Below are positions 1 through 64,000 of a stretch of DNA of 64,000 nucleotides, in pieces (positions within the stretch are counted from its first letter, which is position 1; each line of letters opens with the position of its first letter). Under the pieces are notes generated by a model that ran no database searches, was not told the origin of the DNA, and was given only the letters and a program-made list of their open reading frames with translations. Source of the DNA: Takakia lepidozioides (lineage: Eukaryota > Plantae > Bryophyta). A program made the position numbers and the translations under genes. The DNA lies in assembly GCA_030704615.1 (NCBI GenBank), contig CM060734.1, positions 38,626,001 through 38,690,000 of the forward strand, read 5' to 3'.

Positions 1-566
1 TCCAAGCTCTTCAATACTCTAGGCTTGGTTTCACATCATCATGGATAGAATTCTCTTCTCTTTGGAGTCATCTTGAGCTTCTTGATGCTCTCCAAGTGGT
101 TGTTTTTGTTGTCTTCAAGCCCTAGCCTATGTAGCTCCTTGGCTTTTCAGCTTCCACAACTGCATGCACCACCTCATACACAAGGAATGAACTTGCTCAC
201 GTCACCTTCTAGCTCTCCTCAAGCTTGAATTGGAAGCCATTCCCTAAACTCGTGCACATCCGAGCCAAATCTCTCCTCGCCTTCCAGATGCGGAACTCTG
301 GACACCAGAGGCCTCCGCACACATGCTGACAGCCCTGGCTATCTTGTTGGGATCCCTCGATCTTCTTACAGCTTGCAACATCAACTCAGACTTATCGGGA
401 CCATTGCCACCAACGCCACCCCGCAAGAACTCCCGATATCTCGTTTGTTGCTGTAGAGCTCGTATTTGATCAACTTCCCGTCGATACCGTAAACCTCTCT
501 TTCAAGGAAGCCACTGGAAGCCTCAAAGTGCATAGTCCCATGACTTGTGTGTGGATTCTTGTTACA
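1..566 (-). mobile_element. Probable LTR fragment (truncated by window start)
   Basis: Ends in ...GTTACA at 566 (TGTAAC on the minus strand, a typical LTR terminus). No credible ORF. No partner LTR in the window. Confidence 0.35.
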
Positions 567-1586
567 AATGACTGTGGGGATTATATTTCTACGCCGTTAG
601 AGTTCGCACCGATACTAACGAGGCCATCCTGTCATCGTCTTCTATGTCCCAAACCGTTAATATGGAAGGTTGAGCCTAAACCCAGATATTTGAAAAGCTG
701 ACATACCGTTAAAGAGTCTTCCAAAAACAGTTGTTAAGCAGTTATGTGCCTATACCGACCCAAGTGAAAAGATGGCGGAGGCGAAAGTATTGGAATCCAA
801 TGTCATCCCAACTTGTTGAGGCACATGGAAGCCGACAATGCAATATTGAGTGCAGGGTTGTAGAAAATTCGGCGGAGAACCAATGATACGTGGCATGTTG
901 TGCCGCATATGAAGAGTTCAAACCGGGAAAAACCAGCAGAAGCTAGCCTAATAACTCATCCATCCAAATCGAATTTATTAACCAAGCAATAGTAGTACTA
1001 ATGGCCATACCTAACTAGTTCAAGACGGCGGCCACTGCCGAAAGGACAAATGTGCATTTGTGAGGTGGACACGTATGCCATGAACACATGCATAACGAGA
1101 TCGAGGCCCCGGCTGGTACTAATCGCACGACGTCTCGCAGCCCAGTAGTTCGTGATATTAAGCTGGAGAGTATCAGGAGACTGAGTTCCCAACAAGAGAG
1201 TGGAAGACGTAGAAGATAGTATTCTTTTTTCACTTCAGCGAGAGACAAGAAGAAGGCGAGAGAGAGAATGAGAGCTCGCAAGCTCACATGACGATGAAGG
1301 AGATAGCAGAGGAGAGCGCGGCCCTGGAAATAGCACATGGCGGAGGAGGACCAGCCGCGCGGAGAAGCTAGTGAATGAGGGGATGAAACAGCAACAGAGG
1401 GCGACCCTGACGACACGGACACAGAGGAGCCCGACACCCTTTTGAGGAAGCGCAGGAAAGGAAGGAGAACCAATATATATATATATATAATATTATTTTC
1501 CACTTGTGGCCCTCCAAAATTGAGTGCGTTGACGCACACAGTTTCAGAGGGCCACAAACGCAGCTGTGGTTCGTCCCCCTTGAGTC

Positions 1587-2420
1587 ATGCTTCTGGTTTT
1601 GGAGGGTAGTTCATGTTTGCTGCCTGTCTGGACACGCTTACTTCCATTGGGCAAATCAAAACCCTTCACAACTGAGTGCGTTGACGCGCTCAATTTCAGA
1701 CGGTCTGGTACCGGATGTTTTGTCTGTCCTTCCATTGAGATTAGCTTCCGGTTTGGGGGGGGGGGGGGGGATTCCTCTTTCGGTGTCTGTATGGACATGC
1801 CCATTGGCAGCCAAGAATGGTGGAATGGTGTCAACAGCTTATATCTGACGAAGGGGGACTGTTCGGGACAAATGGTAATCTTCCACTCCGATAAAGGGTA
1901 GCATTCTTCTCTTGTCTGCTTCATTTTATTTTTCTGTTCACCCATCCACTCAAAGGGGTGAAGTTGCACTGTTCTTTTGCCCTTTTGTATGCATTCGCTC
2001 ATTTGTGCTTCGTATTGTCTTCAGTGCAGACTCGCCTTTTTGAAACCATCTGTCTCGTCAGGGTGCACCCTTCTTCGACTCTTGTTGCAGTGAAGGAGTT
2101 CAGGCTTCATGGGAGAGGTTGTTTCATGAACAATTACATGGATTCGAATGTCTGTTTGAGAACGAATGGAACACCATGGAGAGGGGCCAAGGAGAAGAGT
2201 CCAACTTTTATTCAAACTGTTATTGAGACACGTTCCCATCGGGGGGCGTGCATCGTCGACCTGACTCTTGGAGCAGGTTTGACATCTCTCCTTCTATGGT
2301 CTTTTTTCCCTTAATACACAATTTGTAACATCTTAGTAACACAACTTTGTCTTGCAGGAGCTTCGTACCATGCTTGCAAGGCAGCGGACCGACATTTGTT
2401 GATCTGGTGTGTTGCAAGAA
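1587..2420 (+). pseudogene. Degenerate beta-class N6-adenine/N4-cytosine DNA methyltransferase-like gene (N6_N4_Mtase), intron-containing
   Basis: Removing GT-AG introns 1875-2029 and 2277-2357 keeps the frame: ...GVCMDMPIGSQEWWNGVNSLYLTKGDCSGQM|TRLFETICLVR...NGTPWRGAKEKSPTFIQTVIETRSHRGACIVDLTLGA|GASYHACKAADRHLL. This resembles the HPxxKPxxLxxxLIxxxSxxGDxVLDPFxGSGTTxxAAxxxGR motif X/I region. DMPI may be a degenerate DPPY-type motif IV upstream. Confidence 0.65.
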
Positions 2421-2712
2421 GTATGGTGCTGAAATGGCTCACAATGTGTCGACACTGAAGATGAAAGCGAAAGTGGAGTGTGCTGCACAGTGGAATGTTG
2501 CAGTAACCAGTGGGAGAAAAAAAAAAAAATCAAAGATCTGTCTCATATCTGCTGTGTTGTCTTATTCTACGCTGCTTTCATTAGTCTACCTTTCCCCAAA
2601 TGACAGACATCATGGATTAAATCTTATCATGTGCTTCATGAGGGATTTCCTCCAATTTGTGATGTTTGTGCAAACGACATTGATTGTTGTGCTTGGTTCA
2701 GATAAATGTTAG

Positions 2713-2885
2713 AATGACATCCTCATTCAACATTCATCCACTCTCATATATCCACATTCATCCACAACTTTTCATCCATATTCATCCATATTCGGAGCGT
2801 GCTGACTCTCCTTCATCCTCATTAATTCATCCACAACCATTCTTCTATATTCGATCTCTGCAAACACAATCATTCAGCAACATTC
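2713..2885 (+). repeat. Degenerate short tandem (ATTCATCCA-like) array
   Basis: Repeated cattcatcca/ttcatcca units visible in the sequence. Confidence 0.6.
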
Positions 2886-3131
2886 AGTATAAGCTCTCTT
2901 CTGCACTTCGCCTCGTCGCCCACATATGGTTCCCTATGTGCCGAATGCGCAAGTCCGCAGCTGTAGGCACCCTTCTGCCTATTCGGTCCACGGTTATAGG
3001 TCCATGCCTATGGAAATGACGTGGTGTCAACCACGCTGGCAAGGTCTGCTGACGTGGCGTCAGACCCGTGAGCCAACGTGACAATAACTGCTGACGTGGT
3101 GTGAGCCTGGCTGTGCTCACGCTCACGCGGA

Positions 3132-3569
3132 GGCATCCCCCGTTCGCCCACCAATCGTGACAAGTGCAAGTCCTCCATATCCAAAGGCAAGGTCCGCACT
3201 CCGGCTCCGACCTTCACTGGTTTGTTCCAGCCTTACGGGCAAACAGAGGCAAAGAACCACAAATTCTGGTTCTGCCCTGACAACCGTGGTAGGTGCATGC
3301 GTGGGACTGTGTGACCATCGGTGGTCATGAAGCCTCCTCCACCAAGCATTTGGCCTATGAAGATGGAGACACATCTCACAACTCAGGAGATTGCCATGTT
3401 GGAGGAGGCAGGCTTCTCCCTTCAGCGAGCCCCCTCTATACATGCAAGTGCTTCTACTTCAGCAAGTTCTCGAGTGCCACCACCCAACGCTGATGCATGG
3501 CCAACAAAACGAAATGGGAAGCTGGTTCGTCGTTTCCCTCTGACTGCCGAACACTTCGGCAATAGATAA
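3132..3569 (+). pseudogene. Degenerate ORF of an unidentified, probably transposon-borne Cys/Trp-containing protein
   Basis: One frame with a single TGA (3312-3314): DKCKSSISKGKVRTPAPTFTGLFQPYGQTEAKNHKFWFCPDNRGRCMRGTV*PSVVMKPPPPSIWPMKMETHLTTQEIAMLEEAGFSLQ...NADAWPTKRNGKLVRR. Cut at 3570 by an LTR fragment. Confidence 0.45.
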
Positions 3570-3715
3570 CACTTAGGATAGAAGTTGCTGTTATAATACA
3601 ACAAGGTGGCTAATCCTAAACATAAGTTCATCCAGGGTGTCATCATCCTATTTCTACCTACCTTTTGTCCATCATTTAAAAGGAACAAAGTAAGGGGGGA
3701 AATCCTAGCCCCACA
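3570..3715 (-). mobile_element. Partial LTR of the same Gypsy family as 8677-9169
   Basis: Ends tgtccatcatttaaaaggaacaaagtaagggggaaatcctagccccaca, matching tgtccatcctttaagaggaataaagtaaggggggaatccagccccaca ending at 9169. Confidence 0.65.
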
Positions 3716-5059
3716 TATGTGAAGTCAGCCGGCCCTGCCAGAAAAGTGAGCTCCCGCGAGCTTGAAGTTTGAAAATTCAACGGTCACTAAAAGAAACTAT
3801 GAAAAAACTAAAGTATTTGATACACAAGGGATGAAAAAACCACATAGGGAAAAGCTTGCTCTTCAAAGTGAGCAAAGGAAAAAAACCCTAGGTGGAAAAA
3901 CCCCAAGTGCTTACATGGTGATGCTAGCACCTAGCACGATGCTTCAAGGTCGTGTTACAGGCACTACGGAAGTTCCACATCCCGGTATGGACGAATCTAC
4001 ACTATGATGACCTCCACATCCGCTATGCATGACCGATTGTACGACATCACAGTTTCAAATTTCCCCAACTGCACCTGTCCTGATTTTGTTGGCATGCTTA
4101 CAACAAGTTTGGGAAAGACAGGAAAATTTATACCCTGCAAGCATCTGTAATTTATCTTCTTGAACAAAATGGTTTGTGATCCCAGACGCGACATCTTTAT
4201 TCACCAGGCCACCATGAGTTTCAACGAGGTGAATAAGAGCACATAACATCCTCTTCACTTTGGTCATCTGCAATTTCCATTACTGGATTTCACAAGAATT
4301 GAAACTTGAACTTGATGTCCATTCGTATATTTGGTGCCAATGTAGCCTCCAATTATATTGTGCAATGTGTGCCATTTCTTTCTTGTGTGTAGTCATTCGA
4401 AAATAAATGGAATGGATGCGAATGCTTTCACAAGTCGTTTTTGCATTTTAATTTTTGGTGTTTGGATGAATGAATGCCACGGCTATGGGCTATAGGCCCC
4501 TCGGCTATAGGTGCTATATGTTTCTGATGACATGGCATCTGGCAAGTTGTCCAAATGCCACGTCATTTAGACGACTGCCACGTCAGCAGGATAAAGACAT
4601 GTCAGCATGCCCTCACCACGTTAGCCTCACGTTCATGCCACGTCAGCGTGACCCCACGCTCAAGCCACATCAGCTGGTGCGAGCCTGCACTCACGGCATG
4701 TCACCATCGCGTGAGCGTACGCTCTCATGCTCATGCTCACGCACACGCGGAAGTCGCGTCCGGGGCGAACGCACACAAACGAAATTTCCTTTATCCCACA
4801 TTCATCCTGCAGGTATTTTCAAATGCTGAAAACTTCATGGCACCATTTTTTGCACCACAGTTCTACTGAAGGAGTGCAGGACCCGGGTGTACTCTGAGGA
4901 GGGCTTCTTTTAAGGAAGGTGTTATCCGGGGAAAGTATAACAGGGAGTTGACATTTTTTTGACGCTGGTGGGTAGTCTCCTCTTTAGGGAGGAGACAATA
5001 AAATTTTCAAGGGCACTGTCCCTGTTCATTACAAAAAAGAAAAAGAAAAAGATCATGTT

Positions 5060-5250
5060 ATATTGATAACTGTTGTACGGGACTCAGTGGTGTTCCACTT
5101 GGATAATGACATATTGATAACCGGGATTTTATTTTATTTTATTTTCTGGGACCCTTCTATTGATAACCGCCACAGTTTCCAAACCCCATAGCAAAGATGC
5201 CTTATCCGGACCTTTCAATATGCCCAAATTCTCATACCCGCCCAACACTG
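5060..5250. mobile_element. Right end of a CAGTGTTG-family hAT MITE (left end not found)
   Basis: Ends CCCGCCCAACACTG at 5250, with repeated ATTGATAACC motifs just inside. Confidence 0.55.
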
Positions 5251-5656
5251 GTTTATTCCCCTTCCTCTACCGGGATTGCTTGAAACAAGGGATGTCAGCC
5301 AGCGAAGCTTGCCTCCCGAGATGATGAAATCTTCTTTAGAGGACCTAAATAATCTTAGTCATCCAACACATTCACAAAACCATTCATTCACACTCTCAAG
5401 TACATCAAAATTATGTCATTGTTGAGATCCAAAATCACCACCGCCCATGGCTCAAGGGCCTTGCTTAAATAGAAGTGCCAAAGGCTAATCAACAAGTAAA
5501 AGACCATGTGTCATCAGACTAGAGGCTGCTCAGATTACAAGTGATGTGCGAAAGAAATAAAGGTCCTCTAAAGAAGATTTCGTTGTCTCAGCAGGCAAGC
5601 TCTGTTGGTTGACATCCCTTGCTTCAAGCAATCCCGGTAGAGGAATGAGAATAAAC
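5251..5656. repeat. Inverted repeat with ~96-bp arms (5251-5346 / 5561-5656) around an LTR-derived spacer
   Basis: The reverse complement of 5561-5656 aligns with 5251-5346 with scattered substitutions. Spacer 5357-5549 matches 8906-9089. Confidence 0.85.
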
Positions 5657-8600
5657 CCCCTACACCGGAATCTTGATGGAGATGCGGGGTAACTAATTTC
5701 GTTAGCAGGGAATGTATGTTGTATGTTGTATCTGGTAGGCGGTAGAGTGTGTGTGGCAGGAGCAAATGAATTAGAAAGAGTGAGGGTATCGAAATGGCGG
5801 CTACCATTGTGCCTTCATTGTGCACAATAATGAGAGAGAAGAGTGCTTGTCTACCTTGGCTGCCCTGCGTCCTGAGAACAAAGCTAACGTCAACCATGGC
5901 CTCCAACTTTGCTTTTGAGTTGTTTGAATCCCTGCTTCTAACCAAGTTCAAAATTTTGAGTCTGCATATATTCATGAGCTTACCCGAAAGTTGCGCCTCG
6001 AGCAATGTATATTTGTGGACTACCCAGAAGGTGAACCAATTCCCCACCCTGAATTGGAGCTAGAGACGCCCTCTGAGTTTTGGGTGAAAAACTTCGAGGA
6101 GACCATTGCGAGAGAGGTCGCCAAGGTCATGACTACCAAGACACAACGAAGGGAGCAATGCCGCAAGATCTGCGAAGTGTTACAAGGGGCCTGGGCTGGA
6201 CATTTGCTACAAACTCTACATGCCAAGGAGATTGTGCTTAAGCTTCTTTTCAGCGAGGCCAAGGAACGATTGCGAGGGGGGCAAACCCTTAGTAGGATTG
6301 AGCTCGGCATCCCTCAGTTTACATTGACATGGAACTAGGCATTGAGCTTGAAAGTTTCTTACCGCCTCTTAAGCCCAGTCCATCAAGGTTATGGGAATTT
6401 GTTAAAGGGGGTACTGCAGTGTTGTTTGCAAACCTTTGGTTGTCGATTCCTCGTGCTCCCACCTGAGATCCTACCTAGGAAGAGGTAGCAGCTGGGATAA
6501 TTGCTAACGAGTTTCCTCACTGTGCTAGTGATGTGGTGGTGTTTCCAGGTGTGGACTTCCGCCAAGAGAAGGTGGGGTTGTGCAATCCAACCATAGTCGG
6601 GTGCTATCATGCCCATACTCTGGTGGTTAAGGAGAAGGTTATCCGTGTTATATTTGTGCGTGTCACTTTTTGGTTCAAGACCGAAAGAGGGGTGTGGCAG
6701 TCACTTGGTGAGGGTGTGTACTTGTTTCACAAGCACAAATACATCACCTGACACTATGTGGCTGACTGGGAGACGTATCTCCGTGCCCCATCTAACATGT
6801 AAAAGCCTCTCCTTTTCTTATGTCTGTGTGGACAAGAGCCATGCTAGATGAAGAGGCTGAAGAAATGGTTGGGCTAAGTGAGTTGGAAGCTCGTGCAGCG
6901 GAGGAGAGGGAATGGATAGCTGCTAGTGAGAGAAATAGAACAGAGTGAGGAGAGTTGACCGTAGATGCTAAGCAGAAGGGCCTTGCGGCCATCCCTGAAC
7001 CAGCAGTTGATGTTGACGAATTGTGTGAGGCCATGGGGGTGAATATTTCAAATTGTCTGCCCCCTCATGAAGATGTTGATTAATCAGAATAGTGCCCCAA
7101 GCATTGTTGTCAAGGAAATCCATGAAAATACTGACGAAAGTACTTGACACCAAAGATGACAACAAGTCCTTCTTTGTTAGTGATAGAGTAATTTCTTTCA
7201 TGTTTGTCAAGACGTCGATGAGAGGCATAAGCCACAACATGTCCTTTACCATCCTGAATCTGGCTAAGGACAGTGGACACAACGAGCTCAATGACATCAG
7301 TCTGCAAAATGAAAGCCTTGGTGAAGATAAACCAACACAGTCCAGCAGATGTCAAAGATATCTTGAGTTTTTCAAATTGTTGAGTTCTCACTAGTGCCCC
7401 ATATAAAACAAAAATCCTTAGACAGTAAACGAGTGAGAGGGGCAACAATCTTTGCAAATTGAAAGATGAAACGGTGGTAGTATGAACCTAAGCCAAGAAA
7501 GACCTTAATACACTACTTGTCACGAGGGATAGGATACTCCCAGGCAGCCTTGATTTTGCTGGGGTTAGGTTGAATGCCTGCAGCTGAAGAGCAAGTGGCC
7601 TAAAAAGTGCAAATTCTCCATGCATAAGTCGCATTTCTTGGCTTTGACCTCGAGACCAGCGGCCCTGAGTCTGCACAAAACTCTTTGCAAATCCACCAGG
7701 TGAGCCTCAAAGCTAGATGAGTACACATTGATATCATCAATTATACCAGAGCACACTCCTATCGTAAATTGCCTAAGACAACATCCATTAAGCGCTAGAA
7801 AGTGGCAGTAGCATCGCACAGCCCAAAGGGCATTGTCTCAAATAGATTCCCATTCTACAAGTGAAAACAGTTTTTTTCTTGGCTGCAGTGGTCAAGGGCA
7901 ATTGCCAGAAACCAGCTGCAGTTAAGTCTAGGGAGGAAAAAATGGTGGCTCCATTCAACTGATCCAGGGTATCATTGATCCGAGGCATACTAGGGTAAAT
8001 GTCTCGTTTAGTGATAGCATTCAAGTGACGAAAGTCAACACAAAAACGAGTAGTCTAGAGGGAGTAATGACATCAACATCAAGCATGCGAGTAATCTCTC
8101 TTCGATCACAGCTCCCTCTCACGAATGCTCTCGTGGTAGGCATATTGTTTAATGGCCCAGGGCATATCTTCAGTAATGATGTCATGCTACAAAATGTCAG
8201 TTCTGCCCAAGTCATGGGGTCCGTGACTAAACACATCAAGATCAATGGCCTTTAAACAGCGCATGCAGCTGAGCTTTTTGTGGATTAGTGAGATGATCTC
8301 CCACCTTCACATCATAAAGGGTCTGCTGAAAATGAGCCTCATGAGTAGCTGTAAGGGGTTGGGAAGCAGTAGATCCCACATGGGCGGCAAAGACTTGGAG
8401 TTGATCAGCAAGAGAATCCACCATACTAATGTCCTGCAGGGTCAAGGCACTTTGAACCGAGGCAATGTTATCGATGAAGAGGGAAGTGAGTCTGGCAAGG
8501 ACCTGACCTTTGCGGATACGCATAGGAATGCGCTTAGGGTTGATCACCAGAAGACGAACCTCCCTTTTGAAGCCCCTGTCAATAACTCCTGAGGCCACCA

Positions 8601-9169
8601 GACAGTACTTTGGTAAGGTGAGCTTCTTCCATCCCTCAACCTCTATGTAATTCCCGTTATGACACGCAAAACTAGATGTCGCATGGATGGCCCTTATCTG
8701 ATAGCTCTAATATCTTTCCTGGTCGTCAATATCAATTGTTAGCTCAACATTCTTCCACTGCTGACATTGCAGGCACTGTTCATGTTTCCCTTCTTGTCCC
8801 TTGCACTCTAACCTTTGATCTAACGTGCTTGAATGTTGAGGATAGACAGGCGATTCTTACTCCTACGCGAGCTGCTTGAAATCAGCAGATGGCAGCTTCT
8901 TTTCAATCATCCAACACACTCACAAATCATTCATCCACACTCTCAAGTACATCAAAATTATGTCATTGTTGAGATCCAAAATCACCACCGCCCATGGTTC
9001 AAGGGCCTTGCTTAAATAGAAGTGCCAAAGGCCAATCAGCAAGACCATGTGTCATCAGACCAGAGGCTGCTTAGATTACAAGCGATGTGCTTCACACTTA
9101 GACAACACTTATGATAGAATTGTCCATCCTTTAAGAGGAATAAAGTAAGGGGGGGAATCCAGCCCCACA
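5357..9169 (-). mobile_element. Degenerate Ty3/Gypsy LTR retrotransposon (LTR ~8677-9169; dUTPase-like segment, RT and RNase H remnants; partial second LTR 5357-5549)
   Basis: RT pieces NAITKRDIYPSMPRINDTLDQLNGATIFSSLDL..GFWQL (7788-8024) and IIDDINVYSSSFEAHLVDLQRVL..KKC..HFLGH (7565-7750). RNase H VLSQ...VVAYAS..RLDKHERNYSITNKEGLVVIFGVKYFRQY (7110-7290). LTR is TG...CA. Many frameshifts. Confidence 0.85.
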
Positions 9170-9636
9170 AGGTTCCAGCATGTAACAAACAAGCGGCTAA
9201 TTGTGTAATGGCTCCACCCTAATCACAAAACTGAAATGCTAATACTGGCGGTCTTGATTTTCTTGAAATCAAAATAATAAATATTTAAAACATGAAATTG
9301 GAACCTTCAACACTGACAGGGATTAATATAATAATTATCAAATAAATGTGAAATTTAGAATCAAAATATAAGTTCTATGTCTTCACCTCGATAGAAAATA
9401 ATAAGTGTTCACTGTTCCCTTCTGCATTTCAAGTTTTTCCTTTCCATTTTCCCACTCTGTATACAACTCTAGTTCTCCCTTGATACCTCTGCTGCTCTGC
9501 AGCTGTATGCTCACATGGTCTCTATCCTGTCTTGTTCTCATAATGACTGTCTGTCCTGGCTTTGTTTGTATCCTCATCCTGCTAAATATCTATTGTGTGC
9601 AGATTCGATCCTTTCTCGCTGTCCTCACTGAGCCTG

Positions 9637-9722
9637 AATATGAATATAATAGAACTGAAGGGATAAATCTGAAGGGAACTAAATATGATAGAACCGAAGG
9701 GATAAATTTGAAAGGAACTGAA
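9637..9722 (+). repeat. 39-bp tandem duplication
   Basis: aatataatagaactgaagggataaatctgaagggaact followed by aatatgatagaaccgaagggataaatttgaaaggaact. Confidence 0.8.
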
Positions 9723-12293
9723 AATTACAGCACTCACCAAGTTATGAATGAATGGATAACAATAGAAAGGTGAGAATCTAGAGTATATTGAAAATGGCTA
9801 TTTATTGGGGAAGGTAGGATCTTGATAGGTAGGTATTAACTGGGGAAGGTACATAAGGAAAAAACAATGGATGCATGGTCTCAGGAGCCAATAAACGCCA
9901 CTATGTCAAACCTCATCTTACAAAAGCAAATATATTTAATCCAAAAACAAAATGGATGAGAATAATCTAGAAACATTGGTCCCCTGGGCCTGACAAGCCG
10001 GAAAAACCATTGCCTAGTCTTTGCATGAGGGCAAGACCAATAAACATCAATATAGAGATTGACTTTTGTCAAAACCAAACATAAAGAAGGGCTATTGTTT
10101 TCTGCTTGGAAGTGGACAGCTACAACCAAGGCAGAGTTGGACAAACCCGCTCCCCCCAAGGATCGGAAAGTCTGCACCAGCATTTAGACCTTGTATGGTT
10201 GACCTTGCATTTCCCTTCTATAGCTGGGTTGGTGAACAAACATATAATATAATATTCATATAAATAAATGAACAATTTCATAATTGTGCATAGTTTTTTT
10301 TTTAAATTTTTTTTAAAGGAAACCTGGGAGCGCATAGTTGTGAAATGCATTTTTAAAGAAAAAATGTTAGTACTGTATTATAACTACAAAACTAGTCTTG
10401 TTGCCTTTGTAATAGTTGTTAATCTCTTTTTTCTTTTATTGGCTTGTTTTTCGAATAAAGAGGAGACAACCCATCCCGGTCAAAAATGGCAAAGCACCTC
10501 GTGTGGCCTTCTCCATGTGTCACCTCCTCTCCATCGATGAGAACTAGTACTTCTATCATGTGCCTTCTTTGGGTAACACCTCCCTCAGGGTAACAACTTT
10601 GTTACTGAATAACTTATGAAAAATAAATGGCTGAATGTAAGTTCATTAGGATGAATGTAGATCCCAATACATTCACAAGGGAAGAAGAAAAGGGTGGAGC
10701 GATACACAATGAGGCGCTTGTATTGTGAATTTATTGGATGGCCGACTCGACTGGTTAGTGCACAAGTCACCTTGTAAGTGGTTGTGGATTCAAAACACAT
10801 AGGTGTATGTCTAGTGCATTTGACAAGATAATCAGTTGTCTATCCCAAGTGAGTCCATGGGCTCAACGGCATAACATGAAAAGGGAAAAATATCATGGTC
10901 CTGTTGCTCTCTTCCTTCTTTCTTCCCCTTTGTGCTCTATAAAGGTATATGACACCAACCGAACATAAGAGGCTCTTCCCCTTGCATGTAATGGCCTTTT
11001 TTAGGGGTAGGCTAATAGGACAAACCCACATCACAACCAGTTGTATTTGCGACAGCTGTAAGGGATTGTAAAATGCAAGGAACGAAGGAGTTCAGTGATT
11101 GCGTTGTTGCAGGGTAGTTTATGCTCCGTAATATTATACAAGACTATGCTGTAGCACTAGCCCATCCCCAGGACAGTAGCTGCTAGGTGAATTGGCTCTT
11201 AGTTATGCCGGGCTCCAGCCAGCGTCATCTCTCTAGCACTAAGTTAGTCATTAGAAAAACCGCAAGACACCAACCTTATCACATTTTCTATTGTATACTA
11301 ATAGACTATAAATTAGTAGCTAGAATGCAGGAGATGATTTAATATGATTTAAAGGGCCTCCCTCCCCTTTTGGTTGAAAAAGAATAAAAAATGTGATAGC
11401 TCGTCTGTTGATACATCATCGGGATTAAAACAATCACTTGATCATTAGTATCAATGTAGAAGATATTTTGCTTGAATTTGGTTGCGGATGGAATGGATGG
11501 ATAAGCCCAAGGAAAGATACGAAGGGTCTGGTTAAAAAAGTTGCGAAAATACAAGTGGGCCTTGGAAGGTCCATCAGCCATTACGACATGTAACCGAGAT
11601 GTATGAAACACATGGATGAAATATGGATGAATGATCCCCGTAGCACTTGCCGTACCAGCATTGCGGAAGTTTCGCCACATATCCGATCTGCACTATTTTG
11701 GAGCGAATATCGGGTAGTGGCGAATGGTCAAGTGGATGGCGAAAGCGCAACAACTGGCTGGCGAAACTCCAGCACGGCGGTTGCGGGCACCGCAACAACG
11801 GCCATGGGAGCTGCAGCGAAGGTCACACTCCCCTCGTCTGCGTCTTCGTCTTCGTCTGTGCCTTCCTTCCTTGCGCTTCCCCACCTCATGCTTATAAGTT
11901 CGGGTGCCCTTGCATTGTTCTCAAGGATACTTGTGTCTCTATTTCTGGAGTCTTTGGGTGTATACGCCTCTGTAGTCCGGGGGAGTTTGGTTTCTTGTCA
12001 AGAAGGGAAGCCTGTCTGCCGGGGATCGATGCTTCTCGGCCCTTTTTCAGTCGGTGGAAAGGTTGATGACTACTTCTTGTGAGAAATTGATGAAAACGTG
12101 CATGGTGGATGAAGCATGGCAGATTTTATCTGATCGCGTACAATTGAGCTCGTGCGGTTCAGGAGTTCCTCAAGCTTGCAAAACATCCGTGGAGGAGTGC
12201 CCGCTGCCTGTGGAAATGAGATAATTTCAAGCACTCTCTTTTCAGCATTTGCTTGTCGGCCTAGCCACGTAGAGGGGTTTTGCTTCGACGGTG

Positions 12294-12707
12294 ATGGGCT
12301 CAGAAGTCCAAAGCAAAATGGTGGGAGGAGAGTGCGACCATCGACAGACAGAGATAGAGGTATTCCATGACTTCCTGCCGATCATGGCTCAGAAACTGGA
12401 CGAACAGGACTTCCTGGAAGAGCTTTGCAACGGTTTCCGCTTGCTTGCCGACCCTTTCACTTGCACCATCACAATAGGAAGCCTGACGAAAAATGCCAGG
12501 TGGTTGGGCCTTGACGGCATGAGCGAGGAGGACCTTCATGCTATGATCAAGGAAGGGGATATTGATGGCGATGGTGCTTTAAACGAGCATGAATTTTGCC
12601 TTCTCATGGTCAGAACGAGCCCCTCTCTCTTGGCCCAAGCTGAGACGTGGCTGGAAGATGCTCTTGAAAGAGAGCTGGAGGAATTTATGGATGAAGATCT
12701 CATGTGA
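12294..12707 (+). CDS. Single-EF-hand calcium-binding protein, KIC/PBP1 family, intronless, 137 aa
   Basis: FHDFLPIMAQKL...ELCNGFRLLADP...IT..SL..NA..LGL..MS.EDL.AMIKEGDIDGDGALNEHEFCLLMVRTSP matches the family pattern. EF loop DIDGDGALNEHE. In-frame TAG at 12270 upstream of ATG 12294. Confidence 0.92.
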   Translation: MGSEVQSKMVGGECDHRQTEIEVFHDFLPIMAQKLDEQDFLEELCNGFRLLADPFTCTITIGSLTKNARWLGLDGMSEEDLHAMIKEGDIDGDGALNEHEFCLLMVRTSPSLLAQAETWLEDALERELEEFMDEDLM

Positions 12708-14660
12708 GAATTCGCGGAGATATTGGAGCAAGGCTCCTCAGGTTGGAGCCAAGATAATGAAGACAAAGTTTTCAAAGCGTTGGATGGGATATATCAGCTG
12801 TTAGCCGAAAAAGCCTTTTGGTCTTGTTTGCAGTCGTCTTCAACCTTGCGAGAGGGCCCCTCTTTGCGACGCAGCTTAGACCTTATATTTATTGTCTGTG
12901 TAGACTAGACTTACAACGTAAAGAATTCAATGTGCCAATATGTTGCATAAAGCAAGTGTTTTCACAATCAGGGACATCCTAGACTCTGGTATGGCACATT
13001 GCCCATTATTCCTCCTAGACCGTATGACACATATAGTCACTTTTTGCTTCTCCTCGTCCACTTACATGAGCGGGTATCGAGAAGTTCATTTACAACCCAC
13101 AGCTAGGTCAAGAAGTTCGGTTACAAGGGAAGTTAGAAACAGGCAGGAAAGACTGCTTAGGCATGCCTTGCATGAGTGGTTTTGACTAAGAACCTGTTGA
13201 TAGTAATCTTCACCATATTTTGCCACTCCTGAAATTTCAGAGGTGTGTATTGATCTGACTTCTTTCCCCCTGCACTACTAGTGTGATGGCTTTGATGGCT
13301 TCAGACTTTTATTCACGGTATATTTGAACCAGAAATCTGGTGTTTAAGAAGTTTTCTTGGCTGATTTTCCTAGAGGGTTTGTCATGATATAGTCACTGGA
13401 TGTTGATAAAGTATGTGACAACGTGATTGAAAGCTCGTTGTGTGATAGCTCAGGTTGGGACTTAATGGCCTGGGAATATGCGCTGTGCTTACGCGCGTCA
13501 GCTTGGCCTTCATGAAATTTGCACTTCCGTAGTTGTTATGCAAGCCATTGGGAAGGCAGTCGACCAATATAGAGTTCCATGACTGTTCAGGTGGGTGTTC
13601 AAGATAATTAGACAGTGGAGTACACCGTGGAGGGGAGAGGTCCTGGCAACCACAAACAACAGTTGTTTGGGAGAACAAACAAACTTGCTGTTCAGTTGTA
13701 TTGGCCTGCCCAGGGAGGGGGACCCCAAACAACTGGCGGAAGACTAGTAGAGTGGAGGCACCTTCTCTCGTGTATGCCTCTCTTCTTTTTACTGGACTCG
13801 TGCTACAGTCCAGTATATAAATGGTTAGCTTACAAACTTCCTTGATATGACATACAGTGGAAGATAGGCGTTTACCTGCAGCATGCTAACCCAGAAGGCC
13901 TTGAGGTCCACAGACTTCAAACTACCATACTGGATTGGTGGGAAGCCCTTAGTTGCAGACACCAACAAAAACACAAGGAATCAGATATGGACCTGTGAAA
14001 CTTTTGGAGTGCCCAAAGACTGAAGATACAAATCAGACATCTCAGCATGCCTATGCTGTCTTCTCCTTCATGATGTGACTTGTACCCCAGGAGGCGTTCT
14101 CCAAGGAGGCAGGTATTCATCATACCATCTACCTCATTTGGGAATTTATGCGATAGCATTTGGACCAAAAGAGGGTAAAAAGCTTTCAAGATTGCCTCCA
14201 GCATACTGAGTTGCGAGATCATACAACAAATGATGAAGAAACAACTCAAGGTTTGGTCATTGAAGGAGAAGAATTTTGAAACCTGCGCATCTGGATGGGA
14301 CAGAACAGCATGAAAGAGATCTCCTTGAAGAAGCCAGGAAAGTGGAAGCTGATGAATCATGACTCAGGCCGAGGCTTCCCAATGGATGCTTTTAACTATC
14401 TGTGCTCTCAAGGGGTTTGGTTCAAGAACATAGGGTCTGTTCAGATGGGCTCTTCACAACAAGGCAACGTCAAACTCACTTAATTGGAAAATCTGGAACT
14501 AAGATCACTAGGATTTGACGTCGGCCTGGTAGATGTAGCCCATCAGATGTAACTCCTACAAGCACAACTGGTCCCCCAGAGGTCTGTATGCTGATCTGGG
14601 TACAGGTTTTGTGGCCACGATACCCACATCGCCAGCACACACACAGACTGTCTCTGCAGG

Positions 14661-15302
14661 CACCCTACTCTCACCCAGTGTGACTACATCTAGGGGGATG
14701 TCAATTTCTACTGGGTAGAGGACTAAAGGGGTAGTGCCTGCATGAGCATTCTGCCTCAAGTTGATGCCAGCATCAAACCAGCACTGAAATTCTGTAACCA
14801 GATTGTCAACTATGGATGAGCACCATGACAGTTTTGGGCTGGATTGTTGGTGAGATGGCTCGGGGAGATTTAGTATGCCACTCGTATTGTGCCCTGAAGC
14901 GTGCAACATAGCCAGCATGCACAAAGGATATCATGATACACCACTCAGGGCAGCTTAATATACAGAAAAGGGTGCAAGGGCCACCCTACTCTCACCCAGG
15001 GTGACTACATCGAGGGGGATGTCAATTTCTACTGGGTAGAGGACTAAAGGGGTAGTGCCTGCATAAGCATTCTGCCTGATGCCAGGGGCATCAAACCAGC
15101 ACTGAAATTCTGTAACCAGATTGTCAACTACGGATGAGCACCATGACAGTTTTGGGCTGGATTGTTGGTGAGATGGCTCGGGGAGATTTAGTATGCCACA
15201 CGTATTGTGCCCTGAAGCGTGCAGCATAGCCAGCATGCACAAAGGATATCACTCAATACACCTCTCAGGGCAGCTTAATATACAGAAAAGGGTGCAAGGG
15301 CC
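14661..15302. repeat. ~321-bp direct tandem duplication (14661-14981 / 14982-15302)
   Basis: Both units start caccctactctcaccca and end gggtgcaagggc. Near-identical minus-strand ORFs 14556-14924 and 14955-15242. Confidence 0.92.
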
Positions 15303-15529
15303 TCCACACTCAAAACCACAGAAACTGACATGAGCAATCGATCCAAAAGTGTTTTTAAGTCTAAAGAAATCTATACATTTCAAATTACATTGTACTCTTA
15401 CTCCTTCAGCTGAAATAGCGTACGCTTTATGTACACAGTTTCATAGAGTTTCATTGGATGGACTCAACTGCTGCTAACACTTTCTTTCCATGTCCAGAAG
15501 AGATCACTGAAGGTGCAGCAGACCAAAAA

Positions 15530-16020
15530 TTCCTTCTCATTTGTCTCCTTTAATTTTTCTTTGGCTCTCTTCACCCAAACCAATCAGATGTACAAAATCC
15601 AAATAACCAATGCCTACATAATCCATGAGCACCTCCACACCGTATACTTCGTCTTCTACAACAAATGTATGCACTCTGTTGTAGCTGTGCCCTGGCTCCT
15701 TTCTGACGCCTCTGTCCTGCATCATTTCCTCACCTTTGCTGTGTCATCCCACATGAGAAGGCACTTTGCTGCCAGTCTGGTACATCCACATTGTCATGAA
15801 TTCTGTAGGCTCCAAGCAAGGCACCCCACACTGTAGCACCTGGTCCAATGGGCAGTTTGTTAATGAGATCCTCTGTCTCATCCAACCGCCCTGCACGGCC
15901 AAGAAGGTCCACCATGTAGGCATAATGTTATACATGCAGGTAGGTCATGGTCTCGAGTGATGGTATCCATGTGATGGTATCCAAGTAGTGACGGCCTTCA
16001 TACATGGCTACATGCAGAGA
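15530..16020 (-). pseudogene. PLS-class PPR pseudogene fragment (last repeats plus E domain)
   Basis: [40 protein letters not shown] and KVRKMMQDRGVRKEPGHSY..VHTFVVED lie in different frames. Confidence 0.85.
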
Positions 16021-16412
16021 GCAGAAGGAGAAAGGTACTACAGTTAGCCTTCGTGTTGTTCTCCAAGGGGGTGTGTGGGCCTCTTTTATATGAGTACAGA
16101 CGAAAGATTGTGCTATCACTAATCCAGCTGCAGTGAATTCAACCTTTGAAATGACCAAGGAACCGAGGCTTAAAGGACAATGAAGTTCCTGATGAAGAAA
16201 AGGACGTGTGTGTGATAGAGATTGGGAAAACTAGGCACAAATGTCTAGCGTCAGGTGGATACATATGAGCTAAAACTGATTTAAATTTCATCACTCAGCC
16301 AAACTGAGCAGCCCACCACCAGTGTGGAAGGACAAAGAGAACCAAATCTAAAGCATTAAGGGCAAGGGATTAGGGATTAAGAGGCCAGGTTGCAGTATAT
16401 AGTACTCGGTCT

Positions 16413-17999
16413 TCAGACCCGAAGGAAGAAAATGCTGAGCTCCTGACCTGGTGATCCATCAGGGTTTATCATATGAAAAGATACGGAGTCAGGGGAACCT
16501 CCAACCCTTTCATAACGGGCCCGCATGTACATGATTTCATCTTCTGCCACACCTTTTAATCCATCTGCAATGGGGATAACCCCTGCACCCATTGTGACTG
16601 ATTGTATATGCCCCAAGACATTCCTGTCTAGATCTGAGATCTGGCGCTTGATTGCGAAACCCACCTTGATAACATCAAGAATATGATTAGTTCAGCATAA
16701 GTGTTCCGGTGAACATGCCAAATGTAGAAATTGCATTAGTTGTGAAAACCTTCACATTACGATTGCATAATATGCATTATTCCATGTGTACACAGGAAAT
16801 CAGTACATCTAGTCTGAGAGGCAGCAAATATGTATAGCAATACAGATTCTGTACAATTTCCATGGCCCATGATGACATACCAAAGGAGGAATCTGCAAAG
16901 GTGGAACTCCTGATGCCCGGGAGCAACCAACAACCCCAGGTCACAACCACATGTTCACAAAAAGCCTTTCCTGACAAAGCGTATTTGTTGACTCACCTTG
17001 CGGCCATTGCAGAACATACTCCAGACAGGCTCCGAGAAAAGACCACCTGCTTTCAGATCTTTGGCTCCCTTGGCTTTCTCGCACTCGAGGGCAATTCGTA
17101 GAAGACCTGACGCCATTTCCCGGACTAGTGAGTACGTGGGTATTGCAAATTCCAGTAGCAAGAGCGGCGTGCTCTTCGACTCTTCTTGGACACACAACGT
17201 GACTCGCCCCTTCCTGCGCCCACGAAATTGCAATGAGCTTGGGCCATCATAATTAATTTTCTTTCGGGTTGGGTGGGGGGAAGGAGGGAGAAAGAGAGAG
17301 AGAGCTAGTGGTCCTAAAGAATGGTCCTGCTTCAAGGCCATTCCGGAGTCTCATACTGGAACAACCTTTCTTCAAAAATTTGGGAAGATTACAGATAAAT
17401 GGTCCAAAATGCTGACACCAACGCTGACAGCGTACTGAGTTTGTGGCCGAATCTGTATGCTTTAAGAGATGTGAGGTTGCGACGTCTAGAGATGAGCAGT
17501 CTTGAGGAAGGGTGTAAATGGTCCAATCTATGTGCCTTGCAGAACGATTCATGGATATAAATAGGTAATCCTGCCAATTCTCAATTGTTGTCATTAGATA
17601 ATGTGAGTACTTAACAGGAAGGGGTGATGAACGACCCGGCTTGAGAGCACGAGCTACCGAGAAAGGAGAGTACATGGCGCGAGGCAAGGGAGAAAAGAAC
17701 ATTTATATTGAGCAATTGTTCATACTTGGAACTTGCAAAGAGGAAAGGACACCGTACCTGTAGCCATAGATAGTTCCCGTGACGGCCGCCCCCAGTGTAG
17801 ACTCCGCATCCCTGTCCGCATCTGAGTTATGCGGGACAGGAGTCTGGCCCCTCCCATAGCACCGGAGAAGGATCAAGAATGCTCGGAGTGAGCTCCAGCA
17901 CTTCATTTCCTTTTCACAATCGACCGTGGTGGGCCGGTCCATGAAGTAAATATTACCCTCCCTGCTACCTGGCTGTCTCAAATCCACATTTATGGCCAT
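16413..17999 (-). CDS. MIZ1: MIZU-KUSSEI 1-like / DUF617 protein; exons 17999-17758, 17213-16997, 16664-16413; 236 aa
   Basis: Spliced product VTGTIYGYR|KGRVTLCVQE..PLLLLEFAIPT..LVREMASGLLRIALEC..WSMFCNGRK|VGFAIKR..SVTMGAGVIP..EIMYMRARYERVGGSPDSVSFHMINPDGSPGQELSIFFLRV. GT-AG junctions keep frame (711 nt). Probable 5'UTR intron 18064-18594. Family-level call; orthology to MIZ1 not established. Confidence 0.92.
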
Positions 18000-19378
18000 G
18001 GCAGACCCCTCTACTTTGACTTTTTACTTTTTCCAATCCAAGAGTTCACAAGGCTAGGGACATCTAGAAAATTTCTGCAAAGATTCTACGTTCTGATGGA
18101 CATGAACCCTTCTGCAACAGCTCTCTGAAGAGTGACTTGGATCCATACGAGAACTCGTCTGACAGTTCAGATAGAGTAAGGAAGACAATGGCCTCTCGTG
18201 AATTTCCGAAGAAAGGACGAAGACGAGATAGGATAGAGCCTTTTAGATGAACTCGACAGCATAGGAGAGACTTGCGCTGTGAGGAACAGAGGATTTCAAA
18301 CAAAGAGATTTCAAGGAAGAATAAACGATACAAATAGAGCCATGCAGAGGACAGATCCAGAGGTCTCTCAGAGCAAAAATTTGTTTCACTTGTCACAAAA
18401 CTAAGGGGAAGGAGCTCCTCAACAATCCAGTTCAGAGAAAGGAGAAATGAACCGAAGAGACCACCCACAGCCAAGACCTCATGCGTGCACGAAAAGTCTA
18501 CATACAATCTAACAATCCACAGACGAGAGACAATTCGGAGAGCTTTTATGACACAAAAACACACCGCTGCACCCAGGTGTGTACTTTTAGTTACCTGCGA
18601 AGAATGAGAAGAATAAAATTTTGGTAATGAACAAGAAGGTCCGCGAGAAGCCCGAGTCGCGGGAGAGAGAGCCGTCGGGCGGCGACGTGCCCTGACCCGA
18701 CGCACTCCCCGGCATATGAGGGTGCCCCCCGCCGGCGAATTTCCCGACACCTACATTCACGTGCGCACCTCGCAGCCGCCTGCCCCCCAGAAAAGTCTCT
18801 TCCTGCCCGTTCTAGAGGCCCTGCCCAAATCGAAACTTCTATATCGGGCGGGGACCAGGCGATGCTGCCGGTACGCCGGGATTCCCCGGGAATCGTGAAA
18901 TCGGTTGTAGCGCCGGCACCGTACTCCGCTGATGCAGAAGCTGACTCTTCTCCCCGGCCGGTGGCGGGTGACCCGCCGTCCAGCCATCTGACGGCTTCCA
19001 ACTGCGCAGTCTGTCGCCGTTGATGAGTGAGGAGTGGAGAGAATCTAAGTCATGACTGTTGGCGTGGTCCCCTCTGTGTTTTTGGAGCTAGTGGAGTGTA
19101 GTGTAGTTCCGCATTGCCGCATCTTGTCAGTGTTTTACTGCGCATACTTACTTATTAGTTCATGGCACACATCTCTATACAAAGTTTTCCAACACACAAA
19201 CCGCTTTGTATTGGAAGCCGGTAGGGGGCATGAATTTGGTGGACCCTACCGGTGGTCATGCAGAGTGGCAGGTGGGCCTAAAGACAACGCTCCCAAGGAA
19301 ATTGGCGAGTGGGATTTGTTGCAAGCAGTGTTCCTCCAAAACATTTGTTGGAGTAATTTGGAGTATTATGTATAGGGG

Positions 19379-19488
19379 AAGGGCAGCTGATGAGGCCGTT
19401 CCACCTTTTAAGAATGCGTGACAGAGGGTGGTAGGTAGCCCAGTTCACAACGTTTGAAAACCGTGGAAGGGCCTCATCAGCTACCCTT
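19379..19488. repeat. Short inverted repeat (26-bp arms), MITE-like, upstream of the MIZ1-like gene
   Basis: aagggcagctgatgaggccgttccac versus the reverse complement of 19463-19488, aagggtagctgatgaggcccttccac. Confidence 0.75.
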
Positions 19489-20579
19489 AACACAGCCATA
19501 AAAAATCAACGTCTCCCTTCATGGGCCCCCCAAAATCGTCACCTTACGAATTTCGCCTGGCGCAAGATGAAACTTCCCGTCGGAGAAGGTAACGTCGGGA
19601 ATTCTAGGCGGTTTTTTACGCATGGGTGGATCCCTAATGTCGCCGAAACTGCAAAATACTGACAGATCTGCCAATAATTCGCAAACTGACCGGATAGAAG
19701 GGTACCTCGGTAAGCTACATACCAAAGAATTCAGAGTATGCTGACGTAGGTGGGAGATAAGAACAATTTAAGCTGTCTGAGGACGAAAAATTCGAAGCAG
19801 TTTGCTTCCGGCGGGGAGTATGATGTACGGACTTTTTTGTTATTTTGGATGAAATACGTTTGGTTTTGGATGGATGAGATCATCCCTGTCCTGTTCAACC
19901 ACATCAGGTCTCAAATGGAGCCCAAAACTATTAGTTATTTTGGATTTCGGTACTCGTGTTGTATTCTGACATTGCATGAACTCCAAGTTGCCCCACACCC
20001 ATTGGCCGCTTTTACAAGGCATGCAACTTGGGGTGCACATTTTACAGCTCTTTGGAATAATCTGGGTCCAATGGATGAATGAGAAACAAGCAGCTAGTCC
20101 GGTAATGGTTGTAATTAGGTAATATTTATCTATTTATCTATTATCTATCTACTAGATGTATTTTAAAATATGGATAAATTTGAATGACTATTTGTAACCT
20201 TGAAGTTAATGAAAACAGAAGAAATCAAAACAAAATTCTATATGTTATTCTTTCAACAAGTGATATGAAAACTGAACTAAATTTCGGCAAGTTGGCAAAG
20301 CTTCTAGATGTAGTGATGATACAGAGGTATGGCTAGTGAGTTGGGGGAGTTGGTTGGTGGGATAGTTGGTAGTAACTTGGGGAGCACAGTGAGGAGGAGA
20401 AGGAGAGCTTGGGAGACGTTTATAGGTGGATTTGGTGAAATGGTGAAGCTGGATAGTTTTAGAGAGAGGATGGTTGTTTGTTTCAGTGGAGGGCTCGTCT
20501 GCAACCAACAGAAATGGATATAATTTTATACTGGGATCTTCAACAACTGACGAGTTATACAATTGATATGAAGCAAGCC

Positions 20580-20615
20580 AGTTTGTTTGTTTTGTTTTGT
20601 TTTGTTTTGTTTTGT
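20580..20615. repeat. (GTTTT)n simple repeat
   Basis: Seen directly. Confidence 0.85.
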
Positions 20616-21975
20616 AGCGTCGTTGAGATCTAGCTATCTAATGATATCTAATTGTATATAGCTAGATATCTAACTAGCTATCCAATGATGTATTTAAATT
20701 TAGTCTACCATCCCTAATTGTTTGTGACCAAAGATGTCCACCTTCCAACGGAAAGGCACTACCGTAGAGGTCGTTCTATTTCGTCTTTAATTAATTCACT
20801 TTAAGAGAGAACGAATATTTTAAAATTCTGCCCCGGGAGTAGACGAAATATGGGAATAATCTGCACTTAAAAAGATGAACTTTGAAAACAAAAGATAGCA
20901 ATATAGTATCTCCTAAACGTCAAGTTACAAAGTTTGAGACTTATTAAAAATATTTACCACTAGCCACGACTATGGCTTGGCAGAGAGTTATGGCTAACCA
21001 TAATTATGACCTGCCAATAAACAAAGAATGTCAACTGTAAGTGAATCTTGACATGGCTCACCTAATTTAATGAAAAAAGTACCCAGGTGCCCCATCCTTG
21101 AAAATTTGGATGAAGCCTGAACGAAATAATTAATATTGTCATTAAGCCTACCAAACCTGGCGACATGCATGTATTTAATGATCCCGGCAAGGGTCCGTCG
21201 AAATAGAGCGGCCTCTATGGCAGTCCCTCTGGTAAAAACCTAGCTAGTGTAGTTTTGGTGGGCTTTAAATAGCATAAAATCCCGCTTGTCCTGTTACGCG
21301 TGGAGCCCATGGAGGTTGGGTAGCATGCGAGCAAGCTCACGCCTACAGGTTGCACAAAGGCATATTCCAAATATTCCAAAAGATTCTAAAGAATATGCAT
21401 TTGCAAAATCAAAATGCGCTCACTTGGTAAGAAATACGGAAAACCGTGCTCAGCGAAAAAAATCATGAAATTAATCGTCCAAAGCTTAACTTGCGTGAGC
21501 ACAATGACCCACAAATATATCTGCCAGAACTCAAAGATCAGTAAGATCAGCGCGTAAACAATGTGGCATTCAATACACATTGTGTGTAGAACATCCCCAA
21601 GAACCACCCAAAAACGGGTTTCGCCTACGAAATGCAAGTTGTTTTTGCCAATGAAACCCAAGTTTCGTAGGCGAAATTGGGGTTTGGTTTTGGTTTTTGT
21701 TTTTTTTTAAAGGTTTCTCCCTTTCAAGCTCCTTCTATATGTTTAAGTTTATATTTAGACACTATGGAGACCCTATTAACGCATAAAGACCTTGTCCGTC
21801 TATTATATGTATTTTCGTTGACATACATATCACCCATATAACCGTGGATCCTGCTCACGCAACGATTATTTATATGCTCACGCTGTGCTCACACATTACC
21901 AACCCCTAGCCCATGGGCTGGGATAGGCAGGTAGTTTTCTTTTCACATGGTCTACAATGCAGCTTTTACACGAGT

Positions 21976-22083
21976 TAAAGTCCTATAACTCGGGCTTTAC
22001 ACGAATCAAGATTCCTACGCCCTTGGGCTACCCTCGGGGCTATGGAATCTTGAATCGCATACATCCCTCATTGCAGGACTTTA
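21976..22083. repeat. ~108-bp imperfect palindrome
   Basis: taaagtcct...tcaagattcc...gccc..ggg/ccc..ggggc...ggaatcttga...aggacttta. Confidence 0.7.
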
Positions 22084-22508
22084 CAACTTTACCTAATACA
22101 TAATTTCCATTTCGTCTGGAAAACGTCATCATGCTTTTTTTGGTGTCACTTTATCTTTAAACTTTTAATCTCCCAAATGACCCACAACATCCTAAGATTT
22201 GGTCGGATGGGGATGATTCCTAAGCAAAAATAGCATAGTTCCCTTCATCCAGTTCTCCATCAATAAAATAAATTGAAAAAAACAAAAGGGCTTATGTGGG
22301 CAAATTTTCACCCAAAATCACTGCTGTTTTTGGGGCTGGAAATCCGTGGTTGTCTATATAAGTGGTAAGGGGCCTGCCTACCACCTATTGTGGGTACTCA
22401 TCAAGCTATATTGCACTCTTGCGGCGCTAATTTTGCAATTTTCTCAATTCTAATTTAGTTTTGGAAAATATAACTTAGCGGAACTTCTATAACAATTAGT
22501 GCAGTTAA

Positions 22509-25260
22509 CCCTTACTCTCCCAAGCTAGTTTCCAACTTTTTGGCCACTTTTGGTACCATGCTGCACTAAAATCAATGCAACTACCTACTACCATTCATAA
22601 AATGATTATGTTGTTTTTGGACCTGAAATTTGAGCTCCCACTTAAAAGTCCCAATTTTTTTTTGGTTTTACTACAATGTGGCTTTCCGTAGTTTTATTTC
22701 CCTTTAGACATATTCCAATTCATTGACGAATTGATTACCATATGCGCTGCTTTGTAAGGGTTTACATGCAGGGGGGTATGAAAGGTGAAAATGTCCAAGC
22801 TTCAAACAGTTTTTTTTTCAGATTTTTTAACCTCTAAAGGACGACCCGTCGCGTCGATTTTCACTTGGTTGTAAATTTCTTGGATGGTATCCGATTCAGG
22901 TGGGCCCCAAAGCAAAATTGTACCTAGCATTGACAGCTATCGAACATACTAAATGCTGCGCCATTTGGAGTACTACAGCGCCGCCTAGGATTTTCACGTG
23001 ATAGAAAATTGCTTATGGTGTGTGGTGTGCAGGTTTGAGCGTGTTGACTATGCAACGTGGGCCAATGAGGGCATGTCATTGCCTGAGTTTTGAATGGCCA
23101 GATAATCCACCATATGTTACATCCCCTGAGTTTGACTTGAAATTTACAACTGGAAATTGGTGCATCACCTTTGTATTCCTACCTGGCATCTACTCACCGT
23201 TGAAATTTATTTTTTCATGCAAAATTTCTGCTACTTGTTGCATCCAAGCAAAAGCCTTGTTCTTTTTGCCCACAGGCACCCTTGAGCAGCTACATACAAA
23301 GGGGCACTAATAAAAATAGGTCATTACATGTTGTAATTTGGACACAATATGTCCATCACTTGATAGGCCGTAATTGGTCAAAAGTTGGAGGGGAACCCAG
23401 AATTGGAACATGGAGAAAATGGATGGTCAAACCGCATTCTCCCACAAGTTTGACTGAGCCGTCAAATTAGGGGTCACTCCGGCATTATAATCTTCTGATT
23501 CCAACGGTGGAATGAGCTGCAAATTTTTGAACATATGTATGATGTAGTTACTGACAACATTGTACGGTTCATCCACATGGATGAACTCTGCAGCAAGATA
23601 CAGCCCGCCATGTCAGGTTTTTTGAAAATATCAGAAAAAAAAACTCTCATCCTTTAGGGGTTAAAGAAACCCTATAGTCGATTTGCAGGTGCGCTCATAT
23701 ATCATTTTTGACCTATTCCAAAAACCTAACCCCTAAGCCAAAAAAGGTGAGTAATTTCTGAAAATTTATAATTGAACATTCTGATATTGGTTACGCTGTA
23801 CCTACCTGATGCAAGGACATGCCAATTTTCGGGGAAATCGGGTGAAAATCGAGAAAATGCCACCGCACGCACTTGGGCCCCACACAACATAATTGTAAAT
23901 TGGATTGGACTGTTTTGATTTCCAAATTCAATGAATCTGCTCCTAGTTCATCCTGGTGAGATCTTGCATTCATAGCAATAAACAAAATGCAATTTTGGAT
24001 AAAACTTGGGCTGCCTGTACGTTCTTGTGTCTAGTGGAGCAAATAGCTATGTGTGTTTGCTACAACAACGTGTGACCATAACCAACATTTTGGAAGACCC
24101 TCCCACCTGCCCCCACTCGACCTACCTCAGCACACATAATTGCATTGTGTGAGTGGGATTTGAACCCTAAGGTGCCCCAACCGGCAGCTCACACATGAAC
24201 ACAAGGGGGAAGATCCCCCCCTCCCCACCCATTTTTCTGTGCACCCTCCCTTGACAAAGGGACTAACCATAAAACTAATTATTAACTAAAACCATTCACC
24301 AAAATGTTGTGCAAGCACAATGTGCAGAAAGGTACCAAGACGGCCTTGCAATAACAATATAATAATTCCGACATCATACAACTACACTTGTGAGCTGGAT
24401 GCACCCAAGTCTTCTCTCAAATTCTTGCACCAGCCAAAAACAATGAATTGCAGATTAGATAGACCCGCATCATACAACATACCTGATCTTACAATTTGAC
24501 TTATTAAGCGATTCTCTACATGAAGTATTTAGTAAAACCTCTTCAAGCTCAACGATAACATGTATGCACTTACCTCCAAGCACGTTGCGGTGTTCAGAAA
24601 CAGACAGAAGGCTACAACAAGAGGAGAAAATACAGCTGTGCTCAATAATGTCACAAACATTTTGTCCATCCAAGAAACAACAACCAGTTTACCTGACATA
24701 TGCATGCGCCATGCCACCCTCCCCCTCTCACTACTCTTACCCAAATCCAAGCAAGAAGAAAACCCCATTCTCACAGTTTTGACAATGCCAGTGGCAAAGA
24801 TGTTCTTGGTTGTCAAGTCATAGAAAAGGATAGGGCTGCTGAAGAAATTATCTTTAGTCACCATATGCTCATTATCGTCAAACCTTGTCAACAACCTTGT
24901 CACCACTCCATATCAAGATCCATGCGTCATATCATTTCCCTCATCCTTCCCTAGGTATACCTCCAATTTCTGGACATACTTGAAAGATGCATTTGCCAAG
25001 CACCGCCCCACATTACAGGCTTTTTGGCCATTTACTGCTGAATTCAAGCATATTTATATTTATTCTTCATCTACACATAGGTTCTGTTTGGGCCTCATAA
25101 ACTTGGCATGCAAATCATTTTGAGCATCTAGTAGCCAGCGGGTTTTAGCTGGCTTGTCAAAGGTAGAATAATTGGAATCAGTGCAAACGTCCTAGTTGTC
25201 AACAAGGTGTAGGCATCTCAAGATGCTTTGCCACTTGTTACAGGACATAATTGGATTATG
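22509..25260 (-). mobile_element. piggyBac DNA transposon remnant (TTAA+CCC terminus at 22509; transposase fragments ~24300-25260)
   Basis: TTAA|CCCTTACTCTCCCAAGC terminus. Minus-strand HMVTKDNFFSSPILFYDL..KNIFATGIVKTVRMGF...WRMH.SGKLVVVSWMDK..VTLLST and upstream NLCVDE (DDE_Tnp_1_7-like). Linking the terminus to the ORF is inferred. Confidence 0.75.
22831..23660. mobile_element. Non-autonomous piggyBac-type MITE nested in the larger piggyBac
   Basis: TTAA|CCTCTAAAGGACGA ... TCATCCTTTAGGGG|TTAA. Confidence 0.8.
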
Positions 25261-25531
25261 GAAGCACGACAACATGTAGCTGAAGAAGATTGTGGATGAA
25301 CATTTTAAAAGAAATTGATGTGATTGAAGCCAACATAAATAAGATAAGAATCTTTCCTCTATGTGGATACAATCTCTTTCTTGGAATGGGTTCTATGAAA
25401 TGGATCACTCGAAAAGGAAAAGGAAAAGAAAAAGAAATCCAACTATGGAAGTCAAAGTTTGCTTTAAGGCATCAAAGCTTCAATTATGTACTCCTTATAA
25501 CTTATTAACAAATTATATATGGTATTATCTC

Positions 25532-25583
<52 letters not shown>

Positions 25584-25591
25584 TTGTGTGT
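25532..25591. repeat. Compound (AT)n(GT)n microsatellite
   Basis: Seen directly. Confidence 0.95.
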
Positions 25592-26343
25592 ATGTTATTA
25601 GAATTATGAAGAAGGTGGGGCCATGTGGTCCCGGGGCTTATAAGAGCTGCTTTCTATGTTCCCGGCCCACCGTTTAAGGGAGGAAACGCACAAAATGGCC
25701 GGGTACACATATCGCTTCCATGCATGGGGCGGCAGGTCCCGGTCGCCGAGCTAGCACGTTTGTAGCACACCCCAATAATATTAGAAGCAGCCCATATTTT
25801 TTTAGGCGAAATAAAGCCAGAAAGCACTCGAACTTTGTGGGTTGATGCCCTTGTAAAAAAACAGGGGAATAAACGAAAAAAAAACCAGAAAGTGTGCGTT
25901 CCCTGGCGGAGTGTTACCATAATTCACCAAGGGAACCACCCATTGATGCCTGAGAACAGGATCCCGTGGCACCCGCCATCCAACGGCCGGCGCCTGTTGG
26001 CGTGGTATCCATGGGGGATCTCGCAACGTGCTCTGCCCTAAGCCGCCCGTTCGCCAAGCGTTTTAGGGCCGGAGGGGATGGCTGTCACCACTGCACAACG
26101 GTTGTCACTCTGAGTTCATCGCCTACTATGTTGTGCCTTGAGTTCATATGCGTCGCCATGTTTTTCGCATCTACACCTCCCTCAATAACTATTGTTGAGA
26201 TAATTCTCTTTTAAGAAAAAACATAATGGTTGATATGTGATAAAATAAAATAAAAAATATGTTATAATTTTTCTGCTCTATAGGAATAACAATTATCTAG
26301 GGTCGACTGTATGGAGCCAGAATAATGACATTGGCCTTTTTAA

Positions 26344-27163
26344 CCCTTAAGTTCCCAAGCGACCTGAATCGGGTCACTTTGAATTTGCAGTTCGACCTAA
26401 TTTTTGCAGATCTAATCTGATGGGGCCCACTCCTGAAGCGTTAATGACAAAGGATTTGTTTGGAGTGCGATGCAAGAAACAAAAAAGAAAAAAGAAAAAA
26501 AAAAAAGCTTCAACCTACAAAAAATATCTTAGAGCTCTCATTTACATTTTGGGGTCTGAAAAGGGCATGTTGACCGCCGACGTGGCAGGTAAACAAGCCC
26601 AAAACAGATTGCACTCCGAAGGCCATTTTTGGCATAAAATTAGCAATTTTGGAAAAAGCACTTCACCTTGTGGTGTGTGAGCATTACATACACACATCCA
26701 CCATTGGCTTTTAAAAAATTTGTAGAAAAAAAAGTACTTCATTTGGAGGCACATTTTCTCTTGTCAATTTTGAGATTTCAACCCCCATGTAATTGCATGC
26801 ATAGCAAGCATAGGTGAAAAAATCAGTTGGACCTGCAATTTAGTGGGGTCATAGCCACTCCAATATTGATTTGGAAATGGTGGGTCCTGGGGCAAGCAAA
26901 ATTGGATAAAGCTAGGTTTTGATTTGGTCAAACCAATTTCTTTCTCACTTTTTCTTTGGGACTTGATATTTGAGGTCCGGGCCAACGCTATAATCTCACA
27001 ATTTCCACGGTGGACTTGGCTCATATTTTGCTATGTCATGCATAAATGAGCTGGGCCCATTGCTATAAGGCTGGAATCTCTGGATGATTTTTGGTAGGTT
27101 TCTAGGGGCAGCTGGGTACCCAAAATTGGTAAAAAGTCAAAAAAGGGCTTGGGAACTTAAGGG
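26344..27163. mobile_element. Non-autonomous piggyBac-type MITE
   Basis: Perfect 17-bp TIR CCCTTAAGTTCCCAAGC at both ends, flanked by TTAA at 26340-26343 and 27164-27167. Confidence 0.92.
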
Positions 27164-28508
27164 TTAAGAAGCCACTTTGTTGCAATATAAGGGCCTTTTG
27201 AGCCAGATTTATCTACCCTGCTTTGAACATGTGTCGCCCTTGCAATGTCTTCTTGGTCATATATGGTCGCCATATTGCGACAGTATGGTGCGTAGTTGTA
27301 GCCATGTACAATCCACGTGGAAAATAGCTGGTTTGCCACCTACACACTCTACCCCACCAGTTTGTAGCCACATGGCCGCTGAACATGAAATGAAAAAAAA
27401 TGGGCTGATTGGAAGGGAGCGGCAGCCCAATACTGCGAATTGAATTGTGTCCACTTACACTAAAGTCACGCTTACCTACAGTATCCTCTACCACCTCACG
27501 CTAAAGTCCAAAAAGAGCACCTGGTCGTCGAGCTCCACATGATTGTGGAAATGAGCTCAAGATCTGCGCTATTTTCTCCAAGCGCTCGCAAACTCATTCT
27601 TTTGCGGGCCGGGCTCCTCCCACATGGAAGCACGCTCTAAGTGGATGTACTACTAAGGACTAAAGCTATAGCATTGAGTGGGGGGCGCATTTGGCCTGAA
27701 AATAATGCTATAATGGTTATTCATGACTTTATATGAACTAGTCATCATGCCAAAAGTTTAGCATATGGTATTAGCTTCAAAACTCAAAATGGCTCAAAAA
27801 TCGCATCAATGTGTAAAATGAGATGTTTAGGGTGATATGAGTAAGCCTATAAGTAAACCACTCATAAAATTCAGCGTGCAAAAGACCCAACCCCCAACCC
27901 ATACTCATATGAAGTATTGCAATACCAAGCTTAGAATGGGGTACCCCCAATATGTCTAAGCGTGCGTGAAAGTGCCCCAACCCCTACCAAAGAGGTAATG
28001 TGTAGCGGCTACCCATGTTAGTATAAGACGTGTGTGCATTTTGGGTGTAGGGACGAGTATGAACCCGTAGTTGGGTAGATTTTTCAAAGTGCAAATAAAA
28101 TGGGCCCCGTTTAGTTGTCCTAAGATTGTTGAATTGACCAATGCTCAGAACCGGGCTTATATGTTTATAGTTTATACCTATCTAAACTTGATTAGGTATG
28201 ATATGTATATCTGCGTATATCATTAAACCAAGTTTAAGAATTAAGAAAAAATTTAGACAACATGGGCATCCCAAAATAGTGTTAATGTCTCTAACACTAA
28301 AAATTAAGAAGCAACAAAAACAAATCACACTATATGATCCTCTCTCTATATATATGATTCATTAGAAAATAGTTTAAATGGATGAAATTACAAAAAAAAG
28401 GTGGACGCGTTGCCAAACCAAGCGTAACTTATGGTATCATTTGATCCCATAGGGCTATTGCCTTCCGGTGGGAAGTATGAAATTACACAGATAAATAGAT
28501 GAATTGAC

Positions 28509-29295
28509 CAGTGTTGTACCGGTATATAGGGTATTCCATGGTATGTGCACAGGTATATGCAATGGTATCAAGAACCCGACCAGCCTCATATCAACCAAGA
28601 GAAATACCCCGGCTATGCACAAGTTGCCCCCAATAAGTCCCAAATTAATACCCTGGCTTCTACCATAGCAGTATGGTATTCATTAATGTCATACCCTTGT
28701 AGATACCAATACTCCCCCCTTGGTGTGGCGAAGTCCCTCGAGTATTTGCTGTATAGCATAGGTGGGGGGGGGATGATTCTTCAATGTCCAGTGTAGTGGC
28801 TGTAAATTTTACTTCAGAGGCTGATTTGGTCAAGGATCGTGAAGATGAATTGCAAGAGGCTGGGAGATTAGACTTCTTAGCCTGCTACTAATGGGATTGA
28901 TTCCATCTAAAATTGAATCAAATTCTGCAACCACTCAATTGTTCTAGAGGCACTTACAATTGTATTTATGGTGACTTCAAGAAAATACTTCTTTGATTTA
29001 AAACATCTACTCAGGAATTTTGGTACAACAAATTTGCTCTTATTATTTTAAGGTCTGCAATGATCTTATGGAATACCAGACCCAGATATATGTATCACTG
29101 GTATCACCCAAACAACTACTCTATATTTATACCAGATCAAACAAAACTACTCACTTCTATTTATTTATACCAGTCCAGTATCTAAATTTTTTTAAATTAA
29201 TGTAACACCAGGACCTGCCATATCTCAAATTTAGTCCATAATTCAATACCAGTACTGGTCTGGTATGCCCAAATTTTAATATTGGTACAACACTG
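28509..29295. mobile_element. Non-autonomous hAT element (CAGTGTTG TIR)
   Basis: CAGTGTTGTACC...GGTACAACACTG with exact 8-bp TSD GAATTGAC. Confidence 0.92.
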
Positions 29296-30443
29296 GAATT
29301 GACACACAATCATACCCATTTAGTGAAGTTATTTCTTAAACAAGTAAAACATTGCATTTCCTTTGTAAAATTTATGGGAGAGAAAAAAAATAGAGCATAA
29401 CAATATTTACAGAGGTAATAGTTTTCCAAGTTTGACAGGGCATCAAGTTCCTTTTTTTTTGTTTTTGTTTTTGATAAACTCCAGAGTAGTATTGGTATAA
29501 CCCTGAAGAGCTTTATTAAGAGAAACCCGCATACTATAGGACAACCGTACTGTACAAGAGAGGATCGGAAAGGTACCTTACCTGGAGGGAGAGCGAGAAA
29601 AGAAAGAAAAAGGAAGCAAATAGGATGAATGAAAGAGAAAGAAAAATAGAGACTTAACTCAACTCGCATGTGGCGTCGTGTCCCATCCTAGTCTTCAAGT
29701 ACATCAGACACTGAGAAGAGTCAGAGAGAGCTGCAAGGCAGACGAGATTTGCTTGATTACCTGTTGCAGCAAGCGTGGTGCGGTACACTTTCAACAGATA
29801 GCATCTCTACTAGAGGTTGGAGCGACTGCCTGGAACCGTTAAAGGCAGGCGTGCCTGACTTGACATATCCAGAGGGATTACCTGGCAGAGTAACCTAGAT
29901 TTTGTCGTGCCACAGTCCATTATGTGTGCGCAATGGCCCCAACTGGTTGCCACTTGCAAGGTACAGTCCGCGGCGGGCTGCATGAGGTCAGCCCGAGGGG
30001 GTCACATGCAGAGGTGGTGTATTGACACGCACAGGCCAAGCGCTTCAGGTGACTGCCTGCCCTCATCACTGCCCGTTGTCTCCTGAACCATGAATTCTCA
30101 CGTATCACTTCTGTGTTGCCTCATCAGTCCCCTGACAGAAATTGGGCTACACGTGCTCAAAATTTCCCATCTGATAATCAGTGCTACTCATACTTTTAGC
30201 ATTCATTATCAGATCAATCAGTGCCGGGCCCGGCATGGGAGCAGCTCCTCCCGACCTTTCTATCTGCCTCCTTCATGTTTCTTCAACCTTTTATATATAT
30301 ATATATATATACATTAGGGAAACACCTGGGAGCTGACAGCTCACAAATCAGGCCCCTTGATAGCGAGATGAGAAAATAACCAGTGTTGGGCGGTTCTCTG
30401 TATTCGTGACCAATAACCGACGGGTCCGGTTCCGAATATATAC

Positions 30444-31429
30444 CAGTGTTGGCGGGTATATGAATTACCCTGATATACCCGCTATATTGATATATATATA
30501 CCCTGGTGTGGCAAGTTTAGGTACCCGGATGTATACCCTTATATCAGGGTATATTTTTATGATATACCCTTATCCTTATATTTACCCTGCATCAAGACCC
30601 TCAATATACCCTACTTTCCTGAAGGGTATATGTTAAAATGAAGGGTATAATAGTATATCTAATCAGGGCCTTTATGTGCCTTCATAGCCGCTATGTGCTA
30701 GGTCTTTTCTCTTTTTGTTGTGCTGTTAGGGAGCCTTGAGCTATAAGAAAGATCCAATCACAACTAAAACAAATGTTACATATATCATTCCTTAAATGCC
30801 ATATAACCCAAACAATACCTCTTTAGATCTCGCATATATATATACATAAAAAGAAACCTGACAGCCCACAATTTAGGTCCTTGAGGGGTTTTTATTTATT
30901 TATTTATTTAAGGAAATATGGGAGCGACAGCCCACAATTCAGGCCCTTGAGGAGGGGGAAAGATTAACCCCCTTTCATTTATGGGCCGTGAGACCTACGG
31001 GACGATCAACGCCCAGACATACACACCAACAATCCCACACACAGGGCAGGGCAGCGGGTTCGAACCCCGAACCACCTGAGTGACACACACTGTGCACTTA
31101 CTAGCTGAGCTACCAGCGGATGTGCTTTTTTTTAAATCTCAAACCTCCTCCATCTTGCATTGGAAATTAACACCAAAATATTATGCAATATCTTATCAAT
31201 TTTCTCTTTTACCATACCCGGAAACTATTCATACCCTCAGGGTATATTTTGGCATATATATCCATACCCGGGGGTTATATAGAAATCTGAAAAGTTAATT
31301 TACCAATACCCGGAGGATAAATAATTTTTTGAGATTTCAATTTATCCATACCGAGGGTAAATGATTTGACAAAAATAACTTACTTATACCCTAAGGGTAT
31401 ATTGAAATCAATATACCCGCACAACACTG
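30444..31429. mobile_element. Non-autonomous hAT element nested inside 30381-32055
   Basis: CAGTGTTGGCGGGTATAT...ATATACCCGCACAACACTG with exact 8-bp TSD ATATATAC. Many ATACCC/GGGTAT subterminal motifs. Confidence 0.92.
30889..31125 (-). mobile_element. tRNA-derived SINE
   Basis: Minus strand: A-box-like TAGCTCAGCTAG, B-box GGTTCGAACCC (31056-31067), body, then an A-rich (AAAT)n tail. Related 3' ends (..GCTCCCAGGTTTCCTTT+A-rich) at ~10296-10333, 30318-30360, 30852-30888, 32147-32192 and 44955-44990. Confidence 0.8.
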
Positions 31430-32517
31430 ATATATACCCACTGCACTGGAGGTTCTAAAAAACTTTAATAACCTGCAGTGCAAGGAACCGGCGGGGCCCA
31501 CATGCCCTGGGTTTGGAATAGGCGAGGCATGAGACATTGTTTTTAATTAACCTAACCTGTGTGGGGGTAAGATGAGACCCCCGGTTACAGTTAATGATAC
31601 TTGCTGGTAACCAGCGGTTACTTGTTCTACGTTTAGCCAGCATATCGTGTTTACTCTCTTATTATTCTTGGTACAATGATAAGGAAGAGGTCTTTGTGAA
31701 TCATATGAATGCATACAAAGTGTGTCGGAATAAATTTAGAAGTGCTATAGTTCACCAAAGTGCCGAAGCCGTAAGGCTCTTCTAACCGTAACCGTTACAA
31801 AGACCGGCAATTCTATCCCGGTTATTAGATTTATAATATATCCGAACCGGATTGGCTAACCGGCATATGAAAGTAGCCAAATAACCGGTATGTATCAGAA
31901 CCGGAAGACATGAAAAGACACAATAACAGGCTCCGGTGGTTCTTCAAAATCTTCAAAATCTAAATAACCTGAACCGGAGGTTCCTAGAAGACAGTCATAA
32001 AAAGACAACCTGAAGGGGGGGGTTATCAAAAATATTACATAACCGCCCAACACTGAAAATAACCTCTTCCTGATTTTATAATCATATTATATAGTATGTG
32101 TATGTATTAAGAAAACTGTTTCGAAACAAAAAAAAAACAAAAAAACATGAATTGTGAGCAGTCGCTCCCAGGTTTCCTTTACAAATAAAAAACCAGAAAA
32201 AACACAAATTTTAAAGTTTGAGGGGGAAAATAAACCCTCTTTTCGTGTACAGGGTTTGAACCCCAGACGCTCAATTCGATGCACAGGGCCACAGCCCTGC
32301 TATGGCTTACGTTTCATTATTTTACAGAAATATAGCCTTCTATACACTACCGTCATGCTGCCAATTGGAGCTGATCTGCCATGTCGTCAGCTCTAATATT
32401 GCCAAAGAAACAAAGTAAAAATATTTACATCTGCAAAAGTTACATTCATTTGCATGTTCTATGAAACCTGAAACGGGTTCCATAGTAACTTCATTTGCTG
32501 TACAAGCTCCAGTTTAA

Positions 32518-32535
32518 CCCTTAAAGGACGATGGG
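32518..32535. mobile_element. Isolated piggyBac-type terminus
   Basis: TTAA|CCCTTAAAGGACGA, the same family as the 22831/23660 TIRs. Partner end not found. Confidence 0.6.
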
Positions 32536-33749
32536 GTTTGCTGGAAATTGGCCTCGCAACCAGACCCCTTTGCAGGTTCGGGACCACAGCTCCTGTCTGG
32601 GGACAAACCAGTCCTTTCCACTGTAGGCTTGAATGCCCACCTACCCTGGGCATCCAACGCAAAAATAAAATTTGAAATCCACCGCTGGATCTACGAGATT
32701 ATAACATTTGATTGTTGAGGAATGGTGAAATCAACAAATGGTGTTACCCTGAAATCTTGTATGGCAAAATAAATGACCGAAAGTTTTTCCAAACAGCACA
32801 GGAAAGAGGGAACGGAATCCATTCCCGGATCAAGTCGGGCATATGTGGACAAAATCTCACCTCTAAATATGCTCCTATGATGGGGCCTCCTTTGTATGTG
32901 TTTCGAATGGGGTAGGTGAGTTTTAGGTGGCTATTGCATTTTGACATCCAATAGCCACCATTGCTAAAAGCAAAATAGCCATGCCCAACTGTGGAGAGAC
33001 TGCCAATTTTTTGGCACATTCCTGCCACAAACTTTTCTAAATCATGAATAGCCAAAACACTTTCTTTTGGCTAAACCCACCTGACCATATGTAGTCAGTG
33101 GCCACATTTGGGGACACCACCAAGTTTCTGTTTACAGAATTGACCTCCAGCTCTAAGTAAGTGCTCCACAGCAGAAATGCCTCTGAGAGTCGAACAAAAT
33201 TATGTGTATTGTATCCAAGTGATGTAAATTTTTGGAAGTCCTACAGATACAAAGGGAGGCTTGTTTGCAAAATGGTGAATGCAATGCAAGTTGTGTGAGA
33301 CCCAAGTGGGAATCGAATCCACTGCCATGCCCAGCCACCAAGTGCCTTGCATGTGGGCCAAAGTGAACATGCAAATGGGAGCATCTCAAAGAGCAAGTTG
33401 AGGCAAGTCTCAGCAATATTGCACTCTGTATGGCGAAATGCCCAGATGACAAGACTTCAGACTCTCGTGCATCAAAGACATTGCGGGCATAGTCTCCCAA
33501 GATGGGATCCATCATGGCTGGCACAAACTGCTGAACTGTGTGAAAGTTAGTTACAGAAAATCAGTTATGGGAGCAAATAAAGGATAATACTATGCATCCC
33601 TACTATCCCCCAATATGCACCAAGGAAAAGCAGTCTGACATAAGCCAAAGTGACCCCAAGAGAGAGAGAGCCAATGGCCATCATGAAAATCCACCCACCC
33701 TGGATGGAGGAGAGATATAATAAGCAATGAGTGAGGAAACATGATTACA

Positions 33750-34393
33750 CTACAGGGTGGATGAATTGGTTTCAGAGCTATCTGCAATGAGCATGACAGT
33801 GGCAAGGATTGCCATGGCAGCCGTTTCTACGTGTAAACGGCGAGGGCCAAGACCAACAGGTACTGCCCCTACACCAACCAATAATTCAATCTCCTCGGTG
33901 GTAAAATCTGCATGCATATGAACCCCAGCTGTTTTAATCAATTCGTAAGTTACGGCCAAAGAAGTGTGAAGTGTCTCTTTAGCACATAAAGCGCGATCAT
34001 CTACCGCAAAGATTTTATGTCCTTCAGCAAAGATCAACAGAATTCACATTTGACATCAGAGAATAGTTGCATGGCCACGTTAGAAATACATTAATCCTTG
34101 CTTACCTCCTTTCTGTCAGACTCATAGGTGCCCAAGGAAACCAGAAATGCCTCTTGGCAAATCATTTAATGTTAGAAGTGCATGCCCTTTGGCACAAATG
34201 ACAATATTCATTACCTTGTCAAGTACTGAGGGAATCCCCTTGTAACAAAAGAAATGAAAGTTCAATTTTGCTTACCTCCTTTGTGTCCAACTAATAGGAG
34301 TCCATCTCGCACTCTCTTTGGCAGGCGCAACACTGCTTTGACTAATGGTGTTGCCCCAGCTGCTGCCAAGGAGGCCACACCTGCCTTTGCTAC
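33750..34393 (-). pseudogene. rsmE: 3' two exons of a 16S rRNA m3U1498 methyltransferase (RsmE family); exons ~34393-34276 and 33907-33750
   Basis: ..AGATPLVKAV..DGLLLVGHKG|DFTTEEIELLVGVGAVPVGLGPRRLHVETAAMAILATVML. The family GPEG motif reads GHKG. No upstream exons recognised. Confidence 0.8.
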
Positions 34394-35969
34394 TTGACAC
34401 AACACACCCACAAATTTGCACACTTGTCACCACTGACTTTCTTCAGATTTTCCAAGCCTTGACAAACCTGTGAAGAGACTAAATGAACAATTCTCCTTAG
34501 CACTTTCTCAAAGCTCATCAGAGGTAAAACAATCACAGTTGCAGGAGCCCCAATGGGTATGGAGAACCTCTCAAGCAACCGACCCCAAGGGGCCATTGGT
34601 AGGTGCCTCATGCACCCTTATGATGTGTAGGCTATATCTCATGCCTTACTTAATAATGCAAAATGTTCCAGCTCCCTCCCAAGCAAACATGATTCATAAC
34701 TCTAACTCAGGGTTTTCACAAACTCCGGTAAAATGGGCAGCATCCTTACATCAGGCAATAGAGCTTGAACTCCCACTGGCTCCCGTACCTCCAGGGCATG
34801 TAGTCTTTGGCCTGCCTCACCAGTATAACAATTGAAACATGTTCAAACTCTGCTTTCTTCTTATGCATCAGAACATGCTGAAAAGCTAGAGTCAGATTAG
34901 TAACAGAGGCCCAAAGAATAAATGGAAGAAACTTGATGAGGTGCAAGGTGGGCCTACAAGAAGATGGGAGGCCTGAAGGCCCATTGGACACAAAGAAAGA
35001 AAGGAAGAAAAAGAAAGAAATGGATTGTATCCACTGTATCCATGGTAGAGAGACGCCACTTACTATCTACAATTTAGGGACAGTCCCTGCAGGATACTAG
35101 CCACAGCCTGTCATGGTCATTTGACCCACCAGGGTATGGAAGTCAGTTCAAACCACACAAATTCAACTACCATCCAGATAGTCCTAGTCATTAGTCCTAG
35201 TTTACCTGACATTCACATTGAACTAGCATGAGCTTAGTCCAGTGCTGCTGCAGCAAGCCTTTTACCTGTGGATGTGATTGCCTCGATGTGGAACATCAGT
35301 TACACTCGTCTTCTCTTGCCCAAAAGTTAAAGATTGTATCTAAAGATAAATGTACCACATGGGAAAAAATGTGCTGTGGAGGAGAAAGAAACAGCAAAGG
35401 AAACAGGGAAAGTTCAAAGCAAGTAAGAGCAATATCTTCTTGTTGCTGGCTGCATCCTCTTCTTGCTTCACCAATGCAGTTCCCTCATCTGTCACATGCT
35501 GCACTTACAAAACATATCTCAAGAACTGCCTCCAACCTCCCTCAACCAACAACTAGAAACTTGCTTCAGAGGCAGGAAATAAGTGTCACCATCACAAGAA
35601 CTGCCCTGATGTCAGAGTGTTGCCTCACACTCGTACAAGACGGTAGAAATTACTTACTTTGATAGGCCTTGGAAAGGAACCATGTGGGAATTGAACCCAC
35701 TGGCATGCCCAGCCAGAAGTGGGGCTCCATGCAGGACTGACATGTATGCAAATGCAAATGCAAGACTGACTGACTGACTGGCCAGTTTATTGTATGCTCG
35801 AAACTAGTACAACCCCCTGAAATGCCTTGGAGATGGTTTGAAACCTGCAGCAGCCCCAATGGATGTGAGATGCTAAACGTTAAAATTAAAGAAGAGCCTC
35901 AAAGCCCATTGCACATCACAAAACAAAGTCACATTTGACAGTGAAATAACCACACCAGTCCAATAGAAT

Positions 35970-36507
35970 CTAAGCTGGTGGGTAATTGGAATGCAAACTT
36001 GCAAAGCAAAGACCCGGACACGTGTATGTTTTGCACACTGAACAAGCCTGTTGGATGCGACGCTTGCATACCACACATTGACGTCGTGCTGCCACTTTCA
36101 TAACTTGATGGACAGCCTGCAAAGAGCGAGGGGCTGGATCCCCTTGCCGCCAACCCCATGTCAAAGCATCCGCTACAGCCAAATTGAATTGCAGATGATT
36201 CATTGGCTTCCAACCATTCCTCTCCAATGTAAGCATTGATTTTTCTGGTCCAGGTACCAAAAAAAACAACGGTGCCACCACTTATGAGAGTATGATGCAC
36301 AGAATATGCACCTCTCAACTGATCTGCCACATCCAATCCTCGCATGAATGCTTGATACATAGAGTGCACAGGGGAGCTAGGAACCAACCAAAGCGCTCGG
36401 TCAACCCACCTCTCAGCATAACAACCGTTTGCTATAGGATCTGATGCAGTTGACAGCAAAAACACCTCTTTGCTGTCACACTGCACAAATTGATCTACTG
36501 CGATCAA
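35970..36507 (-). mobile_element. piggyBac transposase C-terminal remnant with Cys-rich domain
   Basis: DSKEVFLLST...SPVHSMYQAFMRGLDVADQLRGAYS, then after a frameshift RRQCVVCKRRIQQACSVCKTYTCPGLCFASLH. Confidence 0.85.
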
Positions 36508-37659
36508 GAGGCCAGTTTGAGGTGGGAGGAGTTGAGCTTGTAAATTCCTCTTCCTCTCCGTTGGGCATTTGGAAAGGAGAGAGGCTCTTCATCAGGGCTT
36601 GATCAAAGCCCTGGGGGATGGGCTCCTAAGGTGAGAGAGAGACGACACATAAAATGGCCATTGAAAAGTACAATGATCTATCCAAACGAGCCATGCTAAG
36701 GTGGGAGAGGTTTCGGTTGTTTGACTATGTGAAGTGCTGGTCGCCGGCGATGGCCGTACCGTTCCGCGGCATTCCGGTCAAATCCCCATCCCCGCTGCTC
36801 CCCTCCCCTCTCACATGCGAGCCTGTATTCTAGGATAAAGCATTAAAAAATCAAGGGTATGGCAAGAAGCGGATGGTAGTGAGGTGATATGCAGTACTTA
36901 TATATTTCAAGACCCTGCTGCTGCTAAGTCCCCCTCCCCAGTAATGAAACAACTTTTTCATTTAAGTCTGTCACATGCTCAAGCGGATTTACTGCACCAC
37001 AACTTCACCATCTCTCCGGACAAATTAAGGAAACCTCGCTGCGAGCTAAAGTATGTTCTTCCTGGCATCATTGTTGCCTTTGACAATGGAATGCACTGTG
37101 CTGCATGGATCTGCCTTAGTAGTTTCTCTGGATGCTTCTAGATGGTTGAACAGGTGGGTGTGCAGTGTGCAGTATCCTCTTCCCGCTAAAGTTCATGAAT
37201 TTCAGGATTGTCATACATGACCTTCAATCAGTTTCTTATTCTTTGACTCTAGATTCCTGTCCTGCAACTTGCACCTAGCTCACAGAGTCCACAAACTTTC
37301 GAGGACTGGAGAGAGGCCCGGTGGAGTCGACGAAACCTACAATGGAAGTGGAAGTGACTATCCTATCGACAACCTTGGTGGCTCCAACGCCTGGTCCTAG
37401 TCAAGAGTTCCAGCGGTTGCTTCCAGCTTTGATCTCTGCATGCTAAAACTTCCTCCCGTGAGACGTCTCTTCCTGTTCGACGCAAAGGCCAATGAAGACC
37501 TCATCGTGGAGCAGGTCAATGAAACACTAAGGGAGAGTCTCTCAAGAGTGTTGGCAGAGTACTACCCATTTGCAGGTACTGATCCTTACCTTCAGAACCT
37601 TTTCTGCTGCAAAGAAGGTACCTGGACAAAGAAATGATGTCTTAAAGGCATACAGCACA

Positions 37660-40503
37660 CACAAAGAGCTTTTGACAGATTCCCTCAAGGGGAACCGGGC
37701 AACCCTTAGAGTCTCACGACGATATACACCACACAGGGAAGTGTGCAAGAGTGGGTATTTGTCCGCTTTCCCTTGGAAAACATCCCCCGTGTGATTTTGC
37801 CTTCCGGGTATTTTTCCCGGTGTATTTTTTTATGTATATTTACTTTTTTCTAGGGGCATCTTCTCTTGAAGGTTTTTATTTTCCAACCTTATATATAATT
37901 TTTTCCCCTTGTAGGCTTTTTAGGTTTGTCTCAGCTGGTATTTGGTTTAGGATTAGACAGTTCAAGCTCAGAGTGGGAGTAAGGGATACGATCTCATTCC
38001 TGAGCTGGCCTCCCGGCAGCATAGGAAGACAAATACAGTGAATCACCTATCTGGACATGGTGATACCTGACAAATCCCAGACTCTCCAAACTTAAAATTG
38101 GAAGGCACATAGTTTTATAGTTTTATGGATCTTTAGTATATATCTTTTTAAACATCTAGATAAGTTTCTCAGTGAGTATTTCAGTATTACATCAGTATTT
38201 CACTTAAAAAATATTTTTTCAACTCATTATAAACTTCATTTTTTTCAATTGTAATATTGTAAATTTATTTGCTTTCCATTTCAAATTACTTCTTTGTATT
38301 TCTATTATCTCAATTACATACTTAAGAATTTTTATTTCATATTCACATTTATTTTATATCATTATGCTTTGGATGCCCAATCCATATATCTAATGTTCTC
38401 ACTTTCACCACGGATTTAATTTCATAGTTTTAAAATATCTAACAATTGAATGAGACCAATATATTAGCTTGAAGTTCATTTTTTCACTTCATATCATATG
38501 ATTTATTTCCAGGAAATAATTATATTCATTTTTATAAAAAAAATTAAAGGGGAGAAAGCCCTGCAAATCATATTAATAAACGATGTCCTGGAAAAAAATA
38601 ACCAGGACAGAAGGCCATAAGGCATACATCTTGTAAGATTGGGTAACACCGTAACAGGCCACCAAGGGCAAGCTTTGCTACCAACCTGAAGCCCTGAAGA
38701 TCAGGGAGCCATGCTCCAGGGAAAAGGTTTGAGAACTAAACAGTAGAACTTAAACATCAGAAACCAAGGCTGGATTTGCCTAGGAGCCTAACAGAGCAAG
38801 ACAGTCTAATGGAAGGGCTGAGCTGAGCCTATTGTGATGAAGGGCCTGGGGTGGACTACCATCCCCACCCCCCCCCCCCCCCCCAGTCAGGAGAAAATAG
38901 CCCAACCTTAGAACAACCAAAGCCATAAAGGCAGGCTCCCGACATCCAAACAGGAGCAGAAGTAGCCACCAAAGTGGAGCAAGAGGCAGACCGGAAGGCT
39001 CTAGACTGAGAACTCATAACATGATCCTATAGGAACCTGCAAGGGAACAAGGCCGAACTGCCAACCCAAGAACACATCCTATGCAGGCGAAAAAACAGGC
39101 CAACCCCAGCAAGAAAGAAAAGGCCATGTTGGCAAGAAGATTGCCAGAAAAACCATGCGAGTTCTTGGTTTTCCAGCCACAAAGAAGAAATGTCAGCGCC
39201 TTGTGTTGCCGGGCTCAAAGTCTAAATGCACCCTCACATTGGAAACCCGCTGTTTTTGGTGACGCCAGTTGATGTCCCTGTCTTCAATCTCAGCGGGGGA
39301 GGCCCAATGGTTGGGGGAGTCACCAGTCAATTGGAGGTCTTGATGCCCAGTAGACTCCTTCACCCTGTCTTTCACAAAGAAGTCCATTGTGCCCCATTCA
39401 GCATCAAACTGCGAGAGAAGGGCATCCCGCCGCTCCTCAGAGCATCTGCAAACTATGATCAAAAGCCCCTCCCACAGTTTACGTCCCTCTACCAATAAGT
39501 CAAAAAAGATAGAGGCCAAGGAAAATTCTCTAATCTAATAATTTTTTCATTAATCTAATTATTATTATTATTATTGTTTACGATTATTGTTGCGGTTAAC
39601 AACAAAATTTCTTAATTCATTCTCTTCTTTACGTAAATCCTATATTTCTCATTGATTAATGCACAGTAAATTGCACCCAAAAAAATATCTCAATATTTTA
39701 GTAATTCAGATCAGTGAATAGTATCGTACATTATACTTAATTTTTGCTCTTATGTACATGTTCATTTAGGTCATTGTTCTATTTTTAAAAAGATCAAATA
39801 TAAAAATTTATGAGAGGATTTGATGATTATTATATTTTCAATTGCCAAAGTTGTCAATAAAAATAATACAATAAGCTGATTGTTATCATATATTTTCACA
39901 TAACAGATATTCTAATCTGAAGATTGAATGATGCTAGGTTTTTTTTATTTAAGTCTATTCTCTATTACAGGGAATTTGTTTTGTAATTTGTTTTTTATCT
40001 ACAAATAAAATAAAGTTTTTCCAGGGTCTCTGGTCTCTGCCCTTGTTATACATATATATTTAGTTTCAATATAATATTGTAAATAAATATTCTACTATCA
40101 GGGTGGAGCCATTACGCGACTAGCTGCTTGTTTTTATTTAGTCTATACACCTGTTTCATCTTCTCCTAAGTGCAGGCTGCGGAAACACAAGTGCATAGTC
40201 AGGTTACTAACAAAGTGACCCGAATTAATCGTAAACGGCTGAAAAACTTGTGATAAATTATAAATAACGGAGCCTTTCTAGATATACTTTCCCTGCGACT
40301 TAGTTTCCCTCTTATAAAGGCCACAGATGGAATCGTATTTCAAGGGAAAGTATAATTTTCCCTCCAATTTCCCCTCTGGAAAACATCCAACAGGGGATTC
40401 TTAAAGGGAATTGTACTTTCCTTTTTTTCAGGGCTCTCCAATGAGGGGAAACGTCTGTCATACCCTCCGTGCCATAGTGTAGAAGTCTCAAAAGCTCCTT
40501 GTA
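37660..40503. mobile_element. Non-autonomous TIR DNA transposon, CAC terminus, 4-bp TSD (CMC/Chapaev-like)
   Basis: Ends CACAAAGAGCTTTTGA...TCAAAAGCTCCTTGTA, flanked by CACA. The paralog preserves the empty site cagcacagagg (~51889-51899, minus). Confidence 0.7.
38545..39525 (-). mobile_element. 5'-truncated LINE (L1-like) 3' end nested in the TIR element
   Basis: GC-richer island in AT-rich DNA. Minus-strand ASIFFDLLVEGRKLW...RRDALLSQFDAEWGTMDFF resembles the plant L1 ORF2 C-terminus. Confidence 0.5.
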
Positions 40504-40856
40504 CACAGAGGCAATCTCCCTCAAACGGAATTGTCAGTATTCCATTTCATCCAGCTTAGCCTATACCTAGATAACACATCTGCCATAACAAAAGCTTAGT
40601 CAAAATTGTAGTTTAGAACTATTTGTGATAGTTTGAGAGCAACTATGTAAGTACTAAACATGCTACATGCAGAAAGTGATCCTGCACTCTCCTGGACTGC
40701 AAACCAAGAAGAAACGCCGCTTGTCTTTGTACCTCATTATACCTTGAGCAGCGATGACAAGGCGGAGAGAATACTGTTTGTACGATTAATTAACTACTAG
40801 TCTCTCATATCAGCTTCGCTATTGACTTCGGAAAGGCTCGTTAACAACGTTGGGAG

Positions 40857-41458
40857 TGTTGGAAGTAATTAAACATATCTAGAAGACTAGGAGTCTTGAA
40901 GGCCAAAGGTTTAGAAGACTAAGAGACTATCTTGTTTAACTCACCTTTGGAAGGTGAATGGCTAGAAGGTGGATGGTCACCATAGTGGAAGTGGAAGTGA
41001 CCAAGTAGGACTTCCTAGATACCTTCTTGTACAAGCTCGGGGGTGAAACCACTAGTCTAAGTGTAAGAGTATGATGGTGGCTTCTATGGTTGGGAGGAGA
41101 GCTTTAGTTTTAGCTTTAGTCTAAGACTTTAGTTCTTGTTCATGTTCTTGCTCAATTCTAACATGGTATCAGAGCCATTCTTCTCTAGGTGAGAATTGGT
41201 AGTTGAGATTGAGAGAACTTGATCATGGCTGGAGCGTTGTCTTATAGCAATCCTCCTTCTATGTCTATGACGAGTGCATTAGATGTGAGAGTGGAAGATC
41301 GATTCAATGGAGCTAACTATCAAACCTGGAAGTCTATGATGGAGATGGTCCTTCTAGACAAAGATCTATGGGGAGTGGTTGATGGATCCGTCCCAAGACC
41401 TGACACTATTGTTGGCCAAGCCATATGGGGTATGAAAGATCAGAAAGCAAGAGCTAAT
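40857..41458 (+). mobile_element. Ty1/Copia 5' end: LTR 40857-41163, tRNA-iMet PBS 41164-41176, gag start
   Basis: TGTTGG...CTAACA LTR, then TGGTATCAGAGCC. Gag RFNGANYQTWKSMMEMVLLDKDLWGVVDG...WGMKDQKARA. Confidence 0.93.
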
Positions 41459-41829
41459 TGGAGAGTGATTTTGTGCATGGATACAGACTTGGAGCACAAG
41501 TTTTTTTATGTGTCACTGACGGATACAAATGGGAAAAGCACATTAGTGTCTCCAGAGATCAGTGATACCTGGGATGAGTGCTAAAAAGATGCTAATGAGG
41601 AGTTCGAGCTAGGCCTCATGATGGGAAAGAACACCCAGCAATTCTGCAACCACATGTTCTATGTTTGGGACGACAACCACCGATTGCTGGCATGGATGTG
41701 ATACATTCAGAAACATCATGCGAAAGACAAAGACAAGCATGTTGCTGGTTTTGGATCCTGAAAACGACATCGCTAGGCTTCTTACAGCTATGCACGACGT
41801 GAACAAGTAAGTCATCCTAGAGACTTCAT

Positions 41830-43475
41830 TCCCTCAGTAGTGCGGCATGCCCATGAGGAGTTCGGACATTTTGGAGTGCGACGCACTCATAGTTTACTGC
41901 AGGGGCAGTATTGATGGTGTGGTATGCACACAGAGGTGCAATAGTTCGTGGCTAGGTGCATGGTGTGTGGTAGGATGCGTGCTTCATTCAACGCCCCTAC
42001 ACCACAGTTGCATCCATTACCCATCATGGGATTGGGCTACAGGTGGAGTCTTGACTTCGCGGGGCCATTGCCACTGACGATGCGTCACCAGAGATATGTG
42101 TTGATGATGGTGGAGCACTTCTCCAAATGGATTGAGTTGGTTCCATTGCCTGACAAGGCTAGTGAGGGGGTTGCGTATGCATTCCTGGATCGTGTGTTTA
42201 GCCGATTCGGTGCTCCAGCTGAGGTATTCACGGACCAAGGGAGAGAGTTCTTGGGGGAGTTTCAGGCTTTGTGTGATAAAGCCTTGATAGACCACTGTAC
42301 CACTTCTCGGGATCATCCTGAGGCCGATGGCTTGGCAGAGATAGTGGTTCAGACAGTGAAGAGGGGTTTGCGCAAGTATGGCTTGCAAAAGGGACACCTG
42401 GGAGATTGGGATCTTAAGGTACCTTGGTTAGCCATAGGCTACAGGTTTAGCAAGCAAGCATCACTTGCCTCCTTCTCACTATATTTTCTTCTCTTTGGCC
42501 GAGAGCCGGATTTGCCTGCATCTATTCGCAGGGAGGCTGCAGTAGTCCTCAACCTTGATGATCCGGATGTGTGGACACAAGCATGTGTCCAGCGGGCAGA
42601 GTTGTTCAAGAGAGTCATGCCTATGGCTTTTGAGAATCTTGCTATTGCCTAACACCGAGACACATTGAGGTATGTCACTATACGTGGAGGGGGATATCGG
42701 CCAGATGTTCGACGTTTTCACCCTGGGGACTATGTGTATCTGCAGCAGACAACGCCTACGACCTTGGATGTCACAACAGGACGTATGATTCTAAGGGTCA
42801 GGGAGGTGTTGCCTTCATGAGTGTTGATTCTGGAGGGTCGAGATGGCATGGTATGGAAGGACCATGTGCGCAATTGTGCGTCATGTCACCTTCCACATGT
42901 GGATGGAATGATAGATCCCAACCTTACAGTGGTACCTGCAGGGTTGCGTTGCATGCTATGTGGGCATGCTCGTGGTGCCGCCACTATGCTGGTGTATGAT
43001 CGATGCTCAAGAGGTTGGCACATGGGATGCTTGACACCACCTCTTGAGAGGGTCCCTGATGGAGATTGGTTATGTCCACACTGCTTGGGATAGTGGCAGC
43101 TAACAAGACATAGGAGGCCAAGCTCATAGGAGTCGATACTCGAGATCTCAGACTGAAGTTCACAGGTTTCAAGACGGTGACTAACGATGAGGCAACTCTT
43201 ATACCCGGCCTCTTGATCTATCGAGTTTGAGTGTAGTAGGGACAGTGGTGGAGGACTTAGTGAGGCTATGGCCACTATCGCATCTTGTGACTACCTAGAC
43301 TTAGAGGGACCTAAGCACCAGCTAGGGGGGTGATTGTGATGGACTAGTGGCTGCACTAGTGGTGGCTAGTGGTAGCCTAGTGGTGGACTAGTGATAGACT
43401 AGTGTTTGGTGTGCACATGTGTTGTGTGGTTTTGGACAGCGATGTAGTTGTGTAGCGATATGTATGCGTACGACA
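41830..43475 (+). mobile_element. Ty3/Gypsy 3' half: HHCC zinc finger, integrase core, C-terminal PHD finger, PPT, start of 3' LTR (43335)
   Basis: HAHEEFGHFG...RCMVC; WSLDFAGPLP...VEHFSKWIELVPL...FGAPAEVFTDQGREF...HPEADGLAE; PHD CMLC..ATMLVYDRCSRGWHMGCLTPPLERVPDGDWLCPHC (42947-43084); AGGGGGG tract then TGTGAT. Several internal stops; LTR end uncertain. Confidence 0.92.
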
Positions 43476-44000
43476 ATTTCAACGGTGGCCCGTTCTTAAT
43501 CTGACTTTGTAAACTATATCCTCGCGATGTTGTTACTGATTTCCAGGTGTAATACCGGAGGTCTCCCGTGGTATGTCACGTTGTTTTTTTAATATTATTT
43601 ACTGGATTTATTTTTTTATCTGTGGACAAATAACTTTTGTTCTGATCTCCAAAATTTTGAATGTTTGAATGGCCAGTGGATGTGAATGGTTGTACATTTT
43701 TATTTGTTTCCGTCTGACGGTTCCACGCATTTCGTATTTCGGACTGCCAATTTCCCATGGTGGTTGATGGTTTTCTCCCTTGCTATAGTGCTCGGGAGAT
43801 GTCCCATGCTACAGTGACTTGACTATTTCCGATCATGAAAATCCAAAATTGTAAGCTTTAATGCATTGTTAATACTGAATATAGTTTTTTTTTCCATATT
43901 TATTAATTATTTATAATTATTTAACAGATGTCCAGATTTCATCCTTTTGTCCATATTTACTTAAAATGGTTTTTATTATGTAAGTTAAAAAATGATAGAA

Positions 44001-44360
44001 ACAACCTTCCGGAGGGTATACCAATATGTTTGGATTGAGCAATTCTAAAATTGATATGAACAACCTTACTGGAGGTATCCATCGACATAACTCAGTGACA
44101 GAAATAACCTTTTGTAAGGTAAAAATATTTGTTTAGATTCTACTCAATTGAAAAATTGACAAGCACAACCTTCTGGAGGGTATAATAACATTGAGGAATA
44201 TTCAAAACTAGGAACAACCTTGGCAGGTACCCATCAAACAAGACTAAATGATAAAAAGAACCTTATGTAAGATAAAACAATTTTTTTGGTTTATATTCAA
44301 TCTGAAAATGAGCCTTGTTAGAGTAAGCAATTTTAGAGTACCCTCTGGAAGGTTGTTCTT
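44001..44360. repeat. Dispersed array of an ~18-bp motif ACAACCTTCTGGAGGGTA
   Basis: Copies near 44001, 44060, 44104, 44166, 44214 and 44258, plus an inverted copy near 44339. Confidence 0.7.
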
Positions 44361-45351
44361 ATCATTCCCCCAAATTGCATAATGGTGAAGTGCGTGCAAG
44401 GTCCGGGCAGTGAAGGGCAAAGGGAAAAGCAAAGTTTACGGGCAATGGGAGAGCCAGTTTTGGCGAGCTACATGAAGACATGGAGGGGCGGGCCCACATG
44501 TGTGGCTAGGCGTGTGAAGCCCGGGGAGGCGAGCTGCTGGGACCAGGGTCATTACGACATGGCTACCGAAAATTCGCGGGGCCATGTTCAATATGAAACA
44601 ATCTTCAATACTCATTACTTCTGTGTAAAAATTCACCAGGTGACGAACAACTTCGAAAGAGTGATATGTTACATATATGAATTAGCTCAGTTGACGACTA
44701 GCCGTGATCGACGCTATTTGGATGTAGTAAGTCTAGTATTTGTCCATGCTTCTAAAGACTCAGTGGGAGCATACAAAAACTGCGAGCAGGAGCACTTAAT
44801 GAGTATAAGTCTATATCGATCCCTCGTGTACTCCGGGCCTACAGAAGCTACATCCAGAAGCTACAAGTTTCTGGAACTCTAACTTCACTGCTTGGCGAGG
44901 TTGTTTTCCCTCGTTCTTCCTTTTATAATGCATTTCCAGGGCCACAGTCCCCTGTTTTTTTTTTCTTGGAAAGAGTGGAACACCTGGGAGTTAAAATTAG
45001 AATACACTTATGTTTTTATGCAACATAAACCAATTGTTTTTTTTAATGTCAACAAAATGAGTAAATACTCTAAAGCAACATTAATTTATATTTTGTATCA
45101 ATTTCATCAGATTTTTTTTTTCTTAAATGGATGCTTTGAAGATCATACTACCACCCAAACTTTTAGTATGTCCACATCATGATCCATGGAAAAAAGACTT
45201 GAAGGAAAAGACCTCCAAAAGAGGAACCGCAGTTGCAGTAGACATCATCTGATCTGACTATGTAGCCTACTGGTTCGCACAATCATGCGACGATCCACAA
45301 TATATTGGTGGAAATTCTTAAGGGTGGTACTTCAAGGGCCAAGGTAATAAG

Positions 45352-46142
45352 CAGTGTTGGCCAGGTATGGCATCCGGACATGCATATCCGGCGGTTTTGC
45401 CAGTTATGCACATATGCACAACCGAAAAGTGTAGCCCCCGCAAGAACCGGCTATGGAAGGGAACCAGCAAAAACCATTGAGCTTCCTAAGCGGCTAGAGA
45501 ACCGGCATCGTGATTGTAAGGATGTTATACCCGGAGCAAGATCCGGAGCAAATGTGGATGTCGTAGAGGCGGTTCTAGATAATACAAGTCATGTAGGGGC
45601 TGGTGATGGTAGTTAAGAACATTACAGATGGACAGATCCTGAGGGGAATGTTATGTCTTACTAGTTACAATACATTTACAATGGTTAGGGAGAATGTCCG
45701 AGTAGATAGGAAATTAATTAGTTGGGCATTTGCCTAAAATAATAGTTGTAAGCTGTAAGCTAGGGTATTACAAGGGCAAAGCCCCAAGAGATAGATGACA
45801 AGAGTTGAACATTTGAAAATCAGATCCACAGGCCAACACACAAGTGGCTTACCACCATGCCACAGCCCTCTTGTGTAGTTTTACACACATACGACAAAAA
45901 GTCTAGAAAAAGTAAAAAAATATTAGTGGATGAATCCCATAACCGTACCATGGGCATTTTCTAAGATGACATAACCCGTAGATTGAGAACCGGACAAAAA
46001 AAAATTTCATGTCTTTAATGAGAACCTGTAACCCTTTTTTTAAACCTATTGGTATACCCTGCCCCGGCCATCCATTTTTTGCAAAGAGTAGGCTATAACC
46101 GGGACGGAAGAGGGCTCAAAACATGGTACCCGGCCAACACTG
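45352..46142. mobile_element. Non-autonomous hAT element (CAGTGTTG TIR)
   Basis: CAGTGTTGGCCAGGTA...TACCCGGCCAACACTG with exact 8-bp TSD GTAATAAG. Confidence 0.92.
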
Positions 46143-47242
46143 GTAATAAGCGCAACAGCTCACAACACTATCGTTGTCTGCACTCTCTGACTTGAAGAAG
46201 CCAGGGTGCCCAATGCATCTTGTTTGCCAAGCACCCATGACAGTGCAACATTAATGGCAACTATTGATGCAGCTTCTCAGGTTCCCATGTGCCTTTTAGG
46301 CTAACGAAACTCTCCAACGACGAGCCACCGCACTCAACCCAAGTTCCAACCGTATCCCGACACGTGCGAGAGCTGTTATAACACAAGATCTGCAAAATGG
46401 GAAATTGTCATTGTAAGTGCCCTGCAAAATGAAAGGTATACTATGGAAAGGTTTGGGCAGATGACATTCTGCCCGGTTCTCTGCCCGCTCGAAACCGTTG
46501 AGAATCCGATATGTAAGTTCAAGGCATTCTTATTCATTCATGTAAGTTAGTCTCTCTTTCTGGTTGGTCTCTGGATTCGTGGGCAACAGCAATGGGTAGG
46601 GAAGGACTGCATCCAGGATGTGGATTGGCACACATAAATTATTGTGGGCGATTATGCTAGTTTCTATGGCGTCGTGTACACACTGTGCATGCCACTGGGA
46701 CGGTGCGCATGGACTTGACCAGGTGTGACCCTGTCATTGTCGACGAGCTTCCACTAGACGGCTGCTTTCTGCGGGCAGCATCCACTTTTGGATAGGTTCT
46801 TTACCAAACATTTCAGTCGTTACCCTACTTGCCAACAATTTCTTTGCTTCTAATTCAAGAGTTCATGAACAAACATCTACGCTAATTGTGCGTTGCCAAG
46901 TTGCGAGATATAGAAGGCAACAATCTCTGCAGCTTGTATTCTGGAATATTCCTCTGCTTTTGTGAGGTGAGTCTCCAAGGCGTCAAGTGCAATCAAAGTC
47001 TTAAGGAGAATTGTCGCCCATGCAATTTGTTTCGAGACCCTAGATTTTTCAAAGTACTCTCTTTCTAGTACTTCTGAGCCCCTTCCTAAATGCAATGAGG
47101 GTGGTCACAGTATGAGCGAGGACCAGAAAATTTGCATATTACAAACATTACTCTTACCGGTGCAGTTTTCTAGGCTCACATCTCAAGGCCAGCGCCCATT
47201 ATCATCCAAACCAGGGAGCCTGACGCTTTTGGGTTGCAAGCA

Positions 47243-47581
47243 GAGGAACCAGAATCTCAAGAAGAGGTCTTGGCCATTGAAGGCATAGGGATACCATCAG
47301 GTGAACCAGTAGGGTTTGTCTTGTTTTCTAATTTGCCGGAGGCTGATTAGCATACACCCTGGAGTTGTACAAAATATGCAGGCACTTTCAATCCCTATCC
47401 GACTACTGGAAATTCCCTAGCACGCACTCGTAGCCGTGATCATTCTTTCAAGGTAGGCATCAGCTCAAAGCTGAAGCAGCTTGGTCTTGAGAAGGAGTCC
47501 AGCATTCTGGTCAGTCTTGTGCCCAGAAGCAAGGATACTTCCATTATCATTCAAACCATATGGATAGAGCTTGCCCAATAA
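47243..47581 (+). pseudogene. Polyphenol oxidase C-terminal (PPO1_KFDV-like) domain fragment
   Basis: QEEVLAIEGI..VGFVLFSNLPEAD*..KYAGTF..FKVGISSKLKQLGLEKESSILVSLVPR..IIIQTIWIEL*, with one internal TAG. Confidence 0.8.
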
Positions 47582-47976
47582 CATCACAAAGACTCCCGAA
47601 TTAGTAAAAATACCAACCAGCAGTCTATAGCTCTAGTTGGATAGAGTGTAGCATAAAAAAAGATACATGTTGGGTTTCACTTTCCAAGCATGGGGATTAT
47701 GGACCCGTGGATGTTATAACTGGATGGTGGCAACTAGAGTAGTTGTAGTCTGTTTATCCTGGATCTAAAAAGGAGGGACAGGGGAATAATACCTAGCTGT
47801 CTTGCGTTATGAGGCCCTGATTTCTGATAACAATAGATAGTCATCGAAAATTCCCTGCAGTGTCTGAGAGGATGTCATATGACAGTACAGATTTCGACTG
47901 TCAGAACTATACAAGGCAAAGAGGGTAGAAAATTCCCACTATCCGATGTTATTGGGACACACTTTTCATAGAATTA

Positions 47977-47978
<2 letters not shown>

Positions 47979-48021
<43 letters not shown>
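47979..48021. repeat. (CT)n microsatellite
   Basis: Seen directly. Confidence 0.97.
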
Positions 48022-48024
<3 letters not shown>

Positions 48025-48281
48025 GCACAGAACACCAAACGAAGTAGATAACATGATGTGTACACCAGTCGTTACATCGACACCAAGTTGCATAGACTGA
48101 TCCATGGCTTGACGGATCCATCCCTTGACTGCGATCTGGTGACCCACCTACATACATATACATGCATGCCTATCACCGCATCAATCTTATATCTAGTGGC
48201 CAGTAGTGGGAATTTTTACTTCTCTTCATTTGTCGATAATCTCGTGGAGATTCTTGTGGGCATTTTGAAGTTTCCATCAGA

Positions 48282-48898
48282 TCACATCTTGCCTGGGCAT
48301 TTTGTCAAACACTTGGATTGTACCCACCACATCCCCACACTTGTAGTACATGCTGACAAGGGCAGTGCCCATAAGGAGATCTGACTCAAATCCAGCCTTG
48401 ATGATGCTCGCATGGGATGCTTGCCCTGTTCCACAGCTGTTGGGCTGCCACATGCTTTGAGGATGCTCATAAAGGTGACCTTGTTGGGCTTCACGCGTGT
48501 TTGTTGTATTCGCTGAAAGTATTCAATTGCCTCTCTGCTATGCCTTTCCTCAGCTAGTCTTGCAATCATCATAGTCCATGAAATCACATTTTGTGTATGC
48601 TTATTGTCAAAAAGTTGGTGGGCATTCACTATACTCCTTGATTTTCAATACATGCTGACAAGAGCGCCATTGCTTATTTGGAGATCTGACTCAAATCCAG
48701 CTATCTTGATTTCGGCATGGACCCGCTCGCCCTGTTCCACAGCCGTGGGGCTGGCACATGCATTGAGGATGTTCATGAAGGTGACATTGTTGGGCTTCAA
48801 GCCTTCTTGTTGCATACTTCGGAAGTAACGAAAAGCCTCTTCACTTTGCCCGTGCCGAGCTAATCCTGCAATCATGGCATTCCAAGAGATCACATCTC
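48282..48898 (-). pseudogene. PLS-class PPR pseudogene fragment
   Basis: VISWNAMIAGLARHGQSEEAF..KPNNVTFMNILNACASP..ALVSMY* and VISWTMMIA..KPNKVTFMSILKAC. Contains a stop and a frameshift. Confidence 0.9.
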
Positions 48899-49989
48899 AC
48901 TTAGGGATTTTTTTCAAAACAAATTCCTTCTGAGTTTGCACATATCTTCTTTCCCTGCCCTATCCTCACATAAACCTCCTACTCTTTTGTTCTGCTGGCA
49001 GATTGTGGGCATGTATAGCTGCAATGGAAATTCATGCATCAAACAACAAATTGTACCCGACGCAAATACAAACTTCTTCAGGTGGGCCAAACATCCACAT
49101 GATTGCAACTTACAATGGTATGCAACATATGTGGGCAACGTACAAAACAATTCAATATGGAAGGTGAACGCAGAGTGCCAAGGTGGAGACGCGTTTGGAA
49201 GACATGGATAGAACTGTTGTACGAGGAAATGCACGATGAGGGTAGCAAAACCCTGGATTTGGGTGGTAGTGTATGTGACGACATGGCATATATCCCAACG
49301 TCCATTCTTTCTTCAGATTTGCCATTTGAAATTAGAATAGATGTCAGAATGATTTTTGAAAGATGGCATGATATATGCTTGGGATACCATGTAGCATGGG
49401 GAGGATGAAGGCATGCATGAGGGATGGAGGGCGATGTCATGCATGAGGGCACGTCTCATGTCCTAACAGTGGGACATGAGGCACGGAGGGTGTGCCGCTG
49501 CTGCCGCGCGGTGTACGGGCGATGGAGGCGGGGGTGGGCGTGGGGTGGCGGGGGGCCACGTTGGCTGAACCGTTTCCAACTCTTCTATCTTGGAGTTTCC
49601 ACCTCGGATAGCTAAGGGATGGGTGAGTAAAAGCCGCTCGACATTTGGCGACCATACTCGGTAACTGAGTCAAGAACAACCAGATGTGATAGGCATCTAG
49701 TGGGATCATGGTGGATGGAGAATCAATGAATTTGATGTGAATCAAATTCCCTGTGAAACTGAGAAAGAAAGATTGTCCAAACAATTCTTTCAGAGGTTCT
49801 TAGAATTGCCAGACGGTTGCAAGGAAAATATTCTTAAGAGAGTGCATGATGCTAATCCAGAGTCACAGATTTATGTGATAGCATTGCTATTCATTAAGCG
49901 AGTGGAGTTTGAAGGCTGGGAGGAACGGAAAGTGAATGTTTTTACTCATATGCATGAAGAGCTTGTACTGGTGAAGAATTGGATTCCTA

Positions 49990-50285
49990 AGGATATCTTG
50001 TGGATCAAACTTACACCAAGAACAGCTTTTCAGACCTGTTTGTCATATGGTTATATGATAACGGTGATAATCAGAGCTGCACAGCTCTATCCCAGAATCC
50101 AAAGTTTCATGCCCGAACCAAACACATCGAAATACAATACGGTATCACTTTGTACGGGAGAAGGTTGGAAGTGGGGAAGTAGAGCTGAAGTATTGCAGCA
50201 CTGAGGATATGGTTGCTGATATGCTTACCAAAAGCTTATCCAAGCTAAAGCACTTCAAGTTCAAAGAAGTAGCAGGGGTGCTGAG
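49990..50285 (+). mobile_element. Ty1/Copia RNase H remnant
   Basis: DNQSCTALSQNPKFHARTKHIEIQY / HFVREKV..EVELKYCSTEDMVADMLTKSL. Confidence 0.9.
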
Positions 50286-50559
50286 CAAAGAAGAAAAAGT
50301 CCCATGATCTGAAAAGAAATAATTGTTAGTTAGTTAGTGGAATATTAAATTAGAACTATCTACCAATTACTTTCTAAGCTATTAATTGGCTGTATCCTGA
50401 AAAGACATAACACTTGAGTGACCATCGGATTACATCTAGTAGTGACTCTTCGAGTCGAATAGGTAAGAGCTGGGGGGAGAAGGACCACAGAGTTATTCTA
50501 GTGTCTTCGTGGTTGGGAGGAGAGCTCCTAATTATAAAAGCACTTTGTATTCTATAGGG

Positions 50560-52224
50560 TTTAATTCCTATGGCATGGTAGATCCTTTCTCCATCATGGT
50601 CAAACGAGACCTAATATGTTCACCAGTCAGGTCTGCAATTGACTTGTGCAGCAGGTTTGCAACATATGAAATTTCCCAAAAGCTTTCTCACAATGGCGAC
50701 TACCATCCCTTCAAGAAATGCATTTCCAAAATAGTGGAATCTCTGGCCACCGTTTTCTGCAACCAACAGACTCCATATCTGCAAGCAATCGAGCCCGGGT
50801 AATGGCCCTCCAGACATGCGCACTGATCACTACATAAGCACTGAACGTCCATCTGGTACATCCTCCAATGCTTTAGATTTGAGCTTCTTCTGCATTCGTA
50901 GATAAAAAAGAGTGCAGAGTTGTTCGGTCCGGGGCAGCCATTGCGCTAGGACCCATTGAATTGAGGCCGTAAGGATCACCCGCCAATGGTAATTTCCTAA
51001 TACAATTCGAACTTAGGGTTTCTGGGTCAGTTGGCCACTGACTCTGATGCCAATTTGATTACATTCGAGCGTGAGAGATCGGTTCCCCACGAGCAGCCTC
51101 TGCCCACGACTTCATAAATTGCTACACCGTTTCTCCATCTGAAATTGCATGGAAGTAGGCATAGCCACATTGAGGAGTGCTAAGCTAATTGTATATACTA
51201 TTAATTGCACAGTACAATCATCACCTTGACATCTAGATAAAATAAAATACGAAGTGACGCGGGGATGTATACAGGAAGAGCTCTAACCTGGGCACCGACG
51301 AGAGGGCCGCAACAAGTTCCCAAGTCCTCAAATTTGAAGGGAATTGATTCAGCAAAGTGTTGATAGGTGGAAGCCATGTTGTAATTTTTCAGCTCCCGCA
51401 CAGAGATAGGAGCTGAAGCCTCAATAAACTCCACCCCTGCATAGTTACAGTTGATGACTGCCTCCCCATCTTCCTCATGTACAAGCCTTCCTGCACAAGA
51501 TTAACCACGGTCTCCCAACGTTGTCAACGAGCCTTTCCGAAGTCAATAGCTGGTATGAGAGACTACTAGTTAGTTAATCGTACAAACAGTGTTCTTTCCG
51601 CCTTGTCATCGCTGCTCAAGGTACTAGGTACAAAGACAAGCGGCGTTTCTTCTTGGTTTGCAGTCCTGGAGAGTGCAGGGTCACTTTCTGCATGTAGCAT
51701 GTTTAGTACTTACATAGTTGGAGCTCTCAAACTATCAACAATAGTTCTAAACTACAATTTTGACTAAGCTTTTGTTACCTTGCTAGCTATGGCAGATGTG
51801 CTAACTATAGGCTAAGCTGGATGACATGGAATACTGTGGGAACCTCTTCATGACTCCTCCCATGACAAATTCCGTTTGAGGGAGATTTCCTCTGTGCTGT
51901 ATGCTGTCTACCTTTAAGACATCATATCTTCGTCCAGGTACCTTCTTTGCAGCAGAAAAGGTTCCGAAGGTAAGGATCAGCAGTACCTGCAAATGGGTAG
52001 TACTCTGCCAACGCTCTCGAGAGACTCTCCCTTAGTGTTTCATTGACCTGCTCCACGATGAGGTCTTCATTGGCCTTTGCGTCGAACAGGAAGAGACGTC
52101 TCATGGGAGGAAGTTTTAGCATGCAGAGATCAAAGCTGGTAAGTGGCAACCGCTGGAACTCTTGGCTAGGACGAGGCGTTGGAGCCACCAAGGTTGTCGA
52201 TAGGATAGTCACTTCCACTTCCAT
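50560..52224 (-). pseudogene. BAHD acyltransferase pseudogene; exons 52224-51987 and 51490-51288 clean, 3' part degenerate
   Basis: MEVEVTILSTTLVAP..LTSFD..LRESLSRALAEYYPFAG|RLV..INCNYAGVEFIEA..PLVGAQ. HxxxD motif HAISDG is followed by an in-frame TAG then FMKSWAE. SAYVVISAHVWRAITRAR. Frameshifts; no DFGWG found. Confidence 0.85.
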
Positions 52225-53805
52225 TGTTGGTTTCGTCGACTCCACCGGGCCTCTCTCCAGTCCTCGAAAGTTTGTGGACCCTGTGAGCTAGGTGCAAGTT
52301 GCACGACAGGAATCTAGAGTCAAAGAATAAGAAACTGATTGAATGTCATGTAGACGAGAATCTTGCTTATTAGGGCGAGTTTCAGTTGGGGATAAACGGA
52401 TAAACCATAAGGATGGCTACCTTTTTTGGGTCGCCTTGAAATCTGTACGAGTAGAGACTTGGAATCCGCCAAAAGTGTTTGATGTGACGACGAGGCCACA
52501 CAAAATTCGAGACTACGTTATTAGAAGGGCTTGTCTGCCCGCGTAGGATGGGACGTGGCAGGCGGGCAGGTTGGAGGCCAGGCATCCCGGCACTATCCAA
52601 TCTGTGTCTGGGACATAGTAGTGCAAGTTCAGCAGCTCATCATGTTTTAGGCGTTGTAGCTTGAATGCTTCTTGTCAGGAGGAGAAACAAGTAAGAACGA
52701 TATTGAGGATAGGCACAGACAGACATTTGTACACCCATATAAGCTCATATCCGAAGATCTGCAACTGGGTCGAGGGAGGAAGGAAGACCCGCAAGTTCGA
52801 AGTATCTCACCTCGTAACTTCGATTTTGAGGATATTCGAATGCTATCAGGTTCCGAAACATCTTACACATCCAGTTTTGAGGAGACACATTGACGTTCTC
52901 GCTTCCAGTTTAGACCCAAACAAAAAAAGATCTTAGCATATTCATAGCAGCTTGTAAGATTGAGTCGCAAGTACTTGGATACTGCGCCAACTCCCCCCTC
53001 TCTGGATCCTACAACTGCAAAACTGGCACACGGTCATGCCATTAATGAAATAAAACGATGGAGGGACATTTGACGGTCTGAATTTGTACACTATGGATCA
53101 GTAGATACCCCACAACTCCCATGCTTAATCCATAAGTGAAAGCCATGATAAGGCAATCTCTCACTTTCAGAGAAATTGAAACTCCAACCAACTTAATGGT
53201 TCTGCCCCATGCAGCACAAGTGACCTGCAAACAAGTACAGCCAAATGAATGCCTTGCGCAAAATGAGAGATTTGTGCACAGCTAGCTAGTTACGGAGATA
53301 TGACGCTTGAGGGTCCAACAGGAGCCCTATTTGTGTCGCCTTGAGAGCTAAACCAACTAGTATCTATTCTTTATCTAATGATATCCAGGTGACGCCTGGA
53401 CTAAGACTTAGCATGAGTACTATCCCAGGATTTTCTCCCTAGACACTTGACATGCAAGCTTTGATTGATGTACAAGTTGGTACGAAGATCCCCGCTCAGC
53501 CCGCGTGGTGCATGATGTGAACAGCCTTGTCTTTGGATGAGAATGATGTTTGTGCAGGGACCAGTGGGGATTGAGGAGAACCACATAGGAACCCAACTGA
53601 GGGATCCAACCGGGAACATTGACAGTGAGGACTCCAGCTCTGACCATTCTGGACGTGACTCAGATGAAGATGATTGATGCTACATCTGAATCCATGACAC
53701 AATAATGTACCATGGACTTGTCGCTTGGTCTCTTCTCAATTTGATGCTTGAGGTAAGTACTGAGTACATTTAGATGTTACTTCCAATTTTGCGGTTGGGT
53801 GTAAT

Positions 53806-54435
53806 GTGTTGGGACTGTTATCAGGATATTAACAGTAGGATATCAACTCGGATATCAACCTATCTGGACCCCGTCATTTTTTAGGATCCGGGTTAGATGC
53901 ATAACCTGCGGCGGTGTTTTTTTGTACATATTTCCAAAATCGCTGGCGGGGCCACCTGTGAATTCTACGCAGTGCCCATGTGGCGAGAATATCGAGGTGG
54001 CAGAGTTAGAAAATTGGCTATATTCCAGGTGTCACGTTTTAACTGGTCCACTAATCCCCTGAAATTTATCTGCTGCTGCTTTTTGGCGAAAAAATCGGAT
54101 TTTACCCCCCATAATTCCTTTGTACAAGTAGCTGACGTAGTTTCGTAGATTCCAGGTCGAAATTTGGCGATTTTTTGCCAGAAAGAAAAACACTGACGTA
54201 CGGACTTACTTGAAAATATGAAAAAAAAAGTTCTACAAGAGGGGTAATACCCAACAGATATCCGGCCAATACCCATCAATACATGGCAGATCTCAGCCCT
54301 AAACTTAATAACCGGATGCATACCCGGATCCGCTGTTTTTATGTTGGTAATACCCGGAATCGGCAGATATCTAAAACCAAAAGTGTAATACCCAAAAAAC
54401 GGCAGATATTCAAAGTTATTATTATCCCAACACTG
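53806..54435. mobile_element. Non-autonomous hAT element with damaged left end
   Basis: Right end TCCCAACACTG|GTAATCTC. Left end GTAAT|GTGTTGGGA, consistent with a 5-bp deletion across the TSD/TIR junction. Confidence 0.7.
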
Positions 54436-55084
54436 GTAATCTCCTTTTATTGTGCCCCAGTATTGGAAACTGGCATAGCATGTGCACCATGATAGGGTGT
54501 AACTCCCCAGAACACGACACCGACCCTCAAACTTCAGACTTTCAGACAACACAAAGCTCAACTCTCCGTGACCGAGCAAGTGAGATGATCTCATTGTGGC
54601 TTACACTTCTGTTCTCCAAACTTGATACACAGTTGTTCGAGAGCCTCTGTTACCTGACCTAGAAAGGACTTGAGGCTATGGAAGCACACTGGTTACAGAA
54701 ATTACGACTACCTGTATAGTAATTGCTGCTTCATGTGGCAAGAGTGATGAAGTGGTTATCTTTTTCACAAAGCCCCTACAATTAGTAGGGCATAAAATGT
54801 GTATAAAGTTGAACTCATCTTACACTTGTACAATGCCAGCCTGTTGGCTTAACTTTTTGAACAATAGAGGCATCCACCTAATGGCCTTAGCATCTGGTCA
54901 CAATGCCATCCTTTGCTAAAGCCCATGCCCCTGTGATGCAGTAACTCGTTGTATCACACAACTTGCCATATGTCTCCTGGCACCAAAGCAAAGCGATCCC
55001 TTGATGATTTTTAGTGTAGAAATGTTCCGGATCAGAGGTGAAGGGAAATTTAATGGCAAGAGAGAGATAGACAGACAATAGTGG

Positions 55085-58000
55085 TTAGAATCGGTCATCA
55101 TCAAGCTCAAAGCCCTCAGCAGCTAACAGTTGCTGAACTAATTTCTTCTTTGCCTCGTCGTCTGCTTTTTTCCTCAACAAATCTCTTTTTTTCAATACAA
55201 GAGTGTGACGTTTGATGGTCGTTTCAAAGTTCTCTACAGATGCTGCCTTCTCACGGGCCAGAATCCGACGTTCCTCTTCTGGGTCCACCTGCGTGCACCT
55301 CTCCAAATCCTTAGGTCATGAACAAGAATTTATTGCTAGTTTCTCTATCTCTCCTTCCCTTCCTACTCCTGTATCTCTATATAAACCCATGTTTATGGTT
55401 AGAGGCCACAGTAACCACTGCTTTCTATGTGCACCTCCCTCTCTCCCTCTCCGACACTCTCAGCAAGGGGAAATCTCGAGGCTGAGCCTGGAGCCCTGGC
55501 CCTGTTGGGGTCTAAGTTCTGGGCTGCTCACACACAGAAGATTGATGCTTGTGTGAAGGGTTTCTGGAGGATATCTGGAAAGCCCGAACTAATTGTTCGT
55601 TTCAAGGTAAGTCCCACTACTAGAGTGAGCCCCTCACAAAGGTAGTGTCTACTCCCTCTGTTTCCGTCCAAACTGGCCGCAGGGTTTACAGCCACAGGCT
55701 ACGGCAAACAAAGTCTCATGAGTACATTCTCTGCAAGGGGAATCCACCAAGTTCCAACTCTCCAGTCACAAACCCTACTGAACCCTAAAACAAACTCCTC
55801 CTATACCCAGCAATGCTTGGCCGCCCCAAAGTCTCATTGTCTCTGACAATGAGGCTACCCCAAGGAAAATATTACGAAAGAACGCAGGTAGGTTTTAAGT
55901 TTGCCTGCAGAAAACAATGTTTGTGTAACTTCGCATGTCACCTTACACTAACATCAATTGTTGTTAGATTGTGCCATTGTCAAAAGCTTGATCAGCTTGA
56001 TAAGTTAAAATTCACCCTACCTGACTCCGTGATTGCAGAAAAGAGAGAGAATGCACTCATGCCATCCCCTGCACAAATTGGCTTGCCATAGCCTTATGGT
56101 CATCCCTCCCAGAGCCGTTTATGGAGTTTGCACCCACCAGGGTTTAGCTTATCCTTGCAGCTTGGCTGCAATAGTAAACTTATTTTCCCACATACTGCCT
56201 TTAAGGCCCTCACAGAGGCACTTGCAAACTCAACAGCCCAGTTGCAGAGTTATTGATTTTTGTTTCTTAGTCCTGCGTTTACCACACAAATGACATGCAT
56301 GGGGAAGGCATCTGCCTGTCACTCTGGGTTGTGTGAAGAGCAAGAAAAGAGAGAGAGAACAGGGGAGAGGAGGGGTACGCCTCAGGAACCCTGCAGGGTT
56401 GCGAGGTTCAAAGACACCTGTACAGTTTGCTTCTTAAGTACAGAAGACAAAGCAGATAAGGTTACCTTATGTCGGGAAAGACGGCGTGCTTTAAGATTCA
56501 TGTCACGCTGCTGCTGCTCAGCCCAAACAGTAACTGCCATGTCACCACGCTGCTCAAAGGCCTTTTTCTTCTTAATGACCCATTCCATCCATGCTTTTGA
56601 TGCCTGCCATGAACCAACAAATAGTTTTAGCAAGCGCCTACATAAAAGTGCAGATCTCACAGGAAGTGAATTGGAGAGAAGGCCATAATGTAATGTAATA
56701 AGAACAAATTGATGGCCATCCTCATTTTAACCCTCTTGTCAGCTACCTGCAGGGAGTAACATAGGTGAGAGGTGTGGCACTATCTGAGGGCATTAGGATG
56801 GTGTATGAACACAAATATCCTCCCAATTTGGCCTCATTCCACATTCGGGTCGGAAATTTTGGTCCAGGATATAGTGTGGCTGCTACAAAAAACAAGATTA
56901 GGGGACCCATGTAGAACAGGATTATGCTTGCACCTTTAAAGGGTTGCTACGGTGGTCAGAATCATATTGGCGGCGCAAATCATGATCCATGAGCAGCTCA
57001 TATGCAGCCTGGATCCGAATGAAGCGAGACTCTGCTGTCTCTCCCTCATTTAGCTCTCCACGAGTGTTGTCATACACTGTACACAATACCCCCTACTCTC
57101 AATTTAGTTTTGATCACATGACAGATACCTTCAGGTTGCATGTTCAACCAGCTGCCAATTGAAAACGTGCATATTTAAGAGCATCAGGCATTTTGTGCCC
57201 ATCCACTAGCTATTTATCCGTGGCTCACACAACCATATGGTACCTAAACATGGGCACCTGTTCGATTTTTGCAGTATTGAACTTCCTTGCCAATTCCCGC
57301 ACTAGAAGTCCCAGCCACAACAAATTCCAGATGTTCCACATGAGTATAGTGTACTTAAATGAGCTAAAAAAGGTGTTTAATGCCTTAGCTTAGGCTGTTA
57401 CCTTGATATACTTGTTGAATGTTGGCAGTGACGACGATTTCCTTGATTCTGCTTTATGCCATGGCAGACAGAAGCGAAACAGAAATACACGCCTTACAAC
57501 CAGACAATACATACAGAAAACAGTAATAGGGATGGTAGCAACCATCAGGATGGAACTGCTTGGCCATTTGTCGATATGCCACCTTGATTCCTTCTTCATC
57601 TGCATCCCTTTCAACACCTGCATACCCACATGATGGGACTTCCATATTCAAAGATGAGGAAAAAGGAGGCCATCAAAGGACAACAGAGAGAGCTCAAAGT
57701 GAGAGAGAACGTACTGATGAGACGTCGTTTGCCATAGCCTTGTGGCCATAGACCCCACGCCCAGTTTGGGCGGAAAGAGAGGGAGAGAGAGAGACAGATC
57801 AGAAGGCAACTTTAGACCGGTGAACTGGCATGATAAGCTGGAGGAAGGAGCAAGATGTTCAACATTTCCTGCAGAGGTGGGATTTTAGGGTGCAAATAAG
57901 ATTCTGAATGAGAAAAACTTCTTGAAGTCTGCTCTGAGTCAAAGAGTTTAGTGTAAGGCTGATTGAAATCAAGACCACTATTGGGACACTCAATCAAGTG

Positions 58001-58829
58001 ACCGAGGGTATGGTTCATACCACATGCTAATCAACTGCAATCTGAGGCAGCCATTCAAAACTTAGACTCAGAGATTTGCAGGAAAGAATTGCAATAACAG
58101 CAAGAGACAAATTGGCAATTCTGAAAGCTGCAATTGTTGCCTGTCATCATCACTTCACAAACCATGTCCAGGACCAGCATTCACAACCCAAGGTCTTTGC
58201 CCTGCTAACAGACAAAAGGTGGGGTTTCACAAAAGTTGCAGTGATGCCAAACCACTAGACAATTGTGGGGAAAGGGAGCAGCTGAACTTATACAAAACTG
58301 GCAGGTACATAGTTCCCCAGTTCTATGTTTCTGGTCGGCATAAGATGAGCAAACACCGCATACAATTTCAAAGAGAAAATATTCCAAGTTTACTTTCTTC
58401 AACCCAAAACTGAATGTGTGTTAGATCTGCTCTCTCTGCTATGTGGAAAAACCAACAGAATTGATGCCCCAAAATTACACCAAAGACAAACCCTTCAACG
58501 GATCTCATCCCTTCTCTCTTCCCGTTTTACTCACCAAGGGTTTCGTAAGGCGATTGCTCTTCATCCCACGCCGTAGTCCTACTTGACCACATACGAAAAG
58601 GTCGTCGTTGATGTACCTCCTCTCCTGACCACTTCCATTGTCTTCCACTTGAATACGGACTAGGATTACGGCAGAATTCGGCCAAGAAACTCAAGCCGCG
58701 AGATGGCTTACAGTCTAATTTGATGTGACACAGACCATATCCGTACCTCGCGATTAAACGAGGGCATACTGAAGGGAAGGGAATTGCAGACAGGGGAGAC
58801 GAATTCGAGAGCACACGCAAGCCTGCCAT
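55085..58829 (-). CDS. NdhT: Chloroplast NDH complex subunit T (J-domain protein CRRJ); exons 58829-58535, 57617-57543, 57076-56934, 56603-56466, 55288-55085; 284 aa
   Basis: Transit-peptide-like N-terminus, then SPYETLG|VERDADEEGIKVAYRQMAKQFHPD|VYD..GETAESRFIRIQAAYELLMD..NPLK|ASKAWMEW..KKKKAFEQRGDMAV..WAEQQQ..|VDPEEERRILAREK..KRHTLVLKKRDL..QLLAAEGFELD. All junctions GT-AG, 855 nt in frame. Confidence 0.93.
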
Positions 58830-59814
58830 AGCCTGAATACGGCCCCCGCTTTGCCTCCCTTCCCACGATGATCTTATCCTCACTCCAGTTTTGGAGTTAA
58901 GCAAACCCAACTCGCAATTTCAAAACACCACCGTGCGATGGGCAACCTTGACGAATCTTTGCCGTTGGTATCGACTCTATACTCCACGAAACTGTCTTTA
59001 TAGAAAATGATGGACGGGTCACAGCCAAGGTACAGATATTGCATTTGATGTTGCTGTGAACCCTATATTGGGACGCACAAACCCCAAATCCTTGATGCTG
59101 CCGCTTCATCTCTACCAGCTCTTGGAACTCATATTCGTCTCCTCTAGTCTTACAATTCGGTGTGTATATTAGGGTTTACGGAAACCAAGGTGGTTGGTCA
59201 CATGCGTGTGTCAAACGTTCACGTTGGTATGCAGATCATTCTCCTCCTAAACATTCAGTGATTTGGGTACAACTACCCAACCAAATCGTTGTAAGGATCC
59301 CGGGAAAATAATGCTCATTTGGGAGGGAGTGGAGATATAGTATCCGAATTGAACATCTTATTGTGCTTCAGATTGCAGTCTTATGTTGCAGGTGTAATAA
59401 GATTGGCAAACAGTCCATTGGAGCTTCTCTGAATATTTCAATTCTTAGCTAAATCGGCGAGGTTGAACACACCAACTTCAAGTAAACACCAGTGGCAGAA
59501 ACAAAGTGGTTTATGTACTGGAACATGTGCTAGGGAATACAGTAAACATTTGACTCATTTCTGGAAATCTTTTCATGAGCCTCGATGCGTGCAAGAAATG
59601 GATCCTAGTTTCAGCAGGCAAAGACATCAAATTTGCCAGAGCCAGCTAATTGCGAAGTGGGGTGTCCCAATGCTCAATGCAACCCATCTACAAGTGGCTA
59701 CCTTAAACATAAGATGTTACACAGCACTTCAGCAGAAACAACTAAGTAACATTTCGGCCCCCATAGTGCTCCCCTTCCTTTGGCCACCTACTCGTCATCA
59801 GGAGACTGCACTGC

Positions 59815-62306
59815 TTACTCTGTTTTCTTGACCTTTTCTGCCCGTGGAGCATAGGCTGCGATTTGGGCACAAACTATCCCGTTGGTGCAGAGTCCGAGGA
59901 GACTTCCAACAAGCACTTTTTCCTCCATCAAGGACACAAATGTAATCTCCAAGATACCAAGATATGGACTTCAGATCATGAGACTGCACGAATGAAATGA
60001 AATTCTTGTCCTACTCTCCTTTATCTTCTTTCTTTTTAAAGCACCATCTCATTTCATTTCTCTCAATTTCTGTATGGCACATTTCTGGCTTGAATTTTGG
60101 ATCGCCCATGTTAGGTCTAACTTATGTCATGTGACCTACATGGCAGGTTTGTTGTAGTGACTTATTGGCTACTCCACAACCACATTGGTGCAACCAATGC
60201 TTCTTCCACCCAGGGGACTGTGATTTCAAGATTTTGAGCCAAGTCCATGTTGCACCCGCAATGAAGTTCCTGCACTTCCTTTCTGGTGCCACAGCCTGGT
60301 TTGTTGGAGGTTGGAATCCACTACAGCAACATTTCCAATCAGTTATTGAAAGAGTAGAAGTGGCCAGTAGCTGCTACCAGATTCTTTCTTACAGCATACC
60401 AAAAAGAACAAATGCAGCCGATAGCACAGGAGTTTTATGAGGAACTGTAAGGATACTGCTGACAGGGGCTTGTTCTTGAATGCTTGTAAAGGTTCGCACT
60501 GCATCAACAAATATATTCTCAGAAATTAGAAAATCACAACCATGTGATAGTCAAAGCTCAAAGAAACTTGGGACGAGAGAAAGAGAAAGGCACGCACCAA
60601 CACAGCCACCAAAGGCCATGAAGCTTGTCAGAAAACTCAATTGCCCTGTACTCTTATTCTGCACATTTTTCCAAATACCACCAAACAAATCAGCCATGTT
60701 TAGTGTTGATAGCTCTAACCGCTGAGCCACTAGAGAAGCAAATCTCAATTTATAACGAAGAAGTTATTGTAGCTTTAAGTTTTGTAGGTTTTGTTATATT
60801 TAGTCAAAAAACCTTTAGTCTCGAAACCAATAGAAGCTTGTTATCATGGACCTTTAGGCTGTACTTCCAAGATATACAGAAAATTAATTCTTCATTCTTC
60901 CAGAGAGAGAAAGAGAGAGAATACACACCTGGAAGTTTTCATTGATTTGTGGTAGTCTGGCAAAAAAGAATATGGCATGCTGACAAGCCTGGTGCCAAAT
61001 CAAATGCCGTCACAAGGGGTCAGGTTTCCAGTTCTAAAAATAATGCCCTTGTACTATTCAAGAGAAGGGGGAGCAACAATACGGCTTATTATGTGTATCC
61101 TTAGAAGATGACCGCTGGATTCATCATTACAAAACAATTTGAAAGAGAGGAGCAGAAGTACAATAACATCACTCAACAAGATAATCAGAAATGCGTAGGC
61201 ACTCACATATAAGGTCTCAAAGAGTGTAGGATCCAATCGACCCGCGAGTATGGTTGGTGCAATAGCACAATAGCTTCAGATTGGATTAAGGACAGTATTA
61301 AAAACAATAATAGACAATCTACCAATAAGTGTCAGTGAACCAATTACCAAAAGAGAGGGTGCGGGAGAGCGAGAGAGGCTTCATAAAGTAACATAAGCAA
61401 TAGACTCATATCAGTTCAGTGAGGATACAGCGCAGACTTGAGCCAAACACCCTTGCCCAACTTTGGGGAGTAATAGTAGATCAGCGACAAACAAAATAAT
61501 GCTGTAATAGTCAATCAGACAATTCAATTCAATGACCAAAACCATTCACTTCCCTCAGCATTTGTGGGCTGCAATTATATGACTCTTCACTTGCTCACCA
61601 CTTTTAGAGTTACGTTCCAACTGGAGGTTGAGTTATGCATCAACAAAGTACCAAATCCTTCTATTAAATTTCATCTATTGAGATTGAAAAACTCAGATAC
61701 GAAAGTATCTTATCCTAGAGCAATGTTCAATGGCACTAACAGGTATATGTGCCGGGGTGAGGGGTCCGAGGGGAGTAGAAAGTGACGGAGGCAAGGAGAG
61801 AGATGAGCCATACATTGCAGAAGAATGAATACAATCTCTCCATAGGCAGAGAATGGGAGGCGCTTGAACAGACAGTATGCCAGTGCAATCGTGAAACCCG
61901 CCACTTCCAGCTCAAATGATGGCACACTTAGCCCTCTAATACTCTTATTTCTCATAATCAAGTAGATCTGCAAACGCTCGCACTCCCGCATCAGCTGAAG
62001 AAAACCCTAATTCGAAATTGAAACAACCTAGCCAAACCCACCGGAAATGTGCAGTCGTTGCCTCCTCTAATCTTTGCATAATCATTGATCCTTCAAGCAT
62101 CAAAGCGGAAACATGAACATGATTGTAAGCCAAGCGAGAGGGGAAGAGGCCACCTGAGGCACTTTGAGGAAGACAGAGCTAACAACAATGGCGTAGCCAA
62201 GAAACTTGGACAGCAATGGAAGAACACATTCGTTCTCGGGGATCTGGTACTTCTCGATCGCATCAAAGACACAAGTGTAATTCATGCCTACCGATTCCAG
62301 CTTCAT
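59815..62306 (-). CDS. MPDU1: Mannose-P-dolichol utilization defect 1 homolog (PQ-loop); exons 62306-62154, 61967-61814, 61501-61429, 61273-61207, 60988-60929, 60658-60598, 60498-60457, 59915-59815; 236 aa
   Basis: [23 protein letters not shown]|[26 protein letters not shown]..; [11 protein letters not shown]; ARLPQI; [11 protein letters not shown]..; VRTFTSIQE; C-terminal KKTE ER-retrieval signal. 711 nt in frame. Confidence 0.95.
59916..60456 (-). other. U12-type (minor spliceosome) GT-AG intron, MPDU1 intron 7
   Basis: 5'SS GTATCCTTA. Branch point TCCTTGAT (59934-59927) about 10 nt before AG. No polypyrimidine tract. Confidence 0.88.
61274..61428 (-). other. U12-type (minor spliceosome) GT-AG intron, MPDU1 intron 3
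   Basis: 5'SS GTATCCTC. Branch point TCCTTAAT (61292-61285) about 10 nt before AG. No polypyrimidine tract. Confidence 0.85.
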
Positions 62307-63469
62307 CTTTTATTCTTGAACACACTCTGCTACTTCTCTCAGCCTCCCGCACCGTATACTAATTTTCGCAACTTAACTCTAATCACCCTCACTCTTTCTT
62401 CCTTTATTCTTTCTTTCTTTCTCAGATCTTCAGTGCAGAATCTGACCCAAGCCAGAACGGAATTGATGGGGATGGAATCTGCAAACACGAAGAAATCTGA
62501 TGCAAGTGAGGTTTTACAACGCTCTGGCAATCCGCGCAGCCCACAGCAGCGACCGCTCAGACACGTGGTACAATATTATTCGTTTTGGTTCCAGTTGGCG
62601 CTCATTTGCTCAATGTTCGCTTTGAGGGCGCTTCTGCATTCTGCACCACTCGGCAACTCTCTACCCACCTGCGCATCTTGTGCGGTTCCAATTGCAAATG
62701 ACCCTAGCTTCTAAAAACCCCTAAAAGACCACCATCTGCAAATTCAACTGGAACAATCTGCTGAACATGCCTCCATCAAATGGTGAATAAGATCTTGTGC
62801 ACACCAGGCACATAGGTGATAGTTGTTTCACTGACTATTCTTCTTGCTGCAGGATTTCACCATGGGGACAGAATTGTGCCCCTCTGGCTGCAAAGGGGAA
62901 AGGCAGAGGTCCCAATGCAAAAGTGGAAATGGGGGTGATTTGCTCAGCAAGGAGGCCAGTCACGTCAGATGCACGGGTGTCGTTAGTGGAGCAGGTGCGG
63001 AGGCTATCCTGCTCCTCACCAAATTGGGCAAGCTAATGATTGTTTCCTTTAGGGTTATAATTCTCTGCGTGCATGCATCGGAGTTCGCCGGTTACATGAA
63101 TTGACCTTTGGTCTCGTTGTGAGGGAATTGAATCACGTGAATCGATGACATGTCTGTTCTGCCATCTGTGTGTGTTGCTTTCCCTTTGACTCATCCTTTG
63201 AGCTTCCCTTAACGAAGTCTAAGGGTGGGGGACACTAATCTGGAGATTGGGTGAAATGCAACTCCAGCACTGTGTTTCATTTCTGAGGATCATATTTAGG
63301 CCCCACAGTTGTTTTGAACTCTGCTCTCACATTTCTGCCTTATTTGAAAGGGATTTTCAGACCTCCATCTGGTTTAGAGAACAGTGGACTTACAGCAAGA
63401 CTCAGTTGGTAAATTCGTTTGAAGGTGACTGATCCTTCATGGTTAATTCTCGAGCAGATGGATTTGCTG

Positions 63470-63810
63470 CAGCTCCTTACATGGGAGCATGCAGAGAGAA
63501 CACCTGTAAATGTGCTACTGTTGGCTTCAGACCTTTCTGTCGCATTTGTCCAAATAGCTGTAGAGCCTCCCTGCCACAACCATCCTGGCCATATCCTGTT
63601 ATGATCGCATTCCATATCCTCACATCTCCTGAAGCCATATCCTCAAACACTTGATGCACATCCTTCATGCTCTTACCCTTGGCATACATGTTGACAAGGG
63701 CAGTCTCCACAATGATATGGCAGCTTTGATGATTTCGGCACGGACCTCTTTGCCCTTTTCCAGGGCTGCCAGGCTCACACATGAGAATCCATCGAGAACT
63801 TTGTGTTGAA
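63470..63810 (-). pseudogene. PLS-class PPR pseudogene fragment
   Basis: VETALVNMYAK..VFEDM..DVRIWNAIITGYGQDGCGREALQLFGQMRQKGLKP and TFTGVLSACSH in shifted frames. Confidence 0.88.
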
Positions 63811-64000
63811 GTGAAAACCATGAGGCCACTGGATGACCGCGTAGGCGTGTAGGGGTTAATGGTAGCCAAATCGCTTGAGCCACTCCCAACCTTATGATTG
63901 CTTGACTAAGAGTTGGGATGATAGAAACGCCATCCTAACTTTTGGCTGCTACAACCTGCCACATCGACATTGAGTTTTCCATTGAAAGCTAGTATCCATG

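Follow-up and report, generated by a model that had tools for sequence, protein, structure and literature searches.

A relic of a multicopy, intron-bearing gene with an amino-methyltransferase-like domain in the genome of Takakia lepidozioides

Giant DNA transposons of algae carry ParB-like and DNA methyltransferase (MTase) accessory proteins, and arrays of inverted repeats lie adjacent to them (PMC12477816; bioRxiv 10.1101/2025.02.11.637652). For instance, Sola1-1_Ec32 of Ectocarpus has a 1104-aa protein that is ParB-like and also a methyltransferase of the N4C/N6A type (PMC12477816), and the genes PAG2 and PAG3 are found in Plavaka and Mutator elements of Bostrychia and Chondrus (bioRxiv 10.1101/2025.02.11.637652). 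The role proposed for these proteins is to bind and modify the element that encodes them (PMC12477816; bioRxiv 10.1101/2025.02.11.637652). The ParB-methyltransferase genes of brown, red, and green algal transposons were reported only in 2025, without a functional test (PMC12477816; bioRxiv 10.1101/2025.02.11.637652), and a limited literature search found no report of such transposon genes from land plants. Host 4mC methyltransferases that are expressed and functional, with demonstrated 4mC activity, are exemplified by MpDN4MT1a/b of Marchantia (bioRxiv 10.1101/2021.02.12.428880) and N4CMT of bdelloid rotifers (PMC8885841).

The DNA analyzed here, referred to as the window, is a 64-kb stretch (64,000 nucleotides) of the Takakia lepidozioides genome. 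An original prediction, made from the letters alone, placed in it a relic of an intron-containing gene with a domain related to the beta-class N6-adenine/N4-cytosine DNA methyltransferases, and this has been borne out by homologs and by exon profiles. With a probability of roughly 0.85, window positions 1504-2400 are what is left of the 3′ part of an intron-bearing gene, in a copy that is truncated and dead; the gene is multicopy, and its C-terminal domain descends from bacterial or phage beta-class (N6_N4-type) DNA amino-methyltransferases. By analogy with the algal genes, it was probably an accessory gene of a DNA transposon.

Structure of the Locus and of the Gene Family

The remnant and its immediate flanks consist of the following features, in window coordinates.

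1504-1557, no strand: palindrome with 26-nt arms, a 2-nt spacer, 85% complementarity, and the core TGAGTGCGTTGACGC; covered by multicopy DNA contigs
1662-1703, no strand: second, more degenerate copy of the palindrome, 152 nt downstream and inside the originally predicted exon 1; 83% identity
1755-1770, plus strand: run of 16 G, the source of GGGGG in the predicted peptide; length variants among copies at 1756
1818-1874, plus strand: probable 19-codon tail of the N-half exon, WWNGVNSLYLTKGDCSGQM, ahead of the donor GTAATC; in ungapped register with relatives L018, L006, and L001
1875-2029, plus strand: intron 1, phase 0, GT..AG, its acceptor conserved in homologs
2030-2276, plus strand: X-I exon, from "FE.I" via motif X (GAKEKSP...IQTVIE) to motif I (IVDLTLGAG); open frame with homology
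2277-2357, plus strand: intron 2, phase 1, GT..AG, within the second Gly codon of the GxG loop
2358-2400, plus strand: opening 14 codons of the last exon, (G)ASYHACKAADRHL, with no homology past 2400
2400-2516, plus strand: piece of a gene for ribosomal protein L32e (~18 nt from the end of an intron and 98 nt of exon, then an A-run), from Pfam and contig matches

Relatives were sought using phmmer with exon 2030-2275 as the query against 1.84e9 protein representatives. Five genuine relatives were recovered (P0001-P0004 and P0006; E 1e-5 to 6e-4), all of them fragmentary ORFs on eukaryote-like contigs in which homology ends at DLTxGxG, the point of intron 2. A further match, P0005, was repetitive and spurious, and the C-terminal FYTSCMSSVGSAFFGI of P0001, considered as a candidate exon 3, proved to be the wrong frame of GASLHACRASGRHFLGFEE. 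The loci compared come from an ENA assembly (L001, L002), JGI metagenomes (L003-L008), NCBI assembly GCA_030155525.1 (L018), and ENA (L020). In tblastn, the exons of L006 and L018 match window positions 1982-2356 at E 1.7e-16 and 7.7e-16, and the following exon matches 2351-2401. A word-indexed protein search with the window ORF returned no match, and the 64-kb window holds no second copy of the X-I exon.

The entire gene is present on one strand in L020, and fuller copies also occur in L018 and L001. In these copies, the order is a DGNHR N-terminal domain (termed ParB/Srx-like by other authors), a long linker, the N-half exon, the motif X-I exon, and the last exon. The N-terminal part of L020 begins at a Met, includes FVFDGNHRLQAW, and gives way to a long low-complexity linker. 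The N-half exon reads ...SVDLVIADIPEG...FCKKYLHDDGALLVFQ...ISLFWTCYNGMMLTHP... and is a single open frame at 1029-1427 in L018, while the last exon follows the form G(A/S)(S/T)LHACRASGRHFLGFEED..., with the pattern GAS..A....GRHF.G.E.D and an acidic tail at its end. L007 and L008 hold a short decayed relic only, and decayed relics of the family are found in several other plant-like contigs. In L008, a plant-like metagenome contig of 66 kb, the relic (8001-8111) is a decayed motif X exon (EAWKGAREKSPTLM*TLIET...), and a plastid ribosomal protein S9-like gene lies ~4 kb away.

The upstream domain bearing FVFDGNHRLQAW is present in L020 and L001 and absent from the 1504-2400 copy. When ParB was sought in this N-terminal domain, neither Pfam nor the PDB profile search gave a match to it; the PDB search with the DGNHR exon returned only a LIM-domain-binding protein (E 0.09). 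In the Atlas search, the N-terminal ORF of L020 (363-905) fell with eukaryotic DUF3684/DUF8348 clusters (score 0.97, with low recognition of 1566), not with ParB. A separate relic of the N-terminal domain lies elsewhere in the window, at 41458-41807 on the plus strand (LESDFVHGYR..., FYVWDDNHRLLAWM*YIQ...); it is matched by tblastn from L020 at E 3e-10 and has two in-frame stops. Its first part shares ORF 41219-41584 with the N-terminus of a copia-type gag (Pfam 1.6e-8).

Both introns of the window copy can be read directly from its sequence. GT-AG pairs are found at 1875/2029 and 2277/2357, the three pieces join in frame, and the peptide quoted in the original prediction is present. Conservation of the introns in homologs, on which that prediction also depended, is evident: their positions and phases match in the window, L018, L020, L006, and L001. 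These five share the intron 1 acceptor, which reads cag and then AC(T/A), followed by T-(R/L)-x-F. The second intron splits the glycine loop just as had been claimed, and its position and phase are identical in all five. The stretch is thus multicopy and of eukaryotic origin, as the original prediction held, and does not come from contamination.

Exactly 19 codons separate x-W from the donor of intron 1, which begins GTAAT in the window, L018, and L006, while L001 has GTCAGT (read by eye). Within this tail, residues W2, N6, L10, and Q18 are common to the window, L018, and L001, and L006 has all except Q18. Positions 1818-1874 are probably homologous to the tail of the family N-half exon, a judgment that rests on the register and the four shared residues, the score itself being not significant. 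Other genomic copies carry the 1818-1874 stretch but diverge upstream of 1821.

At the 3′ end, the third exon had been drawn from 2358 to 2420. It is homologous up to 2400 but not beyond, with tblastn from exon 3 of L018 reaching 2351-2401 only. Past this point, other genomic copies read F-GMEGDADIF, which is the family consensus, in loose contig ends; such ends mark breaks at ~1821 and 2400. What follows 2400 in the window is the RPL32 fragment, which matches Pfam Ribosomal_L32e at E 0.018 over profile positions 75-107 of 108. High-depth contigs from runs X6 and X7 match 2418-2516 at 90-95%, with flanks reading ...LLLMHNR and ARLRSQEDE. RPL32 mRNAs of the same species, which are highly expressed, are 90-95% identical to the 2400-2516 fragment (plus strand). 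The +1 frame after 2395 (TFVDLVCCKKYGAEMAHNV), considered as a frameshifted GRxFIGIE..Y strand, belongs to this same fragment. The RPL32 piece joined at 2400 may be captured or filler DNA.

Retained in the window copy are two palindromes and the poly-G junction, then ~19 codons from the end of the N-half exon, intron 1, an X-I exon short of 12 codons, intron 2, and 14 codons at the start of the last exon. The copy has lost the N-terminal domain and, with the motif IV exon, most of the catalytic half. The X-I exon is 12 codons shorter than in seven of seven relatives, where the corresponding stretch is VDP...D.LYN or DPISGLSIP. The copy is chimeric, has an internal deletion, and lacks both ends of the gene; the truncations, the deletion, and the RPL32 junction leave it unable to encode a working protein. 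The original prediction was right that the copy is dead but not in its reasons, namely, a short spacing after motif IV and a drifting C-terminus; the actual causes are the 5′ truncation, the 12-codon deletion, and the break at 2400 onto the RPL32 fragment.

Copies, Transcripts, and Transposon Surroundings

In DNA run X1, which derives from the source organism, 237 contig pieces align to 1494-2800 at 90-100% identity, so the stretch is multicopy. The palindrome core is likewise repeated, with four matches at up to three mismatches where 0.11 would be expected. The two palindromes sit directly upstream of the gene remnant, and two copies of ~54 nt make up a minimal array. In addition, a contig from X5, a plant-metagenome run, spans 1597 to 1818 via the poly-G, so that the palindrome/poly-G junction is not unique to the window copy.

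Transcript evidence was sought in contigs, as opposed to raw reads, and among the contigs searched there are no splice junctions of either intron. In two runs guessed to be RNA, coverage is essentially confined to the RPL32 piece. A low-depth contig from X7, a run guessed to be RNA, covers window positions 2087-2127 and shows a diverged exon copy in which the 12 codons are still present (...CFINDKFDPVVD; ...GRGCFINDKFDPVVD...). This undeleted exon implies that more intact copies exist in the species, and these may be transcribed.

An unlikely alternative to random decay is that 1494-2400 belongs to a non-autonomous derivative that arose by internal deletion, consists of palindromes and the gene tail, and was amplified, full elements mobilizing it in trans. 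The DNA contigs at 90-100% identity over both the palindrome and exon regions would fit such a derivative, as would the junction shared by the X5 contig (1597-1818). However, Logan contigs are short and none of them bridges the whole stretch, other copies diverge upstream of 1821 and downstream of 2400, and neither element ends nor target-site duplications were found.

Neither a transposase core nor terminal inverted repeats or target-site duplications could be identified around the window copy. Pieces of LTR retrotransposons are located near the 1504-2400 copy. Some 1.6 kb downstream of it is a fragment of a SWIM zinc finger (4004-4147, plus strand; Pfam E 5e-4), with no transposase core adjoining it; zinc fingers of this type are seen at the C-terminus of MULE/FAR1 transposases. 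The motif GCTGACGTGG(C/T)GT forms direct repeats at 3026-3105 and inverted repeats at 4606-4647, and these could be subterminal repeats of a small element around the SWIM fragment. Farther along, a 97-nt inverted repeat (5250-5346 and 5561-5657; 88% complementary, with 214 nt between its arms) has a MITE-like or foldback appearance. At 7110-7457 on the minus strand, the reverse transcriptase of an LTR retrotransposon is represented by its RNase H domain (RT_RNaseH_2, E 7.5e-19). A retroelement integrase core occupies 41948-42649 on the plus strand (rve, E 2.5e-13) and is followed ~170 nt later by a PHD finger at 42821-43090, also on the plus strand (E 4.5e-9).

A different origin, as a host gene fragment, is improbable. 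Here, the remnant would not be mobile cargo but would have decayed from a paralog of an amino-methyltransferase domesticated by plants, the sperm 4mC enzymes of Marchantia being examples. Eukaryotic host genes with N4C methyltransferase homology are indeed known (bioRxiv 10.1101/2021.02.12.428880), and no transposase or terminal repeat is tied to the window copy. Against this stand the hundreds of diverged contig pieces in a single DNA run, two unrelated relics within one 64-kb window, decayed relics in several plant-like contigs, an altered catalytic motif (DIPE), and palindromes beside the copy like those of algal transposon genes. With no junction contigs found either, the observations do not describe a low-copy, expressed host gene with a canonical motif. 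The dead copy of a multicopy gene, probably once a transposon accessory gene, is the preferred reading.

Relationship to Amino-Methyltransferases

All profile and Pfam comparisons were made exon by exon, and the reference alignment consisted of nine genuine N6_N4 MTases, namely, YhdJ of E. coli and eight phage enzymes from annotated records. Using hhalign, the N-half family profile aligns to template columns 34-116 (E 2e-5, probability 77). The X-I family profile aligns to columns 194-221 (E 3.5e-6, probability 88), scoring 41.2 versus a maximum of 22.4 in 200 column shuffles, and the last exon aligns to columns 221-251 (E 2e-3), scoring 24.2 versus a maximum of 19.6 in the same number of shuffles. 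The three placements are strictly collinear and abut one another on the beta-class reference. The X-I exon of the window, taken alone, falls on the same columns 194-221 with E 0.011.

The motif X/I call of the original prediction finds its confirmation in the X-I profile match, motif X followed by motif I (…KP..L...I..s.pGd.VLDPF.GSG) being present as GAKEKSPTFIQTVIETRSHRGACIVDLTLGAG. In the N-half alignment, SVDLVIADIPEG falls on SvDli..DPPYg, KKYLHDDGALLVF on rvLk..G, and LFWTCYNG on vW.k.n. The family also has the circularly permuted order: the region of motif IV precedes X-I, and motif I leads straight into the GRxFIGxE strand. The window copy has no motif IV part, and its strand following motif I is broken off at 2400.

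Further searches point in the same direction. A reference HMM run on L006 ranked the three exons, in collinear order, as the top three of 117 six-frame segments, and on the whole window it placed 1895-2311 first of 2181 segments. In an Atlas language-model search with the L018 N-half exon, 24 of the 30 matches were to PF01555 clusters (0.92-0.93). PF01555 is also the sole methyltransferase family in Pfam for any exon (E 0.17 at 148-188 and E 0.11 at 189-212). Its gathering score of 26.7 bits is reached by no exon, the best family exons scoring 12.2 and 12.9 bits. The exon-by-exon PF01555 check is thus sub-threshold by score, while the profile positions are the right ones and the hhalign matches are collinear. 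When the X-I exon was searched by sequence profile against the PDB, no methyltransferase was returned, only a spurious TetR (NalD) match. Of note is that PrmA, an unrelated class I enzyme, is also matched by the motif I part taken by itself (E 0.0026), whereas the N-half and last exons do not match it. Since motif I is generic in this respect, the assignment depends on collinearity, on the N-half exon, and on motif X. On these sequence comparisons, the relic belongs to a bacterial-type, amino-methyltransferase-like gene with introns.

The original prediction went further and proposed a full three-exon relic (1587-1874, 2030-2276, and 2358-2420) in which CMDMPIG (~1788-1808) was a decayed DPPY close upstream of motif X/I. 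This form of the gene is very improbable, even if its pieces join in frame via GT-AG introns and the last 19 codons before 1875 resemble the family exon. Exon 1 as a whole did not hold up, as only those last codons (1818-1874) align to the family: BLASTP of the predicted exon 1 against the family N-half exon gave no match, and its Smith-Waterman scores did not exceed those of shuffled sequences. The remainder, 1587-1817, has no homolog and contains a palindrome and the poly-G run; this 16-G run is probably a non-coding junction sequence. A search of window positions 1-1800 for N-half, linker, or N-terminal exons found nothing similar. The alignment register also contradicts the DPPY remnant. 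The family equivalent of motif IV, SVDLVIADIPEG, lies ~75 residues upstream of the conserved Trp, while CMDMPIG directly precedes this Trp and is thus not a motif IV remnant. At that position, other genomic copies read SGMRI (in full, KASGMRIIKT followed by WNG), and L018 reads SASLEIS (KSASLEISLFW). Finally, the chance that non-coding transposon debris merely mimics motif X/I is negligible: Pfam finds nothing at E up to 10 for the three window exons and the 118-aa ORF, and the window alone reaches only E 0.011 against the MTase profile, but homologs at E 1e-16 and intron positions and phases conserved at five loci from different assemblies refute it.

Possible Function and Comparison with Known Systems

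The catalytic motif of the family is not the canonical one. In L018, L020, and L006, motif IV is DIPE(G) where DPPY is expected, and the presumed site in L001 is DKHA (read by eye; L001 alone gave no significant profile match). Judging from this non-canonical motif, amino-methyltransferase activity of the family is doubtful. Production of 4mC or 6mA, as implied at the outset, is not supported, since the best-preserved relatives have DIPE(G) and not (D/S/N)PP(Y/F/W).

Were intact copies to be translated, their product would bind the palindromes of its own element via the N-terminal domain and would then methylate nearby DNA. Alternatively, given DIPE in place of DPPY, it might be a non-catalytic SAM/DNA-binding module. 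A broader proposal, speculative and rather unlikely, is that DNA transposons of land plants carry a conserved two-domain accessory protein in which a palindrome-recognizing domain is joined to a DIPE-remodeled, MTase-derived domain that marks or shields the DNA of the element. Under this proposal, the palindromes would serve as cis-acting sites, which would account for the amplification of internally deleted derivatives made of palindromes and the gene tail, such as the window copy.

If intact copies are active, DNA marks other than 5mC would have a source encoded by transposons, or else the copies would constitute a system of self-recognition. In importance, the family outweighs the locus: a bacterial-type amino-MTase-like domain, altered in its catalytic motif and interrupted by spliceosomal introns that are conserved, is present in many copies in a plant genome, and relatives occur in other plant-like assemblies. 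The conserved intron positions and the exon profiles also provide handles with which intact copies can be located.

With the bacterial and phage beta-class N6_N4 MTases (PF01555; YhdJ of E. coli), the family shares the order of motif IV, then X-I, then the GRxFxGxE strand, and its three exons are collinear with these enzymes. M.PhiCh1-I, a ParB-MTase fusion, has an N-terminal ParB_N domain. Unlike the bacterial and phage enzymes, the family has spliceosomal introns, many decayed copies, and no restriction partner; it has DIPE(G) for DPPY and DLTxGxG for DPFxGSG, and every exon is sub-threshold in Pfam. With MpDN4MT1a/b and N4CMT, it has in common that all are eukaryotic genes derived from prokaryotic amino-methyltransferases. 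In contrast to those host genes, the family is multicopy, decayed, probably located on transposons, and non-canonical in its catalytic motif.

The algal accessory genes differ from the family in that the latter occurs in a land-plant-like genome and has DIPE(G) as motif IV, with a window copy that is devoid of the N-terminal domain. Compared by description of the algal proteins, both are eukaryotic, intron-containing, multicopy genes with a prokaryote-type, amino-methyltransferase-like domain. Both also have an N-terminal domain, which in the family (L020 and L001) bears a DGxHR motif of putative ParB/Srx type, and palindromes or inverted repeats lie beside the gene in each. The locus itself is dead debris of a gene family that resembles genes known from algae.
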